A stretch of 64,000 nucleotides of DNA from Candidatus Nomurabacteria bacterium GW2011_GWD2_36_14 (GCA_000991405.1 LBRL01000001.1:315200-379199), one strand, 5' to 3'. Shown: positions 1 through 64,000, numbered from the stretch's first letter. The notes: generated by a model from the sequence alone, not told the origin. Translations and numbers: made by a program.

Positions 1-232
1 TATCAGAATTTGCAATGTGCATTTTTTGCACATTGCTTTTCTCATTAATTTCTTTATCTTTTAAAAGATTATTGATATGTTTTGTGATTACAGATCTTTC
101 AACATTAAAAACTAGAGCAATTTGCGCCTGTGTAGCCCATATTGTATCACTCTTAACATCCCCACGAAGCTCTAATGCCCCATTTTTAGTTTGATATATA
201 ACTATTTTATTATTTTTATCTTCTTTTTTCAT
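1..232 (-). CDS. RhuM/Fic(DOC)-family protein, N-terminal part (runs off window edge)
   Basis: Manual translation from ATG at 232: MKKEDKNNKIVIYQTKNGALELRGDVKSDTIWATQAQIALVFNVERSVITKHINNLLKDKEINEKSNVQKMHIANSD, the typical RhuM-type N-terminus; not in the ORF track because it is truncated. Confidence 0.75.
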   Translation of the reverse strand, partial: MKKEDKNNKIVIYQTKNGALELRGDVKSDTIWATQAQIALVFNVERSVITKHINNLLKDKEINEKSNVQKMHIANSD

Positions 233-277
233 ATTTACATTTCAATTATACCATAGACACTTATTTAGCAACTTCCA

Positions 278-298
278 GACATAAGTCCAACTTATGTC
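278..298. repeat. Short palindrome GACATAAGT-CCA-ACTTATGTC (AAGTC-x-ACTT family)
   Basis: Perfect 9-bp arms; core resembles the in-frame palindromes in tatD (50671-50718). Confidence 0.6.
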
Positions 299-305
299 CA
301 AATAA

Positions 306-2030
306 CTAATACACCTCATTTTGGTAACATCGTTCACAGTATACTATCTCAGGACGTTCTGGGGCATAAGAAGTTTCAAATTCATTGGTACAGCCTTCTT
401 TCATACATTGTCTATGCCAGAGCTTCATAGGGTTTCGTTGAGCTAAGCGTTCATAATGTCTACAGTTAGGACAGAGACGAGGTAAGGGTAGGTTCATACG
501 TCTGTAGAAGGATAATTCTTCGGGGATAATCTTGAAGGCTTCAGTACATTGTTGATTACAAGTACCCTTATGGGAGCATTCTATGACTTTGTTTAAGATA
601 TCGTTGTCTTGTATGTCATTTATAGAGTCAGGGATGTCTTCTGTGTGGATATCTATAGTATAGTTACGTTCTTCTTTGTCTTTCCATTTGTATCCTTGTT
701 CTAGGGCTTGTTCTTTGGTTAGAGGATAGTATTCTTGAGCGATGGTTTCGTTGTAGGCAAAGGGAGAGAGTTCAGATGGGAAGAATTCACCGTATTTGTA
801 GACTCTACCTTTAGAGTCTATGTAGGGCTGGTCGGACATGTGCTGGATGATTTTGGGAACCAACTCTTCGTACTCTTCCTTGGTGTATTGGCGGTTGAGG
901 ATGCAGTATTGTTTGGAGCGGAGGGAGACGCAGGCGAAGAGATTTTTATTATTTTTAATGCAATAAACAGAATATAAAACATCTAATGAAAATCCAACAA
1001 GAACATCAAAAAATAAATTATGCCCACTGACAGAAGTACTCTCATACATCAATTCCCCTTCTGCTGCGCAAGATAAATCCATACTATCCTTTAAGTCACT
1101 ATCAATATCATTCACAAATTTACAATTTTGAGATTTAAAAATATTAAAGGATTGCTTACAATTATCACAATTCCATATATTATTACCGGTACAATTATTT
1201 GTTTGAATATTACTATTTTCTTTATTAATTGAATCTAACTTTAATTGTTTGAATAATTTAGAAACATTTTCTCTTGCCGAAAAACTTCCATTAATATATT
1301 CTTTTTTTATTTTTTCATATTCATCCTTTGTATATTGCTTATTTAGAATACAATATTTTTGATTTCTTAAATTCGAGCAAAGAATGCAGGAAAAACAACC
1401 TTTACAATTATATAAAAAGTGAGAATCTAAACAATCTTTGCATTTTTCAAGATTACTTGATGTACTTGATTCTTGACTATCAATACACTGATAACATAAA
1501 TCAAGTTTCTTAGAATAACTATTGTCTTGTGAATCTTTTGAAAAGTGACAAGCATTAGAATAAAACACATTCTCTCCATAACCTAAATCAAAACACATAT
1601 AGCTGTTCTTGCTATTCCAAGCGTAATTTATATATGGACAATTAAAATTATTGAGAGAATTTAAACTTTGGCGAGGAACTTTTTTTATCAAATCAAAAAG
1701 CTGATTAAAAAATGGTCTGGAAAAATCATAATCAACACCATAATCCATAGGATCCCAATTGTCACTCCACCAACAATCAACACAATATACAGGAAATGTA
1801 TTTTCAGTTGGATATACTGAAATAATACTCTTTTTACATAAATCACAATTGCTTTTATATAAAGATCTCTCGTTTCTCCAAATCATCCTCCTTATTTTTC
1901 TACATTCTGAACAAAAAGTTGGTGGAGGGACTTTGATTTTCTCGTAGAATAGAAAGTCATCGGGCTCGATAATGAAGTCTTCCTTACAATTCTGACACCC
2001 CAGTACTAAATTTTTATATTCTTTTTCCAT
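306..2030 (-). CDS. Cys-rich zinc-ribbon hypothetical protein of the kind common in Parcubacteria
   Basis: CQNC..FCSECR, CDLC, CVDCW, CPNCR, CERCY motifs; internal repeat C.NLRNQKYCILNKQYTKDEYE / CVSLRSKQYCILNRQYTKEEYE. Confidence 0.75.
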   Translation of the reverse strand: MEKEYKNLVLGCQNCKEDFIIEPDDFLFYEKIKVPPPTFCSECRKIRRMIWRNERSLYKSNCDLCKKSIISVYPTENTFPVYCVDCWWSDNWDPMDYGVDYDFSRPFFNQLFDLIKKVPRQSLNSLNNFNCPYINYAWNSKNSYMCFDLGYGENVFYSNACHFSKDSQDNSYSKKLDLCYQCIDSQESSTSSNLEKCKDCLDSHFLYNCKGCFSCILCSNLRNQKYCILNKQYTKDEYEKIKKEYINGSFSARENVSKLFKQLKLDSINKENSNIQTNNCTGNNIWNCDNCKQSFNIFKSQNCKFVNDIDSDLKDSMDLSCAAEGELMYESTSVSGHNLFFDVLVGFSLDVLYSVYCIKNNKNLFACVSLRSKQYCILNRQYTKEEYEELVPKIIQHMSDQPYIDSKGRVYKYGEFFPSELSPFAYNETIAQEYYPLTKEQALEQGYKWKDKEERNYTIDIHTEDIPDSINDIQDNDILNKVIECSHKGTCNQQCTEAFKIIPEELSFYRRMNLPLPRLCPNCRHYERLAQRNPMKLWHRQCMKEGCTNEFETSYAPERPEIVYCERCYQNEVY

Positions 2031-2153
2031 ATTTTCTATTCACTTCATTAGTATATTTATTTTATCTAAAATCTTATTTAATCGAAAAATTAGTACGGGG
2101 CAAGGTTCTTTATTTCTGATTCCATAGTATTATTATACCAATTCTAACCCCTA

Positions 2154-2906
2154 TTATCCATTTGGGTACATTTTAATTGCTAGTTTCTTACATTCTTCGA
2201 GAATTCCCTCTTCTTCTGGCAAGACAAGCGGAACTTCACGGTGAAATTCGGATACAGTGCCACTCACAAAATCTTTTAGTAGTTCTATTTGAACTTCGTG
2301 TTCTACAAGCAGGACTCGAGCTTGTAAGCTCTCGGCTGTATCGTCAGGTAATATTGGTATTTGTTTTCTTTTTAATACTACACCTTCGTCAAACTTTGCT
2401 GTTACTCGGTGTGCCGTCGCCTCAGTCCAGAAATCTCTCTCTACTTTTTGTACAAAGGAAAGTCTAGCTTGATGCACTCGCATACCATACATACCGACTC
2501 CTCCGAAGTCTAGGTGTCCGGCTTGCCCGCCTGAATTACTTGTATTTTGGCGGGTGTCGAGTGGCCCTGGATGCTGGTTGATAATCATTCCCTCAAATTC
2601 ATTGATTACATTCTCGGGAGTCATTACCATCCAGCCATATTGACCAATGAAGTCCACATTTCTCTTTCTGCATTCCTCTATAATTTTCTCTCCAAATTTT
2701 TCCCGAGTCTCAAAACTTTTCGGATTTATAACTAAAATATCCTCTTCTTTTATTCCAAGTCTGCTGGCCCTCTCTATGCCTCCCGCATTTTCCTTACTCG
2801 CTATGACTAAGGCGGGTATGACACTCGAAAGTACCCCACTATGGCAAGCTTTGATAATAGCTTCCATTGTAGTTCCTCCTCCTGAAATAAGTAATGCAAT
2901 CCTCAT
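2154..2906 (-). CDS. purN: Phosphoribosylglycinamide formyltransferase
   Basis: RIALLISGGGTTMEAII, INQHPGPL, ATAHRV..FDEG; lies in the pur cluster. Confidence 0.85.
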   Translation of the reverse strand: MRIALLISGGGTTMEAIIKACHSGVLSSVIPALVIASKENAGGIERASRLGIKEEDILVINPKSFETREKFGEKIIEECRKRNVDFIGQYGWMVMTPENVINEFEGMIINQHPGPLDTRQNTSNSGGQAGHLDFGGVGMYGMRVHQARLSFVQKVERDFWTEATAHRVTAKFDEGVVLKRKQIPILPDDTAESLQARVLLVEHEVQIELLKDFVSGTVSEFHREVPLVLPEEEGILEECKKLAIKMYPNG

Positions 2907-2916
2907 ATATAAAAAA

Positions 2917-4326
2917 TTAATTTTTAAACCTCAAGCTATCATACTTTATCTCTTTTTCATGCTCATATATAGGCAATGGATACTCTCCATTGAAAGCAGA
3001 TAGGCATAGTCGCCCCTTGGGTAATCCTGTAGCTTTTACCATGCCATCGATAGATAAGAAAGTAAGAGAAGTAGCTCCTATGAATTGTCTTGTCTCTTCG
3101 ATTGTCTTCTGTGATGAAATTAAATTTTCTTGACGAGGTGTATCTATACCGTAAAAGTCTGGGAATTTGACAGGAGCAGAAGCAACTAAAAAGTGAACCT
3201 CCTTAGCACCTGAATCAAAGAACATTTTAGCTATATCTCGAGAAGTATTACCGCGAACAATCGAATCATCTATGACTCCTACTCTTTTCCCTGTAACTAA
3301 ACTTCGAAGAACAGTGAGCTTCATTTTTATCTTCTGTTCGCGATTGGCTTGAGTCGGCTCAATAAATGTCCTATGAATATATCTATTCTTATTTAAAGCC
3401 ATTTCAAAAGGAACTCCAGATGCATGAGAATAACCAATAGCAGAAGGAATAGCTGTCTCAGGTACTGGAACGATGAGATCGAGTTTAAGTTTAGGATTTT
3501 CCTTAAATAACATTTTGCCGAAATTTTTACGGACTTCGTAGACAGATTGTCCAAGTATCTTGCAATCATGACGAGAAAAATAAACGAATTCAAAAATATC
3601 AAACTTAGGATCTGCTGTAGCTAATATTGTACTTTTCATACCACTTTTAGAAACAGTCACCAACTCACCAGGGAGAACTTCTCTTAAGAATTTAGCATTA
3701 ACCGTTCGAAGCCCACAGGTCTCTGAAGCGAAAACTGTCTCTTCCCCATTTGTTCCGACTACTAGAGGTCTTATTCCTCTAGGATCACGGAAGGCAACGA
3801 GTTCCTTGGTTGAAAGTGCTACACAAGAAAATGCTCCAGTAAAAAGTGGATACGCCTTCTCTACCGCTTTAGACAGTGACATTCCTTTATCCATATAAAA
3901 CCCAATAGCCTTCGCCATAAGTTCAGAATCTGAATGTCCCTTCGTCACTATTTTATTATTCTTAAGAAAATCTTCCAATGCTTTAGTATTAGGTAGATTG
4001 CCATTGTGAGCAAAAGCAAATTTATCGTTGTGAACAATCGGCTGAGCATGCTTTGTACTAGAACCACGAGAAGTAGAGTAACGGTTGTGTCCAATAGCTG
4101 CGAAACCTTCAAGACTTTTAATTATCTTCTCTGTATATACCTGACTTACAAGTCCTGATTTCTTGTATGAAAATATTTTCTTCCCATCGGTAGATGCTAT
4201 ACCTGTCTGCTCTTGACCCCTATGCTGCAACGCAAAGAGTCCAAAGTAAGCATAACGAGCAGCTTCTTTGCCATCCCAAATTCCAAAAACTGCACATTTT
4301 TCATTTATCCCATTAGAGATTTTCAT
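2917..4326 (-). CDS. purF: Amidophosphoribosyltransferase
   Basis: EKCAVFG N-terminal Cys, LQHRGQE, GHNRYST, HNGNL, VIDDSIVRGNT. Confidence 0.97.
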   Translation of the reverse strand: MKISNGINEKCAVFGIWDGKEAARYAYFGLFALQHRGQEQTGIASTDGKKIFSYKKSGLVSQVYTEKIIKSLEGFAAIGHNRYSTSRGSSTKHAQPIVHNDKFAFAHNGNLPNTKALEDFLKNNKIVTKGHSDSELMAKAIGFYMDKGMSLSKAVEKAYPLFTGAFSCVALSTKELVAFRDPRGIRPLVVGTNGEETVFASETCGLRTVNAKFLREVLPGELVTVSKSGMKSTILATADPKFDIFEFVYFSRHDCKILGQSVYEVRKNFGKMLFKENPKLKLDLIVPVPETAIPSAIGYSHASGVPFEMALNKNRYIHRTFIEPTQANREQKIKMKLTVLRSLVTGKRVGVIDDSIVRGNTSRDIAKMFFDSGAKEVHFLVASAPVKFPDFYGIDTPRQENLISSQKTIEETRQFIGATSLTFLSIDGMVKATGLPKGRLCLSAFNGEYPLPIYEHEKEIKYDSLRFKN

Positions 4327-4402
4327 AAATATTTTTTTGTAATTTAATAATGTTATAATTCATATATAGTGTTATCTCTAACGGGATTCAATTTTCATTT
4401 CT

Positions 4403-5176
4403 TTATTTATTAAAATAATTTATTGCATTCTTAAATAAAATAAGTCCTGCACCTTCATCTGTTTTTCTTTTTTTATTTTTCTTTGTTTGCCAAAGTGGTG
4501 TTTGATGGAAGAATTGCGCACGTTCAGGATGAGGCATCATACCTAAGACTCGCCCCTGATATCCTAATATCCCTGCAATATCATGCATTGCTCCATTTGG
4601 ATTGGCTTCTAAACTTTGGAATTTGCAAATCTCCCCACTCGTATAAGTGAAAGCTATCTGCTTATTCTTTACCATTTCTTTGTATTCTTTAGAACTTATC
4701 AGGTATCTTCCCTCTCCATGAGCAATCGACAAAGAAATATCCTTTATACCAGTGAGCCAAGGACTCTTCCCTATAGATTTCAAATCTACCCAGCGGTCAA
4801 TATACTGTCCATTCTTGTTGTGAGTGAGAGCTCCCGGCAAAACACCCAGGGAAGTTAATATCTGAAATCCATTACAAATACCAATTGCTAAAGTATCCTG
4901 AGACAAGAATTCTTCTAACTCTTTCGATAAATGATTCTTAAATTTATTGGCATAAGCCTTACCACTACCTGTATCATCTCCATAAGAGAACCCTCCAGGG
5001 AAAACAAGTATCTGGTACTTAGAGAGCATTTTGGGTTCTGTAATCAAATCATTGATATGCACTATGTCAGCCTTGCCTCCGACAGATTCAAATGCAAACT
5101 TTGTTTCCTCTTCGCAGTTGAGTCCGTATCCAGACATTATTAAAATCTTTGGTTTTTTTATAGTATTTTTTTTCAT
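4403..5176 (-). CDS. purQ: FGAM synthase glutaminase subunit
   Basis: PGGFSYGD, GICNGFQIL, AHGEG, MMPHPER. Confidence 0.96.
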   Translation of the reverse strand: MKKNTIKKPKILIMSGYGLNCEEETKFAFESVGGKADIVHINDLITEPKMLSKYQILVFPGGFSYGDDTGSGKAYANKFKNHLSKELEEFLSQDTLAIGICNGFQILTSLGVLPGALTHNKNGQYIDRWVDLKSIGKSPWLTGIKDISLSIAHGEGRYLISSKEYKEMVKNKQIAFTYTSGEICKFQSLEANPNGAMHDIAGILGYQGRVLGMMPHPERAQFFHQTPLWQTKKNKKRKTDEGAGLILFKNAINYFNK

Positions 5177-8175
5177 CTCATTTTATTTGAAAACTCATGA
5201 TAAATTGTAAACAACTTTTTAAGGTTTGTATCGATTACTTTTTTATTGTTCTTATCAAGAATAATAAATTTATCATTCTTTAGTACAGTTCCAAGCTTGG
5301 CATATGCAATTCCTTTCACTGCCTTTTCAAATTTAGATATATCTTCCTTTGAAACTGTTACAAGAATTCTACCCTGACTTTCAGAGAAGAGAGCTTCGTC
5401 AACTCCAGAGTAATTGCCTGGAAGATTTTTTAAAGAAATATTTACTCCAAGCATTCCACCAATAGATGCTTTAGCTAAAACAATAGCCAAACCACCAGAA
5501 GTCAAAGAAGTTGCAGAGCGAATCAACTCTTTCGTAATTGCTTTTTCTAGTGCTTGGTAAATTTTCGTATTCTTTTTGAAATCAACTTTCGGCACGTCGT
5601 TACCTATAGCATTTTCATCTCCATTTTTCTTTGAGATCATTTTGTAATATTCGCTTCCCCCCAATTCGTTGAAAGTCTCTCCTAATATATAGATACTGTC
5701 TCCAGCATTTTTAAATGAAGGCGAGACTGTTTTATAAATATCAGGCATAACTCCAATCGCAGAAATAAGAAGTGTGGGAGGTATAGAAATCGCCACAGGA
5801 TTACCAAATTCATCATAACCCTTAAAATCATTAAACATACTATCCTTACCTGAAATAAATGGAGTACCATATCCGACTGCATAATCATAGCAAGCCTTGA
5901 GTGCTTCTATAAGCTCATAGAGTTTATTCTGGTCATAAGAAGAACACCAGCAGAAATTATCCAAGATTGCTAAACCAGAAAGTGAAGCCCCTGCACAAAT
6001 AGCATTACGAATGGCTGTATCTATAGAACAAGCAGCCATATGATAAGTATTAATAAAAGAATAAGTAGGATAAAGCCCGCTTGAAACTACTACTCCCTTC
6101 GAAGAAGAAAGTACAGGTCTGAATACTTGCGCTTCTGTATTTATTCGTCCCCTACCATCTAACGGCTTTAATACAGAAGAAGCTTGAACCTCATGATCAT
6201 ACTGATCTGCGATAAAAGAAAATCCAGCAATATTTTTATCTTTAAGTAATTCTTCGAAAACTTTTGTCCTATTCTCTCCTTTTGGAATTTTCGGAGTACT
6301 ATTATTGTGAACTATAGGAGAACTCTCTAAATGTTTCTTAGGAAGTCCGTCATGCAAAAATTCTAATGAAATATTCATGATTTCTTTTCCATTATAATTC
6401 ACAATACACTTTCCTGAATTGGTGAAAGTACCCACAACTGAAGCTTCTACTCCACGACTATCCATTAATTTATTGAAAGTACTCCATTTCTCTTTTGGTA
6501 CAGATAGAGTCATGCGTTCTTGTGATTCTGAAATCCAAATTTGCCAAGGTTGAAGCCCTGGATACTTCAATGACACTTTCTCTAAATCAACAACAACTCC
6601 TCCACATTCCTTGGCCATCTCTGCGATAGAGCAAGATATTCCTCCTGCACCATTATCCGTAATGCTCGTATATAAATCCATACTACGTGCTTCTTTGACT
6701 ATCGCATCACTTAATTTCTTCTGAGTTATAGGGTCACCTATCTGGACTGCAGTCGCAGGACTTGTAGAATCCATCGCGACAGAAGAAAATGTTGCACCGT
6801 GGATTCCATCGGCTCCCACTCTTCCACCGACTACCACAACAAGGTCACCATTCTGAGCTTCTTTCTCGTGGGAAAGTTTACCATTTATCTTCCTAGGAAT
6901 AATTCCAACTGTCCCTACGAAAACTAAAGGCTTACCTCTAAAACTATCATCGTATTTTACAAATCCAGAAACTGTTGGAATACCAGAACAATTTCCCCCG
7001 ACGTTTACCCCCTTTATGACTCCATCCATTATTCTCTTTGGAGGAAGCATCTTCTGAGTTAAATTCTTGTCTTTATATAATGCTCTCGTATCATACGGAT
7101 TCCCAAAGCAAAATCCATACATATTTGCAACTGGCTTTGCTCCAAGCCCAAATCCAATAGTATCTCTATTGACTCCAACTATCCCTGTAATTGCCCCACC
7201 AAATGGATCTAGGGCCGAAGGACTGTTGTGCGTCTCAACTTTATGTGTAACTAAATAATCTTTATCAAAAACAATTCCACCCGAGTTATCTGAGAAAACT
7301 GAAATACAAAAATCGTCTTTTCCTTTTTGGGCTCTTATTTTATTTGTAGCTCCTTTAATATAAGTTTTATACAAGCCGTCATTAATATCATCAATAGGAT
7401 TGGCGAAAATCGTATGCTTGCAATGTTCAGACCAAGTCTGGGCCAAAGATTCCAGCTCTATGTCTTTGGGATTTCTGCCAAGAGTTTTAAAATAGTCCTT
7501 TATAACTTTCATGGATTCTAGATCCAAAGCAAGTGGACCTCTACGTACACCATCATTCCCCAAAATTCCTTCTTTGCCTATTTTAATAAGCTCTTCATCT
7601 GCAAGTGAAAGAGGAACTTCTATAAAATCTTTCTGTTTAGTTAGGACAACTTTTGGAATCTTTAATGGTAGATTGTTCTCTTTCTTAATTTCTCCGATAT
7701 CATATATATAACCTTTCTCAATCAGTGGATTGTGAAGTGAAAGGGAAACTTTCTTGGCATCTTCACTACTAATTGACCCAGAAATTAAAAAAGCTTTTGA
7801 AGTGAAGACCTCTAAGCTTGTATCATTTTTTATATGCAATAAATCGACAATAGTTTCCTTGGCTGTGTGGGCAACGTTGTCCGTAACTCCAGGCAAAAAA
7901 CCAATTTCTATTATTTGAGAGAAGTTTTTCTCTTTTACCCCCAAGTCCAAAGATGTTGGTAATTCGTTGATTAGAAACTTTTCAAAATTCTGATTCGTAA
8001 GCGATTCCGCTACTTTTGTAAGTTCACCGCTCGATAGTTCTCCATTGATAATGTAGGTGTCAAGAATCGACAAGTGTGTGATTCTACCCTTTAATCCTAA
8101 ACCTTGCCACGATTTTAAAAATAGCCTAGTTCGGCTATCTTCTCCTTTGGGCAAAACATACAATCGTGAAATCAT
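5173..8175 (-). CDS. purL: FGAM synthase synthetase subunit with PurS-like N-terminal extension
   Basis: QTWSEHCKH, KVETHNSPS, DGIHGATFSS, DNGAGG, SESQERM; start placed at MISRL (8175) because TATAAT lies 6 nt upstream (ORF track starts at 8196). Confidence 0.95.
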   Translation of the reverse strand: MISRLYVLPKGEDSRTRLFLKSWQGLGLKGRITHLSILDTYIINGELSSGELTKVAESLTNQNFEKFLINELPTSLDLGVKEKNFSQIIEIGFLPGVTDNVAHTAKETIVDLLHIKNDTSLEVFTSKAFLISGSISSEDAKKVSLSLHNPLIEKGYIYDIGEIKKENNLPLKIPKVVLTKQKDFIEVPLSLADEELIKIGKEGILGNDGVRRGPLALDLESMKVIKDYFKTLGRNPKDIELESLAQTWSEHCKHTIFANPIDDINDGLYKTYIKGATNKIRAQKGKDDFCISVFSDNSGGIVFDKDYLVTHKVETHNSPSALDPFGGAITGIVGVNRDTIGFGLGAKPVANMYGFCFGNPYDTRALYKDKNLTQKMLPPKRIMDGVIKGVNVGGNCSGIPTVSGFVKYDDSFRGKPLVFVGTVGIIPRKINGKLSHEKEAQNGDLVVVVGGRVGADGIHGATFSSVAMDSTSPATAVQIGDPITQKKLSDAIVKEARSMDLYTSITDNGAGGISCSIAEMAKECGGVVVDLEKVSLKYPGLQPWQIWISESQERMTLSVPKEKWSTFNKLMDSRGVEASVVGTFTNSGKCIVNYNGKEIMNISLEFLHDGLPKKHLESSPIVHNNSTPKIPKGENRTKVFEELLKDKNIAGFSFIADQYDHEVQASSVLKPLDGRGRINTEAQVFRPVLSSSKGVVVSSGLYPTYSFINTYHMAACSIDTAIRNAICAGASLSGLAILDNFCWCSSYDQNKLYELIEALKACYDYAVGYGTPFISGKDSMFNDFKGYDEFGNPVAISIPPTLLISAIGVMPDIYKTVSPSFKNAGDSIYILGETFNELGGSEYYKMISKKNGDENAIGNDVPKVDFKKNTKIYQALEKAITKELIRSATSLTSGGLAIVLAKASIGGMLGVNISLKNLPGNYSGVDEALFSESQGRILVTVSKEDISKFEKAVKGIAYAKLGTVLKNDKFIILDKNNKKVIDTNLKKLFTIYHEFSNKMR

Positions 8176-8259
8176 GTAAGTATTATATAATACCAAAAAT
8201 ATAAAAACAAATACCCCAATTTCCTAGCCTACCTTACCAATTTTTGTTACAATATACAC

Positions 8260-9276
8260 ATGGAAACATCTAAAACTGAGAAATACTTTTTATTTGGCCT
8301 TTTGGCCATAGTGCTTGTATTAACATTAGCGATACTTTATCCCTTCTTGGCTATCTTCATCTTGGCTGCTGCTTTTGCTGTGGTTATTAATCCTGTATAT
8401 TTATGGATTAAAAAAAACATCACAAAGAATAAATCAGGGTTTTCTTCTTTTATAACCATGCTCCTTTTCTTGTTTGTTTTATGTGTACCAATATTCTTCA
8501 TAGGAAATGTAATCTTCAAGCAAGCACAAAGTGCCTACCAGTTCATAACTTTAAATGGAGATACTAGTGTCTTTATTCAAAAAGTAGATACCTCTATCAA
8601 CAACTTAATGCCCGATGGATTTACTTTCAATACACATGAAAAAGTTGTAAGTCTTACTTCTTTCCTTTCAAGTAATATTGGGAACTTCTTTACTGCAACT
8701 TTCAATACTATCCTAATGGCGCTACTTACAATCTTTACAATGTTCTACTTACTCAAAGATGGAGAAACATGGAGAGCAGGCTTGGTAAAGATTCTGCCTT
8801 TATCAGAAAAAAATATTAACGAAGTACTTTCTAGTTTGAAAGATTCTGTAAATAGAATCATCAAGGGTTCCTTCTTCATCGCTATCGTTCAAGGTATTCT
8901 ATCTTGGGTTGGACTTTGGATTTTCGGAGTTCCTAATCCTGCATTATGGGGAGTCGTCGCAGGGCTTGCCTCTTTTGTCCCTACACTTGGAACCTCTATT
9001 GTCTTTGTTCCCTCCATATTGTTTTTACTATTTACTGGCATGCAGATACAAGCCTTGGGATTACTTTTATGGGCAATGGTACTCGTAGGAACCGTAGACA
9101 ACATCCTCTCTCCTTATATTATATCGAAAAATACAGAAGTGCCTTCTATCTTCATATTATTCTCAATATTGGGTGGTATCTCTCTAATGGGACCTATAGG
9201 TATCCTTATAGGACCACTTGTTTTAAGCTTACTTTACAGTCTTGTTGCTATTTATAGAAAAGAAGTAATCCGATAA
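8260..9276 (+). CDS. AI-2E family transporter
   Basis: Multi-pass membrane protein; DNILSPYII, ILGGISLMGPIGILIGP. Confidence 0.9.
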   Translation: METSKTEKYFLFGLLAIVLVLTLAILYPFLAIFILAAAFAVVINPVYLWIKKNITKNKSGFSSFITMLLFLFVLCVPIFFIGNVIFKQAQSAYQFITLNGDTSVFIQKVDTSINNLMPDGFTFNTHEKVVSLTSFLSSNIGNFFTATFNTILMALLTIFTMFYLLKDGETWRAGLVKILPLSEKNINEVLSSLKDSVNRIIKGSFFIAIVQGILSWVGLWIFGVPNPALWGVVAGLASFVPTLGTSIVFVPSILFLLFTGMQIQALGLLLWAMVLVGTVDNILSPYIISKNTEVPSIFILFSILGGISLMGPIGILIGPLVLSLLYSLVAIYRKEVIR

Positions 9277-9281
9277 GGTTG

Positions 9282-10529
9282 TTATGCTGACATGCCAGCT
9301 ATATACCCTGTCGTCCAACAAATCTGAAGACTATAACCTCCTGAATTTCTACTAATATTAAGTAGATCTCCTGTAATATATAAATTAGGAATTAGTTTTG
9401 AAGACATTGTTTTCATGTTTACTTCTTTAAGTGATACTCCTCCATCTGCTACTACAGATCTCTCATAGCCCATAAGATTTGTAACTTCTATAGGAAGATT
9501 CTTTAGAAGTTTTACAAACTTTTTTCTAGATTCTTTACTTATACTATGTACCTTTATACCAAAATCTAAATCTGTATCGATAAGTTCTATAGCTTTAGTC
9601 ATGCCTTCTGGTACAATTTCTTTCAGAATAGTTCGCCACATTTTATTTTTATTTGCATCGAAAGTTTTAATAACAAATTCTTCTAATTTTCCTTCATTAG
9701 TATCAGGAAAAACATCTATATAAGCTCTCACTAAGCCAGACTGAAGTAAGTCAGAAACTTTACGAGAGCTATTCAAAATAAGCGGACCGGAGAGACCAAA
9801 ATGGGTGAAGAGAATTTTGCCTATTTTTGAAAATTGCTTTTTCCCTTCTAGAAAGAAAGTAATCTTCATAAAAGAAAGAGTTACCCCTGCTAAACTTTTA
9901 ACCCAGGCATCCCTTACTGCGATAGGAACTATGTTGGGGCTTGGAGTTTTCACTTCATGTCCCAAGTCTTTAAGCCAATTAAATCCGTCACCAGTAGCGC
10001 CAGTCTCTGGATGTGAAAGACCACCAGTCGCAAGAATAAAAGATTTCGCAAAATATAATCCATCATTTGTTTCTACAGAATCTACGAGATTATTCTTTAT
10101 ATTTATTTTTATAACTCGGCAATTATTTTTTATTACGACGTGATTTTTGTCTAAATCTTTTTTCAAAAGATTAAAAACGTCCAAAGCCTTCTCTGTAATA
10201 GGAAAGACCCTATTACGAGCTTGAACAACCAAAGGAAGACCTCTTGATTCAAAATATTGAAATGTATCCTTCACTCCAAAAATAGAAAAAGGTGAATAGA
10301 GGAATGGGGCACCTTCACCATAAACTTTTAGCATTTTGTGAATATCGGGTTCAGCATTTGTAATATTGCAACGTCCGCCACCTGTGATTTTAAACTTTTC
10401 TCCCAGGCTTTTGTTCTTATCTAAGATTAGGACAGACTTGGAGCGTGCCCCTGCTACAGCTCCAGCCATCATACCAGAAGCTCCTCCACCAATAACTATA
10501 ATATCCCAAATTTTACTATTATTTTTCAT
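9282..10529 (-). CDS. HI0933/BaiN-family flavoprotein
   Basis: GGGASGMMA, KITGGGRCNITN, TGATGDG, LFTHFGLSGP, GGYSLQ. Confidence 0.92.
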   Translation of the reverse strand: MKNNSKIWDIIVIGGGASGMMAGAVAGARSKSVLILDKNKSLGEKFKITGGGRCNITNAEPDIHKMLKVYGEGAPFLYSPFSIFGVKDTFQYFESRGLPLVVQARNRVFPITEKALDVFNLLKKDLDKNHVVIKNNCRVIKINIKNNLVDSVETNDGLYFAKSFILATGGLSHPETGATGDGFNWLKDLGHEVKTPSPNIVPIAVRDAWVKSLAGVTLSFMKITFFLEGKKQFSKIGKILFTHFGLSGPLILNSSRKVSDLLQSGLVRAYIDVFPDTNEGKLEEFVIKTFDANKNKMWRTILKEIVPEGMTKAIELIDTDLDFGIKVHSISKESRKKFVKLLKNLPIEVTNLMGYERSVVADGGVSLKEVNMKTMSSKLIPNLYITGDLLNISRNSGGYSLQICWTTGYIAGMSA

Positions 10530-11568
10530 TTAAAATCTTCACTAGAGCCATCTCTAAAGGTAATTCATTAATAACGGCATTCTTAAGAGATTGATATGCT
10601 TCAAGTAAGATAGCCAAAGTAGCTGAAGATATATGTTCTGGTTTGTTTGCTATCAGTTCTGTAATGTACAACATGTCGTGTTCAGATATAACTTTCTCTA
10701 TTTCAGTTCTTGTCTTAGGTGCATAGCGAAGCATGAGAGCATATCGAAGTTTTGAAAGAATCATTTTTAAGTAAACTTGCATTTCAATGTTTTGATCACT
10801 GGCCTTCTTTATAGTTATAAAACCTCTCTCAATATCTTTATGAGCTATTGCATTCAAGAATTCATCTACAAGGACTGCATTTGGAGAGCCAGTAACTTCC
10901 TCTATATCAGAAAGACTTATTTGATTACTTCTAGAAAAAGATATAACTTTCTGCAAAGTTCCATAAGCATCACGGAAGGCTCCATCTGCAAGAAGTGCTA
11001 TAAGTCCTGCGCCACCTTCTTCGAGTGTATAGCCTTCTTTCTTAGCGACATTTGTAACGGCTGATGTTAAAATATTGTCTGTAGGCTTTTTAAATATAAA
11101 ACTCTGACACCTAGAAACAATTGTCTCAGGAACTTTCTCAAGCTCAGTAGTAGCAAGTATGAAAATAACATGACTTGGAGGCTCTTCAATAGTCTTAAGG
11201 AGTGCATTCCAAGCATCCTTGGTAAACATATGAACTTCATCGAGAATATAAATCTTGTACTTAGAATCGAAAGGCATTGTTCCCACACTTTCACGAATAC
11301 TGCGGACATCATCAATTCCACGATTCGAAGCTGCATCTAGCTCATATATGTCATTAACAGATGAACCAAGCTCGGAAGCTATTATACGAGCAATGGTTGT
11401 CTTGCCTGTCCCCCGTGGACCACACAGAAGATATGCATGGGAAACTTTCCCAGCCTTAAGTGCTCCCCCTATAGCCTTCACTATATGATCCTGTCCTATA
11501 ACCTCATCCCAGTTCTCTGGGCGGTATTTACGATATAGTGCAATATTAGAATCTTTTTTTTCTTGCAT
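10519..11568 (-). CDS. dnaX: DNA polymerase III subunit gamma/tau
   Basis: LYRKYRP, GPRGTGKTT, ELDAASNRGID, DEVHM, SRCQ. Confidence 0.97.
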   Translation of the reverse strand: MQEKKDSNIALYRKYRPENWDEVIGQDHIVKAIGGALKAGKVSHAYLLCGPRGTGKTTIARIIASELGSSVNDIYELDAASNRGIDDVRSIRESVGTMPFDSKYKIYILDEVHMFTKDAWNALLKTIEEPPSHVIFILATTELEKVPETIVSRCQSFIFKKPTDNILTSAVTNVAKKEGYTLEEGGAGLIALLADGAFRDAYGTLQKVISFSRSNQISLSDIEEVTGSPNAVLVDEFLNAIAHKDIERGFITIKKASDQNIEMQVYLKMILSKLRYALMLRYAPKTRTEIEKVISEHDMLYITELIANKPEHISSATLAILLEAYQSLKNAVINELPLEMALVKILNEK

Positions 11569-11585
11569 AAGTTGATTATAGCAAA

Positions 11586-12602
11586 TTAAAGAGTTTTTAG
11601 AAATTCTTTAATTATAGTTTCTACTTCCTTTGAATTACTAGTGTCCATGAGTTTTACACGAAGCTCCTTGGCCCCATCGAAGCCATTCACATAGGCTTTA
11701 TAATGTTTCTTCATAACGGCAAAGTTTTTAACCTTTCCTAAAAGTTTATCATAGAGCTTTGTGTGTTCAACTAGAACTTTCAATTTTTCTTTTATTGAAA
11801 TTTCTTGGCTCCTTGAGGCCTTGCCTCTGGCTCCCTTGAGGCAAGGCCTCTCCCTGCCAAAAAACCAAGGGTTACCAAAGACAGCTCTGCCTACCATGAT
11901 GCCATCGCAGCCAGTTTCTTTAGCTAACCTTATCCCATCTTCTAAACTTTTGACATCTCCATTGCCTATTATTTTTGTTTTCACCCCCATCTTGTTTCTT
12001 ATTTCTACTACTTCCTTCACGTGCTCCCATCTTGCTGGAACTAGGGACATCTCTTTCCTTGTACGAGCATGCACAGTCAAAGCATCAATATCTTGAGAAA
12101 GCAAAAAAGGAATCCATTCACTTATCTGATTTTTATTATAACCAATACGAGTCTTTACAGATATAGACATACTTTTAGCTTTCTTCTTTTTAGAGTCCTT
12201 TATACCATCCTTCACCGCTTCTATAATCTCTCCGGCTTTCTTTATATCCTTCATCATTGCTGCTCCTGCACCTTGCTTCTCTATAGAACGGTCAGGGCAA
12301 CCCATATTTATATCAATACCGTCAAATCCTAAGTCGGCACAAAGTTTAGAAGCCTCACGCATTTTGACGGGATTGGAAGAAAAAAGTTGAACAACTATTG
12401 GCCTTTCTTTCTCACTATAAAGCAAATCATATTTCAAAACTTCACGTCCCTTGCTTGATAAACCGTCTGCCGATACAAACTCGGTCCACATCACGTCTGG
12501 CTTGCCATACTTGGCAAACATACTTCGAAAAGCCACGTCGGTAACGTCTGCCATTGGCGCTAAACAAAAAAACGGTTTTGGTAATTTATCCCAGAATTTC
12601 AT
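11586..12602 (-). CDS. dus: tRNA-dihydrouridine synthase
   Basis: LAPMADVTD, IDINMGCP, TVHART, GNGDV, MVGRA; start uncertain (12602 or 12626). Confidence 0.94.
   Translation of the reverse strand: MKFWDKLPKPFFCLAPMADVTDVAFRSMFAKYGKPDVMWTEFVSADGLSSKGREVLKYDLLYSEKERPIVVQLFSSNPVKMREASKLCADLGFDGIDINMGCPDRSIEKQGAGAAMMKDIKKAGEIIEAVKDGIKDSKKKKAKSMSISVKTRIGYNKNQISEWIPFLLSQDIDALTVHARTRKEMSLVPARWEHVKEVVEIRNKMGVKTKIIGNGDVKSLEDGIRLAKETGCDGIMVGRAVFGNPWFFGRERPCLKGARGKASRSQEISIKEKLKVLVEHTKLYDKLLGKVKNFAVMKKHYKAYVNGFDGAKELRVKLMDTSNSKEVETIIKEFLKTL
11815..11850. repeat. In-frame palindromic element GAGGCCTTGCCTC-N10-GAGGCAAGGCCTC inside dus
   Basis: 13-bp inverted repeat with 10-bp spacer (36 bp); same architecture in iscS at 28115-28150. 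Confidence 0.8.
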
Positions 12603-12624
12603 AAATTTGAAAATTAAAGTCTTC

Positions 12625-12727
12625 ATAAAATAGCTCTTCTCATCGGGTCCGCATAATTTCTTGCTAGAAATTTGCTCATTGCTCGGGCCGTCGCCCTCCG
12701 CCGGCCCCTCTGATAAGACTATTTTAT
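12625..12727. repeat. GC-rich structured intergenic element with imperfect terminal inverted repeats
   Basis: ATAAAATAGCTCTTCTCA ... TGATAAGACTATTTTAT enclosing internal hairpins (AATTTC/GAAATT, GGGCCG/CGGCCC). Confidence 0.55.
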
Positions 12728-12734
12728 TTCGTCT

Positions 12735-13598
12735 TTAATTAAACTTATATAGTACCTTATTCTTAAACCTAAGATCTATATATAGAAGAGTATCATACTT
12801 TGAATTTATTTCATTTGCAAATTCTTTCTCCTTCATGGCTGTAGAGAAATTATCCAATATTGTTACCCAATCATTATCTTCCTTGAAAAGTATTTTAGGA
12901 TTTGAATTCCCTTGCGATTTTAAATAAAGAGAATATATGCCATTTGAATCAACAACAAGATAAGATGGATTAAACCCCAAGGATATAACTCCATCCATGA
13001 GTCTCACTAATTCATGGAACCTTTCTTTCTCATACATCTGCGTACCCAACGGATTATTAGCATCTCCTTTTATCTTTGTATAATATTTGAAATATACATC
13101 TCCTGAGAAGTATGGTGCTTTGTCGAAAATATATCCATCATTATTTACAAAGTAACAATTCTCCCCTATCTCTTCCTTATTTAGAGGAATAGATACTCCG
13201 CAATACAAATATGAACCAGTACGCTCTTCTAATTCAACTTTTAAAGTATTGAATCCAGATCTTTTTATTGTAAGTTTTTCTATTCTAGGAAATTCTGTTA
13301 TAAGACTTTTGTAAATCTTATCATGTGGATATACGAGAAAGTTAGAACGAGAAAAGAGCCATACATACTTACCTGACAATTTCACCCTAACACTAGATTC
13401 TATGTCTTTCTCATCTATAATATTATCTCCTATAACTACTATCTTATCTATCACAATCTTTGGATGTGACGAGAAATACGAAAGAGCTCCTACAAGAGAT
13501 ATAAAAAGTATAAAAAATAATATAATTAAACGCAATCGTCGAATTCTACGATTGCGCTTAATCAAAGCTATTCGTGGTGATGTAGGAATATCTTTCAT
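12735..13598 (-). CDS. FtsQ/DivIB-like cell division protein
   Basis: Basic N-terminus, single TM helix, POTRA-like region, C-terminal YIDLRF. Confidence 0.75.
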   Translation of the reverse strand: MKDIPTSPRIALIKRNRRIRRLRLIILFFILFISLVGALSYFSSHPKIVIDKIVVIGDNIIDEKDIESSVRVKLSGKYVWLFSRSNFLVYPHDKIYKSLITEFPRIEKLTIKRSGFNTLKVELEERTGSYLYCGVSIPLNKEEIGENCYFVNNDGYIFDKAPYFSGDVYFKYYTKIKGDANNPLGTQMYEKERFHELVRLMDGVISLGFNPSYLVVDSNGIYSLYLKSQGNSNPKILFKEDNDWVTILDNFSTAMKEKEFANEINSKYDTLLYIDLRFKNKVLYKFN

Positions 13599-13611
13599 TT
13601 ATTTTTAAAAT

Positions 13612-14874
13612 TTATGAAATAATATCTTTCCCCATGTATTTCTGTAAGACTTCCGGAACTTTTATCGTGCCATCGGCTTGTTGGAAGTTCTCTACCATTG
13701 AAACTAAAATCCTAGGAGTTGGTATAGCTGTGCAATTAAGTGAGTGGGCATAATTCATCTTGCCATTCTCATCCTTATATCTAATATTCATACGACGTGT
13801 CTGAAAATCATGAAAGTAAGAGGCAGAAGAAATCTCTCTATACTTTTCTTCCTTTGGAACCCAGAGTTCTACATCATACTTCTTCACTTGACCCATCCCC
13901 AAATCCCCTCCACAATTTACGACAGTACGATATGGAATTCCCAATGATTCTATAAATTCTTCAGTATTACGATTTATTTCTTCATGGAAAGCTACACTTT
14001 CAGTATGAGAAGCAGTGCATAGAACCACTTGCTCGAGCTTGTAGAATTCATGAACTCTTATCAATCCTTTTACATCCTTTGAGTGACTTCCAGCTTCTCT
14101 TCTATAACAAGGAGAAAATCCTAAATATTTTTTAGGTAACTCTTCAATTTTCAAAATTTCATCCGCATGGAAACCCATAAGTGGAACCTCCGCTGTACCT
14201 GCCAAGAAATCCCCATCTTGAGTTTTATACAAATCATCTTCACCTTGAGGTAAGTACCCTGTACCAAAGAAAGTTTTCCTATTTACAACAATTGGTGGAA
14301 TAAAGGGAGTGAAGCCTTTCTCTGAAAAGAAATCCATCGCATAATTCCAAATAGCCATAGACAAACGAACTCCATCTCCTGTAAGGAAGTAACCCCTGAA
14401 TCCATGAACCTTCACTCCACGTTCAAAGTCAACCATTTTGAGATTGGTCATGAGTTCTATATGATCCTTTGGCTCAAAATTAAAAGATGTTTTCTCTCCC
14501 CAAGCTTTTATCTCTTGATTATCAGCATCACTTTCCCCTTCAGGCACTGACATATCAGGAATATTAGGAACTGTAAGCATCAACGATTGCCATTCTGTCA
14601 TAACGGTTCTTAATTCTTCTTCTTTACCCACTAGCTCTTCTTTTACCATTTTCATTTCTCCTATCATTTGTCCACGAACAGCCATGTCTTTCTCTGTGGC
14701 GATAGAATTATTCATTTTATTCTGCTCTCCTCGCAAGAATTCAACACGTGAAAGAATCTCGAGACGCTTTTCATCAATATCAAGAAGCTTATCTATATCT
14801 ACTTCGATGTGCTTCTTCTTGGCACCCTCTTTAATTATATCTTTATTCTCACGTATGAATTTAATATCTAACAT
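13612..14874 (-). CDS. serS: Serine--tRNA ligase
   Basis: MLDIKFIREN, GTAEVP, CYRREAG, RVHEF, EISSAS; start at 14874 with TATACT 6 nt upstream. Confidence 0.97.
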   Translation of the reverse strand: MLDIKFIRENKDIIKEGAKKKHIEVDIDKLLDIDEKRLEILSRVEFLRGEQNKMNNSIATEKDMAVRGQMIGEMKMVKEELVGKEEELRTVMTEWQSLMLTVPNIPDMSVPEGESDADNQEIKAWGEKTSFNFEPKDHIELMTNLKMVDFERGVKVHGFRGYFLTGDGVRLSMAIWNYAMDFFSEKGFTPFIPPIVVNRKTFFGTGYLPQGEDDLYKTQDGDFLAGTAEVPLMGFHADEILKIEELPKKYLGFSPCYRREAGSHSKDVKGLIRVHEFYKLEQVVLCTASHTESVAFHEEINRNTEEFIESLGIPYRTVVNCGGDLGMGQVKKYDVELWVPKEEKYREISSASYFHDFQTRRMNIRYKDENGKMNYAHSLNCTAIPTPRILVSMVENFQQADGTIKVPEVLQKYMGKDIIS

Positions 14875-14990
14875 ATATATAGTATACCCCAAAGTAAAAT
14901 TTTTCACAAAATTTACTTTGGGGCACGGTAAAAAATGTTATACTATTTAAATTACTAGTCACAAACAACTAATTACTAGAAACTAATCCC

Positions 14991-15854
14991 ATGGAAGACG
15001 TCTACAAATTAAAACCGGAACAATTTCCAAAAGCTTTATTAGAGATACCGGAACCGCCGAAAGTTCTATATATACGAGGGAAACTTCCGAGTGAAGATAT
15101 GATCTATTTGGCAGTTGTCGGCTCTCGTAAATACACCTCGTATGGTAGAGATATTTGCGAGAAATTAATAAGAGGACTCAAAGGCTACCCTATAGTCATA
15201 GTCTCAGGGCTTGCTATCGGCATGGATAGTATTGCACATAGAATAGCACTAGATACTGGGCTCACAACGATTGCATTCCCTGGCTCTGGACTTGATAATA
15301 CTGTCCTGCATCCAAGAAGTAATATAAAACTTGCCCAAGAAATAGTAGACAAAGGCGGGTGTGTAATATCAGAACTTGAACCGTCATGCCCAGCAGCTTT
15401 GTACTCTTTTGTAAGAAGAAATAGATTAATGGCCGGAATGGTTAAAGCTGTACTTATAATAGAAGCAGAAGAAAAGTCAGGTACACTTGTCACTGCTCGT
15501 CTTGCTCTCGACTACAACCGCGACGTTCTAGCAGTCCCAGGCTCGGCCTTCTCTTCAAACTCAAATGGGACAAACTGGCTCATCAAACAAGGAGCCACCC
15601 CTGTAACCAACAGTGAGGAAATTCTCATCGCCCTAGGATTCAATATTGAAAAGTCCAAGCAAACAGACAAAGAAAAGTACGCCGACTGCGGAAAAAATGA
15701 AATGAAAATTATTGAACTCTTGCGTGAGCCAATGGAACGCAACGACCTCATCCGTGAACTCGGCATGAACATCGGCGAAGCTAATGCCCTACTCTCCATA
15801 ATGGAACTAAAAGATTTGATTAAGGAAGAATTAGGGGAGATTAGAAAAATTTAA
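14991..15854 (+). CDS. dprA: DNA-processing protein DprA
   Basis: AVVGSRK, IVSGLAIGMD, RRNRLMAG, EAEEKSGTL; upstream of topA. Confidence 0.95.
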   Translation: MEDVYKLKPEQFPKALLEIPEPPKVLYIRGKLPSEDMIYLAVVGSRKYTSYGRDICEKLIRGLKGYPIVIVSGLAIGMDSIAHRIALDTGLTTIAFPGSGLDNTVLHPRSNIKLAQEIVDKGGCVISELEPSCPAALYSFVRRNRLMAGMVKAVLIIEAEEKSGTLVTARLALDYNRDVLAVPGSAFSSNSNGTNWLIKQGATPVTNSEEILIALGFNIEKSKQTDKEKYADCGKNEMKIIELLREPMERNDLIRELGMNIGEANALLSIMELKDLIKEELGEIRKI

Positions 15855-15903
15855 ATAAACAATTATTTGCAAAAATAATTAGAAGGTGTTACTAATATAG
15901 ACA

Positions 15904-18132
15904 ATGAAACTATTAATTGTTGAATCACCATCGAAAGCAAAGACAATAGAAAAATATTTGGACGGCGCTTATACCGTACGCGCCTCTGTTGGACATATAC
16001 GCGACTTACCGAAATCAAATAAAGATGCCATAGATATAGAGGGTGGTTTTATTCCTCGTTATGAAATTTCAAAAGGCAAAGAAAAAGTTGTCCATGATTT
16101 GAAAACTCTTTCAGAAAAAGCGGATACCATAATGCTTGCAACCGACCCGGACCGTGAGGGAGAAGCTATCTCTTGGCATTTAAAAGAACTCTTAGATGCT
16201 GACAAGAAAATAAAAGCCAAGATAAAGCGTGTAGCCTTTCATGAAATTACAAAAGAGGCAGTAGAAGAAGCTTTGAAAAATCCTCGTGATATAGACCAAA
16301 GTCTAGTAAAGGCTCAAGAAGCTCGCAGAGTCCTAGATAGACTTGTAGGATATGACCTATCTGGAATAATCTGGAAGAAAGTCCGATACGGCCTTTCGGC
16401 TGGTAGAGTTCAATCTCCTGCACTCCGTATCATAATGGAAAGGGAAAGAGAAATTCGTGCTTTCATACCTGAACAATATTGGACTCTTGAAGGAAACTTT
16501 GAAACACACAAAAAAAACAAAATAACTTTGTCTTGTGTAGAAGAACCTCGCGACGAAAAAATTGTAAAAAACATTTTGGAACTTGGCAATAAAGAAAAGT
16601 GGTATGTAAAAGATTTGAAAACGAGTGAACAGAAGAGGCAACCTCGTGCTCCTTTTACAACCTCTACCCTTCAACAGACAGCAAGTACTAGACTTGGATT
16701 CTCCCCTTCACGAACAATGCAGGTCGCACAGAAACTTTATGAGCAAGGATTTATAACTTACATGCGTACTGATAGTACCAACTTGAGTCTTGTAGCTCAA
16801 AACCAAATAATTGCACTCGTAGAAAAAAAATATGGTAAAGAATATGCCGAGAAACATACATATAAAGCAAAATCAAAAAATGCTCAAGAAGCCCACGAAG
16901 CAATCCGCCCAACACATATAGAACAATTAAATGCTGGAGCAAATGAAGAGCAACACAAACTTTACCAACTCATATGGGAAAGAGTTGTGTCTTCACAAAT
17001 GTCTGATGCTAAATTATTAAAAACAAAAATAACAGCCAACTTAAAAGAAAATAAGATTCCTGACTTTACTGCCAATGGTTCACGAGTACTTTTCCCCGGG
17101 TGGCTCATATGCGAAACAGGGGCTCGAGGAGAGGATGTAGAACTTCCAGAAGTTACCGTTGGCGAAGAATTAAAGCTTATAGAATTAAATAGTACAGAAA
17201 AGGCCACAGAACCACCCAACCGCTATACTGAAGCAGGGCTTGTGAAAGAGCTTGAAGCTCGTGACATAGGAAGACCTTCTACATATGCATCGATAATGAA
17301 AACTCTCGAAGATAGAGGCTACGTCAGAAAAGAAGGCAAGACATTGTTCCCCACTGACACTGGGGACGTGGTCTCAAGTTTCCTTGAAGAAAATTTCGGT
17401 GAATATATTAGTGATACTTTCACTGCGGATATGGAAGATAAGCTTGACGATATATCAAATGGTAAAAGAGAATATATAAAGACATTGAAAGACTTCTATG
17501 CACCATTCCAAAAAGATGTAAAAGAAAAAGAAAAACTCGCCAAGGCTACAAATATGGGAGAAGCTCCAAGTGACATACTTTGTCCTAAGTGTGAAAGTAG
17601 GATGATAGTTAAACTTTCCCGTGGAGGTAAATTCTACTCTTGTAGCAAATACCCAGACTGCGATGGTGCTAGAACTATCGAAGGAGAAGTTCTAGATGGA
17701 CCAAAAGAAACAGGAGAGATTTGCCCAACTTGTGGGGAGAAGAAAGGTAAAAGTGGTGGAGGAAAACTTGTCATAAGAGTCAGACGTGATGGTGGTGGAA
17801 CTTTCATATCATGTTCTCGTTATCCCAAATGCAAATTTATAAAACAAGACGAAGAAGAAATAAAAAGAAAAATGACAGACATAACTTGCCCAACTTGTAA
17901 TAAAGGCAAAATGATGGAAAGAAAGGGACGCTTTGGAATATTCTATTCGTGTTCCAATTACCCAGATTGTAAAAATGCTATTAAAGCAAAACCCACAGGA
18001 AACATTTGTGAACTCTGTCAGTCACTGATGATGGAAGGTACAAAAACTATTCCGGAAAGATGTAGTAATAAAATGTGTAGAAATCATAACCCGCATAAAC
18101 TTGGCGATAATATAAAATCTAACAAAAAATAA
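15904..18132 (+). CDS. topA: DNA topoisomerase I with C-terminal zinc ribbons
   Basis: LIVESPSKAKTI, ATDPDREGEAI, SAGRVQS, ITYMRTDS, C4 zinc fingers. Confidence 0.98.
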   Translation: MKLLIVESPSKAKTIEKYLDGAYTVRASVGHIRDLPKSNKDAIDIEGGFIPRYEISKGKEKVVHDLKTLSEKADTIMLATDPDREGEAISWHLKELLDADKKIKAKIKRVAFHEITKEAVEEALKNPRDIDQSLVKAQEARRVLDRLVGYDLSGIIWKKVRYGLSAGRVQSPALRIIMEREREIRAFIPEQYWTLEGNFETHKKNKITLSCVEEPRDEKIVKNILELGNKEKWYVKDLKTSEQKRQPRAPFTTSTLQQTASTRLGFSPSRTMQVAQKLYEQGFITYMRTDSTNLSLVAQNQIIALVEKKYGKEYAEKHTYKAKSKNAQEAHEAIRPTHIEQLNAGANEEQHKLYQLIWERVVSSQMSDAKLLKTKITANLKENKIPDFTANGSRVLFPGWLICETGARGEDVELPEVTVGEELKLIELNSTEKATEPPNRYTEAGLVKELEARDIGRPSTYASIMKTLEDRGYVRKEGKTLFPTDTGDVVSSFLEENFGEYISDTFTADMEDKLDDISNGKREYIKTLKDFYAPFQKDVKEKEKLAKATNMGEAPSDILCPKCESRMIVKLSRGGKFYSCSKYPDCDGARTIEGEVLDGPKETGEICPTCGEKKGKSGGGKLVIRVRRDGGGTFISCSRYPKCKFIKQDEEEIKRKMTDITCPTCNKGKMMERKGRFGIFYSCSNYPDCKNAIKAKPTGNICELCQSLMMEGTKTIPERCSNKMCRNHNPHKLGDNIKSNKK

Positions 18133-18141
18133 TACACAATA

Positions 18142-18171
18142 TAAAAACTAGCTAAAAAAAGCTAGTTTTTA
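18142..18171. terminator. Hairpin, probable terminator between topA and rel
   Basis: TAAAAACTAGCT-AAAAAA-AGCTAGTTTTTA. Confidence 0.5.
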
Positions 18172-18178
18172 TATAATT

Positions 18179-19657
18179 ATGTCTATGAAACCAAAGGTAG
18201 AAGAAATACTTGATTTAGCCCATAAATTAAAGAAGGAAGACGTTGAGCTTATACAAAGAGCTTACGATTTTGCAAAGAAGGCTCACTCGGGGCAACTTCG
18301 TAAAAGTGGTGAACCATACTTCAACCACGTTTTTGCAACAGCAAAAAACTTGGCTGAATTAGGAATGAAAGCAAAAACAATATCTGCTGGTTTACTTCAT
18401 GATGTCATAGAAGACACTTCTATAACAGAAGAAGATATAAAAAAAGAATTTGGGGAAGAAATACTTTCTCTTATTAGTGGCGTCACCAAGCTAGGAACTG
18501 TTAGATACAAAGGTATCGAGCGTAAGGTTGAAAACTTGAGAAGATTCTTTGTATCTATGGCAGAAGATTTAAGAGTGCTTACTATCAAACTTGCAGATAG
18601 ACTTCATAATATAGAAACTCTTGAACATATCCGCCCTGACAAACAAAAACGTATAGCTCTCGAAACTCTTGAAATATACGCTCCCCTAGCAGACAGACTC
18701 TCTATGGGTCGCTTGAAGGGTCGTCTTGAAGATGCGGCTTTCAGATATGCATACCCTAAAGAATATGAGGAAGTAAAAAAAATGCTCCTAGAGAGAAAGG
18801 ATGCAAAGGAAAGATATTTAATTGAAGTAAGAGACAGACTAAATGAAAAAATATTAGAAGCAAAAATTAAAAATACAAAAATAGACTACCGTCAGAAACA
18901 TTTATATTCTCTTTGGAAAAAACTTCAAAAGTACAATATGGATATCGGTAAGATATATGACATTATCGCAATGCGTGTAATGGTAGATACTGTGTCTGAC
19001 TGCTATCATGTACTAGGTATTATTCACGGAGAATGGACACCCGTACCTAATCGTATTAAAGACTATATTGCAATGCCAAAAGCAAATGGATACCAAAGTC
19101 TTCATACTACAATCTTCACAGGAACCGGCGGAATTGTGGAGATACAGATACGAACCCATGAAATGCATGAACAAGCTGAGAATGGTATAGCAGCACATTT
19201 TATATATAAATCTAATGGTGTAGAGAAAAATCCTGATCTTAAAGAATTAGAATGGGTAAACCGTCTTCATGATTTAAACAAAGAACATGAAGATGAGAAA
19301 CCAAAAGAATTTTTAGAAAAAATTCATATGAATTTCTTTAAAGATAGAGTTTTCATATTTACACCAAAGGGTGACATTATCGACCTACCTGATGGCTCTT
19401 CAATTATAGACTTTGCTTATGCCATACACACAGATATAGGAAATCATGCTCAGGGAGCAAGAGTAAATGGGAAAAATTCATCATTGGGAACTGTCCTTAA
19501 AACTCATGATATAGTAGAAATACAAGTAAATAAAAATACAAACCCAACATCTAAATGGCTTGACTATGCAAAGACGACTCTCGCTCGTAGAGAAATAAAT
19601 GCCTATTTAAAACAGCATAGTCTCCTGTCTAAATTCCTATCATTCGGGAAAAACTAA
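18179..19657 (+). CDS. RelA/SpoT homologue (HD + synthetase + TGS; no ACT domain)
   Basis: RKSGEPY, LLHDVIED, KLADRLHN, NGYQSLHT, EIQIRT, FTPKG..DFAYAIHT. Confidence 0.93.
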   Translation: MSMKPKVEEILDLAHKLKKEDVELIQRAYDFAKKAHSGQLRKSGEPYFNHVFATAKNLAELGMKAKTISAGLLHDVIEDTSITEEDIKKEFGEEILSLISGVTKLGTVRYKGIERKVENLRRFFVSMAEDLRVLTIKLADRLHNIETLEHIRPDKQKRIALETLEIYAPLADRLSMGRLKGRLEDAAFRYAYPKEYEEVKKMLLERKDAKERYLIEVRDRLNEKILEAKIKNTKIDYRQKHLYSLWKKLQKYNMDIGKIYDIIAMRVMVDTVSDCYHVLGIIHGEWTPVPNRIKDYIAMPKANGYQSLHTTIFTGTGGIVEIQIRTHEMHEQAENGIAAHFIYKSNGVEKNPDLKELEWVNRLHDLNKEHEDEKPKEFLEKIHMNFFKDRVFIFTPKGDIIDLPDGSSIIDFAYAIHTDIGNHAQGARVNGKNSSLGTVLKTHDIVEIQVNKNTNPTSKWLDYAKTTLARREINAYLKQHSLLSKFLSFGKN

Positions 19658-19658
19658 A

Positions 19659-19705
19659 AATAAACTAAAAACTTACAGGCCTTGCCTGTAAGTTTTTAGT
19701 TTATT
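19659..19705. terminator. Long hairpin with CCTTG loop between convergent rel and parB
   Basis: AATAAACTAAAAACTTACAGG-CCTTG-CCTGTAAGTTTTTAGTTTATT; member of the CAAGG-loop family. Confidence 0.75.
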
Positions 19706-20750
19706 AGATTGAAAAATTCTTAATATTATAGAGGTCTACATCTTCCTCTGCCTTTTTCACCTCTTCATTAGTACGATCGTCTATTAAATGCATATCATCT
19801 TGTGAATCTTCTACTATCAAAACCTCTCCATCAGGTACTGAAACTTCCACCTCCCCTGCTTTATTCTCTGCCTCTTTCTGAGAGATAAATTTCTCAAGCA
19901 TTAGATTAGGGTTACCACCTTCATTATTTTTTGATTTAATGATATCGAGAATTGTACGAAGATCATCGTTGGTAAAGAAGTCGATAGTGATATACCCTCC
20001 ATTTTCTTTCCTTTCTATGTGAACTCTCGTACCAAGGGTTTCCTGAAGCTTCCCTTCTATTTCGCTTATTTCTGGGTCTTGAATATACTCCTTCTTTCGA
20101 ACCTTATCAAAGGCAATTTTGCGAGCAATCTTCTCTGCGTCACGGACAGTGAGCTTCTTCCACATGATTTCTTTGAAAAGCACAGACTGCTCATCGGGCC
20201 TATCGGAAAGCATAAGGATAGGACGTGTATGGCCTTCGCTTATTTTACCAGCAGATAGAGCATCAAGCATTTCTTGTGGAAGTGCAAGTAGACGAAGAGT
20301 GTTGGAGACGTACTCGCGACTCTTCCCCATTTTTTGACCAATCTGAGTATGATTAAATTTAAACTCTTCTACAAGTCGGAAGAATGCACGAGCACGCTCG
20401 ACTGCATTCAAATCTTCGCGTTGAAGATTCTCAATAATAGAAAGTTCAAGCTTGGCCATGTTGTCGTCTCCCACACGAATAATAGCTGGGACTTGTGTGA
20501 GCCCAGCAAGCTTTGAAGCTCGGAGCCTTCTCTCTCCAGCGATGAGCTCGTACTCTACTACTATACCTTCGTCTTCTTTAACTATCTCAATACGAGAAAC
20601 TGTAAGCGGTTGCAAAATACCATACTGACGAATCGAATCAGCCAAATCTCTCAACCTTGCTTCGTCAAACTCACGACGAGGCTGAAAAGGGTTCGGCTTA
20701 ATCTTTTCTATATCTATCCAAAAAATTGAATTACTATAAAGTTGTGACAT
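19704..20750 (-). CDS. parB: ParB/Spo0J partition protein
   Basis: PNPFQPRREF, LIAGERRLRA, IENLQREDL; start MSQLY at 20750 (extended -10 7 nt upstream). Confidence 0.95.
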   Translation of the reverse strand: MSQLYSNSIFWIDIEKIKPNPFQPRREFDEARLRDLADSIRQYGILQPLTVSRIEIVKEDEGIVVEYELIAGERRLRASKLAGLTQVPAIIRVGDDNMAKLELSIIENLQREDLNAVERARAFFRLVEEFKFNHTQIGQKMGKSREYVSNTLRLLALPQEMLDALSAGKISEGHTRPILMLSDRPDEQSVLFKEIMWKKLTVRDAEKIARKIAFDKVRKKEYIQDPEISEIEGKLQETLGTRVHIERKENGGYITIDFFTNDDLRTILDIIKSKNNEGGNPNLMLEKFISQKEAENKAGEVEVSVPDGEVLIVEDSQDDMHLIDDRTNEEVKKAEEDVDLYNIKNFSI

Positions 20751-20852
20751 ATCTTGTATTTTAGCATATTTTTTAAATGTTGAAAAATAAATAACAAATT
20801 GAAATACATAATTACTTATAGTCAATACAAACAGTTAATAACACAAAGCACT

Positions 20853-20882
20853 TTGACTTAAAGTAAGTTAAGATGATATAAT
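20853..20882 (+). promoter_or_regulatory. Sigma-70 promoter TTGACT-18-TATAAT with extended -10, 6 nt before the ATG
   Basis: Near-consensus boxes; TGATATAAT; imperfect inverted repeat TTGACTTA-AAG-TAAGTTAA overlaps the -35 box. Confidence 0.7.
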
Positions 20883-20888
20883 ATATAC

Positions 20889-21533
20889 ATGGCAAAAATA
20901 GAAAAAAGCCAATATAAAAAGATTAAAAAAATGTATACTGAAGGCAATACAATGTCGGATATAGCAAAATATTTTAAAGTACCTCTTGATGCAATTGTAT
21001 ACGCCATGAGAAAAGCCAAAATCCCCCGTCGATCAATGAGTATGGTTCAAAAAATACGATTCATAAAAAAGCCAGCTTCATTTCAGATTCGTAAAATAAA
21101 TAATGAAAAATCTAAAAAAATTTTAATTGCGGGACTAATGTTATATTGGGCTGAAGGATATAAAACCTCAAAGAGTAGCGGAGTTGATTTTGCAAACAGT
21201 GACTCTGATATGATAATTACTTTTATGAAATTTCTAAGAACTTGCTATAAGCTCGACGAAAAACGTCTGCATGTTTTATTATATTGCTACAATGATCAAA
21301 GTATTTCAGAATTAATGCAATTTTGGAGTAAAAAAACCGGAATCCCAAGTGAACAATTTTCAAAACCATACGTTAGAGAAAAAATTAATACAAATTCAAG
21401 ACAAATGAAGTATGGATTAGTACATATTCGATATAGTGACAAAAAATTAATTTTTGATATACTAAAGCGTATCAATATTTTAAAGAAAGAATTATGCGTC
21501 GGTGGTGGAGTGGTCTATCACAGGAGTCTGTAA
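20889..21533 (+). CDS. HTH + degenerate LAGLIDADG-like endonuclease-fold protein overlapping tRNA-Tyr
   Basis: N-terminal HTH (TMSDIAKYFKVP), GLMLYWAEGYK, FANSDSDMI, FWSKKTGIP; last 13 codons read through the 5' half of tRNA-Tyr. Confidence 0.6.
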   Translation: MAKIEKSQYKKIKKMYTEGNTMSDIAKYFKVPLDAIVYAMRKAKIPRRSMSMVQKIRFIKKPASFQIRKINNEKSKKILIAGLMLYWAEGYKTSKSSGVDFANSDSDMIITFMKFLRTCYKLDEKRLHVLLYCYNDQSISELMQFWSKKTGIPSEQFSKPYVREKINTNSRQMKYGLVHIRYSDKKLIFDILKRINILKKELCVGGGVVYHRSL

Positions 21534-21578
21534 AACTCCCGCCTTCGGGCTTCGTTGGTTCGAATCCAACCCGGCGCA
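21496..21578 (+). tRNA. tRNA-Tyr (GTA)
   Basis: Acceptor GCGTCGG/CCGGCGC, anticodon arm GGAGT-CTGTAAA-ACTCC, long variable arm, TTCGAAT T-loop; CCA not encoded. Confidence 0.95.
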
Positions 21579-21590
21579 CAAAAGAAAAAA

Positions 21591-21614
21591 GAGGAGCAAC
21601 TTGTTGTGCTCCTC
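21591..21614. terminator. Hairpin downstream of tRNA-Tyr
   Basis: GAGGAGCA-N8-TGCTCCTC. Confidence 0.45.
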
Positions 21615-21855
21615 CAATAAACTATATACATATATAAGCGCAGTTACTCACCCTACATATATTAAACTTCTTGACTCAGAAGTTGCTCTTAAGAAATAGA
21701 AACACCTCACAGATGTGAGTATGAACATCTTTCTAATCAATACAATAAAAGAGTCATTTCTAATGCATTGTGCTTGTTTTTCCCTTTACGAGTATACTTG
21801 TTTTTGAGCTATATAGTTCATTCATAGATTACTATAATTTCACCTTTTGTCAAAC

Positions 21856-21888
21856 CAAAAATCGTGAGGCAAGGCCTCACGATTTTTG
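21856..21888. repeat. CAAGG-loop hairpin, probable terminator of the NUDIX gene
   Basis: CAAAAATCGTGAGG-CAAGG-CCTCACGATTTTTG. Confidence 0.75.
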
Positions 21889-22407
21889 TTAATCTTCAGG
21901 TAATTCTTCTACCTCTTGTATTTTCACTTCTCTTTTCAGTTCTTTCTGGAATGGAGTGTAGTGGGACTCTACTAGAACCTTCTTACCACTCAAAATATAT
22001 GGGAAGAATTCTCTATCTGCTGGCATCATTTTGTCATAAGGTAAATCAGTGAAATTAAAGAAAGTTGGAGTTATCATAGCTCCGTCTTCTGTCTCTTTGG
22101 GTTCTCCCTTCCAATCTTTCACCAAGAAAAAGTGGACCCGTGATACGAACATACTTCCATCACTTTTCTCATTATGAAAGTCCACAATAGCTACTTTCTC
22201 TAAATTTTCTATCTTTGCTTTTAATCCAGATTCTTCTTCAAGCTCCCTTATTGCACTTTCTAAGATAGTTTCTCCGTCTTCCACTCCTCCTCCGTAGCCA
22301 TTCCAGCAACCCATACCTATCTTCCTTGTCTTCATACCAAGAAGAACTTTCCCTTCTTTTACAGGAAGGCAAACCGTGGCAACAAATAAAACCTTTTCTT
22401 CTTGCAT
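21889..22407 (-). CDS. NUDIX hydrolase (8-oxo-dGTPase/MTH1-like)
   Basis: Nudix box GGGVEDGETILESAIRELEEESGL; WNGYGG; start MQEEK at 22407. Confidence 0.9.
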   Translation of the reverse strand: MQEEKVLFVATVCLPVKEGKVLLGMKTRKIGMGCWNGYGGGVEDGETILESAIRELEEESGLKAKIENLEKVAIVDFHNEKSDGSMFVSRVHFFLVKDWKGEPKETEDGAMITPTFFNFTDLPYDKMMPADREFFPYILSGKKVLVESHYTPFQKELKREVKIQEVEELPED

Positions 22408-22465
22408 AAGAGTAATTATATATTTACTAAAACAAAAATACAAATTACTGTCTATAAAATAATAC

Positions 22466-23098
22466 TTATACTTGTGGAGCTCTCCAGAAAATTCTTTCTA
22501 GTATAGAATTCCCCTTCTTGGCTTGTACCATATTTGCATATTTTTCACCTTTTCTAATACATTTATTAAGAATAACTTTATCCTCAAATGCTTTAATATT
22601 CCCAGTATAGAAAGCTCCTAGAACCTTAGCACCAAAGTATAAGAACACACCTCTTAGCCAAAAAGAAGGAAAAGCAAAGAAAAGAATAGTTTCAGCCCAA
22701 TTTGGAGTTCCCCCAGATACAAGAAAATAAGTCCTAAGATAAGATAGCTTCCCTACTGGTTGTCCAAACTTATTACGCTCGGTTAAATCTAAGGCTAGAA
22801 ATCTAATCCTATCTATAAAATTTTTCAATCGTGCTGGAACCGAAAAATTATAAGTCGGAGTTGCTATAACGAGCCCGTCAGAATTTTTAATTTTATTAAT
22901 AAGATCTCTAAACTTTTCTTCATGCAAAGCAGGGCCAACACTATTCTCATAATTATAGAAATCAATAGGGATGTCTTCTAAGTATATCTTCTCTACTTCA
23001 ATACCAGCAACTTTATTCATCCCAACAATAAAATTGTCGAGCATTGTATCAGAATTCCTATTACGTGAAGGAGAGGAAGATAAGGCTATTATTTTCAT
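22466..23098 (-). CDS. Flavodoxin-fold NAD(P)H-dependent FMN reductase
   Basis: IIALSSSPSRNRNS, ATPTYNFSVPARLKNFIDR. Confidence 0.85.
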   Translation of the reverse strand: MKIIALSSSPSRNRNSDTMLDNFIVGMNKVAGIEVEKIYLEDIPIDFYNYENSVGPALHEEKFRDLINKIKNSDGLVIATPTYNFSVPARLKNFIDRIRFLALDLTERNKFGQPVGKLSYLRTYFLVSGGTPNWAETILFFAFPSFWLRGVFLYFGAKVLGAFYTGNIKAFEDKVILNKCIRKGEKYANMVQAKKGNSILERIFWRAPQV

Positions 23099-23113
23099 AA
23101 ATTAATACTTTTA

Positions 23114-23644
23114 TTAAGAATTACTCTTAACTAACTCTACACTTATATCCAAATCAACATTATCAGAAACAACTATTTCACCTTTATCTAAAGTAGCACT
23201 CCAGTTCAACCCAAAATCCTTACGATTAATAGTTCCCGAAGCATCAAAACTCATAACACTCTCTTTGTTCATATTCTCTCCAGCCCCATTTAGCTTCACA
23301 TCTAGACTAACCTCTTTAATTACCCCATGTATATCCAAATCTCCGGTCATAACAAAACTATCCTTCCCATTCTCTATTATTTTTTTTGACATGAAAGATA
23401 ATATAGGGAATTTAGTAACGTCAAAAAAATCTGGAGACATCAGATGTCCATCTCTATCAGCATTATTGGTACTTATACTATTGGTTTCGGCCTTGAACTT
23501 TATTGAGGCTTTAGTAAAGTCACTGTCCTCCATCTCTACACTTCCATCAAATTTATTAAATTGACCTCTAATATTTGAAATCATTAAATGTTTTACTTTA
23601 AAACCTATTATTGAATGCATTGTGTCTATATTCCACTTATTCAT
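23114..23644 (-). CDS. YceI-family protein
   Basis: WNIDTMHS.IGFKVKHLMIS, RDGHL.SPDFFD, INRKDFGL. Confidence 0.93.
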   Translation of the reverse strand: MNKWNIDTMHSIIGFKVKHLMISNIRGQFNKFDGSVEMEDSDFTKASIKFKAETNSISTNNADRDGHLMSPDFFDVTKFPILSFMSKKIIENGKDSFVMTGDLDIHGVIKEVSLDVKLNGAGENMNKESVMSFDASGTINRKDFGLNWSATLDKGEIVVSDNVDLDISVELVKSNS

Positions 23645-23693
23645 GTTATTTTATACTTCTATTAATTTATTAATAATATTATTGTAATCTATT

Positions 23694-23712
23694 TACTTTA
23701 CTTTGTAAAGTA
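23694..23712. promoter_or_regulatory. Probable operator for the HxlR-type regulator
   Basis: Perfect 8-3-8 inverted repeat TACTTTAC-TTT-GTAAAGTA between divergent yceI and hxlR. Confidence 0.55.
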
Positions 23713-23732
23713 CTTTACTTGTTAAAGCATAA

Positions 23733-24047
23733 ATGTTAATATCTGTCTATAATATGAACAAGAGTAAACATAGTAAATGCCCAATAGCAAAAGTTGCATT
23801 ATTGTTATCAGATCCTTGGACAATGCTTATAATTCGCGATATTTTAAACAAAAAAATGAGATTTGGAGATCTTGAGAGTTCCTTAGAAAGTATTAGCACA
23901 AGAACACTAACTAAAAAAATTAAACAATTAGAATTAGAAGGAATTATTGAGAAAACAGAACACTATTATACAATTACAAAAAAAGGTTCTGGGTTGAATA
24001 CTATAATAAAATCTATGTCTAAATATGGACAAAAATATTATAAATAA
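23733..24047 (+). CDS. HxlR/DUF24-family winged-helix regulator
   Basis: CPIAK..LLSDPWTMLIIRDI, MRFGDL, ISTRTLTKKIKQLE; start may be 23754. Confidence 0.9.
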   Translation: MLISVYNMNKSKHSKCPIAKVALLLSDPWTMLIIRDILNKKMRFGDLESSLESISTRTLTKKIKQLELEGIIEKTEHYYTITKKGSGLNTIIKSMSKYGQKYYK

Positions 24048-24051
24048 ACAA

Positions 24052-24081
24052 TAAATACCTGATTATTTAATCAGGTGTTTA
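24052..24081. terminator. Bidirectional terminator between hxlR and clpB
   Basis: TAAATACCTGATTA-TT-TAATCAGGTGTTTA. Confidence 0.65.
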
Positions 24082-24085
24082 TTAT

Positions 24086-26779
24086 TTATTTCACTCCTAT
24101 TCTTCCCTTTACTCTTACATTTGATACCATTGTCCCCTTCTTCATCTCTACTATAATTTCCTTATTTTTCATTGTGACGTTTACAATATCTCCCTTCTTC
24201 ACCCCCTTGCCTATTATAAATGTCGCCACAGGATTAAGTATTTTATCTTGTATGAGTCTACCTAGTGGCCTTGCTCCATAGTGAGGGTTGTAGCCTTCCT
24301 TTGCCAAGTAAGTGAGCGCATCATTTGAAATTTCAAAACCAATTTCTTTAGCCTTTAATCTATCCACTACCACCTTTATCTTCAAATCTACAATGTGCCT
24401 GATAGCTTCAAGGGAAAGAATATCAAAAACAATTGTATCGTCGAGTCTATTTAAGAATTCTGGACGGAAATAATCCTTCAATGATTCTAATACTTTTTCT
24501 TTAGTCTGGGTATACTCATCTACTTTTGATTTATTGGTGAAGCCTAAAGTCTCCATCTTCTCGATAAACTGTGAACCAATATTTGAAGTAAGGATTATAA
24601 TCGTATTCTTAAAGTTCACTATTCTACCCTTGGCATCTGTCAGACGTCCTTCGTCAAGAACTTGCAGAAGCACGTTGAAAACTTCTGGGTGAGCTTTCTC
24701 AATCTCGTCAAAAAGAATTACAGAATACGGTCGGTGACGCACAGCTTCTGTAAGGTTGCCTGACTCATCATAACCAACATAGCCCGGTGGTGAGCCGATG
24801 AGCTTGGAGACACTATGACGCTCCATGTATTCACTCATATCCACTCTGATCAAGGCCTTGTCATCGTTGAACATGAATTCCGATAAAGCTTTCGTAAGCT
24901 CAGTTTTCCCTACACCTGTAGGACCCAAGAAGATAAATGAGCCGATGGGCTTGTTGGGATCTGAAATTCCAGCTCTATTCCTGCGAACAACATTTGCAAT
25001 TTTCTTAATAGCTTCATCTTGCCCTATTACACGAGCCCGGAGAACATCTTCTATGTTGGCCAACTTTTCTCTTTCTTCCTCAAGCATTTTCGAAAGTGGA
25101 ATACTTGTCCACATAGAAACGACTTCAGCAATATCTTCGGCGGTAATTTCTTCTTTCAGAATTCTTCGAGACTTTTGTAACTTCTTAAGTTTGGCAAGCT
25201 TGGTATCTAACTTCTTCTTCAAGTCTGGAATCTCTCCATAACGTATTTCAGCAACTCGTGCCAAGTCCGCGTGCATTTCGGCATTCTCCCCTTCGAGACG
25301 CAAAGTTTCTAATTCTTTTTTAATACCGCGAATCTCTACGACTGTCTCTTTCTCATTTTTCCATTTGAGTTCTAGCTCGTGAGTCTTTTCTTTCAAGTTA
25401 CCTATTTCTTTGTCTATATCTTTGACACGTGCATGAGCCTTCTTGCTTGATTCAGTTTTACCTGAGTCTCTGCCAATCTCATTTAGCAATGCTTCCTTCT
25501 CTATTTCGAAACGCATAATTTTGCGATGAGCATCTTCTAGAACTGGAGGCTTGTTTTCAAGTGCGATACGGAGAGCCGAAGAAGCTTCATCGATAAGATC
25601 CACAGCTTTATCGGGAAGATATCTGTTTGTAATATAGCGAGTAGAGAGAGTTACCGCAGAAACTATAGCATCATCTGTAATTCGAACTCCATGGAAAAGT
25701 TCATACTTCTCCTTGAGTCCACGAAGAATGGCAATAGTATCGTCCACACTTGGCTCGTCGATAAATATAGGTTGGAACCTTCTTGCAAGTGCAGGATCCT
25801 TCTCTATATGCTTCTGGTATTCCTTTAAAGTTGTCGCACCTATAGCACGAAGCTCTCCTCGAGCGAGTGCAGGCTTTAGCATATTGGAAGCATCGAGAGA
25901 TCCTTCAGAGCTTCCTGCTCCGACAATAGTATGGATCTCATCTATGAAGAGTATAATTTTGCCTTCAGCCTTCTCTATTTCTTTCAAGATACCACGAAGT
26001 CTCTCTTCAAATTCTCCTCTGTACTTGGTACCGGCAAGAAGAAGTCCCAAATCTAAGGATACAACTTCTTTGTCTTTCAAACTTTCAGGTACATCATTTT
26101 TAGCAATTCTTTGTGCCAAAGCTTCTGCGACTGCCGTCTTACCAGTACCTGCCTCGCCTATAAGTATAGGGTTATTCTTCGTACGACGAGAAAGTATCTG
26201 CATCATACGCATGATCTCAGTATCACGCCCTATGACTGGGTCAAGCTTGTCTTGACGAGCAAGCAAAGTAAGATTCCTTGTAAATTTGTTGATGAGTTTG
26301 GGTTGCTTGGGAGTGTTTACCTCACTACCCTTCTCTTTCCTAAGCTGGTTTAGAACTTCTAGAACTTGGTCTTTATTGATTTTAAATTTGCCAAGTAACT
26401 CTCGTGCCTCACCCGGAGTTTCAAGTAGAGAGAAGAACAAATGCTCAGTTGATACAAAGTCATCCTTCATATCAGTCGCTATCTTGCTAGAGCTTTCGAT
26501 AACTTGAGCTAAGTCTGGAGTAAGATACAGTTGATATGATGGAGACAAGGTATTCCTATTCTCAGGTGACTCTATCATGTCACTTAAGTTGTCTACTAAG
26601 AGAGTCGTATCGATATCCATTTTCTCTAGTATTGATATAACTACTGAATCTTCTTGAATAAGAAGCGATATGAGTAGGTGTAGAGTGTTCACATGATTCT
26701 GCCCACGTTCAATAGCCAGCTCGTGAGCCTTTCTAATAACTTCTTTGGCTTTAGTTGTAAAATGATTGAATGGGGGCAT
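24086..26779 (-). CDS. clpB: Chaperone ClpB
   Basis: Two AAA+ modules (GEAGTGKT, GPTGVGKT), long coiled-coil middle domain, RYLPDKAVDLIDEA. Confidence 0.93.
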   Translation of the reverse strand: MPPFNHFTTKAKEVIRKAHELAIERGQNHVNTLHLLISLLIQEDSVVISILEKMDIDTTLLVDNLSDMIESPENRNTLSPSYQLYLTPDLAQVIESSSKIATDMKDDFVSTEHLFFSLLETPGEARELLGKFKINKDQVLEVLNQLRKEKGSEVNTPKQPKLINKFTRNLTLLARQDKLDPVIGRDTEIMRMMQILSRRTKNNPILIGEAGTGKTAVAEALAQRIAKNDVPESLKDKEVVSLDLGLLLAGTKYRGEFEERLRGILKEIEKAEGKIILFIDEIHTIVGAGSSEGSLDASNMLKPALARGELRAIGATTLKEYQKHIEKDPALARRFQPIFIDEPSVDDTIAILRGLKEKYELFHGVRITDDAIVSAVTLSTRYITNRYLPDKAVDLIDEASSALRIALENKPPVLEDAHRKIMRFEIEKEALLNEIGRDSGKTESSKKAHARVKDIDKEIGNLKEKTHELELKWKNEKETVVEIRGIKKELETLRLEGENAEMHADLARVAEIRYGEIPDLKKKLDTKLAKLKKLQKSRRILKEEITAEDIAEVVSMWTSIPLSKMLEEEREKLANIEDVLRARVIGQDEAIKKIANVVRRNRAGISDPNKPIGSFIFLGPTGVGKTELTKALSEFMFNDDKALIRVDMSEYMERHSVSKLIGSPPGYVGYDESGNLTEAVRHRPYSVILFDEIEKAHPEVFNVLLQVLDEGRLTDAKGRIVNFKNTIIILTSNIGSQFIEKMETLGFTNKSKVDEYTQTKEKVLESLKDYFRPEFLNRLDDTIVFDILSLEAIRHIVDLKIKVVVDRLKAKEIGFEISNDALTYLAKEGYNPHYGARPLGRLIQDKILNPVATFIIGKGVKKGDIVNVTMKNKEIIVEMKKGTMVSNVRVKGRIGVK

Positions 26780-26833
26780 AAATTAGGTTCTAGTAACTAG
26801 GTTCTAGTGACTAGTAAAGATATTAATAAAAAA

Positions 26834-27415
26834 TTATTGCGTTACTTTTGATTCATCAGTCTTTGCTGATGTTTCAATAATAGCTTTCTTCTCTGAAATT
26901 TTTAAAATACTAAATCCGTTCGTAAACTTCTTCAAAACCGTTGCATCAAAGTCTGTCTTATTTAAAATTACTTTATACTTTAAACTATCAGTCAATATAG
27001 ATGAATCCACAAGCACTAGCCCTACATCTGAAATTATAATACCTTGTCCAAGTTCTTTTGTTGTTGTAGGGGTCTCAGCTGTACCATCTGTAGCAGAAAG
27101 TGTGGATTGATTCGTTGCCTCTGTGACAGGAATACTACTGTCTATTGCATAGATAGACACGACAGCATCTCCATCTCCAAGGACAATACTTCCATTTTGT
27201 GTATTTGTAGTTGGAGTACTTTCCTTCACTTGCGTTTCTACTGTTGTTACTTTCTCTATAGTTCTTTGAATTACGTTATTTATAGTCTGTGGTATGGCTT
27301 TCGGCATCTGATTCATAAGCGAGACAGTCACAATACCCGTAGCAATAGACACTACAAAAGTAATCAGGAGTGTAAGTAAAACCAGCTGTTTTTTGTCTAA
27401 ATCTTTAATATCCAT
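26834..27415 (-). CDS. Membrane-anchored hypothetical protein resembling the N-terminal half of a trypsin-like (HtrA) protease
   Basis: TM helix; GQGIIISDVGLVLV; no catalytic GNSGG motif. Confidence 0.55.
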   Translation of the reverse strand: MDIKDLDKKQLVLLTLLITFVVSIATGIVTVSLMNQMPKAIPQTINNVIQRTIEKVTTVETQVKESTPTTNTQNGSIVLGDGDAVVSIYAIDSSIPVTEATNQSTLSATDGTAETPTTTKELGQGIIISDVGLVLVDSSILTDSLKYKVILNKTDFDATVLKKFTNGFSILKISEKKAIIETSAKTDESKVTQ

Positions 27416-27437
27416 CTTTCTATTCTATCATATCTAC

Positions 27438-28706
27438 TTATTTTTTCCACTTTTTATATTTATCTAAAATCTTAGTTATAGTAAGGATGAATTTATCTAT
27501 GTCAGTCTTTTTGGTATCACGTCCGAGGGTGATGCGGAGCGAGCCTTCTTCGCCTTTATAAGTTTCTCCTTTAGCCTTTCTTATTTCTGTTATCACATAC
27601 GATTCATCATCCTCTCCACTTTTGCACGCCGACTTGGCAGAAACTTCTATCCCCTTGGCATCAAGCTCTATTACCAGAAGCTCGCTTGAAATGTTAGATA
27701 TTGAAATATTTATATTATTCGGAAGTCTGTTTTTTGTATTACCATTTAAAACTATTTTAAAGTTATCATTGTTTATTTTTAACAATTTACCAATCGTATA
27801 GTCGCGAAGTTTAGTGAGTCTCTCTGCTTCTTTCACTTTCATTTTGTTTGCAATTTCAAATGCTAAAGATAATCCTGCAATCGAAGAGACATTTTCAGTT
27901 CCAGAACGTAATCCAAATTCTTGCTCTCCTCCACTATAGATAGGAGAAAGCTTTATACCTCTTTTCTTATACAAGACACCTACTCCTTTGGGTCCATAAA
28001 TTTTCGAACCGTTAAAAGAAAGCATATCTACACCCAGCTTATCTACATTTGAAATATCTAAATAATTAATTGCTTGGGTCGCATCAGTATGAAATAAGGG
28101 ATAAGAAGCGGGAAAAGGCCTTGCCTCAAGAGAGTCCGAGGCAAGGCCTTGAGGAGCTCCCTTCCCTTTTCTATAATGCCTTATCTCTTTCGCAATTTCT
28201 TGGATTGGTTCAATTGTACCGATTTCATTGTTGGCATACATTATTGAAATAAGAGCTGTGTTACTTCTTATAGCCTCTTTTATATCTTTCGGATTAACTA
28301 TTCCATTTTCATTTACTTTTATATAAGTTACTTCGGCCCTTCCTCTCTCTTCTAATAATTTAAAATTCATTATGACTGCCGGATGTTCTATGGTACTTGT
28401 AATAATGTGAGGAATGTGGCCCTTGTTGTTCAATTGATAATTATTTACAACACCTAGGATAACCATGGCAATACTCTCCGTACTACTTCCAGTAAAGATG
28501 ATTTCATCGCCGTGAGCATTCATACCCCTTGCTATCTTTTCTCTTGCTTCTTCTATAATGGTTCTAGATTTTACTCCACCGCTATGAATAGAAGTAGCAT
28601 TGGCAAAAAGCTTTTTTTCATAAAAAGACATAAGTCGAAGTACCCTCTTGTCTATAGGAGTGGCAGAAGCATAATCGAGGTAAGTTTTGTGAATATTTTT
28701 AGCCAT
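27438..28706 (-). CDS. iscS: Cysteine desulfurase (IscS/NifS family)
   Basis: YLDYASATP, EHPAV, ANNEIGTI, HTDATQ, KIYGPKGVG, RSGTENV, SAC. Confidence 0.92.
   Translation of the reverse strand: MAKNIHKTYLDYASATPIDKRVLRLMSFYEKKLFANATSIHSGGVKSRTIIEEAREKIARGMNAHGDEIIFTGSSTESIAMVILGVVNNYQLNNKGHIPHIITSTIEHPAVIMNFKLLEERGRAEVTYIKVNENGIVNPKDIKEAIRSNTALISIMYANNEIGTIEPIQEIAKEIRHYRKGKGAPQGLASDSLEARPFPASYPLFHTDATQAINYLDISNVDKLGVDMLSFNGSKIYGPKGVGVLYKKRGIKLSPIYSGGEQEFGLRSGTENVSSIAGLSLAFEIANKMKVKEAERLTKLRDYTIGKLLKINNDNFKIVLNGNTKNRLPNNINISISNISSELLVIELDAKGIEVSAKSACKSGEDDESYVITEIRKAKGETYKGEEGSLRITLGRDTKKTDIDKFILTITKILDKYKKWKK
28115..28150. repeat. In-frame palindromic element AAGGCCTTGCCTC-N10-GAGGCAAGGCCTT inside iscS
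   Basis: Same 13+10+13 architecture as the dus copy; encodes part of the QGLASDSLEARPF insertion before FHTDATQ. Confidence 0.8.
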
Positions 28707-28916
28707 ATATTAATTATATCATAGAGTCTAAATTTAGCCCTCCACCCAAAAAAGTTGTAAAAAAAGCCTTATTGGTATATACTCTTTTAAGTTATGTGTC
28801 CCGTTTGAAGCTATGGTTTCAACAGAAAACGGGTAAATAAATGTAAACTTATTATTTTAAGCTAACTTGCAAAAATGGTTTATTTTAATAATAAACCATG
28901 ACTTGCTTCTATTGGG

Positions 28917-29360
28917 ATGACTATTTCTATTCTTATTTATATTCTATCGGGTGTTGTAGTTGTATTGTTGTTATGGATAAGTCTGACAGAGTACAGATTT
29001 AAGAAATTTTTCGCTGGAACCAAGGCTCGCAATCTCGAGGAGGTTATGATTCTTTTGGGTGAACAAATGAAGGAACTTAAAGAGAAACAAGAAAAAACAA
29101 ATGAACATTTAGAGATTGTCGATACCCGCTTGAACAAATCTGTAAGAAATATAGAAACAGTTCGATTTAATCCTTTTGAAGATGCTGGAAGTAACCAAAG
29201 CTTCGCTATCTCATTCTTAAATGATGAGGGTAACGGAGTAGTAATGTCTAGCCTCTATGCTCGTGATCGTATGAGTATATTTGCAAAACCGATAGTAGGA
29301 GGTAAATCAGAATTTGAATTATCTATCGAAGAAAAAGAAGTTTTAGAAAAATCAAAATAA
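28917..29360 (+). CDS. DUF4446-family protein
   Basis: N-terminal TM; VRFNPFEDAGSNQSFAISFLN..GNGVVMSSLYARD..FAKPI. Confidence 0.85.
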   Translation: MTISILIYILSGVVVVLLLWISLTEYRFKKFFAGTKARNLEEVMILLGEQMKELKEKQEKTNEHLEIVDTRLNKSVRNIETVRFNPFEDAGSNQSFAISFLNDEGNGVVMSSLYARDRMSIFAKPIVGGKSEFELSIEEKEVLEKSK

Positions 29361-30871
29361 TGAATTCAGATAAAACAAAAACAAATATAAAAGCAAGACC
29401 CCCCGTCGTCGTAGTCATGGGGCATGTTGATCATGGTAAGTCTACATTGCTTGACTACATCCGTAAGTCCAATACTGTCGAGGGTGAAGCAGGTGGTATT
29501 ACTCAGAGTATTAGTGCATATGAAGTATTCCATAAAGATGAAAGTAAAACAGATAGAAAGATTACTTTCCTAGACACACCTGGACATGAAGCTTTCTCTA
29601 AAATGCGAGCTCGAGGTGCATTTGCAGCCGACATAGCCATATTGGTTGTCTCTGCGGAAGATTCTGTAAAAGCTCAAACCCTTGAAGCATACAATACTAT
29701 TATAGAAAGCAAGATTCCTTATATCGTTGCTATCAACAAGATAGACAGACCAAATGCAAATGTAGAAAAAACTAAAATGGACCTTGTAGAGAAAGGTATC
29801 TATCTAGAAGGCTTAGGTGGAGACATTCCTTTTGTACCTATTTCTGCCAAAGTAGGAACTGGAGTAGATGAGCTTCTAGATATGATACTTCTAGTTTCCG
29901 ATATACAAGCCTTCACAGGAGACTCCTCATTAAATGCGTCAGGAATAATCATAGAAGCCAATCGTGAACCAAAACGTGGAATCAGTGCTACGTGCATTAT
30001 AAAGAATGGGACACTTAAGTCGGGAATGATAGTAGTAGCAGGGACTGCACTTGTCTCTACTCGTATGATGGAAAACTTCTTAGGTAAGCCGATCAAAGAA
30101 GCAACTTTCTCCTCCCCCATCTTACTTACAGGTTTTGAGTCAATGCCAGAAGTCGGAAGTACTTTCGAATCATTTGTAAGTAAAAAGGAGGCCGAAAATT
30201 ATATTGAAATAATGAAAAGTGCTCTACTTGAAAACAAAACGGCAGTCAAGTACAGAGCTCCTACTGGGAAAATAATTCCTATAATAATTAAAACCGATGT
30301 TGTAGGATCGATGGATGCAATAGAAAAAGAAATAAGTAAATTAAACAATGAAGAAATTTCTTATAAAATTATTAGTTTTGGGGTTGGAGCTATCAATGAG
30401 TCCGATCTTAAAATGGCCAATGCCAACAAAGAGACTATTGTTGTCGGATTCAATACCAAGCTTGATGCTGGTGCACGCGACCTAAATGAAACTCTTAAAA
30501 TAAATGTAGAGGTGTTCGATATTATATACAAGCTTACAGACTGGTTGAAAATATTAATAGATGAAAGAAGGCCGAGAATAGAAACAGTCGAGGTGACTGG
30601 ATCTCTGAAGATAATAAGAACTTTTGGGGCGACAAAAGACAAGCAAGTCGTCGGAGGAAAAGTTATCAACGGTAGAATCGTAAATGGTGGCCAAGTCCGT
30701 ATTATGCGTCGTGACTTTGAAATAGGACACGGAAAGATAGTGGAGCTTCAGCAGAATAAAATAAAAGCCAAGGAAGTCCTTGAGGAAAGTGAGTGTGGAG
30801 TACAAGTAGAAACAAAGATTACAATAGCTCCAGGTGATGTCCTCGAAGCCTTCATAATAACCATAAAATAA
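29360..30871 (+). CDS. infB: Translation initiation factor IF-2 (short form without N-terminal extension)
   Basis: [39 protein letters not shown]. Confidence 0.97.
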
Positions 30872-30872
30872 G

Positions 30873-31199
30873 ATGTCCGAATATCGAACAGAGAAAATAA
30901 CAAATCATATTAAGGAGCTTGCTGCTACTTTCATAGAAAGAGAAGCGGGTCCTACTTCCCTTATCACTGTCACTCGTGTGCTTCTTTCTCCTGACAATAA
31001 AAGAGCCAAGATTATGATCAGCGTCCTTCCTCGCGAGAAAGAGAACGCTGCGTTTGGATTCATCAGGAGGAACTTGGGTGACTTGCGCAAACACGTGAAG
31101 AAAGGGCTCAAGATAAACCCTATCCCCTTTCTTGAAGTTGAAATAGATGAAGGTGAAAAGAATCGTCAACGAATTGACGAATTGTTGATTCAAGGTTAA
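30873..31199 (+). CDS. rbfA: Ribosome-binding factor A
   Basis: Follows infB; ITVTRV.LSPD..RAKI, IPFLEVEID. Confidence 0.88.
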   Translation: MSEYRTEKITNHIKELAATFIEREAGPTSLITVTRVLLSPDNKRAKIMISVLPREKENAAFGFIRRNLGDLRKHVKKGLKINPIPFLEVEIDEGEKNRQRIDELLIQG

Positions 31200-31249
31200 A
31201 AATTAGTTGCTAGGTTCTAGTTTCTAGTTTATAGTAGAAAAATAAGTAA

Positions 31250-31321
31250 GGCCTGGTAGCCAAGTGGTAAGGCAGAGATCTGCAAAATCTCTATGCGGCG
31301 GTTCAATTCCGCCCCAGGCCT
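31250..31321 (+). tRNA. tRNA-Cys (GCA)
   Basis: Acceptor GGCCTGG/CCAGGCC, anticodon arm GAGAT-CTGCAAA-ATCTC, TTCAATT T-loop, U73. Confidence 0.95.
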
Positions 31322-31441
31322 CAGCAGGGAGTATGCAAACTACTTTGCATACGTGGCGGAATTGAAAGACTTTTCATTATTTGTTTAATAACAAATTGAA
31401 AAGTACCCGCGACCGTTGGGCGAAATTCCGCCCCAGGCCTC
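31305..31441 (+). mobile_element. tRNA-Cys 3'-associated mini-element bounded by an 18-bp direct repeat of the tRNA 3' end
   Basis: AATTCCGCCCCAGGCCTC at 31305-31322 and 31424-31441; scaffold hairpin 31327-31354; anti-T-arm segment 31355-31366; GTACCCGCG 31403-31411. Confidence 0.65.
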
Positions 31442-31502
31442 CCTAAAGTAAATTTAGTAAAATTTACTCGGGCGAACAATTTTTAACAAAATTGTTTTAG
31501 CC
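31441..31502 (+). repeat. Double-hairpin element CCCTAA-hairpin(AGTA loop)-CGGGCGA-hairpin-TTTAGCC
   Basis: Same junction motifs at 60072-60124 and, on the minus strand, 42773-42818. Confidence 0.75.
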
Positions 31503-31547
31503 AAATAAGTAGCAATTTTTATAATTTTTTGCTAGTATGTTTTATAT

Positions 31548-31631
31548 GCCGGGGTGGCGAAATTGGTAGACGCACTGCTCTTAGGAAGCAGCGAGAGTAA
31601 TCTCATGAAAGTTCAAGTCTTTTCCCCGGCA
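31548..31631 (+). tRNA. tRNA-Leu (TAG)
   Basis: Acceptor GCCGGGG/CCCCGGC, anticodon arm CTGCT-CTTAGGA-AGCAG, long variable arm, TTCAAGT T-loop. Confidence 0.95.
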
Positions 31632-31836
31632 CATATTAAAAAACATTATGAAAATAGTGTTTTTTATATGATGTCGGGGAGTAAGCAAACTTCTTTGCTT
31701 ACGTAGAAGACTTGCACAGCGGAGTCATATTTTCTTACCAAAGAAAATAGATGAGCTGGTGACCAGACAAAACTTTTTGACGAAAAAGTTTTAGTCGAGG
31801 TCAAGAAGCGTACCCGCGGTCTTTTCCCCGGCACCA
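31617..31836 (+). mobile_element. tRNA-Leu 3'-associated mini-element bounded by a 16-bp direct repeat of the tRNA 3' end
   Basis: GTCTTTTCCCCGGCAC at 31617-31632 and 31819-31834 (downstream copy ends ACCA); scaffold 31677-31704; anti-T-arm segment 31705-31716; GTACCCGCG 31810-31818. Confidence 0.65.
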
Positions 31837-32483
31837 AGTTTTTTGGATTGCTTCAAAATTTTAAAGGCTATATTTCTTTTCCTAGATAAAGAAGTATTTT
31901 TACCTTTATATATAAATTGTAAAACTTTTATACTATCTTCTTTTGCAAAAGTTAATGTATAAACTGATGATTCTTTAGGTAGACAAATTGAACCACCTTT
32001 AACTTCAAATAATTCAATACAAGATTTTAATATCCACTCTAGAAATAATTTACTAGCTGAACAAAGCCTTACCTTGTATTGAGGATGCTTACTTTCCTTA
32101 TGTTTTGAAATTGTAATACTTCCATCTCCATCAATACATCCTCGAAGAAAATCTTTAAAATATTCTTTTGGTATTTTTAATTCATTTATCGTTTTAGATT
32201 TTTTGGGAGTAATTCCTATACTTAATAAAAACTCAAAAAAGTTTTTATCTCCAAATTGTAAAACATAATATTTCTTATCTTTTGATCCACCCCGAGCCTT
32301 TTTGCCAATAAGGTTGTTGATTCCTAAACATTTCTTACAATTTAACAGCATTTCTTCATCTTTTGAAGTAATATGAATATGCCGTAAATCTGGAGATAGA
32401 TTACCATCTGTAGCAATTACTCCTATAACATAAGCAAAATCACCATTCCATTTTATTTTCACATTCCCCTTTCGATATGCCAT
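31791..32483 (-). CDS. LAGLIDADG homing-endonuclease family protein (two motifs)
   Basis: FAYVIGVIATDGNL and FLRGCIDGDGSI; AT-rich, Lys-rich; C-terminus read through the antisense of the duplicated tRNA-Leu end. Confidence 0.85.
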   Translation of the reverse strand: MAYRKGNVKIKWNGDFAYVIGVIATDGNLSPDLRHIHITSKDEEMLLNCKKCLGINNLIGKKARGGSKDKKYYVLQFGDKNFFEFLLSIGITPKKSKTINELKIPKEYFKDFLRGCIDGDGSITISKHKESKHPQYKVRLCSASKLFLEWILKSCIELFEVKGGSICLPKESSVYTLTFAKEDSIKVLQFIYKGKNTSLSRKRNIAFKILKQSKKLGAGEKTAGTLLDLD

Positions 32484-32570
32484 ACACCCATTATACTAAA
32501 ACATATAGCGTCTGCCAATAAAAATATTAATTATATTTCATTTATGAATGCTTCATGCTAAACTACCCTT

Positions 32571-33440
32571 ATGTCCCTCGAAAAGACTGCTCTTAAAACT
32601 ACATACTTTAGTATTCTAAGTAATGCTCTTCTAGCTATCATCAAATGGACGGCTGGTTACTTTGGCCACTCTTACGCCCTTATCGCTGATGCCATAGAAT
32701 CCACCACAGACATCTTTTCTTCTGCTTTGGTACTCTTCGGTATCAAATATTCAAGTAAACCTGCCGACAAGAATCACCCATACGGACACGGAAGAATAGA
32801 GCCACTCGTCACTTTTCTAGTTGTAGGTTTTCTAATTATTTCTGCAATTATCATAGCTCGCCAAGCCATCATAAATATTGGAACTCCCCACGAATTACCA
32901 AAGTTTTATACTTTATTCATCTTGGCTGGAATTATAATATGGAAAGAAGCTTCTTATCGATTAGTCGTCAGGAAAAGTAAGGAAACCAAAAGCTCATCTC
33001 TCAAGGCCGACGCTTGGCATCATAGAAGCGACGCTATCACCTCTGTAGCTGCATTTATAGGTATCACTATTGCACTTATCTTAGGCAAAGGCTACGAATC
33101 TGCTGATGATTGGGCCGCACTCTTTGCAGCAGGTTTCATCCTGTATAATTGCTATCTTATATTTCGCCCTGCATTAGGAGAAGTTATGGATGAGCATACC
33201 CATGATGATGTTGTCATGAAAGTGAGAGAAATATCTAAAATAGTAGAAGGCGTCATAGAGACAGAGAAATGCTTCATTAGAAAGACGGGCATGAAGTACC
33301 ATGTTGACCTACATATTGTTGTCGATGGAGCGATATCAGTAAAGGAAGGCCACGCAATATCACACGTACTGAAGGATAAAATAAAGGAAGAAATGCCAGA
33401 AATTTCCAATATTTTAATTCACATTGAACCTAAAAATTAA
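32571..33440 (+). CDS. Cation diffusion facilitator (FieF-like) transporter
   Basis: ALIADAIES, PADKNHPYGHGRIE, ADAWHHRSD, IHIEP. Confidence 0.95.
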   Translation: MSLEKTALKTTYFSILSNALLAIIKWTAGYFGHSYALIADAIESTTDIFSSALVLFGIKYSSKPADKNHPYGHGRIEPLVTFLVVGFLIISAIIIARQAIINIGTPHELPKFYTLFILAGIIIWKEASYRLVVRKSKETKSSSLKADAWHHRSDAITSVAAFIGITIALILGKGYESADDWAALFAAGFILYNCYLIFRPALGEVMDEHTHDDVVMKVREISKIVEGVIETEKCFIRKTGMKYHVDLHIVVDGAISVKEGHAISHVLKDKIKEEMPEISNILIHIEPKN

Positions 33441-33485
33441 CTCCAAAATTTGCAAATTTAAGTAAAATATAGTACTATACAAATT

Positions 33486-33719
33486 ATGACGATTATTGCT
33501 AATATATTGCCTTATATACAAATAATACTATCTATCATCCTAATCACCGCTATTTTGCTACAGCAATCTGACGCTGGTGTAGGAGGAGTACTTGGAGGAG
33601 GAGACGGGGGTGGACTTTACCACACACGCCGTGGCTTTGAAAAGTTCCTTTTCGTTTTGACTATAGTCATTGCTATTCTATTGACTGCTTCAGCACTTAT
33701 CGCAATATTCGTTAAGTAG
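33486..33719 (+). CDS. secG: Preprotein translocase subunit SecG
   Basis: ILLQQSDAGVGGVLGG, TRRGFEKFL; two TM helices. Confidence 0.92.
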   Translation: MTIIANILPYIQIILSIILITAILLQQSDAGVGGVLGGGDGGGLYHTRRGFEKFLFVLTIVIAILLTASALIAIFVK

Positions 33720-33772
33720 TTTTTTCTACGTAATATAACAACTAATAAAATTATACTCTCAAAGAGTGCATT

Positions 33773-35569
33773 ATGCATAAATTTCTTTCATTTATAAAAG
33801 AATTTCAAATTCCAAAAAAGCAAAACCTTAGAGATGCACTAGCTTCATTCTCTAGAAAAGAATTTTACATTTTCGCAACTATCGTTGTGGTTGCTCTTGT
33901 TGCTATGGTTGTCATGCTAAATGCTATCAACAATAAATTCCTAGTAGACGTACCTATGAATGGTGGATCCGTCACAGAAGGTATTATCGGTATGCCTACC
34001 CTCGTCAATCCAGTACTCGCAATTTCTGATGCAGATAAAGACTTGGTATCTCTAGTCTATAGTGGCCTAGTAAGGAGACAGCCTGACGGCACATATATCC
34101 CCGACTTGGCAGAATCTTATACAATCTCTCCCGATGGGCTTACATATACTTTCATCCTTAGAAAAGATGCTAAATTCCATGATGGAGTGAAGGTTACAGC
34201 CAATGACGTAGTCTACACTATAGACAAGATCAAGGACCCAACAGTGAAAAGTCCTCGCGTCGGATGGAATGTAGTATCAGTGGAGAAGAAAGATGATCGC
34301 ACCATAGTCTTCACTTTGAACAAAGCCTACATATCTTTCTTAGACAATATGACTCTCGGTATCTTACCAGAGCATATCTGGAAGGAAAAGGAGTCTCAGT
34401 TCAATATCTCCCCTTACAATATTAAAGCTATCGGATCAGGACCTTACCAGATCAAGTCTGTCGCAAAGAATAGTGACGGGATTCCACAAAAGTATGTATT
34501 GAAAAGTTTTTCAAAATTTACGCTTGGAGTTCCTCATATCAAGACCTTAAATATCGTTTCATTTTCAAATGAAAAAGATTTAGTGGATGCTATCTCAAAC
34601 GGCTCCATAGACCAAGCAGGTGGTATAAGTCCTAAGAATGCAATAGATATCAACAAAGATTCATACACTATACACACCGCTTCTACCCCTAGAATATTTG
34701 GATTATTTTATAACAGTCTAAACAACAAAATATTTGCAGATCCAAATATTGTCAAAGCCTTTGATTATGCATTAAATAGGCAAGAAGTCATCGACAATGT
34801 CCTATATGGATATGGGACAATAACCAGCAATCCTATCCCAGACACCATTTTGAAAAATGATACAGTAGTGAGAGAAGATTCTGAATCTATCAAGAAGGCC
34901 AACGACCTTCTAGATAAGAGTGGCTGGATTATAGGTGCTGATGGCTTGCGTACAAAAGGAGGTACAACAACTATTACCAAGACAAAGAAGGTTGGCAAGA
35001 AGACCGTAACTGAAAAAGTGAAGGTGAATAGCGGTCCAGTAACTACTCTTGAATTCTCTCTGACAACCCTAGATACACCCGAATTCAAGCAAGCCGCTGA
35101 AATCATCAAGAAGCAATTGGGTAGAGTAGGTGTAAGAGTCAACACAGAGAAGGTTTACGAAATGGGACCACTAAACAAGATCATTCAGAATCGCGAATAT
35201 GAGGCTCTCTTCTTCGGACAGAGGATCACCCACGAGTCTGACTTATTCTTGTTCTGGCACTCATCTCAGAATAAAGATCCCGGACTCAATATATCTATGT
35301 ATAGCAATGCTAAGGTAGATAAAATACTTGAAGATGCCCAGAAGACAATCTTGCTTGATGATAGAATAAATAAATATAAAAGTTTCATTGAAGAATTTAA
35401 TAAAGATATCCCTGCTCTATTGATATATTCTCCGAAGTATTTATATGCCACAACAATTGAGCTCAATAATATAAATATCAACACATTAATAAACCCATCC
35501 GATAGATTTGCATCTATATATACATGGTATGCAGACAAAGATCGTGTGTGGAAAATCTTTACTAAATAA
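33773..35569 (+). CDS. ABC transporter substrate-binding protein, family 5 (OppA-like)
   Basis: VYSGLV, PDLAESY..SPDGLTYTF.LR..KFHDG, IGSGPY. Confidence 0.9.
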   Translation: MHKFLSFIKEFQIPKKQNLRDALASFSRKEFYIFATIVVVALVAMVVMLNAINNKFLVDVPMNGGSVTEGIIGMPTLVNPVLAISDADKDLVSLVYSGLVRRQPDGTYIPDLAESYTISPDGLTYTFILRKDAKFHDGVKVTANDVVYTIDKIKDPTVKSPRVGWNVVSVEKKDDRTIVFTLNKAYISFLDNMTLGILPEHIWKEKESQFNISPYNIKAIGSGPYQIKSVAKNSDGIPQKYVLKSFSKFTLGVPHIKTLNIVSFSNEKDLVDAISNGSIDQAGGISPKNAIDINKDSYTIHTASTPRIFGLFYNSLNNKIFADPNIVKAFDYALNRQEVIDNVLYGYGTITSNPIPDTILKNDTVVREDSESIKKANDLLDKSGWIIGADGLRTKGGTTTITKTKKVGKKTVTEKVKVNSGPVTTLEFSLTTLDTPEFKQAAEIIKKQLGRVGVRVNTEKVYEMGPLNKIIQNREYEALFFGQRITHESDLFLFWHSSQNKDPGLNISMYSNAKVDKILEDAQKTILLDDRINKYKSFIEEFNKDIPALLIYSPKYLYATTIELNNININTLINPSDRFASIYTWYADKDRVWKIFTK

Positions 35570-35577
35570 ATAATAAT

Positions 35578-37572
35578 ATGGAAGAAAAACCAAAAACAAA
35601 TAGAAATGACGGAAATAAAAAAAGTAATTTCCAATTTAGAAAAACAAATACTATAAGAGTTATACATAAGGCAGGAACTCCTAAGGTAGACTCTATGTTC
35701 AAGCCAACAAACCGTCAGCCATTGAAGGGTAATCACGCTCAATCCGACAACAAAAACAAGACCATGAGTCGCGGAAGCTACCAATATGGCACCAACAAAG
35801 GTGGTAGACGTCCTCGTATGGCAACCCCAGTACCTCCTAAAGAGAATGCCGTCGTTGTCCGTAAGAACAAGACTACCCTTATCCCCCCACCTGAAGATGG
35901 TGTTATCCGTATAATTCCCCTCGGTGGTGTAGAAGAAATAGGCAAGAATATGACCGCTATTGAGATTGGAGATGATATCATTGTCATCGACGCAGGTATG
36001 CAATTCAAGACTGAAGATACTCCCGGTATAGACTACATCATCCCCAATACTACCTACCTCGAAGAGCGTAAGGATAAAATACGCGCAATGCTAGTCACCC
36101 ACGGACACCTAGACCACATAGGGGGCATACCTCTAGTTATGAGCCGTATAGGCAACCCACCTCTGTATTCTAGAAATCTTTCAGTCTTGGTCATGAAGAA
36201 ACGCCAAGAAGAATTCTCTCACCTCCCTCTACTCAATGCTCACATCATAGAGAAGGATTCTGTGATATATGTAGGTAAGCTTCGCATACGATTCTTTGGT
36301 GTGACTCACACCATGCCTGACTCAATGGGCATAGTTATCGAAACACCATATGGAAGTATTGTAACTCCCGGAGACTACAAGCTTGACCAGATAGATGGGA
36401 AAGTGTCAGAAGAAGAGGAGAAAGAGTACGCCTTTTTCGACAAAGAAAAAGTTCTTCTACTATTGACCGACTCTACAAATATAGAAAACGAAGGATTCTC
36501 TATACCTGAAGTTTGGGTTCATGAAGGTTTGGGTAAATTAATACGACAAGGAACTGGCCGAATTATTATCTCTGCCTTTGCTTCTTCTATTACTCGACTT
36601 ATGAAGATAGTAGAGATTGCAGAATCACTAGGCAAGAAGGTAATCCTAGATGGTAGATCACTAAAGACCAACATGGAAGTCTGCGAAGCAGCTGGAATCT
36701 TCAAGCCCAAGAAAGGCACCATAATACCCATAGAAGATGTAGACAAGTACCCTCCTAATAAAATCCTTATCATGATGACAGGTGCCCAAGGTGAAGAATT
36801 CGCAGCTCTCAATCGTGCTGCCAATAAGACTCACAAGAAGTTTACCATCCGCCCCGGAGATACTATCATCCTCTCCTCTTCTATTGTCCCAGGGAATGAA
36901 ATAGCCGTTCAGCATTTGAAGGACAATCTGACTCGCCACGGTATACGTATTATAAGTTATCGTACAAGTGAAGATACTATCCATGCCACAGGTCACGGCA
37001 ACCAAGAAGATATAAAATGGCTACACAAGAAGACGCATCCCAAGTTCTTTATCCCTATTCATGGGTGGCACTCAATGCTCGTCAAACACAAGGAAGTGGC
37101 TATGTCCTTAGGCATGTCTGAAGAAAACATTATAGTCCCCGACAACGGCTCTATTATAGAAATAGTAGACAATGGTTCTAAGATGATTCTCCGCAAAGAG
37201 AAAGCTCCCGCAGGAGCTATGATGGTAGACGGCTTCTCTATAGGCGATGAGCAAGATGTAGTCATCAGAGACAGAGTCATGCTAGCCCAAGATGGAATGT
37301 TCGTACTTATAGCTACTATTGACTCCAATACGGGTAAGCTTCGCAAGTCTCCAGACATCATCTCTAGAGGATTTATATATCTAAAAGAGAATCAAGAGCT
37401 ACTTCACCAAGTCAGACTTATCATCAAGCAAACTATTGAGGAAGGAACAATTGGTATGAATCCTATAAATTTTGATAATATCAAGACAAATCTAGGAGAC
37501 AATATCTCGAAGTTCCTCTTCCAGAAGACAGCCAAGAGACCACTTGTAATTCCAGTATTATTAAGTATTTAA
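35578..37572 (+). CDS. rnj: Ribonuclease J
   Basis: IPLGGVEEIGKNM, THGHLDHIG, GDYK, DSTN, HATGHG, PIHG. Confidence 0.96.
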   Translation: MEEKPKTNRNDGNKKSNFQFRKTNTIRVIHKAGTPKVDSMFKPTNRQPLKGNHAQSDNKNKTMSRGSYQYGTNKGGRRPRMATPVPPKENAVVVRKNKTTLIPPPEDGVIRIIPLGGVEEIGKNMTAIEIGDDIIVIDAGMQFKTEDTPGIDYIIPNTTYLEERKDKIRAMLVTHGHLDHIGGIPLVMSRIGNPPLYSRNLSVLVMKKRQEEFSHLPLLNAHIIEKDSVIYVGKLRIRFFGVTHTMPDSMGIVIETPYGSIVTPGDYKLDQIDGKVSEEEEKEYAFFDKEKVLLLLTDSTNIENEGFSIPEVWVHEGLGKLIRQGTGRIIISAFASSITRLMKIVEIAESLGKKVILDGRSLKTNMEVCEAAGIFKPKKGTIIPIEDVDKYPPNKILIMMTGAQGEEFAALNRAANKTHKKFTIRPGDTIILSSSIVPGNEIAVQHLKDNLTRHGIRIISYRTSEDTIHATGHGNQEDIKWLHKKTHPKFFIPIHGWHSMLVKHKEVAMSLGMSEENIIVPDNGSIIEIVDNGSKMILRKEKAPAGAMMVDGFSIGDEQDVVIRDRVMLAQDGMFVLIATIDSNTGKLRKSPDIISRGFIYLKENQELLHQVRLIIKQTIEEGTIGMNPINFDNIKTNLGDNISKFLFQKTAKRPLVIPVLLSI

Positions 37573-37582
37573 ACAAAATTGT

Positions 37583-38770
37583 ATGTCACCAAAAATAAAA
37601 AGAATGTATGCTCTGTCATTTATATTTACTTTACATATATCAATTTCGGCTTATATTAGCTCCATCTTCCTAACAGGAATTATGAAAGAAAGCTTTATAG
37701 GAATCCTATACACGATAGCTTCACTCATTACCCTCATCCTTCTGACAAAGAGTTCAAGTATACTGAAGAATTTGGGCAACAAAAAACTAACTCTCATTTT
37801 TCTATTGGTGAACATATTATCGCTAGCAGGACTTATAACTAGTAGTAATCCATATATCATAGGATCTTCATTTATATTGTTTACCATAACGAATACTCTG
37901 GTATTTTTCTGTATTGATATATTCATAGAGCATTTTGGAGACCCGCTAACTATCGGTAAGACTAGAGGCCTATACCTGACTGTTATAAATATCGCATGGA
38001 TGCTATCTCCACTTATTGCCGTGACTCTAATCACGAAAGAAGGTGGGTACAAAGCTATCTTTACCCTCGCTTTCTTCATGGCAGTGGCAATGACTATTGG
38101 ACTACTTTTCTCTATAAAAACTTTCAAGGACAAGGTGTACAAGAAGACCCCCTTCTTGGAAACTTATAAATACCTAAAGACCAATCATCATATGTTGGCT
38201 ATCACTATCATCAACTTCATCCTGCAATTCTTCTTTGCGTGGATGGTTGTCTATACTCCTATATACCTTTATAATCATATGCATTTCAACTGGACACAAA
38301 TAGGAGTAATGTTTACCATTATGCTCGCTCCTTTCATTATCTTAGGGTTGCCAGTAGGAACACTTATTGACAAATACCATGTGAGGAAGAGAACACTTCT
38401 ATACATAGGCTTTGTCATTATAATCACCTCAACATTTTTGATTGCTTTTATAACGACTAGAAGCGTAGCCATCTGGGCATTGGTACTATTTATCACTCGT
38501 GTTGGAGCAAGTATCATAGAAACAACTTCAGAAACATACTTCTTCACTCATATAAGAGAAGAAGATGCTTATCTCTTAGGAGTGTTCCGCGATATGAACC
38601 CTGTCGCATATATTATCGCTCCAATGATAGCAACTCTTGTATTCCTAGTACTACCATTTAAATTCCTCTTTGTTATATTGAGTATTATATTACTGGCAGG
38701 ACTTTACTATATACCAAAGCTTAAACACAATCATGACCCCGCACAAACTTTTCAAGAACAAACATTATAA
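37583..38770 (+). CDS. MFS transporter
   Basis: About 12 hydrophobic helices; GTLIDKY motif-A-like loop. Confidence 0.85.
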   Translation: MSPKIKRMYALSFIFTLHISISAYISSIFLTGIMKESFIGILYTIASLITLILLTKSSSILKNLGNKKLTLIFLLVNILSLAGLITSSNPYIIGSSFILFTITNTLVFFCIDIFIEHFGDPLTIGKTRGLYLTVINIAWMLSPLIAVTLITKEGGYKAIFTLAFFMAVAMTIGLLFSIKTFKDKVYKKTPFLETYKYLKTNHHMLAITIINFILQFFFAWMVVYTPIYLYNHMHFNWTQIGVMFTIMLAPFIILGLPVGTLIDKYHVRKRTLLYIGFVIIITSTFLIAFITTRSVAIWALVLFITRVGASIIETTSETYFFTHIREEDAYLLGVFRDMNPVAYIIAPMIATLVFLVLPFKFLFVILSIILLAGLYYIPKLKHNHDPAQTFQEQTL

Positions 38771-38823
38771 TTAATATAGACTATCTTTTTACAAAATATA
38801 TTAAAAAGTTTAGGCGGACAAGT

Positions 38824-39531
38824 ATGGAATACCCAATACGAATAAATAAATATCTTGCATTAAAAAACTATGCTACCCGAAAAGGTGCCGATGAACTGAT
38901 CAAAAAAGGTTTCGTATTTATCAATGGCCGGAAGGCTGTGCTGGGGGATCAAGTATACAGAGATGAAGATGTAACAGTAAGTGATAAAGTTCCTAAGAAA
39001 GATTATGTATACTACGCTTACAATAAAGCTGTAGGGGTATCGACCAACCCAGATGTGAAAACAAAAGATATATTGAAAGTTACGAAGTTCAAGGAAGCAG
39101 TCTTCCCTATCGGCAGACTCGACAAAGATTCGCGTGGACTTATACTTATGACCAACGATGGACGAGTGACGGACAGACTCCTCTCACCTCTTTATGTTCA
39201 CGAGAAGGAATACGTGGTAAAAGTAGAACCAAATTTCTCAGATAAATTTATAGAACTTATGGGTGGTGGTGTACACTTTGATAAATTCATAAGTCGCAAG
39301 TGTAAAGTCTGGAGGAATACAGCTAAGTCTAAGGACACCTTCAATATCGTGCTCACAGAGGGCAAGAAACGCCAAATCAGACGTATGTGTGAAGCTTTGC
39401 ATCACAAAGTTGTCGACTTAAAGCGTATTCGTATTATGAACATAGAACTAGGAAAACTAAACGAGGGAGAATATAGAGACATAAAGGGAGCGGAGCTAGA
39501 CACTTTACTAAAATCTTTGAAATTAAGATAA
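38824..39531 (+). CDS. rRNA pseudouridine synthase (RsuA/RluB/RluF family)
   Basis: S4 domain (RINKYLA), GRLDKDSRGL, HEKEY, EGKKRQIRRM. Confidence 0.94.
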   Translation: MEYPIRINKYLALKNYATRKGADELIKKGFVFINGRKAVLGDQVYRDEDVTVSDKVPKKDYVYYAYNKAVGVSTNPDVKTKDILKVTKFKEAVFPIGRLDKDSRGLILMTNDGRVTDRLLSPLYVHEKEYVVKVEPNFSDKFIELMGGGVHFDKFISRKCKVWRNTAKSKDTFNIVLTEGKKRQIRRMCEALHHKVVDLKRIRIMNIELGKLNEGEYRDIKGAELDTLLKSLKLR

Positions 39532-39533
39532 AT

Positions 39534-39570
39534 ACATAAAGAGCCCGACCTTCGGTCGGGCTCTTTATGT
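39534..39570. terminator. Bidirectional intrinsic terminator
   Basis: ACATAAAGAGCCCGACC-TTC-GGTCGGGCTCTTTATGT between convergent genes. Confidence 0.8.
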
Positions 39571-39584
39571 TAGAATATTAGACT

Positions 39585-42500
39585 TTACTGTAAGTCAGCA
39601 GTTGCTGTCATAAGACTACCTCTTCCAAAGAATCCATCAGATCTAATCTTGTGTTCGGCCTGCCAAGCCTTAACCTTATTGGCCGTTCCTCTTCCAAAGA
39701 TTCCATCAGCATCTATACCAAGGAAAGCTTGAAGAATTTTGACATCATCCCCTCTTGTACCTTGTCGTAGAGTTCTATTGATCTTTGCTAAATCTTCTGC
39801 GTCAACAGTATTGTCACTTCCTGCAGAAACATCTGCACTTTTTGAAGCACCCGTACACTGGTATTTAACTATACAACCACTTGCATCTTTGACTGCTTCT
39901 GTCTGATAAGCACCACAAGATACTGGTGCAACATATGTAGGACAAGTATTTGTTGATGAAGAATTAATTGTGAAATAATTATTACTTTCGTCAGAAATAC
40001 CCTTATAGTCAGAAATTGATATTTTGAATTTTTTACTACCAATAGCAAGTATATCTTTCAATCCATCATACCCTACTATTTTATCAGTAATAAACGTGTA
40101 AATTCCAGTATTTAATACAGTATTGGCTACTTTAGAACCATCAGTATTTTTTGTAAAACCTGCAAGAGGAAAAGAAACTCCAGATTGATCAGTCAAATAC
40201 GCATAAACTCCTGTTCCTGAAATATTACAAGTAGACCACCCAACTGTAATTTGTTGTCCTGTAGTAAATGCTTCTCCTCCATTTGGAGTAGCAACAGTTA
40301 TAAATGGAGAACTATTTGAAGGACACATTACAGATTCATTAGATTTAATTGTAAATGAACTATCGGAATTATCGCCTGCAACATTTTGACCATCATAAGA
40401 GGCTTGTTGTATAATACCAATCTTGTAATATTTACCACTTTGAGGAGTACAATTTTTTATACTATAATCATCATTCTTTATTGTTACTAGTTCATATCCA
40501 TCATTTGTGGATAATAAACTGCTATTATTTAAATCACAACCCTTTGCTGTATTGCCGTTATCAAACAGACCTGACAAAGAAATTCTTATTTTTTCATTTG
40601 CATCAAGATTAGAACTCTTCCACTTTACTTCAATTTTATCTCCAACTTTATAAACCTCCCCACCATTTGGACTCAAGACTGTAATCGAAGGAGTAGTAGT
40701 TCCACATGGCAATGTTGTAAATGTTCCATCAGAAGTGTAACCTGTACCAACTGTATTTGATAATGCCCCATAGAAGTAATACTTTGTACCACAAGTTAAA
40801 CCTGTTACAGAAACATTATAAAAATCTGTTGATATAGTATAATCAGTGCCCTTAACTGGAGTTGAAGGACGAGGAGTTTTACCATAATAAATGTATCCAA
40901 TAGAAGAATTAGAAACAGGATAACCCATTAATATGACATTTGCTCCTAATACGGCAGAAGTCTGAGTAACTGACGTTGCTAATGGATTTGAGACAACGGG
41001 GACAGATGGAGTGGTTGAGGAAGCCCTAATTGAAAATGTATTATCAGATTCATCTTGAGAAACATAACCTGCCGGCCCATTAAATTTTACTAAAATTTTA
41101 TATCCATTAGATAAATTAGAATTTGACGGGATGGTTAGAGTAATAGAATCATCACCTACAACTTCTGCCCTAAAAGAACCAAAATTATAAGTATCACTAT
41201 ATGCATTTTTTAAAAAAACTGAAACAGTATCACCTACCTGTGAATCATTATTTGTCATTTTATATTTCACTGTAATTTGCTGACCAACAGTATATTGCTC
41301 TCCTCCATTTGGAGAAAGAAGTGTAATTGAGGGAGATACTGAGGCTGGAGTTGTAAAGGAAGAAGTGCTTCCACAAAATGGAGAACTTATAGATCCCTGA
41401 CCAGTAGAAAGAGACGTTGCAGCAACGCAAGCTCTATAAGAATATTTTGTATTTGGCAACAAGGTTTTAATATCAAATTGATAAGTAAAATCTCCACTCA
41501 TACTAATTGAAGAATTACTTACATTTGCCTTGCTTGAGTTTGGTAAATTAGAATACACTCCATACTCAAACCATACTGTAGCACCATTGTAATTAAAAAT
41601 TCCACCAATATTTGATTGACCATTGTTTACAAGCTTACCTCTAAATTCTCCTTCATTACTATATGGATAAGTATAAGCATAATTACTATCAACAACTCCC
41701 CCCAATGTTGTAAATGTTCCCTCTGGTGAATATCCAGTTCCTGTGGCATTTGTTGCATATCCGCGGAATTTGTATGTTGTATTGGGAGTTAAGCTAGTGG
41801 CATATACTAACGTCTGCTGACTAGCTGATTTAACACAAGTAGCACCATTTGTTTTACTTGGAGCAGAAATACTTGCACTGTAGCAAACTCCATTTTCTAA
41901 TATAGTGAGAGGATACCCATTGCTTGTTACTGTCGCACCTAGCATTGCTCTATTTTCTGTAATACTTTGAGACGTAGGATATGATACAGTTGGAACACTA
42001 GAATAAGCACAACTGACTTGCTGAGTTGCTAAGCCTTCACAACTTCCACCATTTAAAGGAGCTGGGTTTGTACAATATCTTACTTGTGTTTGACCATTAC
42101 TTGTACAACTTCCAGAATTAGTCCAATCTGTCCAACCACCGGGAACAGGAGTTACTGAGGCTGGGGTTGTAAAACTTACTGTATTGCTCCAATTGGTAGC
42201 TGTGTCATTTATAGCATAACTAATTGCTAAATATTTTGTATTTGGAGTCAATCCTGTTCTATTTTGTGAGAATGGTCCAGTAGTTTTCCCTGCATCATTT
42301 AAGCAATTACTCATAGGACCTTGTGTCTCAAGTCCATAACAAGTACCGCGAGCTATAAGTAAAGCTGGGTAGCCTAAAGATACAACGCTTGAAGATATTG
42401 TAACTCCAGTAGATGTAAAATTAGAAACAGTAGTAGTCCCTAAAGTTGGAGGTTGTGGAATATCTGCGACAGAACCCTTCAGGCTTATTTTCAATGAAGC

Positions 42501-42620
42501 AATCTCCCTCTGTAGATTTTGTATTTTTAGTAAAGTGTCACTCAACACAGATGCATGCACTTGCCCGATCCCTACAGAAAGGAATCCGAAAATGAACAGC
42601 CCAACCAGTAACTTTTTCAT
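39585..42620 (-). CDS. Secreted multidomain surface protein (FN3/Ig-like repeats, TSP1-like repeat, three SPNGGE domains, C-terminal peptidoglycan-binding domain)
   Basis: Signal peptide; GGWTDW..C..Q.R.CTNPAPLNGG.C; PSITVLSPNGGE x3; LRQGTRGDDVKILQAFL..DGIFGRGT. Confidence 0.8.
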   Translation of the reverse strand: MKKLLVGLFIFGFLSVGIGQVHASVLSDTLLKIQNLQREIASLKISLKGSVADIPQPPTLGTTTVSNFTSTGVTISSSVVSLGYPALLIARGTCYGLETQGPMSNCLNDAGKTTGPFSQNRTGLTPNTKYLAISYAINDTATNWSNTVSFTTPASVTPVPGGWTDWTNSGSCTSNGQTQVRYCTNPAPLNGGSCEGLATQQVSCAYSSVPTVSYPTSQSITENRAMLGATVTSNGYPLTILENGVCYSASISAPSKTNGATCVKSASQQTLVYATSLTPNTTYKFRGYATNATGTGYSPEGTFTTLGGVVDSNYAYTYPYSNEGEFRGKLVNNGQSNIGGIFNYNGATVWFEYGVYSNLPNSSKANVSNSSISMSGDFTYQFDIKTLLPNTKYSYRACVAATSLSTGQGSISSPFCGSTSSFTTPASVSPSITLLSPNGGEQYTVGQQITVKYKMTNNDSQVGDTVSVFLKNAYSDTYNFGSFRAEVVGDDSITLTIPSNSNLSNGYKILVKFNGPAGYVSQDESDNTFSIRASSTTPSVPVVSNPLATSVTQTSAVLGANVILMGYPVSNSSIGYIYYGKTPRPSTPVKGTDYTISTDFYNVSVTGLTCGTKYYFYGALSNTVGTGYTSDGTFTTLPCGTTTPSITVLSPNGGEVYKVGDKIEVKWKSSNLDANEKIRISLSGLFDNGNTAKGCDLNNSSLLSTNDGYELVTIKNDDYSIKNCTPQSGKYYKIGIIQQASYDGQNVAGDNSDSSFTIKSNESVMCPSNSSPFITVATPNGGEAFTTGQQITVGWSTCNISGTGVYAYLTDQSGVSFPLAGFTKNTDGSKVANTVLNTGIYTFITDKIVGYDGLKDILAIGSKKFKISISDYKGISDESNNYFTINSSSTNTCPTYVAPVSCGAYQTEAVKDASGCIVKYQCTGASKSADVSAGSDNTVDAEDLAKINRTLRQGTRGDDVKILQAFLGIDADGIFGRGTANKVKAWQAEHKIRSDGFFGRGSLMTATADLQ

Positions 42621-42715
42621 GTTATTTTATAAAGTCACATTGTTATTATGACTTAAAAATTATGATTATTAATATGAGTATATTATACAATAATAGTTAG
42701 TACCCTGCAAACGAA

Positions 42716-42744
42716 AGCTCCCCTAAGCAAGGCTTGGGGGAGCT
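42716..42744. terminator. CAAGG-loop hairpin downstream of rpsR
   Basis: AGCTCCCCTAAG-CAAGG-CTTGGGGGAGCT. Confidence 0.6.
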
Positions 42745-42772
42745 ATTTAAATATGCTTATTTAGCAATGTAG

Positions 42773-42818
42773 GGCTAAACCAAATTGGTCGCCCGATTGC
42801 CTACTTGGCAATATAGGG
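42773..42818 (-). repeat. Double-hairpin element overlapping the rpsR 3' end
   Basis: Minus strand CCCTAT-ATTGCC-AAGTA-GGCAAT-CGGGCGA-CCAATTTGG-TTTAGCC. Confidence 0.7.
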
Positions 42819-43001
42819 TAGTAATCCCATGAATCGAGCACGCTTGATAGCTATGGCTAGCTTGCGTTGATTCTTGGCTGTTACATCTGTCCTCTTGCGA
42901 GACTGCATACGAGCACTAGGAGTTATAAAGCGTCGTAGAAGTTCTACGTCTTTATAGTCTATGTGCTTTATGTTATTTGATGAAAAATAATCTTGTTTCA
43001 T
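42801..43001 (-). CDS. rpsR: 30S ribosomal protein S18
   Basis: IDYKDVELLRRF, QRKLAIAIKRARFMGLLPY; start MKQDY at 43001. Confidence 0.97.
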   Translation of the reverse strand: MKQDYFSSNNIKHIDYKDVELLRRFITPSARMQSRKRTDVTAKNQRKLAIAIKRARFMGLLPYIAK

Positions 43002-43042
43002 ATTAGTGATAAGGGAATAGTGAGAAGCGAATAGCAAACTCA

Positions 43043-43393
43043 TTAGTCCTGTTTTAATTTTTTAATAATAACTGATAATAATTTTTCAACTTCAATGACC
43101 AATATTAATGCTCTGTTTACATTAATTTTTGGATACATTTCATTGCATAAAATTAATTGTGTTTCTAATTCAGCAGAAGATCCATATGCAATAATGAGAA
43201 ATCGTACAAAATCTCTTGTTCCTCTTTTATGTCCCTCTGCAATATTACTCGGAATAGAGATAGCACTTCTTTTCATTTGGGAATTAAGACTGTACATTTC
43301 TTCATGAGGTAACTTTTTAGAAATATCATATATTTCTTTTGCTAATTCCATGGCTTTTTGCCAAACTATAAGTTCTTTAAATGAAGTAAGCAT
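43043..43393 (-). CDS. Four-helix-bundle protein (23S rRNA IVP / Avd-like family)
   Basis: SFKELIVWQKAM, LPHEEMYSLNSQMKRSAISIPSNIAEG, IAYGSSAELETQL. Confidence 0.92.
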   Translation of the reverse strand: MLTSFKELIVWQKAMELAKEIYDISKKLPHEEMYSLNSQMKRSAISIPSNIAEGHKRGTRDFVRFLIIAYGSSAELETQLILCNEMYPKINVNRALILVIEVEKLLSVIIKKLKQD

Positions 43394-43522
43394 AAAAAAT
43401 AAATTTATTTTCACTATCCTCTTTACTCTTGATTAGTGACAAGTGGATAGTGGTAAGCGAACAGTGAGATTTTTAATTAATTATTCTCCCCCCACTATTC
43501 CCTTTACTCTATTCCCTTTTTA

Positions 43523-43963
43523 CTAGAAAGGTATATCCTCTGCATTTATCTGCTCTTCTGGGTACTCTATGGTATCTATCTCCTCTTCTTTTTTAGAAGC
43601 AGGTGCTTGTGAAGAAGGTGAAGACGAACCACTTGGCTTGGAACCAAATTGCACAGTATCTGCAATAACTTCTGTACGATACTTCTTAGTATTTGTGGCA
43701 GCATCATCCCAGCTTCGAGTCTCCATGCGCCCTTCGACTAGTATCTGACTTCCCTTCTTCATATAAGTAGCTACGTTCTCTGCTGTCTTGCCCCATACTA
43801 CTATATTGTGATAATCAGTCTTCTCTTGTCTTACTCCATTGGCATCTTTGTAAGTACGATTGGTGGCAATACTGAAAGTACAAACTTTATTTCCTGATGC
43901 TATGGCCTTTAATTCTGGATCACGAGTTAAATTCCCTATAAGAATTGCTTTGTTTAAATACAT
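43523..43963 (-). CDS. ssb: Single-stranded DNA-binding protein
   Basis: LNKAILIGNLTRDPE, KGSQILVEGR, C-terminal EDIPF. Confidence 0.98.
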   Translation of the reverse strand: MYLNKAILIGNLTRDPELKAIASGNKVCTFSIATNRTYKDANGVRQEKTDYHNIVVWGKTAENVATYMKKGSQILVEGRMETRSWDDAATNTKKYRTEVIADTVQFGSKPSGSSSPSSQAPASKKEEEIDTIEYPEEQINAEDIPF

Positions 43964-44083
43964 ATAATTAGTGTTTAGGGTATAGAGTAAAGCGTATAGT
44001 GAATACGAAACTCAATTCCCAAAATTTATTTAGCTAATAAACCCTCACTATTCCCTTTACTCTACTCACTATCCCCTAAAACA

Positions 44084-44587
44084 TTATACCACAAGAGCAT
44101 CAATTTCCTTGTCTACTTCTTCTACGTTAAGAGGTAAAGATTCCTCTGTTTTTGGAGTAAAACGACGCTTTGAAGCATCTGTTTTACCATATGCACGTTT
44201 GGTAGACATAGTACTCTCACGAACAGTCTTAATCATAAGATAACGAACAAGCTTTTCGTTTTTATCTAAGAATTCTTTTATAATCTTGCCATTTGCAGTT
44301 GTACACTCAAACTTTACCCAACCGAAATACCCATAAGAAAACTTCTGTTTCTTGTTAGCGATAGAACGAGACATCTCGTATGCTAGTTCTAACATCTTAG
44401 GATACTCATCAGAAATGAATACCGCTCCGTGGTCTCCCAAGGAGTCCTTCAATGCTGTGACTTCTCCTCCAAGATTCTCTTCTGGAATACTTGGAATCAT
44501 TATATAACCTACTTCATAAATAGAAGACTTTGCATCTGTAGTATCTACATCTGCTCCGTTATCTACAACTTCTTTTACTTTTGCCAT
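44084..44587 (-). CDS. rpsF: 30S ribosomal protein S6
   Basis: YEVGYI..P, LAYEM, LVRYLMIK; position before ssb-rpsR. Confidence 0.88.
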   Translation of the reverse strand: MAKVKEVVDNGADVDTTDAKSSIYEVGYIMIPSIPEENLGGEVTALKDSLGDHGAVFISDEYPKMLELAYEMSRSIANKKQKFSYGYFGWVKFECTTANGKIIKEFLDKNEKLVRYLMIKTVRESTMSTKRAYGKTDASKRRFTPKTEESLPLNVEEVDKEIDALVV

Positions 44588-44713
44588 GTATATTTAGCGT
44601 AAATACGCTTAATTTATTACTTTTAATATCATTTCACTATGGACCAGTGTGTACCGGTTATAAGACCGGGACAAATGAAATGTAGAGTCATACTAACAGA
44701 TATTGGACTAAAT

Positions 44714-44795
44714 GTCCACTCCCACACCTATATTTTTATTGCAGGTATTTAAACCTGCGTTGAAAACTATAAAAATATAGGTGTGGGAGTCCACT
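44714..44795. mobile_element. MITE-like element with 22-bp perfect inverted repeat
   Basis: ACTCCCACACCTATATTTTTAT (44718-44739) / ATAAAAATATAGGTGTGGGAGT (44769-44790); GTCCACT directly repeated at both ends. Confidence 0.6.
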
Positions 44796-44869
44796 TTTTC
44801 TATAGGTTGCTTTGCATAGTATTTTAACTCTACTGGATAAAATAGGTCTTTTATCTCCAGTACACTATG

Positions 44870-47800
44870 CTATTCTTCTGTATTTGATAGAGCAACAGGT
44901 GTTTCTGGTGCTACGGTTGGAGACACTTCTACGGCTTCTGGCTCTGGTACTACTACTGGCTCTGGAGCGACAGGCTCGCTTGAAGTGGGAGGAGTAGTGT
45001 CCTCTGTAGTAGTATCCTCTACTTCAGTATCAGTAGTAACTGTCGTATCAGGAGTAACCACTGGATCAGGTGTTGGTTCTGGGTCTGGAATTGTTTGAGG
45101 TTCTGGGATTTGAGTATGGGTGTTCTTAAATTCTTGAATCATTATTCGAAGTTGATCCTCATTTAAACATTCATTATCACTAGTACAAAATTCTTTCGTT
45201 TCTACTCTGTCGCTCTTCATAATTTTCGCAAAAATAATTTCAATTCCATTTGTTGCACTTGCTAACCAACCTTTCAAATTAGATATAAAAGAAGTATTGA
45301 TATCAATATTTTCTATGCTTGTAATCTTCAAATTCATTTCCTTGATAGCTTCTATGGTATAAGGGATTAGGTTGGTATAGGAGATGGATTTAAGATTTAG
45401 CCCTGTAATAGGATCAACTTTCGGATCAGTGAAGACCAAGCTTGGGAAGATTTGCTCCATCTCTTGAGCAATGAAGCCGATGTGCCGAGCATCCGTATCT
45501 GACTCAGAATTCCAATTGTAATTTACTGGAGTTAAGTAAGTGAGCTTTTCGAGGGTAGACTTACCATTCATATCGGGAATTGTTTTAAGAATAAATTCTA
45601 TGTCTTCTAGTGTAGTAATATTCTTCTTTAAGTTTATATCAGAAGAACAGACCAACGCTGTCGTCAGAGGGCTTATATCGCAATACCCCGTCGAACTAGT
45701 AAAGCGAGCAACCGTCCCCACCACCGAAGCCCCTCCAACATAGAGTACATTCCCTGTTCCTATCGTAGCCGTATTGCTCCCATTCCCCACCGCATTGTAC
45801 CCTATCACGATTTCATTCTGATTATTATCTGCACCTGCTTTAGTATCTCTACCGATATATACTCCATAATCGGAAGTAGTGTTGGCGGTTGTGCCGTCGG
45901 CAATGTATCTACCTGACCTATAACCTAGTGCAGTATTAGAACTTCCTGTTGTATTTAAGTTGAGAGAGCCATATCCATCAGCAGTATTAGAATCTCCTGT
46001 CGTGTTAGAATAAAGGGATTCAATTCCATTTGCCGTATTGTTACTTCCTGTAGTATTGGAATAAAGGGAACGTTCTCCATTTGAGGTATTGTAGTTTCCT
46101 GTAGTATTGGAATATAGTGAAGCATATCCATTTGCAGTGTTATAAAATCCTGTGGTATTTGAGTAAAGGGAAGAATGTCCATAAGCAGTGTTGTAATATC
46201 CTGTGGTGTTAGTTGTTAGAGAATATGCTCCATTTGCAGTGTTGTAAATTCCTGTGGTATTAGCTAAAAAAGAATTTAACCCATTTGCAGTATTTTGATA
46301 CCCCGTAGTATTATATCTTCCTGCCCCCACCCCTATAAATGTATTCCCTGAAGCAGTATTTGCTCTCATTTCAATACGAGCTGTACCATCGGAAGATTTA
46401 AGATTGACAAGAGGAGTGGAGACAGCAGTGAGTGACTTGATAGAGATGACTATTGTTCCGTCGAAGTCTGTTGTAGGAGTGATGGTAAGTGAAGCAGTAG
46501 AAGTTGTAGTTGGACCCCATGCTCCTGTAGCTGTTAGACTTGAAGCACTCTGTCCTCCAAATCCGATTGTGAATGAACCTGCTGTTCTACCTGTAACAGT
46601 GTAAGCTATTTGGTATTTGGTAGCATTGACTGCAACTTTATCATGCGAAAGTACAGAGGTGTTACCTACTGTATGAGTCCAGCCTGTAGCAAAGTCCCCT
46701 GTCCAGTCTGTAGAAGTCCATCCTGTATCTAGTAGAAATTCTGCTGAGTAAGTAGGCAAATCATTGACTGCTAATCCCTGAATGTCGAGCTTCCCTGTGG
46801 GGGTGGTGGTGCCGATGCCGACGTTGCCAAGGTTATTTATCCTTAAATTTGTAGCCCCATTACTATTGAAGTTATAAGTCATGTAGCCATCTGAATCCTG
46901 ACCGTTAAAAGTAGTGGTGACATCCGTAACTTCAATTTGTTGATAGGTATTATTTTCAAATCCGGGACGAGTTATTCTCATGTTTCCGATAACATCCAAT
47001 TTTCCTAAGGGACTCGTCGTCCCAATCCCGACATTGCCAGAATAATCAATTCTCATTCTTTCGGTCGATACTGTATTATAATTTCCTGTGCCAAAAGATA
47101 ATGATACTCGAGGAGACGCTGGGTATCCGCTTGCAGAATCATCATTTATAGCTTTAATAAAACCAACACTATGAGCACCTATTCCTGTTGAATCTGATGT
47201 ATTAAAATCAATCTGTCCTAATATATCATTATGTATCCAAGAAGAACCACTACGAGAATCTTTAATAGTTAATACTGGGATAGAACCTTCTAAGTGGAAA
47301 AGTGATGCTGGATTCGTCGTCCCAATACCGACAGAGCCAGATCCATTTATTCTCATTCTTTCAACTATTCCTGTTCCATTTAGATAGTTACTGAAAGACA
47401 AGTAACTTGTCCCTCCGGTTGATTCTCTTATTCCCGCTATTTGGGAACCAACTGTCTCATCAGTAGAACTCGTAAAATGAATTATTTCTCCTGCTCCATC
47501 TGTGGCAGAATCAGAATCTAGAATTAAAAGTTTTTGTGGAGTTCCTAACGTGTTTTGAACATGTAATTTTGATCCAGGTGCCGTTGTCCCAATACCGACG
47601 GAGCCATTCATGTCTATTCTTACCTTTTCATTATATCCACCAGTTGCATTATTTGTTGAAAAACTTATATAACCACCACTTCCTGTCCAACCTGTGCCAT
47701 CACTACTATCTAAACCAAAATTAAGACCACCATTGGTGCTTGGTGCTCTATATGATTTATAATGAGAAACACCAATATCTGTAAAATAACTTGCGGAACT

Positions 47801-50263
47801 ACCTTGAATACGTAATACATCAGTATCATCTGAAATATCACCGAAAATATGTAATTTTTGTTGAGGCGTCGTCGTCCCAATCCCTACCTTCCCATCATTG
47901 AGTATCGTCATCGCTTCAGTTGCTCCATTGTTCCCTACTAGGAAATGCATATCGGCTCCTGTGGCTCCAACACCGGAGGTGGTTTGAAGAGTTAGGTCTG
48001 AAGTAGTAGCAGAACCTCCGAGAATTAGAGGAGTTGTGATGTTGGTTGTAAATACAGGACTCTCTAGGAATGCAAATGTCTTTCTTGCTCCTCCTGTTGT
48101 AATTGTTCCATAGTATGCATCAGTTAGAAACTCTACTGCTCCTGCTTCTGGAGTTGTAAGTAATGTCCCTGAAGTGAATTTTAGTGGAGCAGTTCCTGCT
48201 GTGGCTGTTCCTGCTTTCAAATGCAAGGCTGCTGTAGGAGATGATGTTCCAATCCCGAGGTTTCCGACAAAGTAATTATTGCCTGCACCGAGAACGTTAA
48301 GATTTTGGGCAATGGTTGTGGAAGCGTTGATGGTTAAGGTTTGAAGAGAGGGTGTGGAATTAAACATTCCATAAAGCAAAGCTCCTGCTTTATCACCAGC
48401 AGTATTTGCTCGGTCTTGATTGTCAACATAGAAAGAGTTAGAACCAAGTTCATATGCACCTGCAAACATTCCAAACATTACATTACTATTTCCAAATAGA
48501 TTATATCCTGCTCTATATCCTACAGCTGTGTTATATGAATATGGAGTAGAGCCATTATAGCCAGTTTCTGCACCAATAAGAGTATTTTGTATAAAGACAC
48601 CGGTACCACTATAACCAGCACCATCCCCAATTGCTGTGTTGTTGCTTCCTGTGGTATTGGTGCAGAGAGCACAATCCCCAATTGCTGTGTTGGAGCTTCC
48701 TGTGGTGTTGGAGTAGAGAGACTTACCCCCATTCGCTGTGTTGTAATATCCTGTGGTGTTGGAGTAGAGAGAATTATAACCATTTGCTGTGTTTCTGTAT
48801 CCTGTTGTGTTGGAGTAGAGAGAATGATATCCTACTGCAGTGTTGGCATCAGCTGCGTTAGTTGAAGTTCCAGAGCCTGAAGTTCCTGCTTGATAACCAA
48901 GAAAAGTGTTATATTGAGCTCCTGTCACAATATTGAGTCCTGCATCTTGGCCTACTTTAACATTGAAGTCTGTATTATCTTGAGATAATGGTAAATTATT
49001 TATTGCTGATGTTGTAATATTATACGTACCAAGATTTAGATTTGCATTTGCTCCAGTGTATGGGACATACGAACCAAGTGAGCTTGCTGTTGCATAATAA
49101 CTTCCATGTTGTCCGTCTAGTAAATCGGCGTTTAAGTTTGTAACAAGGCCTGTGTTGGAAGTGGTGAAAGTATTAGCACCTAGAGCTATGTTACCTCCCA
49201 TAGTAAATCCTGCTACTGTGCCTGTGAAGGTAGGACTAGTAAACATTGTGGCTTTGCTTTCGTTGGTTACATTTCCTAGCCCGACGTCAGTTGCTGTGAC
49301 AGTACTCCATGCTGGGACTGCGCCGTTGGTACCTGTGCCTGTCATACTTAAGAAGTTCTTGGTTGTTGTTGTATTGGGAGCAAGTAAGGTAGACGTATCT
49401 GTATCGGACTGATATGGGAGGGAGCCTAAGAGAGTGGTGGAATTGCCACCTGTCAGATTATTGGCCTTGGTGATAGTTCCGACAACGGAAGCATTGAGGT
49501 TTGGAATTGTGACAACACCACTGCCAAAAGTTACAGGCCTGTTGGTAGTAGTATTGATAGACAGTGTCCCGCTTGCATTGGTTCCGTCAATCAGAGGATT
49601 AGTACCAGAGAGGTTGATAGTGTTGCCAGTTATAGTTGTGGTCCCTGTAAATGTCGGGCTGTTTAAAGTTCCACTTTCGGTAATATCATTTGAGTTATTG
49701 GAAATATTTTTATTAACAGAATCATAAATGCGATCAACTTGAAGAGAATTGAAAGAAGCATTGTTGGAGTTAGACCGCTCTAGATTCTGTAGGCGAACAA
49801 TAATACTCGGATCAGTCTGGTTTATAAAAATCGTAGTAGGTCGCTCAATGATACGCTCAACAACTTTAGTTGGAGTTAGTATTTGAGTTGGCAATAATTT
49901 GGTATTGGCTTCTACTTTGTCTTTCGTTTCTATTTTATTTTTCGCTTCTACTTTTTTATTTATTTTTAATACTTTAGGTTGAGTGGCTACAACAGTAGAA
50001 ACTTTTGGTTTAGAATCAGATAAATTAATAAATTCTTTTACTTTATTCCCTATTTGATCTATGAATTCTTTGTATTTATCAAAGGTGGGAGATGTTAATT
50101 GTCTGAATGAGTAGGGAGTATTTAATTCTTGTGTATTTATCTCTGTGTTTGTCTGCGTATCAGACACAGCAAAAGCATTGGTATAAAAACCGAAAAATAA
50201 TACCAAATATAACATCAACAATAGTTTAACTAAGTAAATTTTTGATGACCTAAAATTATTCAT
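44870..50263 (-). CDS. Giant fibre/adhesin-like protein with C-terminal peptidase S74 (intramolecular chaperone) domain
   Basis: N-terminal TM/signal; 14-aa NTANG..SLYSNTTG repeats; GNVGIGTT modules; SSDINLKKNI..PVNYNW..IGFIAQE..FPSLV..YTNLIPYTIEAIKE; P/E/T-rich tail. Confidence 0.85.
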   Translation of the reverse strand: MNNFRSSKIYLVKLLLMLYLVLFFGFYTNAFAVSDTQTNTEINTQELNTPYSFRQLTSPTFDKYKEFIDQIGNKVKEFINLSDSKPKVSTVVATQPKVLKINKKVEAKNKIETKDKVEANTKLLPTQILTPTKVVERIIERPTTIFINQTDPSIIVRLQNLERSNSNNASFNSLQVDRIYDSVNKNISNNSNDITESGTLNSPTFTGTTTITGNTINLSGTNPLIDGTNASGTLSINTTTNRPVTFGSGVVTIPNLNASVVGTITKANNLTGGNSTTLLGSLPYQSDTDTSTLLAPNTTTTKNFLSMTGTGTNGAVPAWSTVTATDVGLGNVTNESKATMFTSPTFTGTVAGFTMGGNIALGANTFTTSNTGLVTNLNADLLDGQHGSYYATASSLGSYVPYTGANANLNLGTYNITTSAINNLPLSQDNTDFNVKVGQDAGLNIVTGAQYNTFLGYQAGTSGSGTSTNAADANTAVGYHSLYSNTTGYRNTANGYNSLYSNTTGYYNTANGGKSLYSNTTGSSNTAIGDCALCTNTTGSNNTAIGDGAGYSGTGVFIQNTLIGAETGYNGSTPYSYNTAVGYRAGYNLFGNSNVMFGMFAGAYELGSNSFYVDNQDRANTAGDKAGALLYGMFNSTPSLQTLTINASTTIAQNLNVLGAGNNYFVGNLGIGTSSPTAALHLKAGTATAGTAPLKFTSGTLLTTPEAGAVEFLTDAYYGTITTGGARKTFAFLESPVFTTNITTPLILGGSATTSDLTLQTTSGVGATGADMHFLVGNNGATEAMTILNDGKVGIGTTTPQQKLHIFGDISDDTDVLRIQGSSASYFTDIGVSHYKSYRAPSTNGGLNFGLDSSDGTGWTGSGGYISFSTNNATGGYNEKVRIDMNGSVGIGTTAPGSKLHVQNTLGTPQKLLILDSDSATDGAGEIIHFTSSTDETVGSQIAGIRESTGGTSYLSFSNYLNGTGIVERMRINGSGSVGIGTTNPASLFHLEGSIPVLTIKDSRSGSSWIHNDILGQIDFNTSDSTGIGAHSVGFIKAINDDSASGYPASPRVSLSFGTGNYNTVSTERMRIDYSGNVGIGTTSPLGKLDVIGNMRITRPGFENNTYQQIEVTDVTTTFNGQDSDGYMTYNFNSNGATNLRINNLGNVGIGTTTPTGKLDIQGLAVNDLPTYSAEFLLDTGWTSTDWTGDFATGWTHTVGNTSVLSHDKVAVNATKYQIAYTVTGRTAGSFTIGFGGQSASSLTATGAWGPTTTSTASLTITPTTDFDGTIVISIKSLTAVSTPLVNLKSSDGTARIEMRANTASGNTFIGVGAGRYNTTGYQNTANGLNSFLANTTGIYNTANGAYSLTTNTTGYYNTAYGHSSLYSNTTGFYNTANGYASLYSNTTGNYNTSNGERSLYSNTTGSNNTANGIESLYSNTTGDSNTADGYGSLNLNTTGSSNTALGYRSGRYIADGTTANTTSDYGVYIGRDTKAGADNNQNEIVIGYNAVGNGSNTATIGTGNVLYVGGASVVGTVARFTSSTGYCDISPLTTALVCSSDINLKKNITTLEDIEFILKTIPDMNGKSTLEKLTYLTPVNYNWNSESDTDARHIGFIAQEMEQIFPSLVFTDPKVDPITGLNLKSISYTNLIPYTIEAIKEMNLKITSIENIDINTSFISNLKGWLASATNGIEIIFAKIMKSDRVETKEFCTSDNECLNEDQLRIMIQEFKNTHTQIPEPQTIPDPEPTPDPVVTPDTTVTTDTEVEDTTTEDTTPPTSSEPVAPEPVVVPEPEAVEVSPTVAPETPVALSNTEE

Positions 50264-50338
50264 CTATAACTTATATTATATTAAATATATATAATATAAG
50301 CAATCAAAAATAAGGCTAAAGTGTGTATTTGTATGCTT

Positions 50339-51265
50339 TTAGAATTTAAAAAGTCGCTTGGCATTTAGGACTATCTGCTTGGCTACAATTTCTTCGTCTA
50401 ATCCTTTTATTTGAGCTATTTTAGCAACTATGTCCTTCACATATGAAGGTTCATTCCTCTGCCCTCTGTGGGGTACTGGAGCCACGTACGGGCTATCTGT
50501 ATCGGCGAGAATCATATCAAGCGGTGTCTCTCTTATGACCGCTTCATAATCACAAATCTCAGGCTTTGGCTTGTACGTTATAGGACCAGCGAAAGATACA
50601 AGTATGCCTATCTCTACGAACCTCTTCATGTCTTCTACACTTCCAGCAAAGAAGTGTGATACTCCCTTATAATATGGAAGTCCGACTTCCATATTATTCG
50701 GAAGTCGGACTTCCGAATGTTTTTTAATGAGTTCATAAATATCAAAATAAGCGTTGTGAGTTTTGTTAGTAGAATGATTGCGGACATGAAGCATCAAGGG
50801 TAAACCAAGCTCGTTGGCAAGTTCAATTTGAGCAATGAACGCAACTTTCTGTTTCTCTATACTATCTTCGTCCATATGGTAATAATCAAGTCCACACTCA
50901 CCTACTCCTACTACCTTCCCCCGTTTTGCAAGTTCTCTGTACTTATCTTTATCAAAAATTTCCCCACGAGAAACAAAACCTTGTTCATTCCTTTTCCCGT
51001 CTGTAGCTAATGCAGAGTCGGGGCTTCCCAGTTCCTCTTGATCATGATATGAAGCTCCTGTATGTATAGGATGAAGACCAATACAAGCATACACTCCCTC
51101 CCCATATTCATTGGTCATTTCTACTGCCTTCTTGGAAGTATCATATTGGGTGCCAATATTTATAACCCAAGTGTCATTTTCCAAAGCACGCGAAACAACC
51201 TCATCTCGATCTTCCTCGAATGCTTTGAAGTTCGTATGTGCATGTATGTCGATGTATTTAGGCAT
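50339..51265 (-). CDS. TatD-family hydrolase
   Basis: IDIHAH, GLHP, VGECGLDY, LHVR, DTDSPY.AP.PHRG.RNEP; start MPKY at 51265. Confidence 0.95.
   Translation of the reverse strand: MPKYIDIHAHTNFKAFEEDRDEVVSRALENDTWVINIGTQYDTSKKAVEMTNEYGEGVYACIGLHPIHTGASYHDQEELGSPDSALATDGKRNEQGFVSRGEIFDKDKYRELAKRGKVVGVGECGLDYYHMDEDSIEKQKVAFIAQIELANELGLPLMLHVRNHSTNKTHNAYFDIYELIKKHSEVRLPNNMEVGLPYYKGVSHFFAGSVEDMKRFVEIGILVSFAGPITYKPKPEICDYEAVIRETPLDMILADTDSPYVAPVPHRGQRNEPSYVKDIVAKIAQIKGLDEEIVAKQIVLNAKRLFKF
50671..50718. repeat. Tandem palindromes inserted in frame in tatD (48 bp)
   Basis: AATATGGAAGT-CCG-ACTTCCATATT followed by ATTCGGAAGT-CGG-ACTTCCGAAT; encodes HSEVRLPNNMEVGLPY. Confidence 0.8.
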
Positions 51266-51308
51266 AAGATAATTACTAGTTACCAATTACTGATTACTAA
51301 TTAAAAAG

Positions 51309-52748
51309 TTACTTTCTTAAAAATAATGGAGTTTCGGGCTTTTTGTTTTGTTTGATTAGTTCCTTTAGCTTTATGTTTGTTTCGGGCATTATAGGATTCA
51401 GCATGCGGGCTATCACATACAATTTCAAAATCAAATCTTTTATCATTTCCTTCCCTTTCTCTTCATCAACTTTTACAACTTTAAATGGCTGTGTGTCCTG
51501 AATAATCTTATCTAATTCAGCAATCTTTTCCCACACATAATCTGTCGCTTTTTTAATATCAAAAGATTCATAAAATTTAAAGTATTCTGTAAAATCAGAA
51601 ACTTCGGGAATTTCTGGACACTTCTCCAAATACTTTTCAGACAAAGTCAAAATACGAGAAGCTAGATTCCCCAACCCGTTGGCTAATCCTGAATTGTAAG
51701 AATCTTTGAATCTCTCTATAGTGAAAGGACTATCCTCAAAGCTTCCCACTTCACGAAGAAGAAAGTATCGGAGAGCATCAGTACCGTATTCTTTAACTAC
51801 GTCGCGTGGATCTACCACATTGCCAAGGGTCTTTGACATACGTATTCCTCCATCACCAGTTATAAATCCATTTACAACTATCTGATGTGAATTCTCTACC
51901 CCTGCTGCCATCAGCATGGCTTGCCACATAGCACTCTGGAAGCGAGTGTTGTCCTTGCCACAGTATTGAGTAGGAGTTCCGTTGACCCAATACTTTTCAA
52001 AATTACCATCAGTCTTTGGCCAGCCAAGAGTTGATATATAGTTTACAAGTGCATCAAACCATACATACATGACTTGTGTGTCGTCCCCAGGTACTGCTAT
52101 ACCCCAAGGCATCTTCTCTTTCAAGCGTGAAATAGAGAAGTCTTGTAACCCACTTTTCACAAAGTTTTTGATTTCATTCAAACGAAAATCCGGAATAACA
52201 AAATTTGGATTTTTATCATAAAATTCCAAAAGCTTATCCCCAAATGCGGAATATTTAAAGAAGTAATTTTCTTCATTTATTATTTTCAGATCTATTCCTG
52301 GATGCTCTGGACAGTAGCCATTCACAAGCTCACCATCAGTCTTCTCACTTTCACACCCCACACAATACTTGGCTTCATAATTTTTCTTATAAATATAGCC
52401 GTTGTCAGAGACTCTCTTCCAGAATTCTTGAGCGGCTTTCTCATGATGCTTGTCTGTTGTACGAATAAAGTGTATATCATCTACCACGCCAAACATTTTC
52501 AACTGCTCTTTAAAAACTTCAAATCCTTGATCTACGAACTCTTGGGCTGAAATACCTTGCTCCTTTGCTTTCTCAAATATTTTCAATCCATGCTCGTCAG
52601 TACCAGTATTGAAGTAGACATCATAACCCAAGAGTTTCTTGTAGCGTACTATGGTATCAGCCCGCACAAACTCTAAAGCGTGCCCCATGTGAAGCGGAGC
52701 ATTGACGTAAGGTAATGTAGTTGTGAGATAAAACGGAGTATTTTTCAT
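51309..52748 (-). CDS. metG: Methionine--tRNA ligase (short form)
   Basis: YVNAPLHMGH, TGTDEHG, YVWFDAL, RMSKTLGN. Confidence 0.97.
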   Translation of the reverse strand: MKNTPFYLTTTLPYVNAPLHMGHALEFVRADTIVRYKKLLGYDVYFNTGTDEHGLKIFEKAKEQGISAQEFVDQGFEVFKEQLKMFGVVDDIHFIRTTDKHHEKAAQEFWKRVSDNGYIYKKNYEAKYCVGCESEKTDGELVNGYCPEHPGIDLKIINEENYFFKYSAFGDKLLEFYDKNPNFVIPDFRLNEIKNFVKSGLQDFSISRLKEKMPWGIAVPGDDTQVMYVWFDALVNYISTLGWPKTDGNFEKYWVNGTPTQYCGKDNTRFQSAMWQAMLMAAGVENSHQIVVNGFITGDGGIRMSKTLGNVVDPRDVVKEYGTDALRYFLLREVGSFEDSPFTIERFKDSYNSGLANGLGNLASRILTLSEKYLEKCPEIPEVSDFTEYFKFYESFDIKKATDYVWEKIAELDKIIQDTQPFKVVKVDEEKGKEMIKDLILKLYVIARMLNPIMPETNIKLKELIKQNKKPETPLFLRK

Positions 52749-52751
52749 AAA

Positions 52752-53819
52752 TTAATTATTTCTCGCTTCGATTTTTTTCTTTTCTAAATCATCAAAAAAT
52801 TCAATCAAACAAACTGCTGTCGGTACAGCTAAAAATACTCCCCAAATACCAGCAAGTTCAGCTCCGATCAAAACAGAGAGGATCACAACTAAAGGAGAAA
52901 TTCCCGTAGCTTTTTTAACTATTAATGGATAAATCAAATAAGTTTCAAATTGACCAAGAATAAAATAAAAGCAAAGCACAATAGCAGAGATAGTAACACC
53001 TCCATCCAAATAAGCAAACAAGACAGCTGGGATAGTTGCCACAATAAGACCAAATGGTACGAGCTCAGCAATAACAACTATCAAAGCTAAAATGAGAGAA
53101 TATTTAACTCCAATAATAGTGAGTCCTAGATAAGCCAGAACTCCAACAATCATACCCATGAGCAATTGCCCCTGCATCCATAAGCCAATCTTTCTCTCAG
53201 TTCTGGCCCATAAACCGATAACGTATTCTTCGTGAATATCGGGGGTGACAATTCGTAAAAAGTTTTCAATTCCTTTATCAGTGATAGATAAATAAAAAGA
53301 AATAATCAAGATCAGTAGAAGATTTACAACACCCCCAAAAGCTCCTCCAAAAACATTAAAGAACCCGCCAGATAGACTCATGACTAAACCTTGGATACTT
53401 TTTATAACTTCTCCGAGAGATGCATTGTGTGAAATCGTCGAGACAACTGTTTTAGCTCCTGAGATAGTCTCCGTTTGAAATGAATTTAAAATACTACTAT
53501 CTGGAATGTATTTAGCAAGTTGACCTACAAGATCTGACATTTCCGAGATAAATACCGGAACAAATACAGATAGAAGCGAAACGATAATGGCAATAGAAAT
53601 AACGTATATCAGGATAACTGCAGCTGTTCGATTCTTGACATATTTGTTCATTTTCCCTACTGCATAAACGACGAAGGAAGCCACAACAATAGAAGTCAAA
53701 ACTATTAAAATCAGATTTGTTAGTTTAAAAATAGCGTAAAAAACTAAACCAAAAAGGATAACACGCAAAATTGAATCATTTGAAATTGAGATACGTATAT
53801 TTTTATTGTTTTCTGACAT
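52752..53819 (-). CDS. AI-2E family transporter
   Basis: Multi-pass membrane protein; WMQGQL, GISPLVVILSVLIG..LAGIWG..LAVP. Confidence 0.9.
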   Translation of the reverse strand: MSENNKNIRISISNDSILRVILFGLVFYAIFKLTNLILIVLTSIVVASFVVYAVGKMNKYVKNRTAAVILIYVISIAIIVSLLSVFVPVFISEMSDLVGQLAKYIPDSSILNSFQTETISGAKTVVSTISHNASLGEVIKSIQGLVMSLSGGFFNVFGGAFGGVVNLLLILIISFYLSITDKGIENFLRIVTPDIHEEYVIGLWARTERKIGLWMQGQLLMGMIVGVLAYLGLTIIGVKYSLILALIVVIAELVPFGLIVATIPAVLFAYLDGGVTISAIVLCFYFILGQFETYLIYPLIVKKATGISPLVVILSVLIGAELAGIWGVFLAVPTAVCLIEFFDDLEKKKIEARNN

Positions 53820-53852
53820 ATTGCTATTTTATCACAAAATAGCTCTTTATGC

Positions 53853-55124
53853 CTAGAATTTAAGAATACCTTCAAATTGAGATTGATCTTTATATGGGCC
53901 GATGATTGCTAGATTTAAATTCTTCGTTTTGAAAATAATTTTGGCCATTTTTTGAATATCCTCGGGTGTCACCTTTTTGATTTCTTTTATTTTATCTTCA
54001 AGAGTTTTTATTTCTCCTTTCATAAGTTCCTGTCCTCCGTAAAAGTTGGCAATATCGTCTGTCGCTTCGAGAGACATCTTCATGTTTCCTATTATTAGGG
54101 ACTTCACTTTATCGAGTTCTTTGTCTGTAACTTTTTCTTTTATAAGCAAATTGCATTCTTTAATAATTTCTTTTATTACCTCTTCTGTTCTTGTATTGTT
54201 TACTCCGGCTGATATCTGGAAAGCTCCATGATCAAGTGAGGCTTGATTATAAGCTCTGACATAATAAGCCACCCCCATTTCCTCACGAAGTTTAGTGAAG
54301 AGCCTTGAACTCATACCCGCACCGAGCACTCCTGCAAGCATAGAGAGTGTGGTGTTCCTCTTGTCAAATAAATCAAAAGTTCTAACTCCTAGCACAAAGT
54401 GAGTCTGATCTGTCTCTTTGTATTTTATTAAAATATTTGGTTTATCTTGACTGTCTTTTGTCTTGGGTTTCTTGCCACTTTTATTTACAGGTACATCTTT
54501 AAAATATTTTGTAATTTCCTTGTAAACTTCTTCACTGGTGATATTCCCGGAAACTATCACGACAGTATTCTCGGCTACATAGTGAGTCTTCTTGTAATTT
54601 ACAAAGTTATCCCTTACCATTTTATAAATATTTTCTTTCGTTCCTAGAGTACTCCTACCTGCAGGCTGATCACCATACAAGACTTCTGTAAATAAATCTT
54701 GCACGTGGGAAGCTGGCATATCCTCGTACATATTTATCTCTTCGACTATCACACCTTTCTCTTTCTCCATTTCTGTTTCAGGGAAAGTAGAATTCAAATA
54801 TACATCCGTTACAATATCAAACATTTGCTTGAAGTTCTTAGAATCACCTTTCGCATAGTACCCTGTATATTCACTCCCCGTAAAAGCATTATACTGACAC
54901 CCTAGAGAGTCCAGCTCGTGAGCTATGACCTGCACAGACGGACGCTTTGTGGTCCCCTTGAAGCACATATGCTCTAGGAAGTGGGAGATGCCGTTTATCT
55001 CCTTCTGTTCATAGTCGCTCCCCGTACCCACTAGTACTAGTACCGTGACTGTCGGATTGTCTTTCATTGGTATTGTCACTACCCTCAAACCATTTTTATA
55101 TACTTTCTTTTTTGCTTTTAACAT
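53853..55124 (-). CDS. M16-family zinc peptidase
   Basis: GISHFLEHMCFKGT (HXXEH), NAFT, SSRLF.KLRE..G.AY. Confidence 0.95.
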   Translation of the reverse strand: MLKAKKKVYKNGLRVVTIPMKDNPTVTVLVLVGTGSDYEQKEINGISHFLEHMCFKGTTKRPSVQVIAHELDSLGCQYNAFTGSEYTGYYAKGDSKNFKQMFDIVTDVYLNSTFPETEMEKEKGVIVEEINMYEDMPASHVQDLFTEVLYGDQPAGRSTLGTKENIYKMVRDNFVNYKKTHYVAENTVVIVSGNITSEEVYKEITKYFKDVPVNKSGKKPKTKDSQDKPNILIKYKETDQTHFVLGVRTFDLFDKRNTTLSMLAGVLGAGMSSRLFTKLREEMGVAYYVRAYNQASLDHGAFQISAGVNNTRTEEVIKEIIKECNLLIKEKVTDKELDKVKSLIIGNMKMSLEATDDIANFYGGQELMKGEIKTLEDKIKEIKKVTPEDIQKMAKIIFKTKNLNLAIIGPYKDQSQFEGILKF

Positions 55125-55152
55125 GAAGCCATTTTAGCACATTTCTTAACTA

Positions 55153-55196
55153 TCAAAAAATCTCCCCCTAGGCAAGGCCTAGGGGAGATTTTTTGA
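55153..55196. terminator. CAAGG-loop hairpin
   Basis: TCAAAAAATCTCCCCCTAGG-CAAGG-CCTAGGGGAGATTTTTTGA. Confidence 0.75.
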
Positions 55197-55197
55197 A

Positions 55198-55464
55198 TTA
55201 TTTAGATTCTAAATCTTCAATTTCTTTCTTGTAGGAGTCTATTTTATTATCAATCATTGATAATGATAATTTAACTTCTTCTGACAATTCACTGTCTATT
55301 AAATTGTGTTTCTCTAGTATCCTTTCTTTTGCTTCTTGAGCAATTTTAATTTTTTCATTCAATCCAGAAATTGTCATAATTTCTGGATTTTTTTCTTGAG
55401 GAATATTATTTAAATAACCTTCTTCTTTTGTTTTTTCCATATTTTTAAAATTAATATCAAACAT
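55198..55464 (-). CDS. Small AT-rich coiled-coil hypothetical protein
   Basis: 88-aa ORF in operon orientation; E/K-rich. Confidence 0.55.
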   Translation of the reverse strand: MFDINFKNMEKTKEEGYLNNIPQEKNPEIMTISGLNEKIKIAQEAKERILEKHNLIDSELSEEVKLSLSMIDNKIDSYKKEIEDLESK

Positions 55465-55492
55465 AAAATTTAAATAATTTATTAATAATAAC

Positions 55493-56902
55493 CTAATTCA
55501 TCCTCTCTTTTATATAGTCCACAATATCTTCTTTTTTAATTCTCTCTTGCTGGCCTGTATCACGGTCACGAATAGTTACAGAATCATCGGACAAAGTATC
55601 AAAGTCTATAACAATACACCAAGGTGTACCTATCTCATCTTGTCTTCGGTATCGCTTGCCTATGTTACCATTATCGTCCCAGACCACCCAGCCAAATTCT
55701 TTCTTTAGTTCTCCATATACACTTTTAGCATAAGTTACAAGCTCTGGTTTATTCTTGAGTAGTGGTGATACACAAGCTTTATAAGGAGCAACAGATGGAG
55801 GTAATTTTAGGTAAACTCTCACATTATTTCCTTCGCCACTTGCCCCGTCGGAAGTACTCTTTCCTTCGGGGTCTTCTCTATAACATGAACACAATGTTGC
55901 AAGTATAGCTCTGTCTACACTGATAGTAGGCTCAATAACGTGAGGAATAAATTTCTCGCCGGTAGCTTCGTCCATCATCCACATAGATTCACCCGAGAAT
56001 TCCTGATGCCTCTTCAGATCAAAGTCTCCTCTATGAGAGAGCCCTGTTAGTTCCTTTGTTCCAAAGGGATATTCAAATTCTAAGTCAACAGTCTTGCGAC
56101 TATAGTGGGCACGAGCAGTCTCAGGATGTTCTAGAGGATGAAGCTTGGCTGTATCAACTCCAATCTTGGAAAGCCATTCCTTTTGTTCTAACAAGAAGTT
56201 GTCAAAGTAAGCCTCCCAAGGAGAAGTCGGGTGTATAAAATATTCAAATTCCATTATTTCAAATTCGCGTAGTCTATAAATAAAGTCACGAGGTGTAATC
56301 TCATTCCTAAATGCCTTCCCTATCTGCGCGATACCAAAAGGAATTTTGGGCGATAAAGATTGCAAAACATTTTTAAAGTTTACAAACATACTCTGAGCTT
56401 CTTCTGGGCGCAAGAAAGTATGGACGGATGTTTCTTCAACTGCACCCATCTTTGTCTCGAGCATAAGATTGAACTTACGAACATCGGAATACTTATTTCC
56501 ATCTGGACTCTTTAGTTCTAACTCTTTTATTTTCTGATCCATCTCTTCTACTGTAAGCTTCTCAGCATTTACTCCAGCATCTTCGAGAATATGGTCAGCA
56601 CGATACCTTTTCTTGGTTACTAAATCATCTACCAAAGGATCTATGAATTCACTTGTGTGTCCTGAAGCATCCCAAACTCTTGGGTGCATAAGTATAGGGG
56701 TGTCTATAAGATAAATATTTTCTCTATTCTTAACAAAGTATTCAATCCAAGAATCCTCAATGTTCTTTTTCAAAAGAGAACCTAAGGGTCCATAATCGAA
56801 AGTTCCAGCCAGTCCTCCATAAATCTCAGACCCCGGATATACAAATCCCCTTCTTTTACAAAGTGATATAATCTTTTCCATTAATTTTTCGTCTTTTTCC
56901 AT
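55493..56902 (-). CDS. glyQS: Glycine--tRNA ligase (homodimeric alpha2 type)
   Basis: LCKRRGF, EIYGG, YGPLG, LRPE, IGKAFRNEITP, IGKRYRRQDEIGTP. Confidence 0.96.
   Translation of the reverse strand: MEKDEKLMEKIISLCKRRGFVYPGSEIYGGLAGTFDYGPLGSLLKKNIEDSWIEYFVKNRENIYLIDTPILMHPRVWDASGHTSEFIDPLVDDLVTKKRYRADHILEDAGVNAEKLTVEEMDQKIKELELKSPDGNKYSDVRKFNLMLETKMGAVEETSVHTFLRPEEAQSMFVNFKNVLQSLSPKIPFGIAQIGKAFRNEITPRDFIYRLREFEIMEFEYFIHPTSPWEAYFDNFLLEQKEWLSKIGVDTAKLHPLEHPETARAHYSRKTVDLEFEYPFGTKELTGLSHRGDFDLKRHQEFSGESMWMMDEATGEKFIPHVIEPTISVDRAILATLCSCYREDPEGKSTSDGASGEGNNVRVYLKLPPSVAPYKACVSPLLKNKPELVTYAKSVYGELKKEFGWVVWDDNGNIGKRYRRQDEIGTPWCIVIDFDTLSDDSVTIRDRDTGQQERIKKEDIVDYIKERMN
55841..55873. repeat. 33-bp hairpin element in frame in glyQS
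   Basis: TGCCCCGTCGGAAGTACTCTTTCCTTCGGGGTC; 32/33 identical to 61357-61389 in ileS. Confidence 0.9.
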
Positions 56903-56904
56903 AT

Positions 56905-58773
56905 TTAATTTATAACACGTTCCTGCCCTGATTGAAAGCTTGGGTCGCCAGTCAAGAAAGTGTTAATCGGGCCTCTCTTACTGCTAATACTTGTACCAGT
57001 AAATGCATCCGTCCCAGTCAAGAACAAATCCTTCATAAGTTGAGGTACACTTCCGACTTGAGAAAGCGATGGAGTAAGAGCAATAGTGAACGTCGCTTCA
57101 CGATTCAAGCTTCCTCCTGTATTTGCTTTGACAGATCCAATATTCCAAATGACTTCACGTGTTGATTCATTGTAGGAAATATTCTCACGTGGAGATACAG
57201 GAGCCACCCACTTCACATATACAGGTATCGAGGCTCTTGCGACAGCACCACTCACAGCATTGGTAGAGTTCGAAAGAGTCCAAGTTACATTGTACTGTGT
57301 TTCTTTCTCAGCCTTGGGAGGTAGAGCTCCACTCTTAAACGTGGCCGAAGAGGCTATCTGGAAGTCAGATAAGACCTTCACAATCTTCTTTGAGAAATTG
57401 TTCACATCTGTATAAGTAGAACCGAGTGATGGTTGCTTGCCTTTTATACTTACATCGAAAGTCATCTGTGGGTCTTTCACAACATTCTGTCCTCCAATCA
57501 ATGACAAGGATTTAAGACTGAAGCTGACTTCCCCCTTCTCTCCCGGCTCAATATCTGACAATGTCCACACAGAATTCTTGTCCCACACGATACGATTATT
57601 GAAAGAGTCATAGAATCCTTCTTGTGAATTAATAGATGACCTGTCTACGACGTTACCTCCAATATTTGCAATAATCTCTCCGTCTGTAATCCTGTTGGGT
57701 AAATTGTTGGCCCATGCAATTCGTACGTTGATGGTCTCTCCTGCAGAAGTTGTATCGGCGACTAGGATATTGGCTTCAATGAAAGGCTTCACTATAGTCA
57801 CACTATGTAGGATAGAACTATATACCACATCAACAGTAGATCTATCGGTGGGTCTGGTCGTCCCTGCATACACGTGGAAGACTTGCTGGTCTTGATCTAG
57901 TCCTATGATTCTACCTTTTACCACCACCGAGACTGGGTTCGTCAGACTAAGAGCACTCAAGCTCCAAATAGAATTACCGAAAGTTGGAGCAGGCACTGCA
58001 CTTTCATAAATAAAATTATTGGGGTAAGTTAATTGCATTACAGTATCACCATTAGGTAATGCCGTATTCAAAGTTGCCTTAACTGTAAACATTACTGGTT
58101 GATCTGAAGTCACAGTATCTGGAGCTTCTATAGACAGAGTTAGGGGGGATAAGCTTATATTGACTCCATAATTTATTTCCTTTGTGAAGATGGCATTGGA
58201 ACCTTCGGGGTGATAGTCAAGCTTGATATTTACATTGCGATCTGTCTTCTCATCTCCATACAAAATAACTTTTATATCTTTGGTGATAGTCTCACCCGGC
58301 TTGATAGTCCCTATATCTATACGTGGTAATCTGGTCACGTCAGCTACATTGTCGCTAGCTCCGCTAGGGTAAGATATTTGTAGATTTGCAAGTACAAGGT
58401 TCGTCTTGTTGCGGTTCACTATTTCTACTTGCAAAGGAAGCTCCTCCCCTCCTTTAGTAAAGGCACTACCGGCAACTTTGATATCTATATTGTCGCTTGA
58501 GACAGAAGTCCCTCCTGTATAAAATTTATACGAAGCAACCCCCACTGCTATCACAAAGAAGATGATGGCAAAAATAAAGAACTTTTTAAAAATAGATGTC
58601 TTAGGTTTTTTCATTACGTTCATAGAGTTAGTAAATTCTTCATTCTTCCATTCTTGATCTACCTTATGTTCTATCGGGTGAAGTATGCCTTCCTTAGATC
58701 TGTGAGTCACAGTATCTCTTGGCTCATAAAGGCGACGCTTAATATCTTCAATTTTATTTTCATTTTCTTGCAT
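56905..58773 (-). CDS. Membrane-anchored protein with tandem Ig-like beta-sandwich domains
   Basis: Single TM near N-terminus; IGTIKPGET, IEPGEKGEVSF, WNIGSV repeats (DUF11-like). Confidence 0.7.
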   Translation of the reverse strand: MQENENKIEDIKRRLYEPRDTVTHRSKEGILHPIEHKVDQEWKNEEFTNSMNVMKKPKTSIFKKFFIFAIIFFVIAVGVASYKFYTGGTSVSSDNIDIKVAGSAFTKGGEELPLQVEIVNRNKTNLVLANLQISYPSGASDNVADVTRLPRIDIGTIKPGETITKDIKVILYGDEKTDRNVNIKLDYHPEGSNAIFTKEINYGVNISLSPLTLSIEAPDTVTSDQPVMFTVKATLNTALPNGDTVMQLTYPNNFIYESAVPAPTFGNSIWSLSALSLTNPVSVVVKGRIIGLDQDQQVFHVYAGTTRPTDRSTVDVVYSSILHSVTIVKPFIEANILVADTTSAGETINVRIAWANNLPNRITDGEIIANIGGNVVDRSSINSQEGFYDSFNNRIVWDKNSVWTLSDIEPGEKGEVSFSLKSLSLIGGQNVVKDPQMTFDVSIKGKQPSLGSTYTDVNNFSKKIVKVLSDFQIASSATFKSGALPPKAEKETQYNVTWTLSNSTNAVSGAVARASIPVYVKWVAPVSPRENISYNESTREVIWNIGSVKANTGGSLNREATFTIALTPSLSQVGSVPQLMKDLFLTGTDAFTGTSISSKRGPINTFLTGDPSFQSGQERVIN

Positions 58774-58797
58774 GTCTATTATTATATCATAATTAAT

Positions 58798-59382
58798 TTA
58801 AAGTTGACTCTCGTTCAGAGCTTTATTGATATGAGAGATTATAGACCTTTTCTCTCGAAGCAAGGTTTCCGTCTGACTCAAGTCTATCTTCCCTCCGAGG
58901 TAGTCGGTGAGCATGAGCGAGTCCCCGATATAACCCAGTGCATTCATAATACGAAGCACCAGATGAAGCTCAAGTGCCTCACGAGAAGATGCAGATACAT
59001 TCATGTCATCGAGCAAGAACAGGACTTGTATAAAGTCATCAAATATCTTCTCATTGGATTCTTCTCCATCGCAAAGTCTTTCAAGAAGTTTACTTATTCG
59101 AGCAATCATTAGAAGCGATCTCTTAGAAGAGCGAGCGAAAGGAAAGGTGGAAATATTTGAAGCTGTTGTTATCCGCCATATATCCTTGCCTCTGACGAAG
59201 TCAATATGAGAATACGACAAGTCCTGCAGAGAGAATCGAAGTTTTGACTTATGAAGTCTTATGCCTTGCACCATCGCCCGCACCAAGCCCATCTCACGTG
59301 TATAAACCGTCAGCATCTTATTCGCCTCACCTTTATTGTGAGAACTTAGTACAAATCCATGTGTGTGATAAATATGATGCAT
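58798..59382 (-). CDS. recO: DNA repair protein RecO
   Basis: THGFVLS..GEANK..VYTREMGLV.A..QGIR..KSKL. Confidence 0.88.
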   Translation of the reverse strand: MHHIYHTHGFVLSSHNKGEANKMLTVYTREMGLVRAMVQGIRLHKSKLRFSLQDLSYSHIDFVRGKDIWRITTASNISTFPFARSSKRSLLMIARISKLLERLCDGEESNEKIFDDFIQVLFLLDDMNVSASSREALELHLVLRIMNALGYIGDSLMLTDYLGGKIDLSQTETLLREKRSIISHINKALNESQL

Positions 59383-60020
59383 TATATTTCTTCTTCTTTG
59401 CCTATTTCTAATTTCCTAAAAAGAATATCATCTTCTTTTAAAATTGTTTCTGGAATTCTCCATGCTGAAGTTGAGAAGTCCTGCAATATCGCATCATGCA
59501 CTCCGAAGCAAATCCTGGGTCTAATATGCTTTGCGTATTCTATCGCTTCAGATAGTTTCATCCATGGACCTGCTACAGGGAGAGCAAGTATATCCACGTC
59601 TACATCTGGGTAACTGAAAGAGTCTCCTGCATAGCAGAGATTATCTATCATGTAGCCAGTATTTTGAACTCTTCCGAAATCTTCATATATCTGTGCATGG
59701 ATATTACCAAAACCAGAGATAATAATTCCTTCCAATTCATACTTTTCTCCTTCTTCTACTTTTATATATGGTATACCATTTTGATCTAGAATATTTCCGA
59801 CAGAAGTATTGGTTATCACAACAGCACTTGGATTGTTTTTCAAAACATCCTTCAGAGAATCCACATGCAAATGGTCTTGGTGTTCGTGTGTAATCAGAAT
59901 CGCATTTATATTGGTTTCTCCAACTTGGAGTATCGAATAAGCCCCAGGATCGGTCATAATTCTGACCCCCTCTTTAGGTTCCACTACGAAACAGCAATGC
60001 CCAAGTTTCTTAATCTTCAT
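59382..60020 (-). CDS. MBL-fold metallo-hydrolase
   Basis: LGHCCF, TDPG, ITHEHQDH, AGDS, GVHD. Confidence 0.9.
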   Translation of the reverse strand: MKIKKLGHCCFVVEPKEGVRIMTDPGAYSILQVGETNINAILITHEHQDHLHVDSLKDVLKNNPSAVVITNTSVGNILDQNGIPYIKVEEGEKYELEGIIISGFGNIHAQIYEDFGRVQNTGYMIDNLCYAGDSFSYPDVDVDILALPVAGPWMKLSEAIEYAKHIRPRICFGVHDAILQDFSTSAWRIPETILKEDDILFRKLEIGKEEEI

Positions 60021-60024
60021 CTTT

Positions 60025-63000
60025 CTATTTTACCAAATTTACAACAAATACTAAACCATCAATTTTTATTTCCCTAAATGCTTCAGTAGAAGCATCGGGC
60101 GATCCAATTTCATTGGATTTAGCCTCACCAGAATTATCCTTAAATTGTAAGTCTTTTGCACCGACAGCTTTCAGAAGCTCGTTTTTCCATTTGTTTATGA
60201 GTTCTTGTCCATCTACAGAAGTTTCAATTTCAAGAGCTATTATATCGTTTGGATTAAGTCCTGCTTTCTTTCTCATATCCTGAATAGCACGGACAAGCTC
60301 ACGGTAGTTCCCTTCTTGTTTTAACTCTTCTGTAATATTAGTATCTAGTTCAACTTTTAATTCTTCGCCTTTTATAAATTCTATTTTTTTAATATTTAAT
60401 TCGTCTTTTAAAATTTCAATATACTCATTACCTAATTTATAATCTACTTGAATATTATTTGATTCATTATTTAATAAATATGTAACTAACAATTTATTGA
60501 GTGGCTGACGAACAGGAATATTATTCTTTTGACGTTGTTGTAATCCAAGAGTTACAATTTCTCGTGTTGTTTCCATATTTATACGAACTTCTGAATGCCA
60601 AAATTCTCTTTTTGATTCTGGCCATTCTACAAGATGCACACTTTCTTTATCCTCTTCATTCTTTAATTTCTGCCAAATATCTTCAGAAGCAAACGGTGCA
60701 AATGGAGCCATAAGTGTCACCAATGTTTTTAATACATAATACAATGTTTGTTTAGCCTCAACATCCCCATCCTTAAGTCTTTCACGGCTTCGACGAACAT
60801 ACCAAGTAGATAAGTCATCCATAAAGTCGCGAATTGCTCGAACGGGTTCTAGAAGTTTATAATTTTCCATATTTTTAGTAATCGTATCTGTAAGCTCTGA
60901 CAGACGAGCAATAATCCACTTGTCCAAAGTGTTTCCTGACTCAATTTTAGTAGTTGAACTACTAAAATTTTTCTCTAGGCTTTTATCTCGATAAAGCTCG
61001 TAAAAAGCTAAAACGTTATATAGCAAATTAAAAACTTTACTATGAAGTTCCGCTACTGTCTTCTCATCAAAACTTTTAGCTTCGCCAGGTTGATTGACTC
61101 CATACATCCAAAGACGAAGGGTATCTACTCCGTATTTATGCATCATCTCCCAAGGGTCTACAATGTTGCCAAGACTCTTACTCATCTTCTTTCCATTGGC
61201 ATCAAGAAGAAGCCCCAGACAAATCACATTCTTGTATGCCTTGCCCTTACCCATAAGTACACCCACAGCATGTAGTGTATAGAACCATCCACGAGTCTGA
61301 TCGAGTGCTTCTGATATAAAATCAGCAGGATATAAAATCTGTTGTTCTTTATTCCCTGCCCCGTTGGAAGTACTCTTTCCTTCGGGGTCAAATGGATAAT
61401 GGTCTTGTGAGAATGGCATTGTACCTGAGTCCAACCAGACATCCAGAACTTCTTTCTCTCTTTTTAAATTTCCTCCGCAACTACATACCAAGCTTATCTC
61501 ATCTATAAAAGGCTTATGTAGATCAAGCTCATAATTCTCATTATGAGGAAGAGCTACAAAGTTCAATTCTCTTATCTCAGCATTTCTCAAGTATGGAGGA
61601 AAGTTTTCGTCAGTCGGTAATGTCTCGTAAGAGAAGCCTTGCACCACATGACACAGTGCACTAGTCTCCCCAGCATGACCTATGAGAAGAATATTCTTAC
61701 CAGAGTATTGGCTATCTATTTCATAAATCATTTTCCCTACTCGATTAATAACTTGCGAATAACTCTCTCCGTTTGGCATCGCTTCAAATGGATGCTCCTT
61801 ATACTGATTGCAATAAAATTCTTCGAAAGCTTCTCGCGACTTTCCTTGATAATCCGAACTTACATCCCATTCTTTCTCAAGATCGTTATAAATAACTTTA
61901 TCCAGTGGATAGCCAATCTGCTCACAAAGAATTTTTGTTGTTTCTCTAGCTCTCTCTAGAGGGGATGCTATGATGACATCAATTTTCTCTTTAAAATTTT
62001 TAGAACTTTCTATTACTTGCTCTACCCCAAATTTTGTAAGTTTGCAATTATTAGCTTCTTCATCATTCATTACAGTCTCGCTAACATTACATTCTGCCTG
62101 TCCATGACGCATGACCCAGTACTTGTTCCCTGACTTTTTAACTTTTGACTTTAAACTTTCTAAACTACCTACAACTTCCCTATTATTACATTCCGCACAA
62201 GTCCAAATAGGTAAAGGTGTACCCCAATAACGCTCACGAGAGATAGCCCAATCCTTTATGTCTTTCAACCATTCACCGAAACGCCCTTCTTTAATATATG
62301 AAGGCTCCCAATTTATACTTTTATTTTCTTCTATCAACTGATTTTTAATTTTCGGATCTGACATCTTGATATACCAAGAATCACGAGCATAGTATATAAG
62401 TGCCGTCTTACAACGCCAGCAGTGTGGGTATGAGTGCTCATACTTTTCTTTCTTAAACAGAAGTCCTCGGTGTGCTAAATCTTTTATAATATCTACAGCC
62501 ACCTCCTCGTCGCGAACAAATCGCCCTTCAAGAAAGTCTGTACCTGCTAAATACTTTCCATCAAGTCCTACCATGTGATGCTTCGGTAAGCCTACTTCAT
62601 TACCCAAAGCAAAGTCATCTTGCCCATACATGACAGCCGTATGCACAACTCCTGTACCATCTTCTGTAGTTACAAAATCCGCCGAGTAAACCTTGAATGC
62701 TTTTTCAAGCTTGGGCTTCTCAGTATCTGAAATAGTATTTGAAAGATATGGATATAGAGGTTCGTATTCTAAGCGTGTAAGTATAATGTGTGGTATAGTC
62801 TCCCATGTTGAAAAATTATCCTGTTTATACTCAGAAAAAATTTTATTAGCTAATTCTTCTGCTAAAATATAAAATTCATTTCCAACTTTAACTTTAATAT
62901 ATTCAATATCTTTACCTATCGCTAGTGCTACGTTTCCAGGAAGAGTCCAAGGTGTCGTTGTCCAAGCAAGTATATAAGTATTATCCTGTCCTTTCACTTT

Positions 63001-63627
63001 AAATTTCGCATATACAGACAAATCTTTCACATCCATATACCCTTGAGCAAGTTCATGCGAGGAAAGAGTCGTACCACAACGAGGACACCAAGGCACAACC
63101 TTGTAGTCTTTATAAATCAATCCTTGTTTATCTGTTTCTTTTATAACATTCCAAACGGACTCAATATAATCATTGTGATAAGTCACGTAGGCATTCTTCT
63201 GGTCTACCCAGTAACCCATACGTTCAGTGAATTTCTCCCAGAGATCAACATACTCCCAGACACTTTCTTTGCATTCTTTATTGAACTTTGCAATTCCGTA
63301 TTCTTCAATAGCTTTCTTGGAAGTTAGTCCCAACTTCTTCTCAACTTGAAGTTCAACAGGAAGTCCATGAGTATCCCAGCCACCCTTACGACGCACATGA
63401 TATCCTCGCATAGTTTTATAACGAGGAATCACATCTTTGAAAGCACGAGCCTCCAAGTGGTGAATTCCCGGCTTGCCATTGGCAGTTGGAGGACCCTCGT
63501 AGAAAACATACTCACCCTTCGGAGCATCTTTCTCCAAGCTCTTTTCGAAAATTTTATTTTCTTTCCAGAATTTTAAAACTTCCTCTTCTCTTAAAGCTCC
63601 CGCTGATTTTTTGTTTTCTTCACTCAT
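60025..63627 (-). CDS. ileS: Isoleucine--tRNA ligase (type 2) with inserted histidine-phosphatase domain
   Basis: GPPTANG.PGIHH, GWDTHGLP, WTTTPWTLP, ISRERYWG, KMSKSLGN; insert with RHGQ, SPLERA, GH at about 61560-62130. Confidence 0.96.
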   Translation of the reverse strand: MSEENKKSAGALREEEVLKFWKENKIFEKSLEKDAPKGEYVFYEGPPTANGKPGIHHLEARAFKDVIPRYKTMRGYHVRRKGGWDTHGLPVELQVEKKLGLTSKKAIEEYGIAKFNKECKESVWEYVDLWEKFTERMGYWVDQKNAYVTYHNDYIESVWNVIKETDKQGLIYKDYKVVPWCPRCGTTLSSHELAQGYMDVKDLSVYAKFKVKGQDNTYILAWTTTPWTLPGNVALAIGKDIEYIKVKVGNEFYILAEELANKIFSEYKQDNFSTWETIPHIILTRLEYEPLYPYLSNTISDTEKPKLEKAFKVYSADFVTTEDGTGVVHTAVMYGQDDFALGNEVGLPKHHMVGLDGKYLAGTDFLEGRFVRDEEVAVDIIKDLAHRGLLFKKEKYEHSYPHCWRCKTALIYYARDSWYIKMSDPKIKNQLIEENKSINWEPSYIKEGRFGEWLKDIKDWAISRERYWGTPLPIWTCAECNNREVVGSLESLKSKVKKSGNKYWVMRHGQAECNVSETVMNDEEANNCKLTKFGVEQVIESSKNFKEKIDVIIASPLERARETTKILCEQIGYPLDKVIYNDLEKEWDVSSDYQGKSREAFEEFYCNQYKEHPFEAMPNGESYSQVINRVGKMIYEIDSQYSGKNILLIGHAGETSALCHVVQGFSYETLPTDENFPPYLRNAEIRELNFVALPHNENYELDLHKPFIDEISLVCSCGGNLKREKEVLDVWLDSGTMPFSQDHYPFDPEGKSTSNGAGNKEQQILYPADFISEALDQTRGWFYTLHAVGVLMGKGKAYKNVICLGLLLDANGKKMSKSLGNIVDPWEMMHKYGVDTLRLWMYGVNQPGEAKSFDEKTVAELHSKVFNLLYNVLAFYELYRDKSLEKNFSSSTTKIESGNTLDKWIIARLSELTDTITKNMENYKLLEPVRAIRDFMDDLSTWYVRRSRERLKDGDVEAKQTLYYVLKTLVTLMAPFAPFASEDIWQKLKNEEDKESVHLVEWPESKREFWHSEVRINMETTREIVTLGLQQRQKNNIPVRQPLNKLLVTYLLNNESNNIQVDYKLGNEYIEILKDELNIKKIEFIKGEELKVELDTNITEELKQEGNYRELVRAIQDMRKKAGLNPNDIIALEIETSVDGQELINKWKNELLKAVGAKDLQFKDNSGEAKSNEIGSPDASTEAFREIKIDGLVFVVNLVK
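60072..60124 (+). repeat. Double-hairpin element inserted in frame near the ileS C-terminus
   Basis: CCCTAA-ATGCTTC-AGTA-GAAGCAT-CGGGCGA-TCCAAT-TTC-ATTGGA-TTTAGCC. Confidence 0.8.
61357..61389. repeat. 33-bp hairpin element in frame in ileS
   Basis: TGCCCCGTTGGAAGTACTCTTTCCTTCGGGGTC; encodes DPEGKSTSNGA. Confidence 0.9.
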
Positions 63628-63710
63628 ATGTTTTTTATTAATTATCTATAATAATTTATTAATTTTCTCTTTCTACATATATACGCCCCTGCGTATATAT
63701 GTAATCTGTA

Positions 63711-63940
63711 TAAAAAAACTCGTCCACGTACAACAATTACAATAATTGCTATACAAGGACGAGCTTCTATGCTTTCGCATGTAGACCGTGGTACCACCTC
63801 GTTTTTTACCCGCCGAATTGCGCGGGACTTCTCATTTAAAGGGTTCTACTTGCTTTATAAATAAAGCTTTCTTCCCAATACTTGCCCCGTTAAATTTGTT
63901 CTTTATTTAACTGGGGCGAAGAGTGATATCTCTTCTTCGT
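63711..63940 (-). ncRNA. ileS T-box riboswitch with ultrashort Stem I
   Basis: T-box AGGTGGTACCACG (63787-63799); Stem I GAAGAG-AUAUCA-CUCUUC with AUC (Ile) in the loop (63918-63935); Stem II GGGAAGAA..AGUAGAACCC (63841-63876); terminator CUCGUCC..GGACGAG followed by a U run. Confidence 0.85.
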
Positions 63941-63948
63941 ATACTTAA

Positions 63949-63976
63949 ATAATAGCATTAAAATGATAATTTGCAA
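63949..63976 (-). promoter_or_regulatory. Promoter of the ileS leader
   Basis: TTGCAA-16-TATTAT with TG extension on the minus strand. Confidence 0.55.
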
Positions 63977-64000
63977 GAAAAATGATTTTGGTGTAATATC

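Follow-up and report, generated by a model that had tools for sequence, protein, structure and literature searches.

In the window, the 64,000-nucleotide stretch of Candidatus Nomurabacteria bacterium GW2011_GWD2_36_14 that we analysed, tRNA-Cys and tRNA-Leu are each followed by a member of a family of short elements that is real, mobile and apparently undescribed. It is very probable that these are mobile insertions that supply the gene they enter with a surrogate end. Our main reading goes further, and we give it a probability of roughly 0.5: each is a mobile mini-element that is not autonomous, acts as a folded single strand of DNA and brings its own targeting arm along. The parts of the two elements, a neighbouring gene and an empty target site lie as follows.

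18038–18050 (+): empty target site G-T-A^C at the 3′ end of topA (topA = 15904–18132)
31250–31322 (+): tRNA-Cys(GCA), with T54 at 31302 and C56 at 31304; its 3′ end is the upstream repeat copy
31330–31354 (+): hairpin A of the Cys element, an A and a 9-bp stem with a 4-nt loop, then GT; extruded, on the predicted fold, opposite the tRNA 65/66 junction
31355–31366 (+): antisense arm X′ of the Cys element, 12/12 complementary to tRNA-Cys 54–65
31367–31423 (+): body of the Cys element, two hairpins, a third body type, with an orthologue in genome G008 (locus L010)
31424–31442 (+): downstream copy of tRNA-Cys 57–73, the displaced original end
31548–31632 (+): tRNA-Leu(TAG), with T54 at 31612 and C56 at 31614
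31633–31671 (+): AT-rich terminator-like palindrome of the Leu element
31672–31679 (+): antisense arm Y′ of the Leu element, pairing with the Leu acceptor 3′ strand
31680–31704 (+): hairpin A of the Leu element
31705–31716 (+): antisense arm X′ of the Leu element, 10/12 against tRNA-Leu 54–65
31717–31801 (+): body of the Leu element, with two hairpins; its last bases, G-G-T, adjoin C56 of the downstream copy
31802–31836 (+): downstream copy of tRNA-Leu 56–76, ending ACCA; empty alleles at L012 and L013
31806–31819 (+): hairpin B, 14 nt, set between positions 59 and 60 of the downstream Leu copy
31791–32483 (−): LAGLIDADG endonuclease ORF with its stop codon inside the Leu element; a neighbour, not part of the element

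The inserts measure 119 bp at tRNA-Cys and ~200 bp at tRNA-Leu, and neither contains an ORF; the Cys element lacks both the terminator-like palindrome and most of its acceptor-antisense arm. A sequence-only reading of this DNA had described one scaffold carrying segments matched to each tRNA, and its measurements could be reproduced. The 28-nt blocks at 31327–31354 and 31677–31704 differ at positions 8, 16 and 23, of which 8 and 23 are compensatory and 16 lies in the loop; the 12 nt that follow are the perfect reverse complement of the T-arm at Cys and match it at ten of twelve positions at Leu; and the segment before the Leu block is antisense to the acceptor strand with one G·T. The direct repeat spans 18 bp at Cys (31305–31322 and 31424–31441) and 16 bp at Leu (31617–31632 and 31819–31834), with ACCA ending the downstream Leu copy only. 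The Leu repeat, though real, truly starts at C56 (31802) and is broken by the 14-nt hairpin. Similarly, the motif GTACCCGCG, which had been taken as shared, is present at 31403 and 31810 but belongs to two different modules, being a variant of hairpin B within the downstream tRNA copy in Leu and body sequence, 12 nt before the downstream copy, in Cys.

Against 200 shuffles, the Cys region folds with z = −5.4 and the Leu region with z = −9.7. A contig from another run, X6, covers 31265–32096 with zero differences, which rules out an assembly artefact. Among Rfam covariance models, only tRNA reaches threshold across 31100–32700 and only tRNA or tmRNA at 20 further loci; a check against described families, which the earlier reading had called for, thus returned none besides tRNAs. 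Hammerhead, H/ACA-pocket and HDV-like theta ribozymes were each set aside, as no core motif was seen by eye and Rfam gave no match. The LAGLIDADG ORF carries two motifs, and at its C-terminal end it now extends across the displaced tRNA-Leu end and into the element. As a driver this gene is rejected, for it adjoins tRNA-Leu without an element in genomes G002 and G009, and a crude pattern finds no LAGLIDADG motif among 526 flanking ORFs.

The genome (G000; 803 kb in 4 contigs, 99% complete) has 43 tRNA and tmRNA genes by ARAGORN. By our reading of the matches, elements stand behind 14 of the 43: Thr-TGT, Ala, Glu-CTC, Val-GAC, Lys-CTT, Cys, Leu-TAG, Gln-CTG, tmRNA, Gly-TCC, Ser-TGA, Leu-GAG, His and Ser-GGA. 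Together with the folding scores and the X6 contig, this recurrence shows that the layout is not chance. A fifteenth element, still intact, has arms and a repeat that match tRNA-Lys(TTT), 28 kb away, and lies behind a serine-recombinase island; as the island separates the tRNA from its mini-element, the element is the older of the two. The island itself (G000:C1:600100–627790, L376 in part) is 27.8 kb long, sits at the tip of tRNA-Lys(TTT) and has two large serine recombinases and a gene pair resembling a SIR2-HerA defence system. A third serine recombinase adjoins tRNA-Asn (C1:261096). Four body-only copies occur away from tRNAs in this genome. Body modules also sit in long palindromes away from tRNAs at C1:283147, 453629 and 540300 (L185, L186, L189), intergenic or after gene stops, one of them just past the Xer-like gene. 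Two side observations concern the tRNA set and the window: ARAGORN calls unusual anticodons in tRNA-Ser(ACT) at C1:459602 and tRNA-Arg(GCG) at C1:638737, along with two Thr(TGT) and two Pro(TGG) genes, and a 214-aa ORF at 20889–21533 (+) of the window, with no NCBIfam match, overlaps the same-strand tRNA-Tyr (21496–21579).

Relatives in our named collection are Patescibacteria. The exact 25-nt hairpin-A pattern occurs at at least 120 loci, mostly in Patescibacteria and also in Elusimicrobia, where it stands behind tRNAs (L078, L081, L087, L109, L112, L129, L136), and in Campylobacterales, where copies lie directly after stop codons, in tandem (L066, L182). The core of the type-I body is found in 66/93 genus genomes (control 0) and 142/201 genomes of the order (519 matches; control 18 matches), the exact hairpin-A core in 7/301 genomes across the phylum, and exact hairpin B in 14/201. 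Across 23 sequence variants hairpin A retains its 9 bp, with several kinds of base pair at each position, although the variants were chosen by a pairing filter and only their variety counts. The earlier view of the 28-nt block as a constant part of the scaffold is not supported: the hairpin is optional and absent from most type-I elements. Perfect tandem arrays exist, of 139 bp × 3 and 149 bp × 5. A second kind of left end, a short G/C hairpin in which we saw no antisense arm, is joined to the same body (G000:C2:34733 = L188; L255, L298, L260, L261, L274, L286) and has gone either into a duplicated 5S rRNA end, where it runs the opposite way, or into partial 5′ tRNA copies.

If the arm is matched to its site, it should follow the neighbouring tRNA across loci. 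Among 124 distinct listed hairpin-A matches, 92 have a same-strand tRNA or tmRNA within 700 nt; many of the others are cut by contig ends and some are truly elsewhere. For covariation we used the 78 matches within 80 nt of a tRNA, minus one duplicate, that is 77 elements at 37 tRNA types, scoring positions 61–72 and allowing two registers for real and shuffled pairings alike. Arms match their own tRNA at 9.75 of 12 positions, whereas shuffled pairings give 5.68 ± 0.17 and never exceed 6.26 in 2000 shuffles, and the own tRNA is best or tied in 65/77, which bears out both the proposed scaffold with target-matched arms and the predicted complementarity to the adjacent tRNA. Hairpin A sits at 65/66 in 38 of these elements and at 64/65 in 39. 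X′ and Y′ both run antisense to the sense strand, and their targets are contiguous. Arm mismatches comprise 28 G·T and 25 A·C, giving no wobble bias and hence no strand bias from wobble; they cluster at 57/58 as purine–purine pairs, with A58:G making up 11/14 mismatches. Reverse transcription of mature tRNA with A58 misread was considered for the position-58 mismatches and rejected, as G000 has no RT and protein genes are also targets.

An exact repeat of positions 61–67 lies within 300 bp downstream in 43/77 elements, and the remaining 34 have no exact 7-mer repeat in that span. The 43 repeats start at position 55 (1), 56 (13), 57 (4), 59 (7), 60 (17) or 61 (1); those starting at 59 or 60 mostly meet a 2-nt or 14-nt insert and then continue to 56/57. 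In G008 the arm of the orthologous Cys element tracks the altered T-stem of that species, and the downstream remnant resembles the allele of our genome, so arms also keep evolving in place.

The duplication begins at a fixed point. Of 136 type-I bodies examined, 78 are distinct and are immediately preceded by 10 nt of which at least 9 are antisense to a sequence further upstream; the other 58 were dropped as duplicates or for having no parse or no such match. In 37/40 type-I elements with a recognisable repeat, the first duplicated base lies exactly 2 nt into the target paired by the arm. The base before the target is G in 77/78, and the duplication opens with C in 71/78; the universal G53 makes the T-loop rows non-independent, and tRNA tips, topA and rplL have the G too. 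The two host-only bases vary (TT, TC, TG, CA, CG, GT, GA, CC, TA) and X′ follows them, while the body's own end reads G-A-C^C. This register was computed on type-I bodies only, and the copy at the Cys element starts at 57, not 56.

We then compared filled and empty sites. With presence counted over 23 genus loci at rbfA, the element body follows tRNA-Cys in 4/21 genus loci and tRNA-Leu in 7/18. In G016, which is empty, the sequence directly after tRNA-Cys corresponds to that after the downstream copy here (56/66 identical, versus 31/66 for the post-tRNA sequence). In G002, tRNA-Leu adjoins the LAGLIDADG gene (108/150 versus 84/150). These two comparisons show that the downstream copy is the old end and that the endonuclease is a bystander. 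Identical type-I bodies, among 57 labelled ones, occur at Leu-TAG, Val-GAC, Leu-TAA, Trp and Leu-CAA in five species, and body similarity is somewhat higher for same-target pairs (0.76 versus 0.68). Empty alleles in relatives, which the sequence-only reading had asked to be sought, were found at tRNA-Cys, tRNA-Leu and topA; its view of the duplicated 3′ ends as an integration footprint stands as a restored tRNA plus a displaced, co-oriented 3′ fragment, and that of a non-autonomous element that comes and goes and is retargeted to many tRNAs agrees with the empty relatives and with identical bodies at different tRNAs. As judged by comparison of genomes, insertion at a fixed junction, a surrogate gene end, a displaced old end and movement between species and sites are well supported.

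Targeting is not restricted to tRNAs, as had been proposed; elements also lie at the ends of topA, rplL and rpsI and at tRNA tips. In a body-anchored set of 100 matches from 90 loci, out of ~158 matches, 63 lie within 330 nt of a called tRNA or tmRNA, and among the other 37 are members of arrays, tRNAs that are cut, and the 3′ ends of rplL (3), rpsI (2), topA (2) and 5S rRNA. Here topA was identified by analysis, while the identities of rplL, rpsI and 5S are presumptive. In 11/90 genus genomes having the motif, the final codons of topA are present twice, on either side of an element; the topA of the window is empty. Over 13 pairs of copies (11 in the genus, 2 outside) compared at 20 codons each, 81 codon differences are synonymous and 9 non-synonymous, and 84/113 base changes fall at third positions. 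Three pairs are identical and look like fresh insertions (L202, L224, L225). In L220 the working upstream C-terminus is of a foreign type and the genus-typical end lies downstream. The mostly synonymous divergence and L220 argue that both copies were once working gene ends and that units carry a surrogate end between lineages.

The zone of topA paired by X′ behaves differently from the rest. In 6/7 diverged genus pairs the copies are identical at all 4 degenerate sites there; degenerate sites differ at 3/28 under the arm versus 53/119 beyond it, the baseline for unrelated alleles being 46%. The exceptions are L198 and the two pairs from outside the genus (L142, L172), which differ at 2–3 of the 4 arm-paired sites. 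The topA X′ pairs with sequence 85–115 nt away, and in L225 and L101 the downstream copy also contains the arm. Empty topA alleles lack X′: among 38, it is matched 10/10 in one, a truncated element, and 9/10 in 5, which are AT-rich. Separately, across the topA 3′ ends L190–L239, TCN and AGY serine codons alternate at one conserved position in sister species, which suggests frequent allele exchange in this 3′ segment. Two different topA ends occur on different contigs of one assembly in G257 (L226/L227) and G005 (L228/L229), possibly mixed bins.

We next consider the strand on which the element acts. GCGNAGC is described as a mini-hairpin of exceptional stability as DNA and, in the case measured, of far lower stability as RNA (PMC13037366). 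In 122 element regions totalling 34 kb the sense strand has 47 copies of it and the other strand 4; the corresponding counts in 269 kb of flanks are 38 and 55. Body loops show the same asymmetry, sense versus other strand, for GNA (44 versus 8) and C(GNA)G (13 versus 0), with GNRA at 4 versus 4, and loops of the terminator palindromes are GNRA in 12 versus 1; these counts come from homologous, non-independent elements and are therefore overstated. The sense strand folds better in 102/114 elements with DNA parameters and in 96/114 with RNA parameters. Replichore bias is absent in a small sample (6 leading, 7 lagging, p = 0.74; empty tRNAs on C1, 16/13). On these loop and folding comparisons the element probably acts as single-stranded DNA, most likely the folded non-template strand, and the likeness to guide or bridge-type RNAs drawn by the sequence-only reading gives way to a single-stranded DNA interpretation.

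The sequence-only reading had asked for a co-occurring recombinase or nuclease gene to be sought. Among the nearest downstream ORFs 0/67 are recombinases or transposases, and 526 flanking ORFs hold no recurrent mobile-gene cluster and, by pattern, one tyrosine-recombinase-like ORF. No autonomous copy of the element was seen. Excised circles had likewise been suggested; no excision or circle joint appears in four contig runs, which drop rare variants. G000 encodes one Xer-like recombinase, four RAYT-like Y1 genes and three serine recombinases. Searches there for RT, IS110 and Nop-domain matches were negative (IS110 and Nop controls positive), and Y2 (IS91/rolling-circle) transposases gave no match in G000, but none in the controls either. 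The RAYT-like Y1 genes (211–234 aa; C1:45805–46461, C1:247903–248607, C1:482103–482738 and C2:50006–50656; L032–L034) are each flanked on both sides by a short palindrome of their own, unrelated to the element. Palindromes likewise flank the small GIY-YIG ORFs at C2:81117 and C1:699177, and both kinds of gene look like single-gene mobile units.

Y1_Tnp is weakly enriched in carriers (93/142 versus 28/59 non-carriers, 49 carriers being without it, and kin not independent), including within the genus (57/66 versus 18/27). We found no linked Y1 gene at elements, and Y1 occurs in 1/5 of the Elusimicrobia and Campylobacterales carriers. Large serine recombinases show no association (100/142 versus 38/59, p = 0.41) and are rejected; 11 carriers have neither Y1 nor a serine recombinase. 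GIY-YIG, present in 198/201 genomes, is uninformative as a driver, and a link to Xer fails because the body copy after the single tyrosine recombinase gene of G000 is found in 1/30 loci of that gene only. Viral contigs contain no match for three element patterns, five matches of a fourth being chance matches in coding sequence, and the plasmid and phage record sets contain no element match.

These observations can be arranged in a model. A unit begins with a copy of the target gene's end from the G-N-N^C junction (C56 in a tRNA, the corresponding base at topA, rplL, rpsI or a tRNA tip), followed usually by a terminator and by the 10–12-nt X′ arm, often preceded by an acceptor-antisense arm and hairpin A, and ends in the 55–90-bp two-hairpin body, closing at a second G-N-N^C. 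As the comparisons of alleles show, insertion keeps the gene intact and pushes its old end downstream. X′ is predicted to pair with the first 8–10 duplicated bases and the 2 host-only bases; its last two bases could thus serve as a 2-nt toehold on the target strand, with a short branch migration, fixing the cut site. The sense strand may fold into a junction of the X/X′ helix and the two body hairpins, at which a trans-acting strand transferase would exchange strands at G-N-N^C. That this enzyme is of the HUH/Y1 type is a first guess and a doubtful one. The single strand would probably be the non-template strand that is displaced in highly transcribed genes, or else transforming DNA. Units move between species at the same site, swapping gene ends, and bodies are exchanged or moved to new sites. 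In this model the arm is a plausible guide that could instead be written at insertion, and we put its use in targeting at about an even chance. The fullest version, in which a 65-bp scaffold is sent to any G-N-N^C site by a 10–12-nt DNA arm, on the displaced strand of highly transcribed genes, by one enzyme common to Patescibacteria, swapping tRNA and essential-protein 3′ ends between species, is tentative.

A possible, though not probable, alternative is that the body alone is mobile, MITE-like, and inserts at G-N-N^C near transcript ends, the arm being a footprint and not a guide; duplication and arm would arise during the insertion itself, through fold-back or template-switch synthesis, and hairpin gene conversion would keep them matched. 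Identical bodies that carry different perfect arms are more readily accounted for in this way, and the fresh-looking topA insertions with identical copies, the G008 arm that tracks its own T-stem, mismatches without wobble bias and the arm within the downstream copy of L225 and L101 all fit. However, the foreign, synonymously diverged gene ends upstream of the body indicate that whole units travel, the distance over which the topA X′ pairs is not that of a simple fold-back, and hairpin A keeps a fixed register while the purine–purine mismatches at 57/58 persist, which conversion would erase.

It is unlikely that no dedicated enzyme exists and that the elements, of rare origin, spread through natural transformation and the homologous recombination of the host, made possible by the homology of both flanks to the target gene, with arrays arising by unequal crossing over. 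The lack of a linked or required recombinase is consistent with this, as are mixed upstream and downstream alleles and the tandem arrays, but it leaves unexplained the single-base register at dozens of unrelated sites, G-N-N^C at both junctions and the same hairpin in Elusimicrobia and Campylobacterales. Still more improbable is an RNA-level element or bridge-type guide RNA, whose transcript would fold and guide a recombinase or be reverse-transcribed into the site: elements are co-oriented with transcription, at transcript ends, and their sense strand folds better with RNA parameters as well, but G000 has no RT, IS110 or Nop-domain match, body loops are of the DNA-type GNA and not GNRA, both arms pair with the same strand, unlike TIGR spacers, and the terminator usually precedes the arm. 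Least probable of all is the pre-tRNA-processing alternative of the sequence-only reading, a non-mobile cis RNA structure controlling processing or termination and co-evolving with the tRNA, for although arm and tRNA co-vary tightly and the Leu element with its downstream copy can be drawn as a tRNA-like acceptor/T helix ending ACCA, presence is patchy at the same tRNA in sister species, the same body lies in protein-coding ends, the downstream copy is the displaced old end, the element stranded from tRNA-Lys is intact and no Rfam family besides tRNAs is matched.

Returning to the targeted single-stranded DNA reading, several known systems share parts of it. Like the element, CTX-phage attP folds as a single strand that has extrahelical features and a terminal part that varies; on the predicted fold of the element, these features are hairpin A at 64/65 or 65/66 and the 2-nt or 14-nt insert at 59/60. 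The IS110 bridge RNA also joins a constant scaffold to variable target-complementary segments; by contrast, the arms described here pair with one strand in cis, and no IS110 was found in G000. Integron attC sites resemble the element in the folded single strand (predicted here), fixed extrahelical features and variable terminal part, but the RYYYAAC/GTTRRRY pair occurs in 0/77 elements, there is no integron integrase, and the stem is host gene sequence (PMC5027507). TIGR-Tas has the same division into constant scaffold and variable target-complementary segments; here, however, both arms pair with one strand, in cis, no Nop protein was found in G000, and the loops suggest DNA (PMC12045711). Islands that target tRNA and tmRNA genes share the restored gene with displaced 3′ fragment, crossover in the T-loop region and tandem arrays, whereas our elements are 100–250 bp long, lack an integrase, have a site-matched antisense arm and place one scaffold at at least 37 tRNA types and protein-gene ends (Islander, PMC4383910).

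The IS200/IS605 elements have hairpins on the top strand and, 5′ of a hairpin, a short guide that pairs with bases of the host where insertion takes place; in IS608 this guide is 4 nt long and the target is not duplicated, and targets of 12–17 nt have been engineered by changing its DNA (PMC5934647). In the predicted pairing, X′ may occupy a comparable place, ending adjacent, by an 8-nt motif, to the first body hairpin and pairing with the 2 host-only bases. Unlike IS608, as described there, the element has an arm of 10–12 nt, duplicates the gene end, has no linked TnpA and shows no replichore bias (PMC5934647). REP, BIME and REPIN elements moved in trans by RAYT are likewise small, palindromic, mosaic and multi-copy at transcript ends, but a GTAG/GTGG foot is present at hairpin A in 5/77 elements only, the arms here are variable and site-specific (PMC6006769), and the four RAYT-like genes of G000 are flanked by other palindromes. 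The family thus misses a defining feature of each system compared. We found no description of it in the openly accessible literature, bioRxiv supplements excepted, so that a motif given only in a supplement could be missed.

Elements of this kind will mislead island finders and assemblers at tRNA genes. Because the junction is fixed and the consensus short, the model is directly testable with oligonucleotides. If the arm is a guide, the family would be a natural counterpart of engineered IS608, with insertion aimed by 10–12 DNA bases, and its ~65-bp scaffold would make an unusually small programmable integration system. Read more cautiously, the family is still an abundant and apparently undescribed kind of mobile DNA, with one core in 142/201 genomes of the order, in a phylum thought to be genome-streamlined, and its members replace the ends of tRNAs, TopA, L7/L12 and S9.
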